This document shows, one piece after another, positions 1 to 64,000 of a stretch of 64,000 nucleotides of DNA. The DNA is taken from NCBI GenBank assembly GCA_010093815.1, contig ML996565.1; one strand, written 5' to 3'. Made by a program: the position numbers and the translations under genes. This DNA is from Pseudovirgaria hyperparasitica. Taxonomy: Eukaryota. The first letter of the stretch is position 1; each line of letters begins with the position of its first letter. The notes under the pieces are model-generated. The model was not told the origin of the DNA. It did no database searches and worked only from the letters and a program-made list of their open reading frames with translations.

Positions 1-2
1 CA

Positions 3-845
3 TATGCGAGACCAGCGGGTATTCTCATTCGGACTCTCCCTCGTATATGGTCCATCGAAAAGGTTGCAGATGGTGCGAATTGGGATGCAACAACGAGGAT
101 TGTCAGTCCATATCAAGGCTTGAAGGTTGACCTCTGTCTGGCGGAGATTCATTTGCGGAACAAAAAGAATTTCCAAGGGGTAGTAGTCATGTGCGGGTAT
201 ATGAGCCATGGTCATAACTATCCCATGCTCTGGATCAACATACGCACTGTCAATGGCTACGAGCAATCTACAGGGTGTCGCTTCGGAGACTCTAGCGAGC
301 GATCAATTAGAGGCTATATATGCTGCGCTGCTGGCACTGACTCAGCCTACGTAAAAGGCAAAGTTCCTCGTATAACACAGCGCAATTTCCGGAAATGTCT
401 GCTTACCGGTGCAGACTTCTTGACACTGGAAGACCATCTGAAGAGAGCAGCTTGGTTCAAGCCCGGTGTCTTGACGCACCAACGCCATGGGCTCAAGGTT
501 TGTGCACCTGATGTGCGTCATAAGTTCTTCGTTCACGGTCAGAACGTGATCCCATTAGACATGGAATGTATCATGGAGGAGTTCAAGAGAACCACTGAAC
601 AGACGCGTACAGTGCACCGCAGTCTTATCCATACTTTCCGTCTATACGATTCCGAAGATGATGAAAGCGCTAGCGACACAGACGCTGTACACAACGAGGC
701 CAGCCAGGGGAAACCTGTATGCAGGTCGTCGGGGTGCCAGCCGGATTTTGTTCATCGGCACGAGTACTTCTCGACCTCGACTTTGAGTCATGTCGCGAAA
801 CACCAAGGCACAACCACGAATGTCTTTTCTGATCATACCGTGTAA
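3..845 (+). CDS. 3' part of a hypothetical protein; frame is open from the window start
   Basis: The frame of ORF 120..845 has no stop back to position 3. No recognisable motif. Confidence 0.5.
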   Translation, partial: YARPAGILIRTLPRIWSIEKVADGANWDATTRIVSPYQGLKVDLCLAEIHLRNKKNFQGVVVMCGYMSHGHNYPMLWINIRTVNGYEQSTGCRFGDSSERSIRGYICCAAGTDSAYVKGKVPRITQRNFRKCLLTGADFLTLEDHLKRAAWFKPGVLTHQRHGLKVCAPDVRHKFFVHGQNVIPLDMECIMEEFKRTTEQTRTVHRSLIHTFRLYDSEDDESASDTDAVHNEASQGKPVCRSSGCQPDFVHRHEYFSTSTLSHVAKHQGTTTNVFSDHTV

Positions 846-1351
846 AGACGTGTTCTGAAATAGCAAATGTTGGACTCAGGATGATCATGCACGTTTTGAA
901 TCCCATCATGGTGACCCATAGTATATATTCGAGGCAAACATGCCTTGAAGTACAGCAAGCTTAGCCTCTTGCTTAATGATCACGTAGCCCTGTCATAATA
1001 TGAAAGCGTACATGAATTACTTGATTGCCATGCTACAGGCGTTGGGAAAAGTTTTGAGCTCGAACTAAGGATCGATTCTGAGCTACCATACGACGTCATA
1101 TGCACGATGGTGAGATCATAGTGCAGTTGCTGCAAACAGCATGAAACGCAATTCAACTCAAAGAACATCGAATTCGACAACGTGGAGCCTATGGCCGCTG
1201 TATGATCAAGTTCAAGTGATATGAGAAGGCTGTTGAAAGCGGAAAATCCACCCGCTTTTTCTAACGACACTGTACATTTAGTTCTTGTTCCTATTTCTTT
1301 TCATACCATTTATGAATCGAGCAAGCTCATATTGTGCCTGGGGATTAGTTT

Positions 1352-2230
1352 TCAAAATATCAGGTCTTTATGCACCATTGCCATTAGTACTGCTTCGTTG
1401 ATCCAAGGATCCAGGATTTTTTCGATTTGCTCAGCCCAATCGTCGTCCCAACTAACACCTTGGAGGGCAGTGAAATACTCCCAATAAGTGGGAAACCACC
1501 CTGCCTCTTCGAAATCAATCAGACTGACCTCGAAGCCTCGTGATGCATCTCGAAGCACCACCACGTTTTTTCTTTGCAGGTCGGAATGTGAGAATACAGG
1601 CCTATGGCCTGCCAATGTCTTCCCAAGATTCCTCTCATAGAAATCGGCCCTGAAACTATGTCTCCCCATTCGCGCCCAATCAAATCGTAGGCGCTTCACA
1701 AGTGCTCCGTTGAATTGCTCTTCCGAGTCGAATGGACCACAAATTTCCCGATCACGTTCCCGGCTGTAGAATAAGTAATGGTCAAACCGACTACCATCAA
1801 CGCTGCCATAGAGTGGAGGAGCTGGAATATCCCGGATTAGTGTAAATAGCTCTTTCAGTTTCGTGCAAACCTCGGATTTTTCAAATTCGCTAAGGCCAGG
1901 CCAGAGTGAATCGAGGGTCTCGCCGGGCATACGCTGCATGATCAGGCACATATGGCCCGTACTTGGTATGCGATACATCGCATAGAGCTTTGGCACCTGG
2001 GAGCAGGCTTTGAGATGGTGCTCAAGAAAGAGAAGCACCTGGCCTTCTAGCTCAATTACCCCCTTTCCATGTTTGGCAATGAAGTGGGATCCGACCGCAA
2101 CCACTCTATGGTGCGAGACATCGTCCCGGAATACGGTTGTTGATTCGAGGATGCTGGTTTCGCTGGGTAGTGGAGCTGGTAGTAAACCTGGGGCTTTAGC
2201 ATAGGGTAATAGGACAGGTACCCAAGCCAT
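1352..2230 (-). CDS. APH/choline-kinase-like phosphotransferase
   Basis: Intronless 292 aa ORF with VPKLY, MQRMPGETL, Brenner motif HSDLQRKNVVV and LIDFEEAGWFPTYWEY. Confidence 0.9.
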   Translation of the reverse strand: MAWVPVLLPYAKAPGLLPAPLPSETSILESTTVFRDDVSHHRVVAVGSHFIAKHGKGVIELEGQVLLFLEHHLKACSQVPKLYAMYRIPSTGHMCLIMQRMPGETLDSLWPGLSEFEKSEVCTKLKELFTLIRDIPAPPLYGSVDGSRFDHYLFYSRERDREICGPFDSEEQFNGALVKRLRFDWARMGRHSFRADFYERNLGKTLAGHRPVFSHSDLQRKNVVVLRDASRGFEVSLIDFEEAGWFPTYWEYFTALQGVSWDDDWAEQIEKILDPWINEAVLMAMVHKDLIF

Positions 2231-2979
2231 AAGGGAACCTAAAGGTGTGTCTGCGGAGGAAAGTCCCTCGGGTCTCTATACGGAAGACTGCTTAGTAAGA
2301 GCTAAGTAAGTCCTTAGCCAATCGTAGGTCGTGGTTTACCGACTCCTACCAAAACCTACCTGCTCAGAGGCCTGCCTCCATTTCCTGATGCTTGTGGGCA
2401 GCGAGGAAAGAGAGATGCAAGAGCTCTTAGCACCGGTCCAGATCAAGTTATAGCAAAAATTGGACGTTCCTTGGGTCAAGAGGTTCTCCCTTTCATCATA
2501 ACTGAGATCAGACTTCGGCATATACAATCGGATACAATCATCCATGTAGTGTCTCTCTTGTGAACTAGGTGGCCGGGAACTGCGAGCAATTTGTGGTGAA
2601 AGAGAATGGCGATATATGTTGCGCGGCTTATATCCTCGAATATTATGTTCAGGGTGAGAATGCGAAGCACTCAAGTACTCATGAGCGCGATAGTCGATGC
2701 TCATTAGTTGCGACGGAGGTTCTACTGCTAACTTCTGTACGCAACCGTTGATCTATAACTGATATATTGATTGAGGTGGTGCCTGAAGTCTGCCTTAGAG
2801 GAGTACATAATGCATGCCAAGACACTAGTCGTTTCCCTCTCGCTTGCGTCCGCACCGCGAATATCTTTCTCGAATCCACCAATTTACAGGAAAAGTTCGA
2901 CCTCATCGAAAATCTCCCACAGCGCAGGATATCCACTTCTTTGCGCCCTCACTCCTTCATCAAACCCACAACCAGTACA

Positions 2980-3512
2980 ATGGCCGCAACTGTACGTCAC
3001 CCGCTATGCTGCCTGCGATAGAGTCCTCTCTTTTGTCGCACTGAGCAGTAGGCGCATGCTAACCACATATCACAATGTAGAAGAACGCCGCCGGCAAGGG
3101 CCCCGCAAAGAAGAACCAGAAGATCACCAAGAAGTTCATCATCAACGCGAGTCAGCCCGCCAACGACAAGATCTTTGACGTGTCCGCGTTCGAGAAATTC
3201 TTGCACGACCGCATCAAGGTCGATGGCCGCACTGGTAACCTTGGTGACACCATCGTAATCAGCCAGGCTGGCGATGGCAAGATTGAGGTGATTGCGCACC
3301 AAGAGTTCTCCGGTCGCTACCTCAAGTACTTGTAAGTGAAGAAAGGACTATCTATGGAGGGCGTGTGGGTTAACAAGACGACCAGGACCAAGAAGTACCT
3401 CAAGAAGCAGCAGCTCCGTGACTGGCTCCGCGTCGTCTCAACCTCCAAGGGTGTCTACGAGCTCCGCTTCTTCAATGTCGTCAACGACGAGGCTGAGGAT
3501 GACGACGAGTAA
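2980..3512 (+). CDS. RPL22: 60S ribosomal protein L22 (eL22), 3 exons
   Basis: ATG 2980; introns 2992-3080 and 3332-3385. Spliced protein contains [66 protein letters not shown] and an acidic tail. Confidence 0.97.
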
Positions 3513-3745
3513 ACGCAACGCTTGTAACCTTTGACTGGATCACATGTATGAGCATATCAAGACTCTCAAAATCACGCCGCCAAATGAGTGAAGGGCGCGT
3601 GGGAAACCCATGAACGTAACTCTTTCAATAGATGTACGTCGCAAAAAATAACACTCTGTGCATCATGTCGACTTCTCTCCGTTGTCTGTAAAGTACGTGC
3701 AAATCATCGTTGTCCTTCCATCTCGCAAACTACCCCCAACACATT

Positions 3746-4601
3746 TCACCATTCCATCTCCTTCATCACCCCTCCCTCCTCCGCCCAGAACCCACTCTTC
3801 CACCTCCCCCTTTCCGCACAAACCAACTCCACAACCACGCCCGCCCCTTCCAACGGATCCCTCTTGCCCCTAAACCCATTGAATGCCGTCCTACAATGCC
3901 CCGGATTCGCCAACTGAAACAACACCTCCTTTTCCGTCCTCGCCATCTCCAGCGTCAACACATTCAACGCCACCTTACTCACACTATACGGCACGCTCGC
4001 CGCCGGCGGCATATCCCCCCTTGCCAAAGCCGCAATACTCGCCCTCCCCGACGACACATTCACCACCCTCGCATCCGCACTCCCACGCAACACCCCCAGA
4101 AATGCCCCCGTCACCGCCGCAACCCCAGTCACATTCACCGCAAACGTATCCGCATACGCAGCCCTCAGCCCAGCCCCGTCGTCCGCGGCCGCGGGAGGTG
4201 GTATCGCCGCATACCCAGCGTTATTCACAAGCACATCCAACCCGCCATAGTCGCGCACGACGCACTGCACAGCAGCCGCAATGCTGGCGTCACTGGTAAC
4301 GTCCAGCTCGAGGGCGGCGAAGCGTGCTGTCAGACCTAGGGCGTGCAGGCGGGCTATTGCGTCTGCGCCGCTGGTTGCTGAGCGGGTGCCGAGGAGGTAT
4401 GTGTTTGTGGGCTCGCGCGTGGCGAGGGCTTGGATGATGCTGAAGCCGATGCCTGGGGTTTGGGTGTTAGTTTGTGGGCGTGTGCGTGGGTTGTGGTATT
4501 GGTAGTCATGGTTTTTTTTGCTGGGGGTTAAGGGGTGCGTAGGGGGTAGGGGAGAGCGGACCGCGGTTTGCGCCTGTGACGAGGATGGTCTTTGGGCCCA
4601 T
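3746..4601 (-). CDS. Short-chain dehydrogenase/reductase (carbonyl-reductase-like), 2 exons
   Basis: MGPKTILVTGANRG spliced to IGFSI gives TGxxxGIG; also LDVLVNNAG, NVSS, YSVSK and NPGHCRT. Confidence 0.9.
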
Positions 4602-4981
4602 GGTCTTGATTGATTAGATGGATGGGGGAGTGTTTGGAAGATGGTGGAAGACGGAGTGTGACTGTAGTGCTTTATGTATGATAAGTGTGATATAGAATAT
4701 ATGTCATGTATGCGCTCTTGCTTTATATCAGATGGTGCTGTGTGCAACAATACTCGGATTTAACGCCAAGAACACACTACATCCGTCACTTACATCCGCG
4801 ATCGACAGAACCAAAAGGGAGGCCAGGAATTTTGGGGGCTGTTAGCCCAATCTGGTAATGTATAAAAGAGCTAAGAGCTTCATGTGATTTCTGGAGCGAA
4901 CTTTCGATGACGATGAATCGGCCTGGTATTCCAACGATTTTTTTGTTGCGATTTATGAATTTACAACACCACCAAACAAGC

Positions 4982-5100
4982 ACATTCGGCCATACCAACC
5001 AGAAAGCAAGCGGTCCCGTTCGCTCCCGCCTATTTAAGCTGGTTAGGGGTGGATTAGTAGTTAGGTGGGTGACCACTAGCGAATACCCACTGCTGAATGT
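4982..5100 (+). rRNA. Dispersed 5S rRNA gene (119 nt)
   Basis: ACATTCGGCCATAC...CCCGTTCGCTC...TTAGTAGTTAGGTGGGTGACCACTAGCGAATACCCACTGCTGAATGT. Helix I (ACATTCGGC/GCTGAATGT) pairs, loop E AGTA/GAA is present, and a T-run follows as Pol III terminator. Confidence 0.95.
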
Positions 5101-6948
5101 TTTGCGCTTTTTGACATTTTGGATATGTCACATTATATTCTATTCAGGATTGTATAAGTCTAGAATTTCATAGCATCCCTTTCTCTTATTAGTAATGCGC
5201 CCGTATGGACTTTACTCGTTTATATTGTACAAAGCGTTGGTCCTCGCCTACTGGTTGGTATATATACGATGATGGTCTTCATCCTCACTCAATCAATGAT
5301 ATCAATTAAGGGCCTCAATACTCACCCTTACGCTTCTCATATAACCCCTCTTCCCAATCCGCACTCAGACCTCTTCCGCTCATTCCCTGGTCTGATTAAC
5401 CTTGACCTTACTAGCATCAGCACCTCAAGGCGTAACCTACGGTACATCCCATGCTCCCGAGACTTCCCTGAGCTCCTTCCTGGTATATAACATCGCCAAA
5501 CCTTCCCCATCTCAAACACCAAGTGTGTTCCCCCTGCTCTGCCGGCACTTCTGAGGTGATCACGCACTTCTGCTCCAACATCGCAGTCGCTCGCCTCTAG
5601 TAAATCTGGTTTGTGCAGCAGTGCGGGGCGTGCATCTTCTGCACACTATGAACCACCCCAGTTTTTCTTTCGCCCGTAGTCGATTTTTCTCGGGATTTTA
5701 GCTAGTTAGCAGCCACTTACAGAACGTCACTATTTCTCCATAGTTGAGTAGTGGGTTGCTTCTGCCATGCTGGAACAGACATTCGCGCCGGCGCCATCTA
5801 TCTCAAACGAAGTTTCAATTAATAAAGCCTGACATACGTCGGACGAATAGGAAGAAGAAAACCAAGGAGCGCATTCATTGCGATGGATGGGTGCAACCAA
5901 ATGAGAAAGACGCGATCAGATTACTAAAAAGGGGTGGTGGTTCCACCTCAGCCCAGCCCATCCCAGTTCATGTTTTGACCGATCGACACGTGGTCGGAGA
6001 AATTGGCATACCACGTGTAAAGTTCGGGGATTAATTGTTAGATATATCTGTACAGTATGTACTTCTCCGGAGGAAAGAGTGGCCGATCGACGATGTAATC
6101 TGTTGGGAGTATTTTCTTCTTCTTTATGCGGTCCTGTTTCGGGAGGGGGAGGGGAGCAAGGACGTATGCTAGGTGCATGATAGCTAGGGTGATCTTTGGG
6201 GATGGAAGGCGGCCGCGGTGTCAAAGGAGATAGGATCTCGAGTGAAGATTGGCGGAGGAGTAACTGAGCTGAATATCCGCCATGAAGAACCGATGGGAGG
6301 GTATCATGAAACGTCAATGTGCAGTAGGGCACTCACGACATATGACGCGCAAGATGGATAGCTAAGACAACGGTGGACGTGAAAAGAGGGAATCGAAAGG
6401 AGCAAGAGGAATAAACAAACGGATATCAGATTCTATGACAAGGCTTGTGAAGTTGATTGGACGTGATTTCTGCCTGTTTCGATTGGACTTCCGAGTCGTC
6501 TGAAATTCAACGACATATATGTGAATTTACATACATCTTCATGGCTCGTACCATGGTACCCGATGCAATATCCCCAGGCCTGACATGCCAACACATGTCC
6601 ACTGTTATAATCCATCGCCGCCAACTATATACACACTGACATGCTACTCCTAGTGCAACTCCCTTTGCTCTTATGCCCAATCGTAAGGAAAGAAATGAAG
6701 GTGGTATCCTGCACGAACCCATGAGTAATATCCTGTACGCCTTTAACAGGCTGCATGATAGCAGCGCCAACCTCGGAATGCTCCTACATAGTAATAATTC
6801 GAATTCCCCGTATCCAAAATATTGGTATTTTTGAGGGTCAGTTTAGACCCCTCGCCATTGTAACGCCCGCTGAATACGCCTCTCCATGTCCTTTGAAATT
6901 CCAATGCTACGCAAACGCCCTGTGATGCTTTGAAAAACTAATGCGACT

Positions 6949-9348
6949 CTAGCTTCCACGCCTTGTGATTCCTGGTAGAGTCTCTTGATCCGTCCTTGAA
7001 GCGTTCACAGAAGCGTGCGATTGCGTTGGTGAGCGGAATGGATTCGCCGGCGCAGTCGAGATCGGAGAGACTGGTGATATAGGGGAGCTGAAGGGGCCTT
7101 GAGCAGTCCGCCCATCCTGGTCCTGATTTTCGACTAGCAGTGTCTGCAGGCTCAGTGTAGCCTGGCTTGTAAAAGTCCGTGTGAATGAAGTAGAGCGTGT
7201 CCGGGAATCTAGTTGTTGGTCATCTCCGGGCCCAATTTCATTGGATGACGCAGCGAGTGTACGTGAGTCCAAACTGTCGGTCTGCTCATATCCCTGATTT
7301 TGTTCCTGTTCTGTTTCTTGTGCTTGATTTGCAAGGTAGTTAGGTGACCAGGTTCTCCCCCTCGGTTGGGCTGGGATGATCGTGACGGGTAGCACCATCT
7401 CCTGTGGCTTACCACCGGCTCGGTCGCGTATTCTTTCGCTTTGCTCTGCAGCAAACGCTCCGAACCGGCCCTTGAGGTCCCATCGATCAAATTGTGGTGG
7501 TTGCGGTTTCTCTGATCTTACTGGCTTCTCCATACCAGTGTCTTCAACGATACGTCCGCCAAGCACCTCAGCTGGAGGTTCAGCGATCCTCCTTCTGAAC
7601 GGATTGAGCGGTGACATATTTGGCCACCGCCATCTATTTCTAGTAACTGCAGGTTGAGACTCTGGATCTGGCTGCCAGTCGTCATGGTCTTGAAGGCCTT
7701 CCTTACCGAAATATGGCTCGGTGTTGGTTGTACGTGCCATTCGCGGTGGAGTCTGTTGTGGTGGCACAGAAGCTTGGCGAGGTAGGGGAGTCATTGGTTC
7801 ATTCATAGTATGATAACGAATGGTGTAGACGGTGTTCGTTGCGCTCGTTGTGTCAGCCCGACTCACCGGGGACGCAACGGGCAGTGGATGCCTTGGTTCC
7901 GGAGATGGTGTGTAACCTGGGACTGTGGGAGAAATATTCGTGGCACCACCTCTTGCGTCCGTCGACCGTGAATGTACTCGTCCAAGCGGAACCATAATTG
8001 TGCGCTCAAGATTCTGTGACCTTCGTCCGAAACGATTAGTGATACCGTGCCCATGATGACCTGAAGTATATCCGGCACCGCCACCAGACCTTCGGTTACG
8101 ATCGTTCCGATGACTGGGCCAATTGACTTCTTGATGTGGCGAGTTCTCTAGCATATCATCTCCGTCGAACACCTCTCGTCCTAGAATCCCATCTTTCTTT
8201 TCGTCCCTTTCCAATGCCTCTATTCTCTCTACCCATTCCCATACCACTACACTAGCTGCTGCTGCTCCGACCCAGCGAAAGTAATCACCCCAACCGGCTA
8301 CGTTATAGTTTGAGATGTCGATGATGAAGAATATGAGGGGGGTTAGAATGGCGACGATTGATAATACGGCGACAACAGCCATGTTGGGCATGAGTTTGTG
8401 GTAGAAGGCGTAACGTCGTTTCGTGAGAGCGTAATATATGACCCAAGCAGCGTAGAGCATGCTCAGAGCGCATTGAAAAAGGTAATTGAGAGCCGGAATC
8501 GCGTCAACAAAATGCCTTGGTTTTCCATCGTGTTCGGTAAGAAAATTGTTGAGGATGCTGAATGTCATGTCGAGGACGATGAGTCCAAATCCGGTCCATT
8601 TGATAATGACCTTCTCTTTGTGTCGTGAAAATAAGCGAATCAATGTCTGGACTTGTGCCAACCACAAGAATATATCCGATATAATGCGTGAGATCTTGAT
8701 TTCTAGTCCGCCAACAACTTCTCTTCGTAATGACTCGGCGTCCATGAAACCTTGGTACCATTGGGCCTCCGCGACGCGAAAGGTGTCAGCCGTTGCAATC
8801 GTCAACGAGATCGCGACGGTTAATGCTGCAATCTTCTGTAACCAAGGTCTGGATCCAACACCGATGACTGATGCGCTTCCACTGGCACCACTGATCATTC
8901 CTCGTCTTCCCAAAAGCCCTGATGTCCCGCCAGCACCACCCATGAAGAATGTTCTTGGAGTGATGACCAACATGATGAAAAGGAACCACGCGATAACGGT
9001 TGCAGCGCCGGTTGCATACACGATCGGGGTTACGGACGCGTTGAATGACACTTGCATGTCAGAGCGACTTCCTGGTCCGACCAAAGTCGATCCAACTTCG
9101 TACACGCTCGTACATTCTGGTGTAAGGACGGCGTCGGCGGTGAGAGTTATGGTCGTGGACGCATCAATACTGATTACGCCAAAGGAAGGGAGCGTGTACG
9201 GCGAACAATGCTATAGTATAGTCAGTACATATGTTCACGTCGTAAGTCGCGATATGCATACATGTGCGATGGTTGTCGTCGTCGTCGGCGTCGCCGCCGC
9301 AGGGACATTCCATATTTGTCTCCGGTCGTGGTGCGCTGCCGATAGCAT
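6949..9348 (-). CDS. palH: pH-sensing 7-TM receptor PalH/Rim21, 2 exons
   Basis: MLSAAHHDRRQIW...TIAH, intron at about 9211-9261, then HCSPYTLPSFG; motifs GSRPWLQKIAA, WLAQVQTLIRLF and VVWEWVERIEALER...ILGREVF; long disordered tail. Confidence 0.93.
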
Positions 9349-9713
9349 TACTCCTCGACGGTCCAGCGACTCAACACGAGGGGCCTATATCGATAGGGGG
9401 GTCATTTAGAGAGAGTAGTCGAGCGGTTGTGTAGGTTGCATGACAACGAGGGGCGTGGCGAGGCTTGACAGTGTCAATATGGTGCAGATGGAGAGGCGGG
9501 AGAAGTGTATGCGATGGGGGACCAAGGGTTGTCCAGCCTTGGAGTAAGCTTGGCTCGAGGTGGGTGGGTGGGCGGTCGGGCAGGAGCGTGAGGGAAAGAA
9601 GGATGGAAACCGGGATGGGGATTAGGGACAAAACCCGGGGGGGCCTGGGCCGGCTCGGGGCAGCAAAAGGCTAACGTTAGGTCAGCCTGGTCAGATATCT
9701 AGTCCTCAAATGT

Positions 9714-9740
9714 GCTGGCTGGCTGGCTGGCTGGCTGGCC
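9714..9740 (+). repeat. (GGCT)n microsatellite upstream of palH
   Basis: gctggctggctggctggctggctggcc. Confidence 0.8.
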
Positions 9741-10997
9741 GATTAGTGGCTGGAGTGAGAAAGTCCCGCTGGCTGACCGGGGGAGGGGGCCGAACGGAGA
9801 CAAAATGATGCGTGCACTCATCGGTGCTTGGCCCAAATGCTTCAAAGTGCGCCCAGCGCCATGTCTGTCTCATTCAGTAGTGATTTGCAGCAAAGAATCA
9901 GCCAATAGCAGGGTCCACGGTACACTTCCTACTGTTATATGGCTTGGTCAACACACCATAGATCTTGACGCCTTTGGTTCACAGAAATCATCTACGGATG
10001 CTAATGACAAGAGAAGGATCCGGCATTCTAGAACTGTACGATTATAAATAGTACTTGTTAGATCCGTGCAGATTCATGAGATAGGTGTGACGGCACTGTT
10101 TCGCCGCTGTAGAGCCTACCGAACCCCACTATTCCTTCACCTTACAGGTGCTGATCCACTGAAACGGGAGATGCGACATCGTCAAAACATTCAACCGCGA
10201 AACTTCGACTTGATAAACAACAAGCGTCTTTTAGTGTGTTCACTGTTCACCAACAGACCTGTCTTCCTTACCCCATAACGCTTCCAGGTTAGGTCATAAA
10301 CTTCCAATCGAACATCTGACGAGACAGCGGGGCTGCATTAGGCCAGGTTTGTACTTGTATCAAGCCTTTGATAGTGCGTTCGGTGAGCACACGGGTGGTA
10401 AGCTTCAAGATACATGGCGGATGTGCCGTAGCTTAGTGTTGCGACTCCTTCTTAATAGTCTCTCTTCAATGACGATTATGTTACCGACCAGAGCAGATGT
10501 TGATATGTATCATAATTGCAAGTTTTCGTAGTGCTCATAGCCTGTCCGCAGATATATATATATATACATATCAGTAGTAGACCACAGCTGCTCGAGACAT
10601 AGACTGATCGGAGCTGAAGGATGCGAGCGGCATGTCAACAAGTTACAGCCATGTCTATTAATTAATTACATGTGCACCCAATGCAGTGCACTTGACCACT
10701 CCTTCGTACACGCAGACCTTACGAGCTACCAGCGTAGAATTTGCATCATGTCATTGTTCTCACGTACCACAAGGCTTACTTCAGGGACAGCGCATCTGTT
10801 ACTCACCTACTTCTGTTCATTGGCTCTAGCTATATGCTGAGGCAATCGTATACTGTTGTCTCAGGTCTTGTCGAAAGGTATTGAGTATAGATTACCATTG
10901 AGTCTGGATCCAAATATATTACATGAAAATGCTACTAAGCCGGTCAGCGCCCCCATCTTTCAGTAATACATGAGCCTTTGTATCCATTAGTCTTGAT

Positions 10998-11913
10998 TCA
11001 CTTCAAACCCAAGAGGAAGCCGCCACCACCACCTTGCTTGCCCTCTCCATTGCCCGCACCACTCGGTAGGTATGACACATTGGGATTGTTGGCTAATAGT
11101 TGCGCAATGTCTTTCTGTGTCTCGATTCTTCTAATCAGAACGAGTCCATCACCACTTTTGGCAACAGCCTTAGAGATGGTGTCTGCTGCCTCGGCCTCTC
11201 CTTCCGCGCGAATGACATTTGCTTGTCTCTCTTGCTCTGCTTTTTCGACGATGAAACGGGCACGCTCAGCCTCTTGCTGGGCAATCTGTTTTTCTTCGAC
11301 GGCCTTGGTAAATTCCTTTCCGAAAGTCATATGCGTGATGGAGACGTCCTCGAGGGCGATGTTGAACTCCTGGGCACGCTTCATGAGGTCGTTTCGGATA
11401 CGATTCGAGACGGCTTCACGTTGGGTGATTAGTTCGGCGGCATCGAATTGGGCGACGATGGCTTTGAGGACTTCATTTCCTATGGATGGAAGGACACGCT
11501 CATCGTAATCTTGGCCCAGGTTCTGTAAGATAGAGAATTAGTATATCAAAGAGTAGTGCCTAGCCAGGCTGATACTTGTTAACGTGACTTACTTGATAGA
11601 TCTTGGGTAGCATCGCGACCTCTGGTCGGTGAAGTACCCTCAATGTTAAGCTAACCATCTGCAAGTCCTTGCTCCCGGTGGTTGTCGAAATATTTCTTGG
11701 CTTTGTGCGAACATCAAAGACGATGCTCCTTTGTAACCACGGTACGAGGAAGTGTGTACCCTCCTGAACAACCTGTTCCTTGACTCCGCTGAGCCTATCA
11801 AAGATAACAGCTCGAGTGCCACCCTTGACGTCGTAGATCGATGCTTGGACGGCCGAGGCCATGATAGCGGCAGGTACCGCAAGCTTGTAGAGAAGACCAG
11901 CAGCTTGAGCCAT
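10998..11913 (-). CDS. PHB1: Prohibitin 1, 2 exons
   Basis: [62 protein letters not shown]; intron 11523-11592. Confidence 0.97.
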
Positions 11914-12161
11914 CTTGGAGGATCTATCGAGGTATTCGGTAGGGATAGGGGGCTGATGGTGGAGCTGGTGTGCAATGTTGTCTTTTCGCGACCAACGATG
12001 GTACATTTTAGAGCTTGACCTTTCACGTGATCAATATAGTCCGAGCTCAAGACCGACCTTCAATCTTCAACTTGCGAGGTTACGATTGCGTCCCAATCAC
12101 GCAACCCCATCTCCCCCTCACAAACGGCAATCACGTAACCCACCGCTACACATCAATTACA

Positions 12162-12755
12162 ATGGCTGGCGGCGGACATGGCCCAGGCGAGTCCAAGCTC
12201 CCTGGCGAGTGAGTGTTTCCAGTTCCTACACCTCGGTCTCTCAAGGCGGCGCATTCGTATGTTGACGAGAAATGCGCAACTTCACAGTCTACTTCTGTAT
12301 ATGAAGATCCGCTGACATCTACGTATAGTTATCATGCAGGCTGGGGCTCCATGAGTACGTCATCAATTGCCTATTCCACCTTCATCTTCATCCACTACCA
12401 CGATCGCTAACCGTAATCGAATAGGTAACCTGAAGCAAAAGGGCGTAACTTCGTATGCCCTCTCTCCTAACCGACAAAGGCCTCTTGCAGGTGCGCTTAA
12501 TGCTGCCGTATTCAACACCTTTCGCCGCACAAAGGCCCAGATTCTGTTCTGGGCTATTCCTGGCGTGTTAGGCTACTCAGCAATGCAATGGGCTATCGAA
12601 AGGTGTGTCTATCCTCATCCGTTGCAAGGCAGAATACACGATTCTCTCTCCCAGTCCCCGTCCCCCAAGGGATCAGTGCTGACTTTCCGGCTCGCAGGAA
12701 CGAGTACCTAAATTCGAAAGCCGGGATTGCCGAATTCGGCGGCGATAATGAATAA
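12162..12755 (+). CDS. QCR8: Cytochrome bc1 complex subunit 8, 4 exons
   Basis: Spliced MAGGGHGPGESKLPGD-YHAGWGSM-SNLKQKGVTSYALSPNRQRPLAGALNAAVFNTFRR...WAIER-NEYLNSKAG. Confidence 0.93.
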
Positions 12756-13683
12756 GAGGCCTTTTTAATCTGATATGTACAAAGAGAAGAATACACTACT
12801 AAGTGGAATGTAAACTATGGCGGATACTCGATACACCAAAATGAAGTCTCTCATATCAAATGTCACGTACCAAGAACGAACTTCCGCAGCCAATCAGGGC
12901 GAGTATATTACTTATGCTCTCCACGATCCTACCTCATTATGAAACCTAGCACATGACGACAAATCTCATCAGAGAATGTGCGTCACATCAAGGAGCGATT
13001 GGCACGAGATGCATCGGCAGACCTGAAGAAGCTTTAAATTTGCATTGAACAACATAGACCACCTTAAATCTAGGCCGCCGGCTAGAACATATTGCTCTTG
13101 TCAGTTAAGGATGATCGAAACGAGTCACTACTGCAGGACCAAACGAGTACCTGGTGCACATTAGGCAGCAAGGATGAATGGTCTACGACAACGAAAACTT
13201 GCCCTGTTATGAAGAATAATGCTGTGATATCGCGACTCCTGTTTACGCCCTAGACTTAATAAACAAGCTCCCTCGAATGAGCAGTCCCCAGTTGATCTTC
13301 AGAACGCTGGCCTGGCAGTTCAGCGCATGCAGGCATCGAATATAGTTTTGGTAATGCTATAGCAGTCATCGCGGGTGCGTCTACTATTAAGCCAAGTGAT
13401 TTTAGAACAACCTTGGAGGATTAATGAGTCCTCGTGAAGTGATTAGAATAGCCGTTGCAGGTCAATTGATTATTAGCTCGAGAAGCAATATATTCTCATT
13501 CGTTAAGGATAGCTTTCGAGTTGCGGTGAGGACATATATGATCAATGGGAAACGTTGCTTCTTCGCCGCAGCTCGCTTACTAAACTAACCTGAACAAGTG
13601 GCGGCACAAGTGTAGGGAGACTTATATAGAGAGCTCACCCATTTTTGATACCCCTCTAGCCATCTAATTACATATCTTGCAAA

Positions 13684-14822
13684 ATGGTAGCCCTCACCTA
13701 CCTTCTCACCGCGCTTCCCCTCGTTATACGGACTGTCGCCGCCTCTGACGTAGTCGAGCTTCTCCCGAACACTTTCGACGATATCGTCCTAAAGTCTGGC
13801 AAGCCCGCCCTTGTAGAATTCTTCGCACCATGGTGCGGACACTGCAAGAACCTTGCTCCTATCTATGAGGAGCTAGGTACTGCCTTCAAAGCGGGCGACA
13901 AAGTCACCATCGCAAAGGTCGACGCTGATGCTCACAAGGACCTGGGCAAGCGCTTTGGAATCCAAGGATTCCCCACTCTGAAGTGGTTCGACGGCAAGAG
14001 TGATTCCCCAGAGGACTACAATGGAGGAAGAGACTTGGAAAGCTTGACTCAATTCGTGACTGAGAAGAGCGGCGCGAAGGCAAAGGGACCGAAACAGGAA
14101 CCCAGTAATGTCAAGATTTTGACTGACAAGAGCTTCGCTGAGACGATTGGGACCAACAACGTACTCGTCGCTTTTACTGCACCTTGGTGTGGACGTACGT
14201 CTTTCATCCGTAGTTTCCTGCTCCGTACTGACCCTGAGATTCAGACTGCAAGAATCTTGCGCCCACCTGGGAGAAGCTCGCAAACACATTTGAAGCCGAA
14301 TCAAACGTCACCATCGCCAAAGTTGACGCTGAGGCCGAGAACTCAAAGGCTACTGCCTCTAAGCAAGGCGTCAAGTCTTACCCAACCATTAAATTCTTCG
14401 CCAAGGGCTCGACCGACGCCCAGGATTACACCGGTGGACGGTCTGAAGAAGACTTTGTCATCTACCTCAACGCTAAGGCTGGTACACACCGTGTTGCGGG
14501 TGGTGGTCTTGATGTCTATGCTGGAACAATCAAGGCTCTGGATGAGCTTGCGGCTGAATGGGTGCTCAAGCCCGGCTCAGATGCACTGAATGCCTTGACT
14601 CAAGCAGCTCAGGATGCAGGTGATATCAGTGCTGAGTACTACCAGAAGGTCGCGAGCAAGCTCACCAAGGATGAGACCTTTGCTGAGAAGGAATACAAAC
14701 GCCTCCAGGGTCTGCTTGAAAAGGGCGGTCTTAGCACTAAGAAGCTTGATGATATCACCAAGCGAAGCAACGTGCTCAAGAAGTTCCAGAAGAAGCTTGA
14801 GGAGATTAAGGATGAGCTGTAA
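13684..14822 (+). CDS. tigA: Protein disulfide isomerase TigA/ERp38, 2 exons
   Basis: Signal peptide, two APWCGHCK sites (second joined across intron 14195-14244), ERp29-like C-terminal domain, C-terminal KDEL. Confidence 0.95.
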
Positions 14823-15062
14823 GCCCGGATATCTACTACACTGCACGGTGCGACGCAGGTTATCTTAACATATATATGCACACTGGATTGTACGCTCTTA
14901 GATAGTGTATAACATGGATCAAATAGTGCCATTAGCATAGGAATTGATATATTCTCCCTCATAGTTGAACGTGCCTGGAATAAAACGGCAACCAAGACGC
15001 CATGCAATGCATACTTTTCGAAAAATAGAAAGACTAGGTTCATGCAATACTTTCGCGACATC

Positions 15063-16309
15063 TTAAAATTTACCTGCTCTCCTGGCTTTCCCAGGCCGTT
15101 TCACAGCACCTGTTTTCGTCTTCTTGAATCCGGGTCCGTCCTTCATACGTTTTCCAGGGAACGAGCTGGCGTCTGCGCTTGATTGTGCGTCATTGCTCTT
15201 TGCGAATCGCTTCTTACCACCAAATCCATACTTCTGGTCCTTCTGTGCACGCTTGAACTTGCCCTTGGACTTGTCGTCTCCACGGCTAGTGGTCTTCGCG
15301 CGTTTGACGGGAGCGTCGTCCTCTTCAACGCCGACGTCAAATAGATCCTGCTCCGTTTCGTTTGCAATAGGGGCATTGGCACGTTCTACGTCCATGGTTA
15401 GCTGATTCAGTGGTACAAAAGGAATTTAGAGCAGCACTTACTCCTCTTCAAGATATTGATCTTCTCCAAGGTATCCCTCTTCGCCTTATCTCTCTCCTGC
15501 TGCTTCGCAACCTGCACCTGCTTGCCGAACTTTTTGAGGTCCCTCTGTTTCCGTGCCTCCGTCGCCGCTTTCTTGCTCGCCGCTTCGTCGATCAGCTTCT
15601 GCTTGATCTTGCCCATATGTTCGTCGCTCTTGACCATTTCCGCGAAGTAGTCATTTGGCCGCGTGAATGGCACGCCTTCTTTCCTGAGCAACTCTTGGCC
15701 TTTCTTGGCGGCTTCTAGAGACTGCTTGTAGAATGCGAGCTCGCGACCTAGATCATCGTCGATGTCGGCGATTTCTATGGGCTCCGAAGAGGTGATAACC
15801 TGGTTTGAGGAGAAAGGCAGGTCGGCAGGCAGAGCGATGCTTTTGAGTGCGGAGAGTAGGGCAGCTTTGTTGTTTATTGTGAGACGCTGGTGTGGAAGGA
15901 TATCGCCCTTGTCGTCTGAGGCTATAGAATCGAGGTCTGATAGAGGGATGTCCTCGTCCTCGTCTTCATTTTCAGCGTCATCATCGTTATCCTCGCCGCT
16001 GCTGGAGTCTGTCTCATCAATGTTTGCGGTGTCGAATTCCTCGTCTACCTCCTCGCTGTCCTCGTCTTCCCAGGCCTCCTCATCTGCACCGTTGATCTTC
16101 ACACCACCCTCATCTTCGTCCGCGGTGTTCTCGCCATTGGCATCCTCCCTGATGACTTCCCCATTTTCTATAGCCTTTTGTAACTTCTTCTCTTTTTTGG
16201 CCTTCGCTTTCTTCTCACCCTCTTTCTGCTTCTTTTGGCGCTTCTCAGCAGCAAAGTCACGGCCTTGATGGTGCGCTAATGCCGTCTTGAGCTTATCTGC
16301 TCGAGCCAT
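15063..16309 (-). CDS. EBP2: rRNA-processing protein Ebp2, 2 exons
   Basis: DDDLGRELAFYKQSL, PFTRPNDYFAEMVKSDEHM, KKFGKQVQ, KYGFGGKKRFAKSND, RPGKARR; intron 15386-15441. Confidence 0.96.
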
Positions 16310-16592
16310 AATCACAAGTTCGAATATGGAGCCTTTTTGGGTGGTGTGTATGGAGGTAGCTGCGATGCGCAAAAAAAACTGGTTGCGTTCGGGAGAGTTT
16401 TAAGAGCTACAATGTTCCAGAAACTTTTTGGCGCTAGCGAAGCTTTCCGCGACTGCGGGGCGGAAGCGCGCGAGGGAGTGGAGGTCCCAAACCCCAGCAG
16501 TTGACCATGAGCTCTGATACGAATCATCTTGCTCTACAGCAACAAGTCCAATTCAGCGCCTTCTCGAAATATACGATCCAGTACTGTTAAAC

Positions 16593-17002
16593 ATGGTAGA
16601 CAAAGATGAGCCACATACCTTCCAGGTCGACGATTCTCTTGTGAGTACCAGCGCCCCGAACCGCATACCCAATTATGCGCCTCCGCTCAGCACATCATAC
16701 TAACACGTAGCTCGCAGTCCAGGATGAACGAGAATGCCACAACCGAATTGAGCCAGGCCGTCGAAGAAATGCTGAATAGCATCACAACAAAGTTCTCTGT
16801 TGTGTCCGCAGAGCTTCTGGAGAAGAGTACGCGTGTCGGGCTGTGTCAGGACCCTTAGGACTGACATGACATGAGTATCTTCCATACTAACATGTTTTCC
16901 ATAGTGGATGAAATGTCCAGAAGACTGGACAACCTGGAAACTACGATCCAGGCCAGCGCGAGGAGTCCGGCTAAGGGTGAAAGCAGTAAATCGGGGGCTT
17001 GA
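16593..17002 (+). CDS. Heat shock factor binding protein 1 (HSBP1)-family small coiled-coil protein, 3 exons; absent from the ORF track
   Basis: Introns 16641-16717 and 16827-16904. Spliced ELSQAVEEMLNSITTKFSVVSAELLEKMDEMSRRLDNLETTI fits the HSBP1 pattern. Confidence 0.85.
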
Positions 17003-17329
17003 GTCGCAAAGGGCAGGACATCATGGGTACGATTATACAGAGCATTGCGACGGCGTCAAGGGCAGGCGGTAGCGAACAAGCATTTGCATAGTATGTTAGC
17101 AGACTCAATCAGCACCGCAACTAATGACCAATATCGTAGCACAGATACATCATTTCTAAGTACATCCAGCATTCAAATTTACATATATGCTAGCGACTAC
17201 TGATCCGAGTGCTCAACAAATGCAGACCTCTAACAATGCAGATACCCCTGAAAACCATGACTCCATCTAGAATGCCTTTTCCGGGTCCTTGTCATGTCTA
17301 ATACATATCAGAAATATCTTGAACAACCT

Positions 17330-18852
17330 TTAAAGGTGTTCACCACTCCGACGCGCCTCGTCCTTCAACCGCTGTTCTTCCCTCTCAAACCCACCCCCCA
17401 AAGCATTCTCCGGCGTCAAGTAGCTTGGAAACGTACTAGACTGTCCCGTCTCACGAGCACCTATCTCGCCTGACACTAGCCCATTGCCTCTGGAAGGCCG
17501 GTAAGGCGTGTAACGCTGTGCCAGACTATCGCCAGCTGAAGGGTGCCGTTGGTGGCCTGAGATGGCACTGACTTCCGCCCCATCTAGTAGCGCAGGTTCC
17601 TGCTGGATGCCTTGCGCATCGCTACCGACCAGGGGCGACACCTTATGGCTGAGTGTCGGAGTTTGCTGCTCGGCGTGCTGGCTCCCTGCGAATGAGCTTA
17701 TAGATCCGGAGTTGGGTGAGTGGTCTCTTATGACGACTGTAGAGTCAAGTTCTGCTCCCTCGGGGCCGGGTGTGTATGGTGTATCGTGTTCGAAGGACTC
17801 TGCATTCCAGGGACCGCTGGACATATGCTTTGCGTATCTGGACGGGGGGCTCGGGAACGTACTGCTTGCAGCTGTAGACTTTGTCTCGTGGTCTATGTAG
17901 CCTGAGAGAGGGATGTCGCCGCTGCCCCTTGTAGCATGTGTGTAGGACGGATCGTGCGACGCACGATTCTTCTTGATGCAGAAATGCCACCCCAGAAATG
18001 CGCCAATGAGGACAGCACAAATGGCGGCGACGATTATGCCAGCAATAATTCCTTTCGAGATACCGGGGGATTCGTCTACGTTACCGGATATCGTATCTCC
18101 TGTGGATGTAGGTGCCGAGTTTGCTGTTGATGACCCTTGCGATGCAAAACTCATTCCGGGTGATCCAACTGGTACGCCTGTTGACATTGCTGGATTGTCA
18201 ACTTTTGTCGCATCGTATGTGGTTGTTTTGGCAGTCGTGTCACAGTATATTCCGTATTGACCACCGGCATTTTCCAGTCTGACGCAGTTTGGCGCTGCTG
18301 AATTTGTGCTATGAAAGAGCATCAGATTCCGGCTCTACCCCCCAAGCAAGTAGGAACTTACCAAAGAGCGCATCCACCGGTGTTGTGATCACAGTTCCTC
18401 GTCGCGATATCCGAATATGGTACGCACTCTGTTCGAGCATAGCATGTTTTGCCCCTGTAAGCCAGTTAGCACGGAGGTATCAATGAAGGTGTAAGTGCGC
18501 ATCCTCACTTGTCACAGCAGCCCAAATAGTTGTTGACTCCAGAGTAACAGTATTGAGTGCCGCCTCCACATTTCACTGCTCCATGTCAGGGACAAATCAA
18601 TAGTCCGCTGATTCACTTACAAACACCGGCACCATCGCAATTCGTAACATCCTCGTAATTTCTTTTGGCTAGGAAGGCTCCATTCCCGCCATATAATTCG
18701 TTCGGACTCACTCCTCCTACAAACGGCGTGGGCTCTGGCAGTCTCGCACTCGGCGTGATAGCATGCGCCGCGACTGTCAACCCCGGCACACAGCTCAACC
18801 ACAAGGCCGCAGTCGACAACCGTTCAATTGTCAGGTTTGCAGTTGGAACCAT
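17330..18852 (-). CDS. Type I single-pass membrane protein (signal peptide, Cys/Thr-rich ectodomain, TM, disordered tail), several introns
   Basis: Hydrophobic N-terminus LSTAALWLSCVPGLTVAA; TM GIIAGIIVAAICAVLIGAFLGWHF followed by KKNR. Internal exon limits are approximate. Confidence 0.7.
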
Positions 18853-19785
18853 CACGAACGAAGACTGGGTAATGAGGAAATAGACTAAGAAAGAGATAGT
18901 AGAATGAGGGTAGAAAAGGCAAAGAAGGGCTGTGGAAGGTTCGTGTTCCACCGCCCTGTTGATCAATTTCCGCGTGTCAAAGAGCTTGGATACGAGACTC
19001 TATGTTCAGTCCTGTATGCGACAAGTGATTCGAGGAACGATGCACGACGTCGCTTTGATCAGTTTCTCATGTTGTACAAGGCAGTGCTGATTGCTCAATG
19101 TGGCCCGAGAAAATGGTCCGTGGCACCCCGTCGACAATGTTTCTGCTGTAGTTTTCTACAAGTCAATATAATGATGAGAGTCGCTTTACGGGTCGTTATC
19201 GTTCGCGAGGAGATATTGCATCAGCGGTAGAGGTTCCGCATAGGAAGCCCGGGAGGGACCAGGAAGACTATTTAGATAGAGGGTGGATCACAAACAAAAT
19301 TAGCAGCGCGCACGCACGGGAATAAGCATTGCGATGTGCAACTGAGTAGTTGTAGAATGTGGATTGTGGAGTTCGAGGGCTGCAAACGGCGTAAATAGCT
19401 TAGCGGGCGCAGCACTATATTGGGATGCCTGAGTGACCTGAAGAGGGCGCAGGCGCAGTTACTGAACGGCCCCATACCCTACATCCTATCGGAGCAGGTA
19501 CCATCTTACAAATGTGATCATTATCGTTTAGTCTATCTCAATCGCGATTTGAGACTTCTTCTGAAGACATTGCCGTCTTCGCTATGCGCTACCATCTCGT
19601 TATCAACAAATCTAGCAAGTGGTAGGGTATGCCTTACAGACAGTACAATACAAGAGTGTACGTTCCGTGGGCAGAACCAGACACTGGAGTCCCAAGATGC
19701 CTGCACTATCCTAGCCATATACTCTGAGCATGCATGATCAACCTAAAGAGGTGGTATACCGAGTCGCTGATGATGCTGAAGAGAT

Positions 19786-22456
19786 CTAGCCTATGGATTT
19801 CGAAACGTAGCTCGCAGGCTGAAGCTCGTAGGGGATGTTTTCGTCGATTCTTAGTTGTTCAATCAACTTTGTGCTGTTGTGGCTGATATACTTGGACGGG
19901 AGCTTCGTTTGGTCCCAATTGTTCTCGTATTTCTTGACAATCATATCGCAGAAACCCTGCCACTTCACATCGAACTTCCTGACCGCATCTTGCTTTTGTG
20001 ATTCGTTCAAGCAACTGTATTTCAAGCTCCATAGTGCAAGCTGCTTCCAGCCATGTAGATTCATTCGTGTCCAGCCGACCATAACCTGGTAAAACTCGTA
20101 CGAAAGTGAATTACTGGCAAAAGCGCTACTGTCAGTCATTTACTCTACCACTGGGTCTAAGCAAGACAGCAACATACCTGAAAAGGGACGGGTTGTCGCT
20201 GTTTAGTGTGCAAGGAATACCTGCTTGTAATAGCTGAGGAAAAGGATGCTCCTTGGCATTTCGACAAAGATGCAACAGTTCATTTGATATGGGGCACAGC
20301 TCTATACATATGTCGGCCTGTTTGAATCGCTCTATAAAGCGTGGTGTATGTCGTGGCAAGGCAAATCCGTGACCTATTCGCTTGGATCGAAAGCTTACAG
20401 CATCGTATAAGTTGGAGTTGCTAGGGTCGAACGACCCTCCACGATCCATTAGAGTTTCGCCAGCGTGAAACATGAATGGTATAGAGAAATCTGGTCCCAT
20501 CTTCCTACAAGCCTCTTGCATGTAAGCGAGGTGCTCAATGTATCGGCCTACATGAAAGACCCTGTCTTCAGCTCCGACAAGGTCAAATCCTGTCAAAGTT
20601 AGTGATTTTCCGAGAATGTCTAACTTCTTAAACATACCACATATTAAGTCAGGATACTCGGCCTTGAGCTGGAGACAATTGTCTACCTCCTTCCACATCA
20701 TGGACTTAGGAATAGAGCGCGGTGTGCAATAGATGATTTTGATGCCATAGGGGAATTCGTCTATCTTCTTGCGCGCTTCCTCAATGATAATCTTGATCTG
20801 GTCCTTGTGGTCAAGTTTGAGTGACTTCCCATCATGACCGTGCTGTTTGTCACTGGGAATTACTTTATCGAGCCACATGGGACGAAGTTCGGCATACATG
20901 ATTCTGTCTTTGACCATTTCATCGATTGCGGCGCCGATATACCACTTGAAGGCCGTTTCATAATTCAAAAATCCCTTGAAAGCGCGAGTGCCTTGATTGA
21001 AACGAGCCCAAATGCTAGTACTGTCAGCCAGCTTATCTATAATTAATGATTGTGAAACTCACCCATTGACTGTCTGTGTTCTATCATAGACTTCTGCTTC
21101 GCTCAGTACCATTCTTTCCTTAACCCAATCTACATGACTAATGGTGATGCCGACTTCTGGGGCAAGCTTTTGGTATGCTTCTCTGAAGTCCGACCACATC
21201 ATCCAGCCCTTGTAGTCAGATTTGTCCGGATTCTCAGGCTTCGTAGCAGCGAAGCCAGGATGGCGATCACTGAATATGTCGCCTCTGTAGCTCAGGTCTC
21301 GATTGTCGGGGTGGACGGCAACTTGTATTTCTGCATTGTCAAAATCTTTTCTGATCAAGAGTGGGGTTTTGCTGGCTATGAACATCGAGTTGTCTGCGAG
21401 CTGATCAGCTCTCCTGATCAGCTCAGCTGGGAGAATTTCAGCATTGAGGTGTAGATGCAATAGTGCCCCTTTGGGCATCTCTTTCGCAATATCATATAGT
21501 TTACTCATTTGATCGATCCGAGTCTTGTTTGTCAAAAACTGACCGCCCATATCTCGAGTATATGCGGATGGAAGTTCCTCTGTCGGGTTGTTACCGAAGG
21601 GTGCTGTGACATCAGCTGCCGATCCGACTTGCGCAGGATCGTTCTCAACTACACGTTCGAATTCGCGAATCTTGTAGATAATACGTGCGGCCTTTCGTTC
21701 TGTCTCTGTGGCAGAACATCTTGCATCATAGTCCCATGAATGGTCAACGTCTTCAACTACAAGCCGTTGCCTCTGCCACTTGGCATCTTCATAAGCCTTG
21801 TTTAGTGCATTGACGCCTAAATACGAGTCTTCATTACGCCCTATTTCCTGTTGTTCTCGTTCCTTTTCATACAATTCTTTAGCTAACTTGACCTGTTCTA
21901 CTTGCAGTTCCTTCTCTGCTTTTCGATCATTCTTCTTGGCCAAGTCCGTCAGTGTTTCTTCTATTTTTGATAGTCTTTCGCTAATTTCCTGGATTCGGTC
22001 GCGAAGGCGTCCTGGCTCAATGGCTCTTAGTCCTTGGAGTGTTGCTAACGCTGCTGTTTTCTTCTCCTGTGACATCAGCGACGCAGGCATGCTGACTATC
22101 TGGATGTCAGAGGCGGATGCCTTTGTCTTTAATCGAAAGCTGCGACGCGAAGGCTTCGAAGTCAATGTCTTGCAAGAATCACGGGGAAGTTTTTCGGAGT
22201 CTTTGCTGATTTGAGTGTGTTTTCGTTCTCCCTTTGACCTGAACTTGGGTTAATAGAATTAGAAGAGGAATACTGTATACGGGAAATGAGACATTTCAAG
22301 TCCCATTCGAACAAAAACACGAGACTTGTAGACTCTAGAAAGTAAACTGAGGGGCACACACTGGGAACCTGAAAATGGACGTGGAAACTTGGCCAACCAT
22401 GCCGTCAGAGATGGTACACTCGTCACTTTCGAATCTGACTCAGACTCCGATGGCAT
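19786..22456 (-). CDS. Adenosine deaminase 2 (ADGF/CECR1)-like amidohydrolase; start uncertain (22456 or 22090)
   Basis: MPKGALLHLH, GFDLVGAED, FHAGET, RIGHG, IELCPISNELL, NSDNP, LSYEFYQV; at least 3 introns. Confidence 0.88.
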
Positions 22457-23741
22457 TCTTTTTTAAAAATCAGGTAGGCAGGCTCTCTGTCCCGGTCCTC
22501 ATTCCTGAAGATTGTCGTTGAAGCACAATTTTAGTGCGAATGCGGTATGCGTTGTGCAGCGCAGTTGAGGCTGTAACACTGGTCGTTCTTGAAGGCGACG
22601 TACACTATATCGCTACGCTGTGCTGCAGGAAAGATCATCAGTAAGGCGATTGACTGCACACATAGTAATGAAAAAGTCAAGATTGGATTTCAAGATCCGA
22701 CCGCAGAACCGGCCTTATAGCCATGTGAGAAAGTTCAACAACTACTCGGTGTGGAGCAAAGGCTACAGCTGCTGCGCCTCAACGTCGGTCACACCCTAAA
22801 TGTCCTAAATGATACTGTGGACAGAAAAACGGCCAGAGATAGAAGCGTTTACAGTCTTGAATATTTCAAGAAATGTTGACAGTCCATGTATCTGTAGGCA
22901 TGTCTGGCTGCGAGGACATTTTGCAAAGACAAGAACTGACAATGACTTTGACAGGAATGAAGATGGGTCACGCGCGCACCGCAAGCAGCTAAGCAGATAC
23001 GAAAATGCGCAAGAAGAATGGCTGCCACATACTGAGATGATTATAGGTCGCGAGAGCCCTGTTTCCTTCCTCTGGAACTTATCGCGAGGGCTTGAGGACG
23101 TTCTTGACGCTGTCTTCGAGTCTCAGAAGCCGCCGAGGCTCAAATGAATTGTGGATGGGAGACTGGATTGGGCCGTGCTGCGCAGAGCACTGGTTTTGGC
23201 GGGTCCACGGATCGAGCTGCGACAACGTATGGGGCAAGTACTGGATGTATGTTCTTGGTTTGCTTTTTCTAGGCGCGCGCGACAGAGTAGATAGAGGGGA
23301 GACTTTGGATGAGGATGAGTTCACGATCCCCGTACGATCAGACGCGATGTGCAGCCTATTCAAGAGCTTACTGATTGCTGGGAGCCTTATGGCCTGGCCT
23401 GGGGTGGCCAATTTAGGTACATTGAAGAGCTCCCCTCTAAAAAGCATCGTAACCTGGACACCCGCGAGGCTGAAGACCATTCCGTTCTCGACAATGCACA
23501 GCAGGATGTCGAGGCTATGCCTTTGCAACTTGCATTCTTGACCTACGAAACCCTTACCTCTCTCCTCTTTGCCCCCTGGCATGCGTCACACGTATCAAGA
23601 CTTTTCGCCGCTGTTCGTGCCGCTTGTTGATTTCGGAAACGCCTTGCTGGCTCGCCTCTTGATATAATACCTCTCTACGCCTCCCTCATTAGCACTCATG
23701 TCTACGCCAATCAAGGTCATTAGCACTGTATCATAGTCGAA

Positions 23742-25019
23742 ATGTCCAACTGCAACTGCGATAACAATGCGTTATCAGCCGGCCTAACCTTCTTCCCGCC
23801 TCTTAGGGAGCTTCAGCTAGACATCGTCGGTTTCCTCGCCATCCTCGGTGAAGGGTCGATTCTTGCAAATGCTCAAGTTTCTTCACTATCAAAATGGATG
23901 TTTGTTCCCCGGCTTCTACCAGCTCCCCAAGCTCTGATGCGGCCTACTCGACCTTCACGGCTTCAACAAAGTCAGGGCTTCGTGACAGCAGTCCACTCTG
24001 GGAATAGTGCAAGTGCTATCAATCATATTGGTAACTTAGTCTTGTAGGTTCCACTGTCACTTTCACGGCAGACCATTGTCTAACATTAGAATAGAGATGC
24101 TGAAAGCATGGATGCCTTCTCGGTACGCTGCGTGTCCATCGTCCGCGACCCGAACAAGCCAGACGTCAAAGCGAAAACTGCTGCCCCCCTCACAGTTGTG
24201 GCTGGCTTTGGTTGTATCTTGTCTATTGCCCTACTCGCTCTTGCTATTTGGCAAGGCGATGGTTGTGCCATGCTCGCCGACATCCTCCTATCCTTTCTCT
24301 CAACCCTCATCGGATTTGGAAACAAATGGTCGCTGCAGCTCCCGAAACGTAAACAAGTCCATGGAAAAGTTCCACCAGGAGATGTGGTCATACGTTATCC
24401 CAAAGGAAGTTTCCTGGTTGTGCAATGCAGCGAGGATGTGGCAAGAGAATTGTATTTTGCGCCGGAAACGATCGATTATTGGATACAGAAGCCACCTGTT
24501 TATCGCTTGCTCTCCTTGGTTGGTACCACCATGCTTATGTTTGGGGTCATATTTCTGGGCAACTCTACACCGCAACTTCAGATAGGGTTTGCCGCTGCAT
24601 ACATGATACTTAACGCAGCGTACTGGATCGTAGCTGCTTTACCCGCGAAAATGCACTGGAACACCAGCACTTTCAGAATCAAGCAGCATCGCTTTGCCGA
24701 CAGCAGTCCAGATGCAGAAGAAGACAAACGTTTCGCGTCCAAGAGCAAAACATTCACCCAAGCACTGTGGAAAGTCATCGTAGTGACAAAGAGCTGGGAC
24801 TGGGTACGTCGTGGTGGCGCGGCACCTCAAACCGCTGCCTGGGACGAGTGGCTACACGATGCAACAGTGGCTGCCAAGACCACCGATAGTTTCAAAGATG
24901 AGAGAGGCATCATCAACTGGCAAATTCCTGACCATTTTGATCCGCAAGTCCATCTGGTTGACCTTATCTCGAAACACGAGAACCAGGGCAAAACGACAAG
25001 TTACCAGGTACGCCAATAA
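23742..25019 (+). CDS. Fungal multi-pass membrane protein of unknown function, 2 exons
   Basis: ORFs 23742 (LDIVGFLAILGE...PRLLPAPQAL) and 24108 joined by an intron at about 24044-24095; several hydrophobic segments. Confidence 0.75.
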
Positions 25020-25891
25020 ATTTGACCTGGGTGCAACTGCTGTTGACTCTACAGCAATCTGAATCTCGAATGAGCACAGAGATCAACTCCCGGCTAGAGG
25101 AAATCGAAGAAACAGGCCACCATTTCTCCACCAACCAAAGACGCCAGGGCACCACCTTGGAAATAAACAAGGACAAATAATTTTTACCTGAGCAATGAGT
25201 TTACGACATCACGAATACCAAAAGTTTACGAGCAGCCGAGACTCCACCCTAGACCCAACATGCGGGCCAATTGGATACCACACTGCGGTAGCATTGTTAG
25301 CGATCTTTTTCGAAGAATTGTTTTGAATATCTGAAACGCCATATACGAGGGGCATAAATGCCCCGATGACCTGTCCTCGAACAAAGAATGGTCTGGGCAT
25401 ATTTGCCACTAGACGCAGCGATCTATACATTTATCATTAAGACATACTATCGCTTCCACTAAGGCGCAGACTTTTGTTGTCTGCGTATACAGTTGAGCAT
25501 GCATATGACTGCAAAGACACGGCGTTCGGTGGGCATCGAAACTATCTCATCATACATAATCTTGTTCATACTTTGAGTCATATATCATATCATTTTTAAT
25601 CTACAACCAAACCCCTTCCCTAGCTTCGTCATCTGTGAGCTCGCTTGGAGGACTTTACTTGTGGTAGGCAATCAAGAGATGCGTGCGTTTGGGGCTATGC
25701 TGCGAATTGTGGCGTCGACCTCGGACTATTGTGGCGCAGCACGACATTGCTCCTGTGGCAATTTTTCTACCCTCCAAAAGTTCGTATATGGCCGGTCAAG
25801 CTTCATAGCATCACCCCTATCTTTGCCCGGCTTGGCACCACAGATTGACAACGCTTTTGTGATAGTCGTACATAGTACAGACCAAAGCTTC

Positions 25892-26754
25892 TCAAGAATT
25901 TCGACGCCATCGTTGCTCTGACTCCACCTTTTCGGCGACTTTGCTTCGCACAAAACTAGTCAGATTATGTGCCGGCTCGTCTAATCCGACCATGATGTCT
26001 TCGTCCTGGTCTTGGCCTACAGGGTCTGTGCACATCTTCTCTGCAACCTTGTATGCTTCCACGTACGCATTAAACGAGAATGTCCCGCTGCTTTCAGATA
26101 TCAGACAGCGGCCGCGTTGGCTAAATGTGAAAACGTGGAGCGAAGTTGCGGAGCGAATGCCTTGCGGTGTTGGGGAGAACGTGGGAACGTCCTGGTGATC
26201 TCGGGAAGAGAGAGCGACTAAGATGGAAGAAAATGTCATGCTGAGCGGGAGAGCGGAGGATAAGAGGGCGAGCAGGGCGGTTTGAAGGAGGTGTGGGAGA
26301 AGTGGAAGCGACTGATGAGTGTTAGCTTGGTAGACGGGGCGGGTAGTAAAGTCTGCGTACACATGTGGAGGCAGTAGGACTCATGCTCTCCTCACTTTCT
26401 TCGGGGAGCGTCATGACTTGAAGAACAATCTGAATGAGCGAGCGGGGTAGCTTGCGCGTGAGGATAACACTACGGAGAAGGGAGTGGATGATGCTTTCTA
26501 GATGTCGCTCTTTAGGTGCTTGTAAAGCTGTCAGCTAAAAGTTTCAATGATCGTGTGTAATACATACAGCCGACACCTACGCTGGGTCTGACAATCACTT
26601 CGACGGCAGCTTCTTCAGGTAATTCGTCCCTCCTTGTTACCTCGATCGGTCCATTGACACTGCCCAGGATAGAATAGCCTCCATGGCTATATGTCGCCGA
26701 GCCATCTGCGCGATGTAGAGTGGTGAGTCGTGCATTGGGTGCAGAGACAGTCAT
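25892..26754 (-). CDS. RRP46: Exosome core subunit Rrp46, 3 exons
   Basis: LHRADGSATYS, VNGPIEVTRRDELPEEAAVEVIVRP, LPLLPHLLQTALLALLSSALPL, LISESSGTFS. Confidence 0.9.
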
Positions 26755-27257
26755 TATTCCACTGCTCGACCATGAACTCTTTTGAAATCAGGAATTTGCT
26801 AGTGGTGAACGCAGAAGTGGATAGACGCTTGGACCTGGACGCGTCTGATGACGTTCCCGGCCCGGATCGGATCATGGATCTACTCGACTCATCTATCTGT
26901 CTACTGTAGCGCGACTCTTAGTAGGGATCTACCTATCTATACACCTATCAGTCTTATGATTCTAATCTATGATAAATAGAAAATCTATTATAATAATATG
27001 ATATCAGACATACACCAAGTAATAGACATAATTATAAGAATTTCTATGTTTAGTTAACATAAAAGAATAAAGCCTGTTAGTAGTCATAAGTTTCGCGCCA
27101 AGCAAGCTTGCCGAACCAAGGCCTAGAGGGGAGAACTTGTAGCTAGAGAGCTCCATGGTGGAGAGCTACATGTGAGCACCACTTACAGCCCCCAACGCGT
27201 CTTATTATTCTGCTGAACTCTAGGTACTCTTACTGCCTTCAGATACTCTTGGTTAAG

Positions 27258-27929
27258 ATGGCATCTTCCTCACGCTTCCAGTCCCCTACAAAACGTCTGC
27301 TCTCTGAGCTACAAAGCTACCAAAAGGATCCAAACTACGTTCTATCGCACCTAGGCCCGGTCAACGATGACGAGTTGATGAAATGGACAGCTATCATGGA
27401 CGGAGTCGAGGGGACACCATATGAAGGTGGGTCGGAAACAGAGCCGTTGCTCGACGAGGAAAAACCGATGTGTGGAAGGTAGCTTGGGTACACCGAGACT
27501 AACTCTGGCTGTTCTACAGGTGGACGTTGGCTTTTGGGCATAAACATACCGTCGAATTACCCGCATACGCCTCCAGAAATCACATTCAAGACACCAATAT
27601 GTCATCCGAATGTGAATTTTAAGGTAATTATTCTCCATCGCCGCTGTGCATCTCTCATGCAAACAGCCTCATGTATTGGGATACACTAATTGAGCTGACG
27701 GACTAGATAGACTGGTGAAATCTGCCTTGACCTTCTCAAAACTGCGTGGACACCCGCATACACAATCTCGTCCACCATGACCTGCATTCATCAGCTGCTC
27801 ACCGACGGTGCGGCAGACAGTCCATTGAACATGGACATTGCCATGCTCATTCGACAAGGGGATAAGGCAGGTGCAGAAAATTTGATCAGATTCTATACAC
27901 AACGAGAAAGATATAATGGGAGGACGTGA
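27258..27929 (+). CDS. PEX4: Ubiquitin-conjugating enzyme E2, Pex4-like, 3 exons
   Basis: KRLLSEL, GTPYEGGRW, YPHTPP, CHPNVNFK-TGEICLDLLKTAWTPAYTI, DSPLNMDIAMLIRQGD. Confidence 0.82.
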
Positions 27930-28565
27930 CCAGTTTCTTCGGCATGCGATGGCGGTATATACCTGGTGGCCTGCCGGCAAACGAATGACGCAGCGTTTCA
28001 AGATTCCTTACGACGTTTCTCAATGCTGTCGTCTCGGCCAAGGTCTCGCTTGCTTTGTTCCTCGCTGCTCTATCGAAACACAATCCAGGGCTCATGCCAG
28101 GAATGCTAAATGCAATCATCAAAAGGATGCTGTGGTTCTATAAATAGCGTTGAATTCGGATTTCAGACGAGGCACCGTTATGAAGAGTACGGCAACATGT
28201 ATGCGACAGCAGAGTCTACAAACAGCCGTCGTATCAACCTAGGTATAATAACAAAAATAGCTGCAGCTCCACTGTCAATGAAAGAACGCGCGCCAGCCCA
28301 GGCTTTCGATATCTCATACAGCCGCCTCGTGTGCCGATAAGACGCGCGCGTCGCTCGAATACTGCGCGGCAATGCATCGAATAAATTCCGCAATCAAGAG
28401 CCTGTCATACGCTTGTTGAAGACCGACGCCAAACCAAAGAACGCCTAATTACATGCACAAGACAACACTAGAGTCCATACCCCAGCCCTATCGCTTCATG
28501 CCAAGCACCTCATTAACCTTGAGGCTCGTGCATGGTCGTCTGTTTGAGCGAATTGACCTGCGCAG

Positions 28566-29105
28566 CTAACCACCTCGTTCATGAAACGTCGTGTGTTCGT
28601 TCGGGCAGCTAGAGCTTACCGTCCATTTATTCCTTCGCCAGCTACCTTCAACCCCGTGAGACTGCGTGATTGTTCCTTCGAATATGTGTTCTGTTCCATC
28701 TGCTGCGGATATGACTTTGGTTGAGTAGTTGGTAGAAGATATTGCAGGTGGTGTAGGTGGCGGCGATCTTTGTTGCGCCTTATGAGGCTGCGAGTGCAGA
28801 GAGGTTGTGGGAGTCGGCATTGGGGGCAATAGGCGCGGATCGTATGGCCCAGGTAATCGCTTTGGGGGTTGCGTCCACGGCCAGAGAAAGCTTTTAGGAG
28901 AGCCTTCGTGGGCCTTTTCTTGGTCTGGCATTGGCATCTTCTTTCTCTGTCTATCTCTTATCAGGAATGAGCACGCATACCAGAATATTGCAAACAGCAG
29001 GAGAATGGCGATGGAAGCCGATTGAGATAATGTTTGGGCTGGGCTATCTTTAGCATGTCCCAAATATAACAAAGGGTCCATAGGCTGCGCGATATCCGAA
29101 GGCAT
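28566..29105 (-). CDS. Hypothetical protein with N-terminal TM helix and Pro-rich tail
   Basis: 179 aa ORF; IAILLLFAIFWYACSFLI followed by RDRQRKK. Confidence 0.55.
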   Translation of the reverse strand: MPSDIAQPMDPLLYLGHAKDSPAQTLSQSASIAILLLFAIFWYACSFLIRDRQRKKMPMPDQEKAHEGSPKSFLWPWTQPPKRLPGPYDPRLLPPMPTPTTSLHSQPHKAQQRSPPPTPPAISSTNYSTKVISAADGTEHIFEGTITQSHGVEGSWRRNKWTVSSSCPNEHTTFHERGG

Positions 29106-30420
29106 ATCTAGGGCTGTGACTCCACGCCGCAGCTGCGGGTTCTGGACCTGCTGCCACGAGTCAAGCGGCCTACGTTCGTTGTTAATTAGTTTTATCTTTC
29201 TTGAGACCTGAAATTGGCACGCTACCTTCTTCCTTGTCTATAGGATGGAATTATAAGCGCTAGGAGTATAACGAGGAATTGATATAACATAGGATAGCAG
29301 GCTGACCGATAGAAGCCGGGTATGAGGCAACGTATCAATGGTAGAGCCATCAACAAGTTCTCACAATCTTGGACAGTATATGCATGCGGTTAGAGTATAT
29401 ATATATGCTGTTTACAGTCGTTTCCGAGTTCCGGCATATGGTGTTGACAGGAAAACCTCGCCACGGCCGGGTCATACAGAAGCGCATTGGAAGGCGGATA
29501 TAGCGCGGAGGAGTAGGCCATACGTGCTGATGATGGTGAGTGCCTTGCTTCACTGAGGATAGCAACATCGTTCCCGAATGTGCTAGATTCCGAGCATCTC
29601 ACGATGGCATGAAGGCTGCTTTCTTGCGCGGCCGAATAGTCAGGCGTGGGATCTCAGCTCTGCCATCTAGATCCACCTAGGCCCACATAGGAAATCTGGT
29701 TGTTGATGGAAGGCGACCGTCACGCCATCAAGCAGGCGGTAGCGGATACAGGAATGGGGTTTCAGCTGTCTTCCTACATTGTGGCGGGTGGCGCCTGATG
29801 AATACAGCTGCGGGCTTGGAGCTTGCCTGGTACGCTTCTGTCCTAGTATCGACATCGCGCGGAACATCAGTTATTAGTAGCGATTCAGCGAATAAAATGC
29901 CTCTGGTTACATCGAGTTAGAGTCAACTTGGGGTGTAGATATACTTTATGCCCTGAAGACGTGCCATCGAGAGTAGCATCCTTCGGTCACGGTCTTTATT
30001 TAATCCGTTAGTCGCCTAAATTTTGTCACTCTTAGCACTAATAGTGGCAGTAAAAGTCGAATATACCTTACGTAAACGTGCAGGTCAACGCGGGTGTAGT
30101 GGTGGCGGTGCGTCTGATATTGGTGGCGCAGAGCAAGGCAGATGATTTACTTTTCATGGATCCATTGTTCCAGTCTGGTGTAAGGCGTTCTGGGGTTGGA
30201 ACCTGATCGAGCAGCTCCTCATAGAAAGCTTCCTTATAGATTAAGTCGCGTTCGTCTCTCAAAGGTAATACGCATGGTGCAGTGTCATTGATGTTGCAAT
30301 GCGAAGGGTCGTTATGCAACTCTCATTTGACCATGCGGGAAGGTTACCAGGATATCTCAATACAAGTCCGTGACATTTTTCCTTTGCTCTTATGGCATTT
30401 CCATCTGAGACTGCCTGGTC

Positions 30421-31279
30421 TCAAGACATAGCATTCTGGCGCGACGAATCGGACCTAAATCGAAAACGACGCTTTGCTTGCAGAATAAGAATAAACTCAT
30501 GGCCCTCAAGAAGTTCACCCAGAGGCCATTCCATCGACTTCCGCACCCATTTTAAAGCTGCAAGTGGCTCTTCGTGGTCAACAAAAAATCCAGTATCAAC
30601 ACTGGACACAAGACCACTAGTATCTTCTGAATCAAAAAGCCAACCTTGTAGCTTGGCATCCCGAACATAGCCTGCTGGCGACGCTTTCATGATCGATTGC
30701 GCGTTCTCTTTCATGAATTCGAGAGAAGCAGTATCAATCGGCCCTAGTGGAGATGAGTGTTTAGGTCAGATGACAGTGATATGCACTCACGTCCATACGC
30801 TCTTGACGCGGCTAGACAAGCAGCTGGATGGGAACTCATGATACCATAGACATCGTCTCCATCTAGTCTGGTCTCGTTGAGAAGTCTAGTAGCAAGCCCT
30901 CGTTCACGGTAGTCGTGGTGGACGACTAACTGAGTGATCCAGCAAATAGTCCTACCATCAATAGACCATCGACAAGCGAAGGCATTACCAGCAAGATTAT
31001 CGTTAACGGTGACTCTAACGTAGGAGGAGGTTTCGCTGGGGAGATATTCATTTCGAAGTCTTTCTTTGCTTAGCCGAACGGGACGACCTGGATGCGATGG
31101 TTAATTTAATAGCACACTTGTCGCATGGAATACCCACCCGCTTTAGCAAACTTTCCCATTCCCTCTGCCGCATGCTCACTCCAAACGCCGTAATTCTCCG
31201 AAAAGAGCTTTGCAGCTTCATCGAGCATCTCTTCCGTAACCTGATCACTCTTGAAGCTTTCAAAAACCGTCTTATGCAT
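30421..31279 (-). CDS. GNAT-fold acetyltransferase-like protein, 3 exons
   Basis: The middle exon, missed by the ORF track, reads ICWITQLVVHHDYRERGLATRLL (acetyl-CoA motif A) and links ORFs 31106..31372 and 30421..30714. Confidence 0.8.
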
Positions 31280-31767
31280 TTTCGGAGGACTTTTCCGTGT
31301 GCGCGTACGAGGTATTGTTGTAATGATCTGAATTGAGGCTCGAGAGCAACTGCGACTGATCTTCGTACACAAGTCGACGACTTAATCGGGGTAGTACAGG
31401 TTAAGTATACGAATGGTGGCTGAGAATGTTGAGAAGTGTCATTTCTAATGAATGAAGTTGTTGTGTTGGGGAAAGAGTTGGGTCTCTAGAAGACGGGTTA
31501 AGTATAAAGTGCTAAGTACTAGCGTTCTATATGAGAGCAGTTCCTTCTACAATTTCCAGAGATGGGTTTCTGCAAGGCAATTCAAGGCAAGCGCAAGCGG
31601 GCTTTCAAAAAAAAAAAACCCTGTACTGCAAGCATAATTGTGAAATTCCAGCCGCTTGCCAATCGTAAGCGGGCCTCCTCGATTATTTGTAAATATTGTA
31701 GAGAATTATAGCGCTTGGGGATGGTGGTTTTAGGTACCCTAACTAGGTAAATTAGATAGTGAGGTAG

Positions 31768-31980
31768 ATCGCGTGATTGGTCACGTGGTAGTAGCACGTG
31801 ATAGTATCGATTCTTTATACTACAATTGGCAATCCTCAACTATTCAAGGTAACTCTATTTGTTCGATTGCAAGCCCGGACGCTTGTCTTGGCAATCCAAT
31901 ACGATAATACGTGATTTGAACGATTTACAGCCCGTGCATTGGTAGCTTCCAACCAGTAATTCAATCTGGGATTGCACGTG
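31768..31980. promoter_or_regulatory. Cluster of E-box/bHLH-type sites
   Basis: CACGTG at 31782, 31795 and 31975; variants ATCGCGTGAT at 31768 and ATACGTGAT at 31907. Confidence 0.4.
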
Positions 31981-32635
31981 GTTAAACGAGAATTACCAAC
32001 TCCAGGTATCAGAAACTGTGGAAGTTTCGTGCGATAAATTCCCGCTGCGTGGTCGAACGCAGTTTTGGCTCCTTCTGAATTTCCATACTGAAGACGCACG
32101 ATGCAGATAAAAAGGTAAATGAAAGTAACGGTAAACACTTCTTCAAGCGGGTGGTATCTTCTCCCAAGTCTTAAGTCATTTTCCCGGCGAGTTTCTGCCT
32201 CCATAAGGGGAGAGATGCACGCAAAGGCAATGGATACATGTACATGTTCAAGCCGGTCGACGATATCATGATCAGCCAGCTTCGCATAACTGCCAGAGAT
32301 TTCCTCAATTAGAAGTAGTGAGCTTCAGGTACACCAACACCTTTGGAAGTAAATTATGCGTGTTAACTTGTAGCTAATAAACTCATTGTTTGAGACAGAC
32401 ACAGGTAGTTTCAATATGACAACAACATGTGCCCCTTGCGTTCCTATCTGCTCAAATAGTTTGCGGGTTTGACCGGTCACGATAATACCAAAGAGCACAG
32501 ATAACTTTGATGTCGTAATTGTAGGATTTACTATGTGTTTCGCCCCAGTCTAGAAAGCCACTATGGTAATGTACAGAAGCGTGATATCGATGATGAATGG
32601 TCTTGTCTGTCGAATAGTAACAATTCTTCGGTCGG

Positions 32636-33160
32636 TCACGGTCGCAGAACGCGGAGACCGTCTTTCGAGGCTAAGGAAGCATTTTTGAAGGACTGGATAT
32701 CTCAGATTAGGGTCCAGCCCAGTATATTACTTGCATAGCTCAAGTGTGTGAGGTTTCAACTCACATTATCACATTCTTCCCAAGCTCTTCCTGCTCCAAA
32801 GCCCAAACCTACCCAAGCCGGCCACGCACGGCGCTTGAATAGGAGAACGGAAAATACAACACCGAATGAGAGGCCAAGGCCAGATCGTATGAGCATGGAG
32901 GAGAGGCATCGGTCCCACTGCAAAAGAACAGGTTAGTAAACTTTTAACTTGTATACACTCCCGTAAATGTCTGGGTGACTGTAAAGTTTGACCAAAGACA
33001 TCGCCAATGACTTGCAATAAGATACAACGAGCTTCATTACAGATTCAATAGAGGCGTATCAAGGTTGACATACCTTCTCGTTGAGCAGCGCTTCGCTCAA
33101 AGGTCTTGTCCGCGAGACTGGCGCTGGGGGTATGGAGGAGTTGGTCGTGGAATTAGACAT
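32636..33160 (-). CDS. MIC10: MICOS complex subunit Mic10, 3 exons; absent from the ORF track
   Basis: Introns 32918-33073 and 32693-32764. Spliced RPLSEALLNEK-WDRCLSSMLIRSGLGLSFGVVFSVLLFKRRAWPAWVGLGFGAGRAWEECD. Confidence 0.95.
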
Positions 33161-33336
33161 ATTGATAACGGCTTGTGGGATCAATTGTAATGGACTTAGA
33201 AGGTGAGCTTCCTCTGGGTGAGGCAGGGTTGCGGTTCTGGAAGTTCAAGATCTTGGCGATGTGGTCAAAGCTCTGTAATGCCCTTTCTGATGGAAATACC
33301 TAAATTTTCGAAGTTTTCCAGCTATCCAGACATGCA

Positions 33337-36300
33337 ATGGGCGCCGTGACAGAGGCAAGTGATTGAACCATGCGAATGTGATAGTATAAATAACTGACAT
33401 TCGTCGACCGCAGTTCTCAGAACGCATACCTTCGCTGCAAAGAATTCTTGCACTTGACAAAACCCTGCCGCAGTTCGACGATCAGCTTAATGAAGTTTGC
33501 AGTATCCTGAAAATTAACAGCTTGCTGCTAGAGCCAAAAGAGCATCTGAACAGGCAAAAATATGGTCAATCTTGCGTGCTCCCGCATACAGGCTTGATCC
33601 TGCGTTGGTTACTAGACAAGCTCCACTCATCGTTGCCCGTGGGACGAGATGCTCGAAAGAATCCAAGATCTTGGACTATACTTGGCTGTTTGCTATCTTC
33701 CAAAGCAATCACGGAGGTTTCATCTCTCCAAAAGCTTACTAGCTTCCTTGAGATATTCCAGAGAGCACTACAAGAGTCGTTCACAGACTGCCACATTCAG
33801 AATGCCGAAGTGCCAATACAAAGTTTCTCTGGCGGTAAAAAACGCAAGCGAGGGGGCATAGTGGTTAAAGATCGTTCACCAGAGCTACAATTACGGGATG
33901 TAAGCGAGACTTGCTTATCTCTATTCAACGCCATGCGGAGCACTTTAACAACGGTCATCTCTATCTCCATAGCTGGTATGACTGGTGCGACCGGCGCTTG
34001 TGTACATATGCAAAAAGTCTTGACTGCTAGTAGCAGTAGAGCGGCTGATCTATTGAGACTTTGGTGCTTAGCTCTCGAATCCTTACCGACTGCTCGGGAA
34101 GATTGGATTCTTGTTCACGATTTGCAGCGACATGGCCCAGTGTCTTCACCATTGTCGCCAATGATCGATGTCTGGACACTGAGCGAAAGATCAAACCCGA
34201 AAGATGATGCGATATTAGCATTCGCCAGAACCTCGCTCGTACCTGTTCTCAATCTCCTGCAAAATCTTAGTCCCGGAGAACTCAGATCTACAACAGTCGT
34301 TGCTCGTAGGGAGCTAGAGAGCTTAGTGGCATCGCAAATTATCTTGCCAGCACGGGATATTCAGTTATGTCAAGGCTTGGAGGCCTGTTCGACAAGACTT
34401 GACTCCTGGTTTGAACCTCTAACGCAACTACAATCAGATTTGACAGGGTCTCATACACAATCTTCACATAGAGACATTATGCAGGAAAGTGCTTTACAAC
34501 TTGTTCCACTGCTGTGGTCTGTCGCACTCAGAACGACGCTCCGGGTTGATCAGAGGAAGAAGACGATCGAAGAGTCATGGCTGCTTACCTTATTCCGGTC
34601 GTTAGCCAAATGTGCTGGCTTTCCCCTGGATCCAGATAGCCCTGTTCAGTCAGGTAACACCAACGTCCAATGCCTCATAACTCTGTTTGATATGGCTATG
34701 GAACACCAGTTTCAGATTGATTCAGATGTGCTTAGAATCATTATAGAGAAGTACTCCGGGTTGGCGCAGGTGTATGAGGCAGTGAATTGGAATCTCGTCA
34801 TCGCAGTCATTCGTATGGATGCGTCCATCTTTCTCGTTCAGGGTGCCAATGTCGTTAAGAACTCAGAGAGCACTCGCACCATAGGGGATGCGCTCTTTAA
34901 CTCATTATCAATCGCAACCAAGGATCCAGATCCGGAAGAATTTAGTCTTGAACAAAGCCTCAAACGCGACGTTTTGGTCCCGATTGTGAATGTCCATGCC
35001 TCGACAAAGAACCTCGAACGGCTCATTCAGCGCTGGCATGCCGAGATCGTGAGATCCCTGACAGACGCAAACGATACTAAAGAATTGTCCAAGTCTTTGT
35101 GGGAATCGTCCGTCTTAAGGGAATCGCTTTTAACTCTACTCGAACAATCATTGTCTTCAAAACAGCTCACACGACTGCTAAGTATATATATGGATAGTCT
35201 AGGAAAAGAAGCGGAGAATTACCATACGACAAGCTCCTCTGCTAAACGGACTGAAATTGTTCTTGCTATCAACGCAGATGTCGTCATCTTGGATGCAATT
35301 ACTGAGGGACTCATTGGCGATCAGATCATTGACGAGCTTCTTCCGGTCATCTTGCAAATTTACGATCTATGCGTGGCCGTATTCGAAGAGCACAAAATGC
35401 GCGATATGCGTCATATGGACAAGTCATGGAGACTTTTGTCTAAGATGGAGACCATGGTCAGAAGACAAAAGCCGCAAAGTCCTAGCACAGCTGTCCAAGA
35501 GCCTGTCATGGAGCTATCTAGAGCCGCTGTGACGATGATGAAATTGAACGTTGCACCGAATGACCGCAGAGCACTTGACACCAGAAACGAAGCGTTGGAG
35601 TACACTCTCAATGTTTTGACTGCTGTTGATCCCGGTTCTGAAACTCATAACTACTTGCTATCGAGTATCGAGACAGTCTTCGCGACACTGATTCCTACTC
35701 GACAATGGACGATTACGGACAGTTCTCTAAGCCCCTCGAGACTACCTTCTGACGAAGTTGTATGTCGCTCGATCAGCGCATTATTGAGCCACCCTAGTGT
35801 GCTAGAAATGTTTTCGAGAGATGTCCGCGGCCGTATTTTCAAGGAGACCATGATTCGTGCATACGAAGAACGAATAGAGAATCCCGGAGAGAGTTCCGAT
35901 GGTTGCATATCAAATTTGGCCGCACGGTACCGCCTCTTGTTAGAGTCATTTCGCGACCTCGGGCTTTCTACAGGTTATAGAAATACACTTGCGGGGATTT
36001 GCACAGTCTCCAAGTCTGCCATCGACGCTGCCTGTAAGATATTTCAAGAGAAGATTGATCGTAACACAATGACTGCGGCCAACAGGATCGCCAGCATTCA
36101 ATGCGACCTCTTTCTACCAGTCGATCCAAGTGCCATACCAAGAGAGACTCGTGAGCATTTGCTAGACGCAATGACATCTTGGATGTGTAACAAGGCGTCT
36201 CTTGCTCACACTACCATTTCTAAAGCACTCGCCTTGCTAGTACACCTGATGGTAGTGCCCAATGCAACCTCAAAGGTCTGCCTCGACGCAGAGTATTTAT

Positions 36301-37808
36301 TTCAACTATCGCATACCATTTCCCTAGATATAAACGCTTCTGAACAGGTATCTATGTATCGCATGTTTATTCATATGTGCATATACCACGTTGCCAATAC
36401 GATTGAACAACAACGTAGCAAGCGGATGATCGAGAGCCTTCGCGAACTGACCTATCGTGGTCTTAGCCAATCTGAACACAAGAAATTGAGCCCCGGATGT
36501 CTCATTCTATACAGTTCAGTTGCTTCATTGTGGAGCGTTCATGGGTCTGGACCAAACCGAGAGGAGGCAGAGCTTCTTATCGGTCTCCTATTATCGGCCA
36601 CTCGAGCGGCTACTTCGAAATCGGAAAGTGGTCTGCCACTTCATATCTGTACGATCCAGGATATTCTCGCTGCTCTCACGTCCACGAGGGAAATATCGGA
36701 CACAAGTCAAGGTAAAATACAAGGGATCTATGCCAAACTTGACAAGAGCAGAAGAAAGGTATGTCTCTCGAGCCGCGCGTTCCAGCAATGTGCCGAGCTT
36801 GTAGGGCCAAATTCTGCAAGTACGGAGTCAGCCATATATGACTGTTGCGCTCTATTGACTTCTGGAGCAGCAAGTGCCCAAACCCAAATGGAAGCACTTG
36901 ACGTAGTCCAAAAGACCTTAAGTCAATCCGACGTGAATTTCAAGGCAACCCTAGCAACGTCGCTCTCAACTGTCACCGTAGGCCAGTCAACATTGACGAC
37001 AGGCCAGCTCCGTATCCTCGCGATCCTTCTCAGTACCCTCGAAAAGTCCTCGACCACCAGTCAGACATACACGGCTTTCATCCAATCGATCGCGACCCTC
37101 TGCACCCTGCTTCCTCAATCGATCAAAACAGGCACTTTCGCGCTCACAGTGTCGTGTCTCCTGGTTCCCCTGCGATCCAAAGTCTTCCTCATGTCTCAAT
37201 CGGCCATTGACGCCCTTCTCTCCGCTCTCCTCACAGCATCCCACCCTTCGCACTCATCCCTCAAATCGAACACCGCAGGCCCTTTCTACACAGGCCTGTG
37301 TACACTCACCCACGCAACCATTCTCCTACATCGCACCCGTCTCGGTGGGCGCTACCACATCCTCACTGCTATTCTCCAAAACCTCATAACTGCCCTACAC
37401 ACACCTCTCTCGCCAACTTCATCTCATGTGCAACACACAAACGATCTGACCAGCAAACACGCCTCTGTATACACCCGAATCCTCACCACGCTCTGCTCAC
37501 CAACCCAATCTTCCGTTGTACGCCAACGCCGCAGTCGAGATGCACTTGTTGACGAAACGAAAGTCGCGAAAACATACGCAGGCGAGTATGTGGGAGACGT
37601 GATCAGTGCGTTTTGTGCTGCACAGCTGGATGGTACGCTAGAGAGAGGCATGAGAGAGGCGTTGGAGTCGGGTCTGTGGGCGGCCATGGATGTTATTGGT
37701 GAGGAGGGCTTGAAAACCCTCAGCTCGAGTCTCAACACTAACACCAGAGCTGTGCTGCGCGGGTTGGTGGCGAATTGGAAAAAGTTTGGGAGGAGTGAGA
37801 ACAGATAA
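33337..37808 (+). CDS. URB2: Nucleolar pre-60S factor Urb2/Npa2, 2 exons (GC-AG intron)
   Basis: ATG 33337 and intron 33355-33413 join in frame to the 1428 aa ORF. C-terminal LCSPTQSSV...LVDETKVAKTYAGEY...LESGLWAAMDV...WKKFG matches the Urb2 domain. Confidence 0.85.
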
Positions 37809-38082
37809 GAACTTCCATGAGACTAAGATGAGATTCGGTCGACAGCGAGTCGCCGGTCATGTTTATATAGTCGCACTAGTGAGATTCATGAGATAGTTAT
37901 TTCACCGTGCGAAGACCACTAAGTCGCACTATAACTCACATATCTCCTTGGCCTGTGTTTACGTTATCTAAACCTGCATACGTTCATTTGAGACACTTTT
38001 TCAAACAAGCCGCCACCTTGATCTAAGTAATCGGCCCCCTATCATGAGGGATCTGTACCATTCATACATACATATGTAGTAG

Positions 38083-38117
38083 CCCCCCCCCCCCCAAAAA
38101 AAAAAAAAAAAAAAAAA
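38083..38117 (+). repeat. Compound homopolymer C13-A22
   Basis: Directly visible in the sequence. Confidence 0.9.
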
Positions 38118-38722
38118 CGGGTTTCACTTCGGCGCTGGTGTATCGATCTTGGTTTACCCAGATAGATGTGCCTATACCCTTTTTGAGCGCGACTCTTAGT
38201 AGTATAAGACGGTATATAACTACACTACTTCATGATGACTGTATGTTAACGCATAGTACTAAAGAGTTTGCGCTGAAAAAATCATAGCTGGGCGGACGAC
38301 CTTTCCGAGGTATCACTACTTCTAGCTAGTGGTGTTATATACACTGAAGGGATCAACGTAAGCCATGATTGAACAATGGGACCTTGAAAAATAGAGGTTT
38401 ATTTTGAGCTTCTCGCTGACCTGGTATGTGTAAATGATCCCTTGGACTACTTTTCTCCTTTGACGGATGGCACAGTTATGCTACGCATTATGCAACATCT
38501 CATCAAACACCAAGATAGCGATATGGTGACGTGACATTAAGAACTCAAATTACGATACTGAGAACAGTATATACAATGTTTGCTCACAGGTCCTTTAGAC
38601 ATAAACATTCGCACACGTTCGATCCATAGCTAAATTCCCATGCAAACGCCTTGGGCCATGATTGAAAGCCGTCTATGACCTCCCAGGATATGCTGCTCCA
38701 ACCCATTACGTCTACAAGCTAT

Positions 38723-39707
38723 CTAACAAGAACATCCTTGGTCAGGATAGTCGCGATTCACGTCAATCGTGGTATCGGGAAAGTCGTTGCTGAAGTCCCC
38801 GGCTTCTTCTTGGGCGAGGGCTTGTCGGGCGATAACTAAGGTTATGTTCAGCTTGCTACGATGGTATGAGCGAACGGGTCGTGGGTATTACCTTCGAATG
38901 CGTCTTCTACGTTCAAGGCTTCCTTTGCACTCGTTTCGAAATATGGTATGCCGCCTTTTGATTGGCAGAATGTGGATGCACGCTTTGCCGAAATCTTGAG
39001 TCTGTCAGCTATGACGCCCTTCAATAGCATAATGACAGAAACACATACCACCCGCTTCTCCTCGCCCATATCAATCTTGTTGCCTATCACGACCTGTAAA
39101 GCAGTTAGCCACAGGATAGGAAGCTACACAGTACCCGTAGGCCTACAAATGGAAAGCTTTCCGGGTCCATAGGACTGGCCTGAACCAAGAATTCATCTCG
39201 CCAGCTGTCTAGTGTATCGAAACTCTTGGAGTTGTTGACATCATAGACCAGTACACAACAGTCCGCGCCTCGGTAGAACGCAACTCCTAATGACTGAAAT
39301 CGTTCTTGACCAGCAGTGTCCCATAGCTACGCCACATCAGTCTAGTGTTTGTTTCGAGTATGTGAAGTCTCCTAACTGACCTGCATGGTCACCAGTCTGT
39401 CATCTATCAACACCTCTTTCGTGAGAAAATCTGCGCCTATCGTAGCTTTGTAACTTGCGCTGAACTTCTTGTTGACCTAATCACATTCATATATGAGCCT
39501 ACGTCTATTCTATCGGACGATATCTTGATCTTAGCGTTCTGCGTCGAGAGGCCTTACGTATTGATTCATCAGACTGGTCTTGCCGACGCCACTGTCGCCG
39601 AGAATTATGACCTACAAAGACAGTGTCAGCAGTATTCCCATAGCTTTACAGTGTGATGTTGGGTTTTTCCAAACCTTCAGAAGGACTTTCTTGTTGCGGG
39701 TAGTCAT
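38723..39707 (-). CDS. YPT7: Rab7 GTPase, 7 exons
   Basis: [54 protein letters not shown]-terminal CSC. Confidence 0.97.
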
Positions 39708-40539
39708 CTTGACTTAGATTTGAGGCTTCGTCGTCTCCGCGCGGATGAATACAAGAGCGTTGTGAAAGATCGTGTAGGGCTAACGAGAGGACGCGGTTTG
39801 TGACTCCGAGAACAGCTCAGAGTAGGAGAGAGAAGTCTAGGAGAGGAGTGTGCTAGGTAATAGGAGCGGTGTTTGGAGTGAATGAGCGTGACTTGCGGGA
39901 CAACAGCCGGAGCTTAGCTTCGTTGCATTGAGGGCTGTGGCACACGAGCTTTGACCATGACGCCAAGACTTTATAATAACAAGGCGAGGCAACAGGGTAC
40001 TTCCTAGATCTGCCAAAGCCTTTGTTTCAGTTGTCTACAAAGTGATCAATGCAAGATTCCTTTCGCTCAATATATGAGTCTAGTATAGCGCGAATGAAGA
40101 CTACGTTTATCATTGATATCTTCAGAAAGCACTACGAAGCCATACCTTGGGGTCGTTAGCCGTGCGATGCTTCTTGCCCGGTCCATGCAACAATGAAATG
40201 AGAATTTTTATGACGACCGTCTCGCGTGCTATTTATACCATCCTCTCATGTGGATAAGTGCCCGCAAAGAGACTATTTTCGTAGTGTACGCTTGATCTCG
40301 GTGACCTAACAGGACATTACAAGGCCAAGCCATATAGGAGGACCATCTACTCCTATCCCGTCCTGCATTTCAAAGCGGCAGCGAATGTCAATAATGTGAC
40401 AACCATCACGCTCTTCTAATTAAGTCGCTCGTTTTCTTTTTGCCAACTTTTAGGGCTGGCTGATCTGGTTATGGCTACCATTACCGATCCAGAGGTCACG
40501 TTGCCCCTGACCATTTTCATCGAATTCTTCCCGTGTACA

Positions 40540-42352
40540 TTAGACCGGAGACAGTCTTTGATTAGACATCGGTGACTGGAATGCCTTGACCTCATCATAT
40601 ACTTGCTCACAAGCATTGATACCAAGCTGATCAGTCCACGGGAATGCCTTCATAGTCGCTTCAAAGGCAGCCCGATCGAGTTTTTGAAAGTTAATCACCG
40701 GCCCTATTTGAGCCACAAACCACGAATGGTCGGGTACAGAATGCGGAAACGCCTTGATCGCAATAAAGAGGATCCACAGCAGTGCCTCCACCGCACCTTG
40801 ACGATACCACACCATCAATCCATCGGCACTGGACGTTAGAGCCTCTTTAAGTCGGGCGATGTTCTGCCTTGTAACGATATTATCGAAGGTATGACCAAGC
40901 GTGGCGCGAATGAATATCCTGGAAGCCACAGACAAACAACGTAGAATCACGGCTAGGTCATCGGTAGAGGAATTGATCGAGAGAGCGTCTTGCTCGGCCA
41001 GCTGTGAAAGCTGATGGATGACACAAAAGAAGACGTTGTGAATGGCAGGATGATCATCGTAGTGTCTCCAGGCGCAACTAGAGGCCAGTCCAAGGAGGTG
41101 CAAACGATATATCAAACCAGCATCAACGCGTGTTCTGGCTGGTAAGCGTGCCAGTGTGAGTTTTTCCAGTCGGAACGCTTCTGCTGCCAGTGCAGCGGGC
41201 TCAGGTTCGCAATTATTGTCGAGAGTAAGCTCCCATTGCAATGGATTTTCTTCTCGTAGACCGGTGCGAACGATTATGTCCGACCTGGGTGGCGGTTAGC
41301 ATGCAATGTTTGCTCGCTTACAGACCGAAACATACCAGGCAATGATTCTACGTGCCGGTAGAACAAAAGTCGCAAGACCTCCTCGTGTGTTGATAAAATT
41401 CCATGCCACGTTCAGGTGGGTTCTCGCTTGGTCAATGTCGCCCGCAAGTATCTGCTTTTCGGCTTAGAAAACGTTGGAAGTCTAGCAGAATGACTTACAG
41501 ATTGAACAGCCATTGCTATGATAGCTAAGATGGTCTCGGTTGGTGCTGTGTTGCCATACGTCGCGATTTTGTCCTGTAGAAGCAAGATGACTTGTCTCTG
41601 ATACTGGAAGGTGGCGTAGGTCTGCTGTTTCTTCTGCATCTGATCGCACAGGACAGACGCAAAATACAGCCGCTGCGAGAAGAGAAGTTCGTCATCTTCA
41701 TTCAAGCCAAGGTCAGCGCGCCAACCTCGTTCCTTACCACCCAATCTTCCCCACGAGTTGAGGCCTGAATGGGGCATCAGATTGGGAGCCAAATCCCGAA
41801 TCTCCGGGAGACTGACTATGAAATAGATTAGACATGGCAGATAGAGCGAGAAAGTTGATGCATACAAATTTGAAGGGTTCTGTCCATCAAGATATGGCCC
41901 TTGATTGGTAGTACATCGAACGGATCGAGCCGAGAAGGGTCAAGCTCCTGGAAAACAATATCGCCGGCATCAGAGCCAGCGGAGGAACTGGGAGAGCCGG
42001 CAGAATTACTACCATCTTCATCGGGAGATTCACGCAGTTTTGGAACGGCTCGCGGTGTTAGACTTCTATGTCGAGTAGTCTTGATGGCATGAGGGCTTGG
42101 TCGCAGACTCAGGGTTTTTCGGTTGTTGCGGTGTTTTGCAGCAGGATGCTCCTTGTCCTCGGCTTCGCGAATGTTCTGGTAGTACGTCTTTGTGACATGA
42201 CTCCGCACTTTGCGCAGACTCTCTTCAGCATCCAGCTCGTTTCCATTAGGATTTACACTGATGAAGGCGAACTTTTGAACGGGCGGCGATTTACTAGACT
42301 TTCGTCGAGACCCTCCACCGGTCATCCTCAGCTTGGTAGGAGATGATGCCAT
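40540..42352 (-). CDS. Fungal-specific transcription-factor-domain protein (PF11951-like) lacking a Zn2Cys6 cluster
   Basis: FAFISVNP...VRSHV...LDPFDVLP N-terminus typical of this family; helical C-terminal domain with ALLWILF; about 3 introns. Confidence 0.7.
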
Positions 42353-43267
42353 GCCAACATGCCCTCGTGAGCACTACTGGCAGTATGTCAAGAAGCGTTC
42401 AATGCTCCCCTGTGACGGAGAAAAAGAACGATTCGACATTAGGAACGGACGAGGCCGCGAGTCAACAAAGTTCAAGATCTGGAGCTGATGCGAACGACAG
42501 CTGGTGGACAAGCCAGCCCCCACCGTTCGAGACTACTGATGGATCTCATTTAGGGGAGTTTGTCCCGTGACTTGGCCGCTTAGGATAGGCCAGACAAATA
42601 CGAGCAGAGAAAAACAGACAGGCAGGCAGACAGGCAGCAGGTAACATCTCACACCCTCTCCCGCTCCCTCTCTCCAAAACAACTGCATACTAGAGAAGTA
42701 GGATTCTTCTCGTTTGTCAGCCTCTGACCCCGGGCCCGGACGCAGGCTGACGCTGTATCAGAGAGATTTTAGCTGCTATAGCCGATCCCTCGGGTTTGGG
42801 CTGCTTATGCTTATTCTGCCGCCCAGACACTCCGCCGCACTATGAACTTCTCGCCTTTTTCCGCGCAGTCCAGCTAACCCCAATCTCGACACCTGGCTGC
42901 ACATCACCGTTCGCCTATCTTCTCTTCTATTATAACAGCAACACAACAGCTTGCTGGAATACGGGACAGAGTACATCTCAATACATGCGCCCAATCAGAT
43001 CTGTCTCACTACTACCGCTGTACACCTCAGTATAATCAGTCATCATCAGTGCCGGGCCTTGATATTCGCACCAACCCCAGCTTCACCAGCGGTATAAGAC
43101 CACGCCCACCAATGACTATCAAGAAAACACTCTCGCGAGCTCCTCCTTTATCATCGTCATAACGGTCCTTGGTTCAGTGGCTTCACATCCCAGCAAGCCA
43201 ATTAATAAAGATATACAGCACCTGCGCCCTTCGTATTCGGCTCCCGGCCTGCTTGTCGCAAGTCATC

Positions 43268-44900
43268 ATGGCTTGGTCCGCTGTTTTCGTCATCTCACTC
43301 AGTGCGTTCTCGTACTACCTCCTCAGGGTCGTTTACCGCCTCTTTATTCACCCTCTCTCAGAGCTGCCAGGTCCCAAGCTGGCTGCTGTCACCTCTCTCT
43401 ACCAGGCTTATTATGACACGCTGGTGGGCAGAGACGGTGGCTGTTACACGACTCAGGTTGTCCAGATGCACAAGCGCTACGGTTCTATCGTAAGGACTGG
43501 GCCTAACGAGGTCCATGTGAATGATCCAGACTTTGCTGATATCCTTTTATCTGCCAAATTGAAGACTACAGGCAAACATCTCTATTCGAGGAATCTCTTT
43601 GTTGAGACTAGTGTAGGCAAAATTATCTATGATCAATGGGGTTATAGTACTTACAGATACAGTCTCAAGTACGTGATACTACCGCTCAATATTTCTCTGC
43701 GTCGGCCGTCATAGAGCGAGAGTCTCTTATTCATCGATATGCTCAGAAGTTCTGCGACCAAGTCGAAGCTAATTGGGCTGGCGAGAGCCCGTTAGACCTT
43801 GTAGACGCTTACTCGTGCTTTGCCGTAGATCTCCTCAGCGACTACTGCCTCAGCAAGCCTTTCACGACACTAGATGATCGTACTTTCAAAAGCAGTTTAC
43901 GGTCACAGTGCTTGGCTGACATCAAGGCAGCCAGGAGCTCGCAATATTTCCCTTTTGCGAGAATATTCGCCCCTCGATCTCCTCTCCTTACTACCCTTCT
44001 CCATCAAACAACAAGTACAGAACTTACCACCCGTCCATCCCAATCGACCTCCTCTCCACCCCGTCTCAGTCTCATTCAAACACTCATACGCACCTCACTT
44101 CCGCCCCGGTCTAGCACCACACCTTCAGGCTCCTCTGCCATCGCCCTCAATATCACCTCTTTGAATCTCTACGCCGAGCACATCCACTCCCTCCTTCTCA
44201 CTTTCACCGTCCCCGTCTCCACCACCCTCGCCCTCGCAACACACCAGCTCCTCTCCCATCCTCGTTTCCTTGCTCGCCTACGTGCCGATCTGACTCCTTA
44301 CGTGCTTGATCCAACACATCTCCCGCCTATGGAAACGCTGCGCAAGATACCGTACATGACGGCGGTTCTACATGAGAGTCTGCGGCTGTCGTGTGGAATC
44401 ACGGGTCAAATAGGGACTGTTGCAGCAGAGCCCGTGGTGTATACAGATGAGAAGGCAAGGGACGGGAAAGGAGGCAGCGGGAAGAAGGAGTACGTACTGC
44501 CGCCCGGCACACGAATCAGTACATCATCCGTGAGCTTGCACAGTAACGCGAGTGTATTTCCCGAACCCGCGCGCTTTGCACCACAGCGCTGGTTACACGA
44601 CGGTAAGCGGCGCGAGAATCTAGAGAAGTATCTGATTCCCTTCGGGCGTGGAGAAGGACGGTATGTCGCTGCCGAGTAAGTCTCCCCTTATACATCGTTC
44701 TATACGGCACGGATATGCACTAATAGAGCAGGCTCGCGATGAGCGCGCTTTACGTGTGCCTCGCAGCAGTTGTGATGAGACTAGCAGCCAAGATGAAAGT
44801 GCACGACACGAGTGTGGCAGATGTGCGGTCTAGAAGAGAGGATTTTGGGAAGTTTCTGCAGGGAGTGGAAAGAGCACGGGTTGTGGTTAGAGAGAGCTAA
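43268..44900 (+). CDS. Cytochrome P450-fold protein lacking the heme-ligating Cys, 3 exons
   Basis: N-terminal TM anchor, HPLSELPGPKLAAVT, YGSIVRTGPNEVHVNDP, ESLR (ExxR), FPEPARFAPQRWL, PFGRGEGRYVAAE-LA. Introns at about 43613-43662 and 44676-44731. Confidence 0.85.
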
Positions 44901-45583
44901 ATGAGATTTTGGGGCCAACCTCGTCCATGGATTGACAATCAAAGCTGAATCCAAAAGTGATAGGTCCAATTTGACATTCATCCATTCACGCTTTAGGGAC
45001 CTCGTACGTCCATGTGAAGAGCAATGACCGAAGTCGTGCCGGGCAGTCGGGACCGATATTATCTAGCATGGAAATAGAAGTAGAGATTCGCAAATTGCCG
45101 GGTTCGGCTGCGAGAAGCCGAGTGCAGAGCAAATGGCTGCTCTCCAGGACCTTGTAGGGTTAGATTCATGCTGCAGTGTCGAGACAGACTACTGGCAAAG
45201 GAGTCTTATGATATGAGTAAGGGCATGTAAGAGCTACCCTCAAAGTCAGACAAATCATATATAACGATGCAGACTGGTGACGGGTAATGAAATTTATGAG
45301 TAGCGACTATTCTGGGACTCCGAGCAGAACAGCCCTGCACTGATAATCACATCGCAGATGCACATCATCAAAGTTGTGTAGATGGACAAAGCAAAGTTTT
45401 CCCAGCAATTCCTGCCTGGGCTGTACAGCAGTACTTAACAGCCCCTCTGGTCTCGACCGAGTCTAAAATTACACCATATTGTACGTTCCATGCAACCGAT
45501 AATTTATTGACAGAAGATTTGACGAAGCACTTCCTCTAAGCCCAGTGCCCGTCATGGTGCATGATGAAAGCGAAACGATACGC

Positions 45584-46128
45584 TTATGCGACGTAGAGGA
45601 GGAGGAAAGACATCATGAGAGCGAAGAGACCTGTGGCTTCGGCGAAGGCAAAACCCAGAACGGCGTATTGGAAGAGCTGAGCCCTTAGGGAAGGGTTGCG
45701 GGCAACACCCTGGATGAGGGCACCGAAGACAGATCCAATACCAACACCAGCACCAGCGAGACCAACGGTAGCGATACCAGCACCCTGGATCTTGGCGGCG
45801 GCAACCATGGCGGCAGCGGTGGACTCAGCAACGATACCGCGCTGTTGAGTGATCTGACGGGCGACGTTCGAGGTCTTGAAGGCCTGGCGGGCGTTGTTCA
45901 TCATCAGACCGTTGTTGCGTACGGGGAAGCGGGCACCTGGGAATTGAATGTCAGTAACAATTGAGGTTGTCAAAAGATATTCCGATGCAATTGATGATAG
46001 CAATCGATGAATTGTTGTAGGAACGCACCCGAGGTTGAGATGAAGCGAGACGCTGGCTTGACAGCTGCGGAACGAACAGCAACACGGGCGGCAGAGCCAT
46101 TGACCCGGGCAAGGACTGGAGTGACCAT
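45584..46128 (-). CDS. ATP9: Nuclear-encoded ATP synthase subunit c (subunit 9) with mitochondrial presequence, 2 exons
   Basis: [34 protein letters not shown]; Arg/Ala-rich presequence [15 protein letters not shown]. Confidence 0.97.
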
Positions 46129-46611
46129 CTTGAAGGTAGAGGATGGGTTGATGGGTGATGAGTGGAGATGAATTGAGGTGTGGAAGAAGTTGATGAAGCT
46201 GTGGTGATGGTTGGGAAAGGGAGGTTAAGAGGACAGTCGAAGCAAAGGTTTTCGAGAGCAAGAAGCTAGCTCGGACCAGGTCTTAGTCATCATGTACCGC
46301 CAAGCACTGGCGGGTCACCAAATTTGCTCAGCACTTATGAGAGAGCATTTCTTCCATCTTCACGATATGTCTTTACTTCATGACTGCTATCTTTGACATA
46401 TGTGGGCCGCTGACCGCAGCCTAGGTTTTATGCTTTGCAAATGACGAAGTCGTACCAGCGCCCAATTTCACCCCTTTGCCGTCCAGCATTCAAGATTCCA
46501 CTCGTCTTTAGTTCTCCACCTTGTGTGCATTTGGATGTATTTAGAGAATAAGTCCTACACCTATAAGATTCTATACATTATCGCATAATTATCCGACTGT
46601 GGAACTGTTCA

Positions 46612-48703
46612 CTAGTGATTGCTCAGACCCTTTGCCAGTAATACCCTGCCAACGTCCTTCACCACTTGATCGGCTCCAGTGATACGTTCTTTTTCTTTCA
46701 CCAGGCCCTCGGCATCCATTGCCATACATAAGTCGAAAATCTCACCATCTTGCGGCGCAAGGTAGACCAGTAGCCCTATTACGGCCACAAGTTGTTTAAT
46801 GGTATCCGCGTCGATCAGTTCCGTTCCCAAGGTTTCGAAAAGTGATGCTAGTAACTCAACTGTCTCGTCGTTCGGTAGTCCCTGATGACGTTCCTCCTTT
46901 CGCAGTTTGTGATTCGCTGCAGCAATGTTGAACGCAAGCGACGCTGCCGAGGATCGTATAGTCGAGTGTGAGTCGTCCAGGAAGGAAGCTGATAGCAGCC
47001 TCACCAACAGCGAGGAGAAGACAGCATCTTGTAGAATAAGGCGCTTGAATATGGGTGAGGAGAATAGATTGCAACACATATGTAGCGCGACGAGGTTAAG
47101 ACTGTAGGGACATGGTGATTGTGAGTTGATGCGGTCTAGTAGCCGAGCGATCGTAGAAAAATTGCCTAGTTCCGCGAAGAACCCACTGATACGGGGATCC
47201 ACTAACGCGAGTCTTAAGAGATCTATAAGCGGAAAGAGATTCTCTAAGGGTAAATTTTTAGACTCATCAAGGAAAATATTGAAAGCCGACAGGTCGGGAA
47301 CTGTTGTCACTACACTGTTTGTCGATGAGTCTCGGGCGGCGATGAAAGCTAAAACAGACTTGATTATAGGTTCCTCAGCCACATTTCCCATCTTTGCCTT
47401 GAGTTTTTCAAGGGGCGGTAGTTTCGTAAAGAGGATTGGCCGCAGGTCAACTCCAAGGAGTGACTGAACGTTTAACTTAGTATGGGGGTGTAAAGCAGCT
47501 TGAATCAACAGGCTAACGTTGCCACGAAGCTGACTTGGGTTTGCACCTGACCACCTATTCTCTTGTTGACTTTCCAAGAAGGTGATGAACGTAGGCGTTG
47601 CTGTAATTCCGTACTCCGAGGCCAGCTCATACGCTTTGTCAATGTCCACTTTGAGCAAAGTGGCTTTGTCGCCAACTTCAACAGCTAGATCCTCGTATAC
47701 TGGATGAACAAGCTTGCACGGTGGACAGGTTGCGCTGGTAAATAATATCACGGCGCATCTACTCCTTGCGGCATCGAGGTGTAGAGACACATCCTGGAGT
47801 GTAGTAGCATTAATTACTTTGGCTTGGCTTGCTTTGTTGATGCTTCCACCTGAGGTTAATGTTACTATATCCGATGCGGTAGAACTTGTACCCATTTGTG
47901 CTGGGGGTGTAGGCGTCGGCGCCTGTGTGATCGATCTCATGGCGCTGTCCAACTGGGGTCGTAGAATTTGCCCGAAAGGTGTATTGAGCACTGTCTGAGG
48001 AAGAGATGTGATATGGTCTGGTATGCCCTTGCCCACAAGAAACATGGAGAAGTCGTTCGAGCTGTATATGGTTACAAATTGTTATGCGCTTGTTGAAAGA
48101 TATACTATACAAATTATTGCAATTTTTCATGAACAGGTCGTAGGACTTGGTAATATTAGTGGGAAATAATTGTAGAAGTTTCACTTTTTTTTGGACTGAC
48201 CTCGGCAGTGTAGATCTGCTTTAATGATTCCAGGTATTCAAGTATCAGCTCCATAGGTAGGTCGGTGTGTCCGATGTCAATGACTTCCATTGGGTTTCCA
48301 TGATGGGTAGTACCTGCTTGGCTTGTCTGAATGCCCTGGCCGAAGAAGTATTCGATGCCACCCAAGACGACTGAGGTATGATATACGGCATCTGCTTTCT
48401 ATATCAGAGACATCCTTCATGCTATGCTGGGAGATTGTCATATGGAAAAAGCTGAAGTTCAGAACCCTGTAATTTCTGCTCGACATTAGTATCAAGAGTC
48501 ATACGTACCTATATGCGTTCCAACAAGGGAAAGGGAGAACTGGACTATTAGACCTTCGATATTCGCAGAAACCTCACTAATGAGGACCACAACATACCTG
48601 TCTAGCCAGACCCTACATCTAGTTAGTCACTTTCTCGGACAATAGTATGATGCAACAGGCTCCCAACTTTTGACAAGTCATATACATAGATTTGTACATC
48701 CAT
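46612..48703 (-). CDS. PPPDE/DeSI isopeptidase + thioredoxin + PUL domain protein, 6 exons
   Basis: [17 protein letters not shown]...AVYHTSVV...[12 protein letters not shown] (His/Cys dyad); [13 protein letters not shown]-like [10 protein letters not shown] and AASLAFN. Confidence 0.9.
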
Positions 48704-49128
48704 ATTGCAAAGCGCTATGCTCGTGTAAGACTTGTAATCATCAACCAGGCTAGACAGAACCACTTTATATCTTAGCTACAAGAAACAAGTGGAAGCGCTG
48801 ATGGAAAGGATGGAGAGGCGAATCCATCAGGCAGCCCTATGAGGTGGCCACTGCATACGTGGGAAGTGTGGCGGCGGTGGCTGAACGCTAGCCAAAAATC
48901 TTAGGCAGACTGGCCTGTTGAGGATAGGAGACTTCACCGATATGTCTACGGTGTTGATAGGGCTATTGTACACCACTGCGCACTCGCTCACACCGCTACA
49001 AGGCATTGCATCATACTTAATGATCCAGTGAGCCCGAACCTCGCTTTCTTCTTGTTTGCGAGACTTACCGGGCTAACCAATTACAGTTGGACCTGCCAGC
49101 CTTAGATCCCTTGCAACACCACCCCCTT

Positions 49129-50936
49129 ATGTCAAGCGGTGTTGACGTCCAGAGGCGTCCCAAAATTTGGTCATATTTCAGTTTCAACTCCGCACCGCGT
49201 CGTCGAGTGTCCGTTTCACTCCCCACCTCTAAGAACGCAGACCGGGAGGAAGATCCTTACGATCCCTACGAGAAGAAAGGCAGACACCGTTCAGGCTCAG
49301 CAGGCCTCATGAACGAGTTCAAGGCTATGAATCAGGGGCAAAGGAATAGATATTTGAAAGCTGGAGGCTTGCTCGCGTTCATACTCATCATCTTTTACTT
49401 TCTCGCTCCAAGCCGAGCTGCCTTAGGTACGTAATCTTCCTTCAGTCCTGCGGTCTTGACTAATGCCTCGATATAGGTGGCCAGTCCCATGGTGATGTTG
49501 CCTCGGATCCCTCAGTCGCCACGGAAAAATGTATACGATCATACTCCTCGGATAAACCTCTCATTCAGTATGCGCTTATGATTGACGCTGGTAGCACGGG
49601 TTCACGTATTCACGTGTACCGTTTCAACAACTGCGGTCCCACCCCAGAACTCGAAAAGGAATTCTTTGAGATGACGGCAAAGAAAGAGGGTGGCTCAGGC
49701 TTAAGTTCCTATGACACCGACGCCGAGGGTGCTGCGAGAAGCTTGGACCCATTGATGAAGGTTGCTATGGACAATGTGCCAGATAAACTCAAGGGTTGCA
49801 CTCCTGTCGCAGTGAAAGCCACTGCCGGTTTACGCAAGCTCGGCGAAGAGAAGAGCAGCAAGATACTTGCTGCTGTCCGCAAGCACCTTGAGGATGACTT
49901 TCCCTTCCCTGTCGTCTCAGAAGAACAGGGTGGCGTCCAGGTCATGGAGGGCAAGGACGAAGGTGTTTACGCTTGGATCACAATCAATTATCTACTTGGT
50001 AAAATTGGCGGCCCGGATAAGACACCAAGCGCCGCGATTCTGGATCTAGGAGGTGGTTCTACTCAGATCGTCTTTGAGCCCACGTTCAAAGAGGCTATGC
50101 CCGACAAATTGGAAGAAGGGGACCACAAGTACGCTCTCTCTTTCGGTGGTCGTGAGTTTGAGCTCTACCAACATTCTTATCTGGGTTACGGTTTGATGGA
50201 GGCTCGCAACAAGCTTAATGCTCTTGTATTAAACAAAGCATATGAAAAGAACGTTGGCCCCAACAAAGAATGGCTCAATATGCCCATAACAAACCCTTGT
50301 TTCATCCCCGGCATGTCAAAAGACGTCAAGATTGAACTCGACGAAAACCACCCACTTGGGCCACAAGTTAGCGTCACCATGACTGGCCCTAAAACTGGAT
50401 CATCACAGTATTGCCGCAAATTGGCGGAAGACATTCTAGAGAAAACAGCGGAATGTAAACTCACTCCATGCGCTTTCCGCGGCGTCTACCAACCGAGCCT
50501 CGCCAAAACTTTTGCTGCAAACGACGTTTACCTAGTCAGTTACTTTTACGATCGCACCCAACCCTTGGGTATGCCATCATCGTTCAGCTTAGCTGAATTG
50601 AAGGATCTTACAGAGCGTGTGTGTAAGGGTAAGGTTGACGACAATTGGGATGTCTTTGGCATGTACCCAGATGCGCTCAGCGAACTTGAGGACCGACCAG
50701 ATCATTGTCTTGATTTGAACTTCATGATAGCTTTACTGCATACCGGGTATGAAATGCCCATTGATCGCGAACTCAACATCGCAAAGAAGATGGGCGAGAA
50801 TGAGCTTGGCTGGTGTCTAGGTGCAAGGCAAGACAAAGCATCTCCCTACTGTTACCTAAAGCTAATATATCACAGTCTTCCTTTGTTGAACAAGAGTTCA
50901 GGATGGCAGTGCAAGATCAAGGAGATTACGAAATAG
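49129..50936 (+). CDS. GDA1: Golgi guanosine diphosphatase (GDA1/CD39 family); start uncertain
   Basis: N-terminal TM; apyrase regions IDAGSTGSR, KATAGLR, EGVYAW, LDLGGGSTQ and GWCLGASL (after the last intron). Confidence 0.93.
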
Positions 50937-51905
50937 ACGGCATGTGCCTTGAATCCTTAGCGTCCGTAGCAACACAGCATCGCACAGGCGTATGGGATGT
51001 GATTTTATCATGGTTTTAACAGCTGAAGAAGGTACACGACAGACTGTCCGGTATACGAGGCAATTATTGTGGTTGCCTCAGTAGCTGATCGCTCTCGTAG
51101 ATGAAGTAGCACATATACAGAAAACGCAAAACGAACTTCCAGTTCACGCTTAGACTGAATCATGGCGCGCATCTAAGGAGTTGTACAGATGTGACACATG
51201 TCACCTTAGAATTGTAGACTCCCTGCTCAAGTCATCACAATGACGTCAGTAGATAGATCCACTACCTAGGGATGGACGTAACATTTCAAGGGACTCCTAG
51301 CTTCTTGTTAAAAGTTGTGTTTGTCACTTTTTCTTCAGTTCGACGCTAGCCGCATAAGCATATGTATCATACCTAGTATTTAAGTATGTCTAGAATTGAT
51401 AAGAACATTCGAACTATTTCCACTTTCATCTCTTCTCTTTACCGTACCTGTACCAACCTGTGCGTGGTACCTGAGGCTGTTGACCACTATTACAGTAAGT
51501 ACCATGAAGAGGGTCGAGCTCTTTCCTTTCTTCCAGGACACAGATAAACACTTCTACATATCATGTCGACTCGCTAAGTTTCTTACCCTAAAACATCCTC
51601 ATCCTCATCTCCCTCATGCTATCTTTTCTTCGCTTCCTCGAGCATTCCTTCGAGAAAGACACGTCCGATCATATGATTAAGTACTTCCTAAAGGGGGTAA
51701 TGCTCATTGTCGTTGCCATAATCATCGACATCGTATCCTGATCTTACCCCTGCTTGTATTCTGTGCTTTTAGACTTCGCAAGCTCCAACATCCTCTGTAC
51801 AGTCTATTATCAGTCTCGCGTTCCTCGACAAGACGTTTTGTCGATCCGTTCTTACGATCCATGTCACTCAAGTACTGATCATATAGTCGCTCAACCATTT
51901 CCGAG

Positions 51906-52748
51906 ATGGATACAATACACGCTAGGTGCAAGGCTGGCGAGAAGCTAGGTCACGTCAAGGGAGAGCCACTCTCAACGAAAAGCAGGGTCCTCGAGGCTGG
52001 GGCTTCATTGATGCAGGCAGGTTTCAAATTGTCGCGTCTAGGCGTATACTCTAACAGACACTACAGGACCTGGGACCTGTCAAGTCTATCTGCGCGCACC
52101 TGAATGCTTTCCATGCATATGCAGATGAGCCAAGCCGACTTGTAGAGACAAATCATTACTGTAGCCATCTTACTGAAGGTTAGTGTAGCCAGTTCATGAT
52201 CACGTTGTTCCTGACTGTCGACAGATGTCCGTCAATGCTTGCTCTACGACTCGCCGGACCCCAAAGCTCGACTCATCGGTATCGAATATATGATAACTCC
52301 TCAACTGTTCGAAACTCTTGAGCCAGAGGAACGTTGCCTGTGGCACTCTCATGTCTTTGAGGTCAAGTCTGGAATGCTAATAATGCCCACACCGCGTCTT
52401 GTCCCTACTGCAGCTTGGGAGGTGGCCGAGACAAAAGAGATGGAGCAGGTCATCGAGCTCTATGGCAAAGTATATCATCTCTGGCAGACAGACCGCGGAG
52501 ACCAATTGCCCCTCGGGGAACCAAAACTCATGACGAGTTTTACGAACGAGAGCCAGTTGGACTTCAAGAAGTTGGTGCAAGATCGCGACAGTAGGTTTCA
52601 AGTTGACCACGCGTCGAAAGCAGACCAGCGAAAATACATTGAAAATCCTGTAATCCATGAAGGTGATTATTCCTTACGATTTTAGCATTAACGCCGTGCT
52701 AATTTTCGAACAGATGCTGATCACGCATGGAAGTCAAAGACCGATTAG
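51906..52748 (+). CDS. DUF1264 / oil-body-associated protein family, 4 exons
   Basis: [73 protein letters not shown]. Confidence 0.9.
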
Positions 52749-53878
52749 GTTAACAAAGTTACCGATTAAAAAGTGGATGAACAGGATGTACACTTGATGC
52801 ATGAGAGCCCAGATACAGGATGCAGCGTTGAGAAGGCCCATGTCATTATCATCAGAAGGTAGGCTTTCTTGGATTTCAGACTGCTCTTGTATATCTTATT
52901 CCATTAAATTATGGGATGAATCCTTTATTTGGTAGTATAAATATGTTCCCTCGTGTATTCATTACATGTCTCGTGATGAGCCATCCTTGAACAGATAAGG
53001 TGCAGGCCAGATCAGTCTTCTGACTGAGAGCTGGACTGGTAGTTCCATCTTGCTTCACTGTCCACACTCTACACATCCTTGTAAATGACGATGGTGAGCT
53101 CTAGCAATTTTAGAAGCGATACAATTCATATTTGAGTCACGCTTAGAGAACCTGTGAGTAAACGAAATGCTTTCTGTGACCATAGACAGGAAGGATGAAA
53201 GTTGATATACTCTTGATCCTGTGCCGTCCACAAGGATGTCATCATTTGGTGGACACGTGGCTGACTGCCAGTTGTCCATATAACCAGAGCATCAAATACA
53301 TTGACATGGCTGAGACACCTTGAGACGGAGATGAAAATGTGTTGATGCAGGTGGGAGCGAAGCATTAAAGAAGATTTTTGTAACGGCCGCAAATTTGTAT
53401 TAGGCGCACGCCGCACGGACTTTCGAGAGTTGTACTAGCCTGATCAAGCAAGACCTATATTTGAACCCTAAAGCCCAATCTTGACCTTATGCACAGGCCC
53501 GTTGACAGCGCTGAATGACTCTGCGCAGAATAGAGTCTGGTCTAAATTTCCCCGCGATCACTTACGTGAATCACCTTTCGACAAACACGTCAATATAACA
53601 AAGAACCTGTGAAGGCTTGCGATAGCTTTGATTTTGATCCGTTCCTGAACGTCGACGCCCGCCTGTAGCCGAGAACGAGCTCCCGGTCAAAAGTCCCAAG
53701 CTTTCACAGCCATCCAGGGACTGTGGAACCTTCCTTCACATCCTTAAGCCTTCTGTAATCGGAGGCTAACAGTTTTCACTTTGTTGATCAAAAGAAATCT
53801 GCATGCCTCGCCGCACATATCGTCAAAGAAATATTATACCCAGAGTGACTCACCTGACCGAGGATTGCGAGAGGAATC

Positions 53879-55464
53879 ATGGCAGGAGAGGTGGCAGGAG
53901 AGGCGAGCGCTCAGGTAGCGCAACAGAAAGGTTCATCCAATAAGGTTGCAAAGAAGAATGACGATAAAGGAAGCACAGCGACTGCAGGGCAGACTGGAAT
54001 GGATGCGACAGTAGCAAAGGTGAATATGGCCGAGGAAAAGAAGCGAAAGAAGGCAGAAAAAGCGGCGAAGCGTGCGGCTCATAAAAGTACTGGTCCTGAG
54101 CCCTCTGCTTCAGTCTCCACGTCAAACGTTCGTAGACCAAGTAGCACTGGCGACAGAGGGGCTGCCAACGCAGCGGTATGGATATTACAAACTGCTACCC
54201 TTCCAGACCCACCACTGACACAATTTAGACACAAGGCCACCGACAAAATCAACCGAGAAGCGCACAGGAGTCTCAGCGGCCAAAGCAGAACGTACAACAG
54301 AGAGGTGCGGGCGTGGATAGGGAAAGTGACGCTCACAAGCAAACTCACTTTACGAAGACTGCTCGTAAATCTTCTAAAGAAATACAGCCGTTCGGGGACT
54401 TTGCACCCAGAAAGAGGCCTCAAGTGAGCGATGCATCGAAGGAAGTTCATCCAGCCGTCCTCGCCTTAGGTTTTCAAATGTCTCACTATGTCGTGTGTGG
54501 CTCGACCGCTCGTTCAATAGCGATGCTGCTATCTTTTAAGGCCGTGATTGACTCGTACACAACACCAGTCGGTACATCTTTCGCGCGTCATTTTACTGCT
54601 CATCATCTGGCAAAACAAATTGACTTCTTGATATCATGTCGACCTTTGTCCATACCCATGGGAAATTCGATACGTTGGCTAAAGGACATAGTCATTAGGG
54701 AAGACCCGTCGAAATCCGAATCAGATACCAGGCGCGATCTGAACAGATATATCGACGAGTTCATACAAGAGCGATTTACTGCTGCCAGTACAATCATTGC
54801 ACAAACCGCAGCCGACCGGATACGCCCTGGCGCCATAATAGTAACATACGGTGGAAGCAGCGTAGTCAAAGAGGCACTTCTGACAGCACATGGTAAAGGA
54901 ACACCGTTTTCAGTCTTCTGTGTCGATTCCGAGCCGCTGAACGAGGGCTCCAACCTTGCTCTTGCTCTACAGGCAGCTGGCATCAAAGTCACAATCGCAC
55001 GTATCAATTCTTTGACGCGCCTTATGAAGAAAGCTAGCCTAATTTTGATTGGTGCCACTGCCATGACTGGTAATGGGGCACTGTACGCTCGCGCGGGTAC
55101 TGCTGCAGTCGCAACGATTGGCGATGTGAACAAAGTACCAGTACTTGTTCTTTGTCAGACTATCAAGTTTACAGAGAAGCCTATTGTTCATGGTCTAGAG
55201 ATGAACGAGAACGCTCCCGGTGAAGAACTTGTCGTTAGCCAACAACCACCACCGGATTCATTCGATGCTCAGACAGGTGGTATCATACGTGTCGACAAGT
55301 GGGCACAATGGAAGGAGAAAGAGGGAGTAAAAGTACTAAATCTCCTTTATGACTTGACTCCTGCCGAATATATAAAAGGGGTCATTTGCGAACACGCGAC
55401 AATACCTCCGAGTGCAGTACCAGCAATGCTAAGACTAAGCGGTGGCCCGGCGCAAGGTGCATGA
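53879..55464 (+). CDS. GCD2: Translation initiation factor eIF2B delta subunit, at least 2 exons
   Basis: Lys-rich N-terminus EKAAKRAA; VHPAVLALG, CRPLSIPMGNSIRWLK, VDSEPLNEG, RAGTAAVA, LYDLTPAEYI; intron at about 54176-54228. Confidence 0.92.
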
Positions 55465-56034
55465 GGAGCCTTGACACCTCTGGGGATAGTTGATCCTATC
55501 AACTTTACGAATCACCCGCTCCTGCGTGGAAGAAGCTTATTCAACCGTCTATTGCTCTAGAGTATATATGACAGCGGGTCTCAATCCGTGGAGACTTGAG
55601 AATTGGCTGCAAGAGGAAATATAGGCACTGACCCTCCCAGGAATGGTCACATTTGCTTCAGTTGAGACATCTTATACATGTAGCGATGGTTGAACCTACC
55701 AAGACGAGGTAGCATGCCAAATGTCCTAATACTTCCTTCAGCGTTAACTGCTTTTTTGTATATGTCCAGTCCTGTGCACCTTCATAATGTCATTGTATGA
55801 AGTGAGGTCCGACGGACGATTGACTATATTGCTTATGCTCTCTCGGCTACTGCGGCTAGCTCACTTAGCTATTCTCAAAAGGATTAGCGTTTTAAGGAGT
55901 TCTAAGGCTTGGTAGAGAATAGGGAGTCACTACCTTCGGTTCTGGGGAGGGCGAGATCTTCATCATTGCTGACATCAGTCCGTAGCCTGTTCGCGATTCC
56001 ATCGCATGGGTAGTGGTGAACATCTGAACCTAAA

Positions 56035-57744
56035 ATGAATCGTCGGCCCAGATACAGTACAGGATGGTATGTGCCGAATCGCTCGTGATGCGTGCCGTGC
56101 CGAACTGCATAGAACTAACTGTCTTCTGCAGTCTCGCCTGTAGGCAAATGAAAGTAAAGGTAGTTCCTATATCCTCTATCTCCGTAGGTCTTTTAACCTT
56201 GACATTTGTTCTGCAGTGCGATGAAGGTAAACCCGATTGTGCACGATGTGTCAAAGCTGGGCGGAAATGTCCGGGGTCTCTCAACAATGGGCAGGTCATG
56301 TTCGTATCAATGAATGCTGCAGTTATCGACAAGACACTACTACAGAGAAGCAATCAGAAGACCAAGAGTTCGACCACAGGTTTAGCGTCATCTTTAGATG
56401 AAGTTCTGGAGAGGCCGTCTCTGACGATGCGTCGACCCAATACTGATTGGAATCAGAATTCAGTTGCTCATTTCTTCCATAACTACGTTTCTGCTGTACA
56501 GGATGTCGGTCATGGCTATCTGGAATTCCTGCCAACCTACTACACAAGACATCGGAACTGTACTTATCTGACCAATGCGCTACATGCGGCAGCGATGGCG
56601 AACTTGGCTAATATTTCAGGTGACGCATCCATGCAAAGAGAGTCTATGAAATTGTACGGGAGAGCTTTGAAGTCGGTCAGCACTGCCCTGATGCACCCAA
56701 AGGCCTTCAAGTCAGACATACTGCTGATTGCGATTACCCTTCTTCAAAAGCATGAAGTAAGTCCTTTGCTGTCCTTTGGGTCCTAGAGTTAATGGGATTC
56801 AGACATTTAGCGGCAGTGAAAGAGACTCCAGGGGAATACATGAACGGGGACTAGTGCATCTGATCCGCATGCGTCGAAGTGACCCGCAAGCAGATCCGAT
56901 AGAAGACTCTTTAGCGAGGTCCATCTACTTCAGAACACAGATCAGAGAGTTGAGCGGTGAACCGCCTTATCTCCCCAGGACTTCCGAAGAAATCTATCAT
57001 CTCAGCTCCCATGAGATCGAAAACCAGCTTTGGCAATTACTCAATGAAACCGCCAAGGTCACAGCGGCGACACATATTCTACTGTCCGCACTGGTCAATG
57101 GGCAGCTGACGGATCGTGAGTGTGTCCAAGACCTTCTCCGTAAAGGCCTGAACACGCGAAGCGATCTTATGGCCTGGATAGATTCTACACCTGAAGGCTG
57201 GAAGTTCGTTGTTGTCCCAAACATCAACCTCAACAACGTAGATCAGCGAGGCTCTGTATTTCCCGTTGTGCCCAAACTCATATCTTTTAAGGATCAAAAC
57301 CACGCAGGCATATGGATGGGGTGGTGGCTAGCTCGCATTCAATTAGCTCAAAGGCTACTCGAGATCATTCGCTGTCTGCCACAATCAAGAGCAGATTACC
57401 CTTTACAGGCCACGAAAGAGCTCTTGCAAGCAGACATTTGTTCCATCGTCAATTTGATCTGTGCAAGCACTCCGTTTCTCCTTGGAGATGTAGATCAGCA
57501 AGGCTACCCAAGTCAACTTAATAAGTACCACCTCGCTTGTCCTGGTCTAGCAGCGTACTATCTAGCTCACGGAATGAGCATTTCCAATCAGATGCCCGGT
57601 TTGAATCCGGATGTCCGACGTTTCATCCTCGATACATTGTTCCGAGTGGGCCATTCGAAAGGCATCAACCATGCTTTATCGTCACGGAACGATTGGCTTG
57701 AAGATCATCCGGAGTACGATCACAGTCAACTACGCACGGGTTGA
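56035..57744 (+). CDS. Zn(II)2Cys6 transcription factor, 4 exons
   Basis: Spliced MNRRPRYSTGC-LACRQMKVK-CDEGKPDCARCVKAGRKCPG gives the six-Cys binuclear cluster; fungal TF C-terminal domain. Confidence 0.9.
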
Positions 57745-58475
57745 GAATAGATATGCCTTATTGCAAAGAAGTAGAGACAAGATCTCATGTCAGGATTCGC
57801 TCAATTTGTGTGAGCAAAATGCCACTCGCGGGATTTGAAGCGGTCCTTCATCCATGAGGGTTTGCGAGACACGGATGAAACCCGTAGAAGAGAAGTACCG
57901 AACGGTGGATAAGTCGAACATTGTTCTCAATGCTCAAATGAAACCAATTTGTTTCCAGGTGAACGGCGATGCCTGCGGTTTGGACGGGTACTATCGATGT
58001 GCGTAGGAGATATAGCGGCGGGCCTGGGGTATGCAGGCGACAAGGCAAGTGGAACATCGTTGGATGCAGGGTGCACTATTGATTTATTTCAGTCACAATA
58101 CACATCATGATGCGTCTACAAGTGATCGGGGAATTTAGAATTGCCAATGCTGCCACGCCACGGGCAAACGACCTTCATATCACCTATTTTAAGAATTTTG
58201 TCGTTAACCTGTATCTCCCAGCACCGTTCATTCCAAGTATAGAGGTATGACGTCAATGACCGCTCGAGGAAACTTTACAATCCGTCCGTAACTTTTTCAG
58301 CGCAACTCTTGGCATGCACGCCTATGCGCGACATAACGTTTTTCCATAGTAAATGAGCATTTTGAACATTATCGTGCATAGCAGCCATAACGTCGTAAAA
58401 TACGTCGAATCTACGTATATAGGCACTCATTAGCCTCATCTCTATATTATATAATACTTAAAATACCTCTAAACC

Positions 58476-59111
58476 ATACCTATAGCGCGTCGTAGCGGTA
58501 AGAGGGCTCGTTTTAGTAGGCCGCTTAAGATACCCGACTACTTAATAGAGGCTCCTCCTCCTCCTTAAACGCGTTATATATATTAACTAATAGTAAGGGC
58601 GATAGTAAGCCGTAGTTAGGTAGTCTAAAATAGGAAGTCTAAGAGCAAGACGGCGAATAGTATACTAGCTCCTATTATTAAATATACGGCTAGTATATCT
58701 AATTATAACGCGAATGCGGTAGAGATACTTATCTCTATACTATAGGCGTTAAATAAGGTAATAGATATACATTTATCGCTATCGCCGTTATATAGTAATA
58801 AGTATAATATAGAAAATGAGTCTCCTCTATTAAGTTCTTCTATAGCTATTACTCTCTTTATACTATATCTAATATTAGTACTTTATATTAATAGAAAGAA
58901 GGAGAAATAGAAGAATCTATCTTTAACTCTACGCGAGTTCTAGATACTAGATAAGACTAAGAATAAGATAAATAAGGCTATATAAGAGATAGTTATTAAT
59001 AAGTCGTAGGAGTTCGATGGAAAAACGTCTCTAGTTATCTAATCTTAGTCTACCTTAAATAAGTATATATACTTAATAGAAGTCTTATTCGCCCTTATAG
59101 ATAAGGTTAAG
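58476..59111 (+). pseudogene. RIP-mutated ORF of an unidentified repeat, cut by the Gypsy LTR
   Basis: aaacc-ATA (formerly ATG) followed by 212 codons in one frame; all stops are TAA/TAG; strong TpA excess and CpA/TpG loss. Confidence 0.6.
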
Positions 59112-59339
59112 TGTTAGGACTTAGTCTTAGGTATAATCTAATCCGTATATACCTTAGCTAATAGGGTTAGGAGGTAGCGGGAAGGGCGGTAAATAGTTAT
59201 ATACTAGATAGATTAGCGTCCCTTTATATATATACTCTTAGATTTCTACTAAAAGGGTTCGATAGTAATTCATTCTATAATAGAATATACTCTATTATTC
59301 TATCTAACTATACTACTATCTAATAACCCTATTCTTATA
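59112..59339 (+). repeat. Putative 5' LTR of the Ty3/Gypsy element
   Basis: Starts TGTTAGGA and ends TCTTATA (RIP form of TG...CA termini); TATA at about 59224. No second LTR in the window to confirm. Confidence 0.6.
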
Positions 59340-61760
59340 TTCGAATTACTCCCTATATAGTACTATAGTTAAGATAGTCTAACTAGAACCGAGAAGGTCG
59401 ACACGATCTACTATAGGGATAAGTAATACTATATTAAATAATAGGGATCCTCTATAATTAGTATTAATCCCGGCCGTTTCTAACTAAGAAGTAGAAATAT
59501 TAGACTAAATCACGGAGCTTTTAGACGAAGAAATAGTAGAGACGCTAAGTAACTTCTAATAATATAAAGCCGGATAATAAGTCGTGGCGGAGCCACGCGA
59601 GATATTATAATAAACTATCGCTAAACTTTAGGAATACGTCGTAAATTAGGCTTAAGAGATTTAAACCCTTAAAGAATAGGTAGAACGCGCGAAACTCCTC
59701 GTAAAGAGACGAGAACTTAAGGAGTCTCTTAAAGAACTACGCTAAATAATAGTAGGTGGACGACTTCCTATACTAATTCAGACGGAATTAGTTCACCTAC
59801 CATTAGAGTTACGATAATCTACCATATACCCGGCCGCTTTATTACCGATTTACCCTACTCCTTCCCTAGATATACTAAAATCTAAAGACCCGACTATATT
59901 TATAGGGAAGAACTAAAAGGAGTAGAAAGACTAGAAGAGAGACTACGAAAAGTACTTCCTTAATAACCCTCTACTCTTTTCTACTAAAGTATAACGCATT
60001 TCGTTTAGAGAACGATACCTAGACTTATAATCCCGCGATTAATAGGATAGATAGAAGGAAGTATAGCTACTATCTACGATAACCTAGGAATATTTAGCTA
60101 TATTTATACTAAACACCCTCGGAACAGATAGAGAACGTGAAAGAAAGGCACTATCTAAGTTAAGAAGCGTGGTATAACGACCGAACTAGACACCTACTTA
60201 ACTACTATAATACCTCTAAAACCTATAGAATAATATCCCTATACTATAGGAAAATATTTATATATTCTAGTTTCGCGAAGTACTACTTCTGTTAATCCAC
60301 GAAAGACTAGAAATAATATTATTAAGTTTTAACTATCTATACGAATTAGAGGAGAAAGCTAATAAATACTACTATATCCTTAAGGAACGCGGCTCTCTAG
60401 GTAAAACCGACGAACCCTATACGGGTTAGAAACGAGGTTAATTAAATACATTTAATTAAGAGTAACCTTACTATAATTAGCGCTAGAAGAGCGTAAATCG
60501 GGGTAGAAACGTGTTAAGAGAACACTAAAATAATTAAGGCGGTGCTTCTTAACGCGGAAAAGAATAAGGTATAGACTTAAATATAACGCCTATCGTAAAA
60601 TAGTAGGATTATAGCGTACTTCGTTACTATAAGTATAGAGAAATAGAATATATTTTACCTAACTATAAGAATCTAAAAAAAGAATAGGCTAGTACACGAG
60701 ACCTAACCGCGTTCTTAGCTAAATTATATATACTTAGAAGGAGCCGTAGCGCCTTCCGGCGAGTAAAGACCTAATATTACTAAAAGTATCGTTACCTATA
60801 GTAAATAGTAATAAAACTATATAGGCCCTCGTGGATACTAGTATAGAAGATAACTATATTTTATTAATTCTTATAAAGGAGTATAGATTATTATATAATC
60901 TCGGTAAAGTTAGCCGAACTATCATAGTTAATAGATATAAAGTTAGAACTTTAGGTAAAGCTATAATAAATTATAAAGTTCATGACTCGAAGATAATAAA
61001 ATAGTAGATGTCTAATGAATTTATCGTGGCTAATATTAGCTAATAGAATATGATTCTAGAGATGCCTTAGCTTAGACGCCTAAACCCTATCCTTAATTTT
61101 TAGAAGGAGATATTAACGTTCTAACGATACCGTAGTAAATTATACTAGTAAGTCGTAACTATTAGTAAGGAGGCATGGAACCTTACCGTGCGGACCTAAT
61201 CGTCGCTAATCTATCTTACGTCCTTATCGATCGTCGATAAAGATAAGGACGATAGTAATAATCGGGGCGAAGACACGCTATCTAACGTATATTTATAGTA
61301 TATAGATATATTTTTAGTAGGAGATACGTTACTTCTCCCTAATCATAGACTATATAAGCTAAAGATCGAGCTCGAAGAGGGAGTAGACGTCCCTTATAGC
61401 CTACTTTACCTACTTTTAAGACTAGAACTCGAAGTTCTTTATAAATATATTAAAGAATACCTCGAAAGAAGCTAGATACGTTATAGTATATTATTAGCCG
61501 GCGTATCTATTCTCTTTGTAAAGAAGAAAGACGGAAGTTTATATCTATATGTCGACTATTAGGCACTAAATATAGTAACTAAGAAGAATTATCACCTATT
61601 ACCGCTAGTTAGTAAATCTTTAGACTAATTAATAAAGGTAAAGTACTTTACAAAGCTAGATTTACGAGATATATATTACCGACTTTAAATTCGTCGCGGA
61701 GATGAGTAGAAAACCGCATTTCGGACTAGATATAGTTATTTTAAGTATACTATTATACTA
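59112..61760 (+). mobile_element. RIP-degraded Ty3/Gypsy (chromovirus-like) LTR retrotransposon: gag, protease, N-terminal RT
   Basis: Gag knuckle RYYKYREIEYILPNY (de-RIP CxxCxxxxHxxxxC); protease ALVDT; RT LFVKKKDGSLYLYVDY*ALN, FTKLDLRD and KTAFRTRY. Confidence 0.92.
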
Positions 61761-64000
61761 CTAAAAAAACTTCTCATACCCCAACGGACCAAACTAGTTA
61801 ATTCGGGGTAAAATAGCGATTTATATACATTAAACGATAGAGTATACCGAGTATAACAACCTCTAATACACGTGCGTACATGTAGTATATAATACACGAC
61901 GATACCGACGTGTAGAGATACTATATATATATACTCGAAGACTCTTCGATAATATAAGTATAGACTATATCTAATAAACGCCGACACGCTGACCCCCTTT
62001 TATTAGTTAAGGGCTACCCTTAACTAATAACTATAGCGGCCTTAGGTATCGTAATACCCCGGTATACGCTAGATATACCCCTACTAGTACGGTAGAAACG
62101 GCTATATAGTAATATTAATATAGATAGCTAGACACCTATCTAAAATATAGAAACTAACTAAGGGTGCAAAGCGCTATAGATAACCTAGACTAAGGGGACC
62201 CTAAGAGGGGAGACCCTCCTAGATAAAATTAAATACTAGATAATATATATAGAGAGGGACGCTAAGGAGGGAAAGAAGACCCTCCTTTATATATTCCGGG
62301 ACCTTATCCGGAACCTAAGAGGAATCACGGAGGAAGAAAGAAAGTCGCCACGAGAGGAACCTAGTAGTAGACTCGACTAAATAGAAGCTAGTCTATAGAG
62401 AATCTAGGAAGAGCTATTCTAAGGTAAGCGCCCTAACACGTGGGCTTAGATTATAGTAATACCCGGAGCTACCGTACTAAGGACTACTAGGACCATAGAT
62501 AGAGTATATAGTATACGTGTCGTAATCTAGGATAAGGACACGCTAGCGTAGGTCTAATAGGCATCCCTAAAGGAAATTATAAATAAGATTAATAAATAGA
62601 AAGGAATATAGTTAAGCGTCGTAGCTACTAAAGTTACGCTAGGTAGGGTAGTACTTACTACTATAATGAATACTACGTAGTAAAACATCTCGCGAGATCC
62701 GAACGCGATAGGTAGTATCTTCCCTAGCGCGTCTATTAGGGTAGCTATATACCCGATTATAGTATACGTAGTACCCGTGTAGGGATAGGCTATCGGAGCG
62801 GAGGATATTACGCGTATAGAATAATCTAACACGCGAAAATACCTAGGGATTAAGATCGTAAAAGCGTGGTAGAAGAACCTATAGACGATTAAGACGACGG
62901 CGAAAAAACACTCTACTATAATTATAGAGCTCCGAGACCCCGCCCTCGTATAATATATTATATAGAAGGGATTTCTAATAGAAGGAGAGCTCCTTATGGC
63001 CGAGCTATAGAATAGGGCATGGGTAATAATATAGTACTTTAACTATTAAGGGTATAGATATACTATATAAAGGTACTTATAGAAGACTAAGTGCGGATAG
63101 TACCGTAGGGACCACGCTACCTAGGAGTACCCTTATGAACCGCGAGGAGACGGACTAAGAAATAGGGATATAGTATAGTATTTAAACTACGATGGGAAAC
63201 ACCCGTCGTAGTCATTAATATATATAAAATATAAATAGATTATAGAATATATTCGCACGATAAAAGTAAGAGGCGTGAGATAGTTATAGAATATAATATC
63301 TACCACGAGCCCTTCCTTTATAATACCCCTAACCTCCCCTCCGGAAGGTAGTTAGGTAGGATAGTAGACTATCCCAAAGACGATAGGACGACTAAAAGGC
63401 ATAGTTAAAGCCGCTACCGCGCGAGGATAGTCGCGCCTCTAAGGAATAAGTATATAGATATATATACTCCCTAGTACCTAATAAGGGACTAGAATATACT
63501 CTAAATTATATAGGTAAACATATAATATAAAAGAGAGAACTAGGCGACGCTCCTCGAAGAGACCGGGGCTATAATACTCGCTATCTAGGAACTCTATAAA
63601 CACTACTAGACGAGTAAACCAACTATACACCCCGGATACCATACTATATACCCTCTAGGACTAGAAAGACGAGTCCTCTTCCATATTTATAGGTTAATAC
63701 TACTCTTATTATAGTCGTATACCGAGCGCGATAACCTTAGGATAATACTACACCTATAAATAGATATAGGCCCCCTATATATATATAATATATATAACTA
63801 ATAACGTATACTTATACTAGATAAGATGCTTAAGGGTACTATAGAACTAGGGTAATACATCCTTCTAGGAGACTTTAACCTCTACTACTAATAGTAGAGA
63901 GGCCTAGCCATAGTTAGGGAAGAACTTAGAGTAAGGGAACTACGCACCCGCTACCACGACTTCCTATACCTACTTATACCTATAGAATAAGTTATATAGA
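61761..64000 (+). mobile_element. RIP-degraded LINE (Tad1-like): ORF1 zinc knuckles and ORF2 APE endonuclease; runs off the window
   Basis: De-RIP reading gives QCFNCQGYGH, KCGWCRGDH and CLNCDGKHPSW at about 63030-63230; ORF2 has LAI*ELY (AIQEP) and LLGDFNL at about 63860. Confidence 0.88.

Follow-up and report, generated by a model that had tools for sequence, protein, structure and literature searches.

The analysed window is a stretch of 64,000 nucleotides from Pseudovirgaria hyperparasitica (contig ML996565.1), a fungus whose genus is described as a mycoparasite of rust sori (PMC3317363). At 43268-44900 it holds a P450-fold gene of three exons (1527 nt, 508 aa; Table 1), the translation of which equals the NCBI protein P0001, has a single, terminal stop, is annotated at NCBI as 'cytochrome P450' and forms a cluster of one. 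Its surroundings are housekeeping genes: on one side it converges on ATP synthase subunit c, and on the other it diverges from an unclassified minus-strand gene (start 42352). A Pfam scan of 27 of the 69 open reading frames in the window identified PalH, Urb2, the nuclear ATP synthase subunit c and a Zn2Cys6 factor; neither a glycosyltransferase nor a biosynthetic gene was found among these 27 frames, and no biosynthetic cluster is apparent from them near the P450 gene.

Contigs from four sequencing runs (two samples from two studies, one sample possibly being the source of the assembly) were aligned to positions 42500-45500, and in all four no letter differs from the window. Runs X1 and X2 contain the introns and are unspliced. 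Runs X3 and X4, which come from one sample of unrecorded run type and are the sole source of RNA support, have joints at 43612-43663 and 44675-44732, both GT..AG; as both introns are absent from their contigs, X3 and X4 stem from spliced RNA. The P450-fold gene yields a spliced transcript with an open frame of 508 codons, which answers the RNA part of the expression check proposed in the original prediction and upholds its description of splice sites and frame as intact, with no stops or frameshifts. Because the letters are identical in all runs and the contigs are spliced, the TAT codon at 44662-44664 is real in both DNA and transcript; the sequencing error at 44663 that had been raised as a concern is rejected by four of four runs. 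Mis-splicing that hides a Cys-bearing exon is rejected as well, the RNA joints giving the 508-aa model and no frame of the locus holding the Cys motif.

Table 1. Features of the P450-fold locus (window coordinates).
Feature	Positions	Strand	Remarks
Partial non-coding 5' exon	42685..42697	+	13 loose letters upstream of 42762 in X3, matched by eye, then GT; one contig only
Probable 5'-UTR intron, 64 nt, GT..AG, branch-like site	42698..42761	+	From the 13-letter loose end of X3, no listed joint
Transcribed long leader with four upstream ATGs (ORFs of 11-16 aa)	42762..43267	+	X3 and X4 coverage
Coding exon 1, aa 1-115: TM anchor, proline hinge, helix A, beta-1, helix B	43268..43612	+	Well conserved until about aa 90
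Intron 1, 50 nt, phase 0	43613..43662	+	Joint in X3 and X4; 11-residue deletion before helix C at junction
Coding exon 2, aa 116-453: helices C-K, changed I helix, ExxR, PxRW, heme loop	43663..44675	+	
I-helix codons 295-300, TFTVPV replacing AGxETT	44200..44217	+	Counted from exon 2 start
Codon 367, Thr replacing beta1-4 propionate-binding Arg	44416..44418	+	Counted from exon 2 start
Codon 447, Gly replacing heme-loop Arg	44656..44658	+	Alignment
TAT, Tyr449, axial Cys position	44662..44664	+	Alignments and run contigs
Intron 2, 56 nt, phase 2	44676..44731	+	Joint in X3 and X4
Coding exon 3, aa 453-508 and stop: helix L, C-terminal strands	44732..44900	+	
3' UTR to limit of X4 contig	44901..45082	+	X3 continues toward convergent ATP synthase subunit c gene

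The probable leader intron fixes the strand of the transcript. The leader is at least 519 nt long, and its four upstream ATGs may damp or regulate translation. At the other end, the X3 contig extends from the 3' end of the P450 gene beyond 45500 (44900-45584) toward the ATP synthase subunit c gene, and overlapping 3' UTRs of the two genes are possible; a contig across two genes does not show a single transcript. Two features of the splice sites stand beside these. The Tyr codon is located within a consensus 5' splice donor (GTATGT, 44661-44666), 15 nt upstream of the used donor. Splicing there would cut out five codons, Tyr449 among them, and keep the frame; it was not seen among the run contigs, which drop rare forms. 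In intron 1, AG acceptors near 43648, 43657 and 43662 share one phase; splicing uses the last, and acceptor sliding may explain part of the 11-residue deletion at this junction. By the usual index thresholds the gene shows no signature of RIP (TpA/ApT 0.96, substrate index 1.07, GC 0.53, higher than its neighbours), and its codon usage (0.022 per codon, neighbours -0.011 to 0.032) is uninformative.

In an AlphaFold2 model, the protein begins with a transmembrane helix at residues 2-27 (19-residue hydropathy 1.66 at 4-22). The hinge (P29, P34-G35-P36) and the ExxR (E353, R356) and PxRW (P422-x-R424-W425) motifs are kept, with E353, R356, P422 and R424 invariant in all 128 rows of the alignment described below. 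The transmembrane anchor, PGP hinge, ExxR and PxRW, listed as intact from the start, are accordingly confirmed. P0001 matches PF00067 with 102 bits against a cut-off of 22.8 and scores 343 bits with the family HMM. The AlphaFold2 model, built with an alignment, has a pLDDT of 88.8 and a pTM of 0.91, a confidence that borrows from functional relatives; an independently made Atlas model has a pTM of 0.83. Against solved P450s the AlphaFold2 model reaches Z 31.1 at best (rmsd 3.3 over 411 residues), and Foldseek returns at least 500 matches at E <= 0.001, with P450s in every row among the matches listed. Structure prediction of the polypeptide, one part of a check suggested earlier, yields a P450 fold. 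Retention is uneven along the chain: 30-residue windows at 31-90, 301-360 and 391-420 have 0.87-0.97 of the identity expected for the family, and the most changed windows, at 271-300 (0.28 of expected identity), 91-120 (0.54), 361-390 (0.64), 241-270 (0.66) and 451-480 (0.68), mostly line the heme and substrate pocket.

P0001 was aligned with 127 of its 149 best relatives (128 rows), the other 22 having been omitted for odd length or broken motifs. The heme loop reads PFGRGEGRYVAAE followed by LA, with the TAT codon inside it, and the encoded Tyr449 falls in a gap-free column that holds Cys in 127 of 127 relatives. Alignments to the family HMM and to the solved P450 5ylw agree, again without gaps, in placing Tyr449 at the axial Cys, and the Cys-to-Tyr replacement at the center of the original prediction stands. 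A shifted register, with Val450 at the Cys position, would need two indels and is at odds with all three alignments. No Cys occurs between residues 360 and 461 of P0001. The change from Cys to Tyr is a single base, a one-step transition from a Cys codon.

The loss extends well beyond the axial position. Among 17 positions with a heme or catalytic role, 11 have changed, and five of the replacements require at least two base changes. This set of positions is drawn from what we take to be established P450 structure, as are the propionate roles, and on this basis the changes would affect the axial ligand, the acid-alcohol pair, three out of the five residues that bind the propionates and some of the surface on which the reductase docks. 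The propionate roles are backed by published work (PMC7159065). Two of the five propionate ligands, Lys103 and Arg119, are kept, as are Phe442, Gly445, Leu454 and Ala455 in the heme region; His115 (His in 113 of 127 relatives), the beta1-4 residue Arg367 (now Thr; Arg in 122 of 127) and Arg447 in the heme loop (now Gly; Arg in 122 of 127) are lost. The heme-loop Arg had been read as displaced, and it is indeed lost, but by replacement (Gly447), Arg448 standing at a variable position; the beta1-4 Arg is a further loss beyond that reading. In the I helix, Ala295 has become Thr (Ala in 122 of 127 relatives), Gly296 Phe (Gly in 119 of 127, the remainder Ala or Ser), Glu298 Val and Thr299 Pro (Thr in 112 of 127), so that the A/G-G-x-E/D-T motif is absent and TFTVP stands at 295-299. 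The motif had correctly been called altered, AGTETT mapping to TFTVPV, but the STT that follows is not the TT of the motif, and the register had to be corrected. Similarly, the C-helix motif described as missing has lost His115 and Arg118 together with about 11 residues at the intron 1 junction, but retains its terminal Arg119. Gly451, present in 124 of 127 relatives, is Ala in P0001, a change that is not lethal in itself because Ala occurs there in Cys-bearing relatives too.

Larger changes accompany these substitutions: the chain has lost about 11 residues ahead of helix C, gained about 14 ahead of helix I and suffered further losses in F-G. The C-helix segment contains two Lys or Arg residues, compared with a family median of six and a minimum of three among 116 proteins, in part an effect of the deletion. 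In human aromatase (CYP19A1), the same Cys-to-Tyr change (C437Y) leaves 0% activity, and loss of the equivalent Arg375 alone abolishes activity, with heme loss named as a consequence (PMC7159065). We infer from its sequence that P0001 would be unable to hold heme or activate oxygen.

The search for relatives leaves P0001 isolated. A word search with exon 2 returned only itself among 2740 candidates, and HMMER searches of 1.84 billion representatives found best relatives at 24-38% identity, the highest full-length identity being 33%, below 40%; membership of a named CYP family requires over 40%. A scan of metagenome contigs gave 58 pattern matches, none of which was confirmed. No ortholog was found by word search, HMMER or metagenome contigs, and the search for a shared Cys loss that the original prediction had called for came back empty. 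Among the 149 nearest relatives, 147 keep the Cys, and in the two Cys-less rows (P0043 and P0098) the motif is missing altogether, which suggests errors in the gene models; a search from the best relative added 116 further proteins, all with Cys. Hence none of these 149 and 116 proteins lacks the Cys with the motif otherwise present. The genome itself is rich in P450s (105 Pfam matches), and the Cys motif is present in all 52 other locus records, which overlap and one of which (L054) may owe its match to a neighbouring gene.

In a 49-row tree, the terminal branch of P0001 measures 1.61, three times the median of 0.51, and no sister is supported. A recent duplication of another P450 in the same genome is rejected, none of the five nearest paralogs being sister to P0001, with the caveat that long-branch placement is unsure. 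The relatives carry labels such as trichodiene oxygenase-, otaC-, yanH- and sdnE-like, which are automatic names rather than assays, and we take the group to belong to the CYP58 clan. Ascomycete microsomal P450s such as Trichodelitschia KAF2395907.1, Microthyrium KAF2667975.1 and A. nidulans AN6407 share with P0001 the fold, anchor, hinge, ExxR, PxRW and family-typical stretches; they keep the Cys, whereas P0001 has lost it along with three propionate ligands and the I-helix motif, and is at most 33% identical. As a separate observation, one P450 of the same genome (L009/L051, G000:C6:1287043-1290597) has the Cys with the following Gly changed to Ala (CxA), an arrangement also found in 4 of 116 database relatives.

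Does this pattern reflect decay? The reading that fares best after ours is a decaying, still transcribed pseudogene, in which the enzyme was killed by Cys to Tyr or a similar change and an open frame has since survived, either through luck or because truncated membrane proteins are weakly selected against. The one-base nature of the change, the inactivity of the aromatase equivalent, the failure of word search and HMMER to find an ortholog, the four upstream ATGs in the leader and the many other P450s in the genome would all suit it, and genome scanning favours lucky surviving open frames. The divergence is also widespread. At a 98% cut-off, 32 of 50 invariant scaffold columns are kept, and in the nearer family (116 proteins: 109 of the 116 new matches and seven earlier ones) retention barely tracks conservation, at 0.67 in the most conserved columns and 0.42-0.62 in variable ones. 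Such low retention at conserved columns implies a much relaxed constraint, although part of the effect comes from counting the deleted segment as scaffold. Against a broad reference set, heme positions are kept less often than others (6 of 16 versus 63 of 83, p 0.005); against the nearer family the contrast (6 of 14 heme positions, 59 of 98 others) is not significant (p 0.26; 0.22 and 0.32 at stricter cut-offs). Judged from these comparisons, constraint on P0001 looks weak.

Nevertheless, the open frame is difficult to reconcile with decay. Eight starting relatives were evolved under a simple neutral mutation model to P0001's identity to the family (1200 runs), and acquired 8.5-20.7 nonsense mutations on average; P0001 has none, and 1 of 1200 runs remained stop-free. 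P0001's level of hydrophobic core columns was reached in 0-2% of neutral runs, its profile score in 6-16% for three starting points, and its count of invariant columns kept in up to 33%, so that the last two do not lie beyond neutral expectation. Because the ancestor may have been divergent already, the heme sites were used as a clock. For the most lenient set, seven strict heme positions, the probability of losing three or more multiplied by that of meeting no stop is at most 0.004 (0.0006 with an assumed 3% of indels), and for 16 heme positions the joint probability is near 1e-5 or below. Indels relative to the family are all in frame and alternative frames fit no better; a compensated frameshift behind the Ser/Thr/Pro-rich F-G region is rejected, other frames scoring below zero there. 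Stops, frameshifts, broken splice sites and RIP damage, the marks of a pseudogene, are absent. We therefore regard decay as unlikely. All readings other than decay taken together, it is likely that P0001 is a selected protein, an assessment based on the simulations and the open frame of this orphan gene. The original claim that this is not a fresh pseudogene is supported by the 11 heme or catalytic changes, five of them needing at least two base changes, by the long branch, by the open, spliced frame and by a hydrophobic core above that of the neutral simulations.

Taking these observations together, P0001 is probably a heme-free, ER-anchored pseudoenzyme under relaxed selection. It would descend from a 'trichodiene oxygenase-like' group of ascomycete microsomal P450s. 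The former heme space would be narrowed by the larger residues Phe296, Tyr449 and Ala451 and by the shortened B'-C segment, and depletion of the basic reductase-docking patch on helix C would prevent electron uptake. The predicted protein would be held in the ER membrane and could be retained by relaxed selection since it would act by binding. Its likeliest role, by analogy with bacterial P450-derived glycosyltransferase activators, would be that of a scaffold or activator bound to a partner protein at the ER membrane; the binding of a hydrophobic ligand is a second option.

Precedents for parts of this scheme exist in bacteria. AknT and EryCII, members of the PDGAF group, lack the axial Cys and activate or scaffold glycosyltransferases, as described in PMC10054333 and PMC11703216. 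Like P0001, they have a P450 fold without axial Cys and, in those accounts, without heme, and offer a model for action by binding. However, they are bacterial, soluble and paired in an operon with a glycosyltransferase gene, whereas P0001 is fungal, membrane-anchored and separately derived, its nearest relatives being ascomycete microsomal P450s with a transmembrane anchor rather than the PDGAF group. P0001 would thus stand outside the bacterial activators, yet may work like one. The second of these papers, a bacterial survey, counts 880 non-canonical CYPs in 20 subfamilies, all bacterial, that share with P0001 the P450 fold and a non-Cys axial residue (PMC11703216). These form multi-member families, and the Ser- or Sec-ligated ones bind heme. 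Membership of that type would call for another ligand in an otherwise intact pocket, but P0001, eukaryotic and without family members, has a degenerate pocket in which 11 of the 17 positions differ.

Among eukaryotes, the P450 domain of A. nidulans PpoC, a peroxidase-P450 fusion, is reportedly Cys-less. Further examples are the six members of oomycete CYP5619D, Cys-less P450 domains of peroxidase-P450 fusions (PMC5919972). These eukaryotic domains resemble P0001 in lacking the Cys, but are fused to an active heme dioxygenase, whereas P0001 is stand-alone and membrane-anchored. Aromatase C437Y is the identical substitution at the heme ligand, but a single disease allele of an otherwise intact enzyme, compared with at least 11 changes in P0001. 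On its sequence, P0001 lacks the features that define a P450 monooxygenase (axial Cys, full set of propionate ligands, I-helix motif) and yet has the fold, the anchor, ExxR and PxRW.

The original prediction had also allowed for a non-canonical hemoprotein. On this reading Tyr449 would serve as the iron ligand, and the protein would have a catalase- or peroxidase-like or heme-buffering function. Tyr stands exactly at the axial position in three alignments, Lys103, Arg119, Phe442 and Gly445 are kept, and Arg448 adjoins Tyr449, much as catalases have an Arg next to the Tyr that binds the iron. Natural Ser- and Sec-ligated P450 folds bind heme, and no Tyr family appears in the available text of the bacterial survey describing them, its figures and supplement possibly differing (PMC11703216). 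The loss of His115, Arg367 and Arg447, when loss of the single Arg375 is reported to abolish aromatase activity (PMC7159065), and the presence of Phe296 over the heme site, where all 127 relatives have Gly, Ala or Ser, speak against iron ligation, as does the inactivity of aromatase C437Y in that source. Tyr needs no adaptive explanation either, since it is one transition away from a Cys codon, and we consider a Tyr-ligated hemoprotein very improbable. Least probable of all is a cofactor-free enzyme with a cavity remodelled for non-redox chemistry (isomerase, cyclase or dehydratase), which would fit the concentration of change in pocket-lining segments, as neofunctionalisation predicts, and the new polar residues of helix I, e.g. 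His288 and His290, but which, in an orphan, has no conserved new catalytic residue to point to and, amid housekeeping neighbours, no pathway.

Bacteria are known to have functional P450 folds free of heme, and some eukaryotic fusion enzymes to contain P450 domains that lack the Cys. A literature search, mostly outside subscription papers, turned up no account of the gene for P0001, and none of a fungal P450 that is Cys-less, anchored in the membrane and stand-alone. If P0001 is made and selected, the microsomal P450 scaffold would have a heme-independent use in eukaryotes, and fungal P450 inventories would contain non-enzymes. A broader and more speculative proposal, which we hold tentatively and at somewhat less than even odds, is that fungi repeatedly recruit microsomal P450s as regulators or scaffolds, stand-alone, ER-anchored and free of heme, which genome annotations list among ordinary P450s, with P0001 a transcribed, selected example. 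That such a fungal group might be the eukaryotic counterpart of the bacterial P450-derived activators is an analogy we would likewise offer with some doubt. The significance of P0001 is limited by its being a single orphan, and it presents a natural test case for Tyr heme ligation in a P450 fold.

Elsewhere in the window, the region 58000-64000 falls to a GC content of 0.33-0.39 and contains no open reading frame of 100 aa. The divergent minus-strand neighbour of the P450 gene (40540-42352) is a multi-exon gene 915 nt from the P450 start. None of its three exon pieces matches a Pfam family, and it has no homolog among 3156 longer candidates, no Atlas match and no paralog in its own genome at E < 0.4; on these searches it appears as orphan-like as the P450 gene itself. 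Its N-terminal FAFI...RSHV and DPFD stretches resemble, in our judgment, fungal transcription-factor-like proteins without a zinc cluster. Further along the minus strand, at 38720-39707, lies a multi-intron gene that we recognised by eye and take to encode a Rab7/Ypt7-like GTPase.
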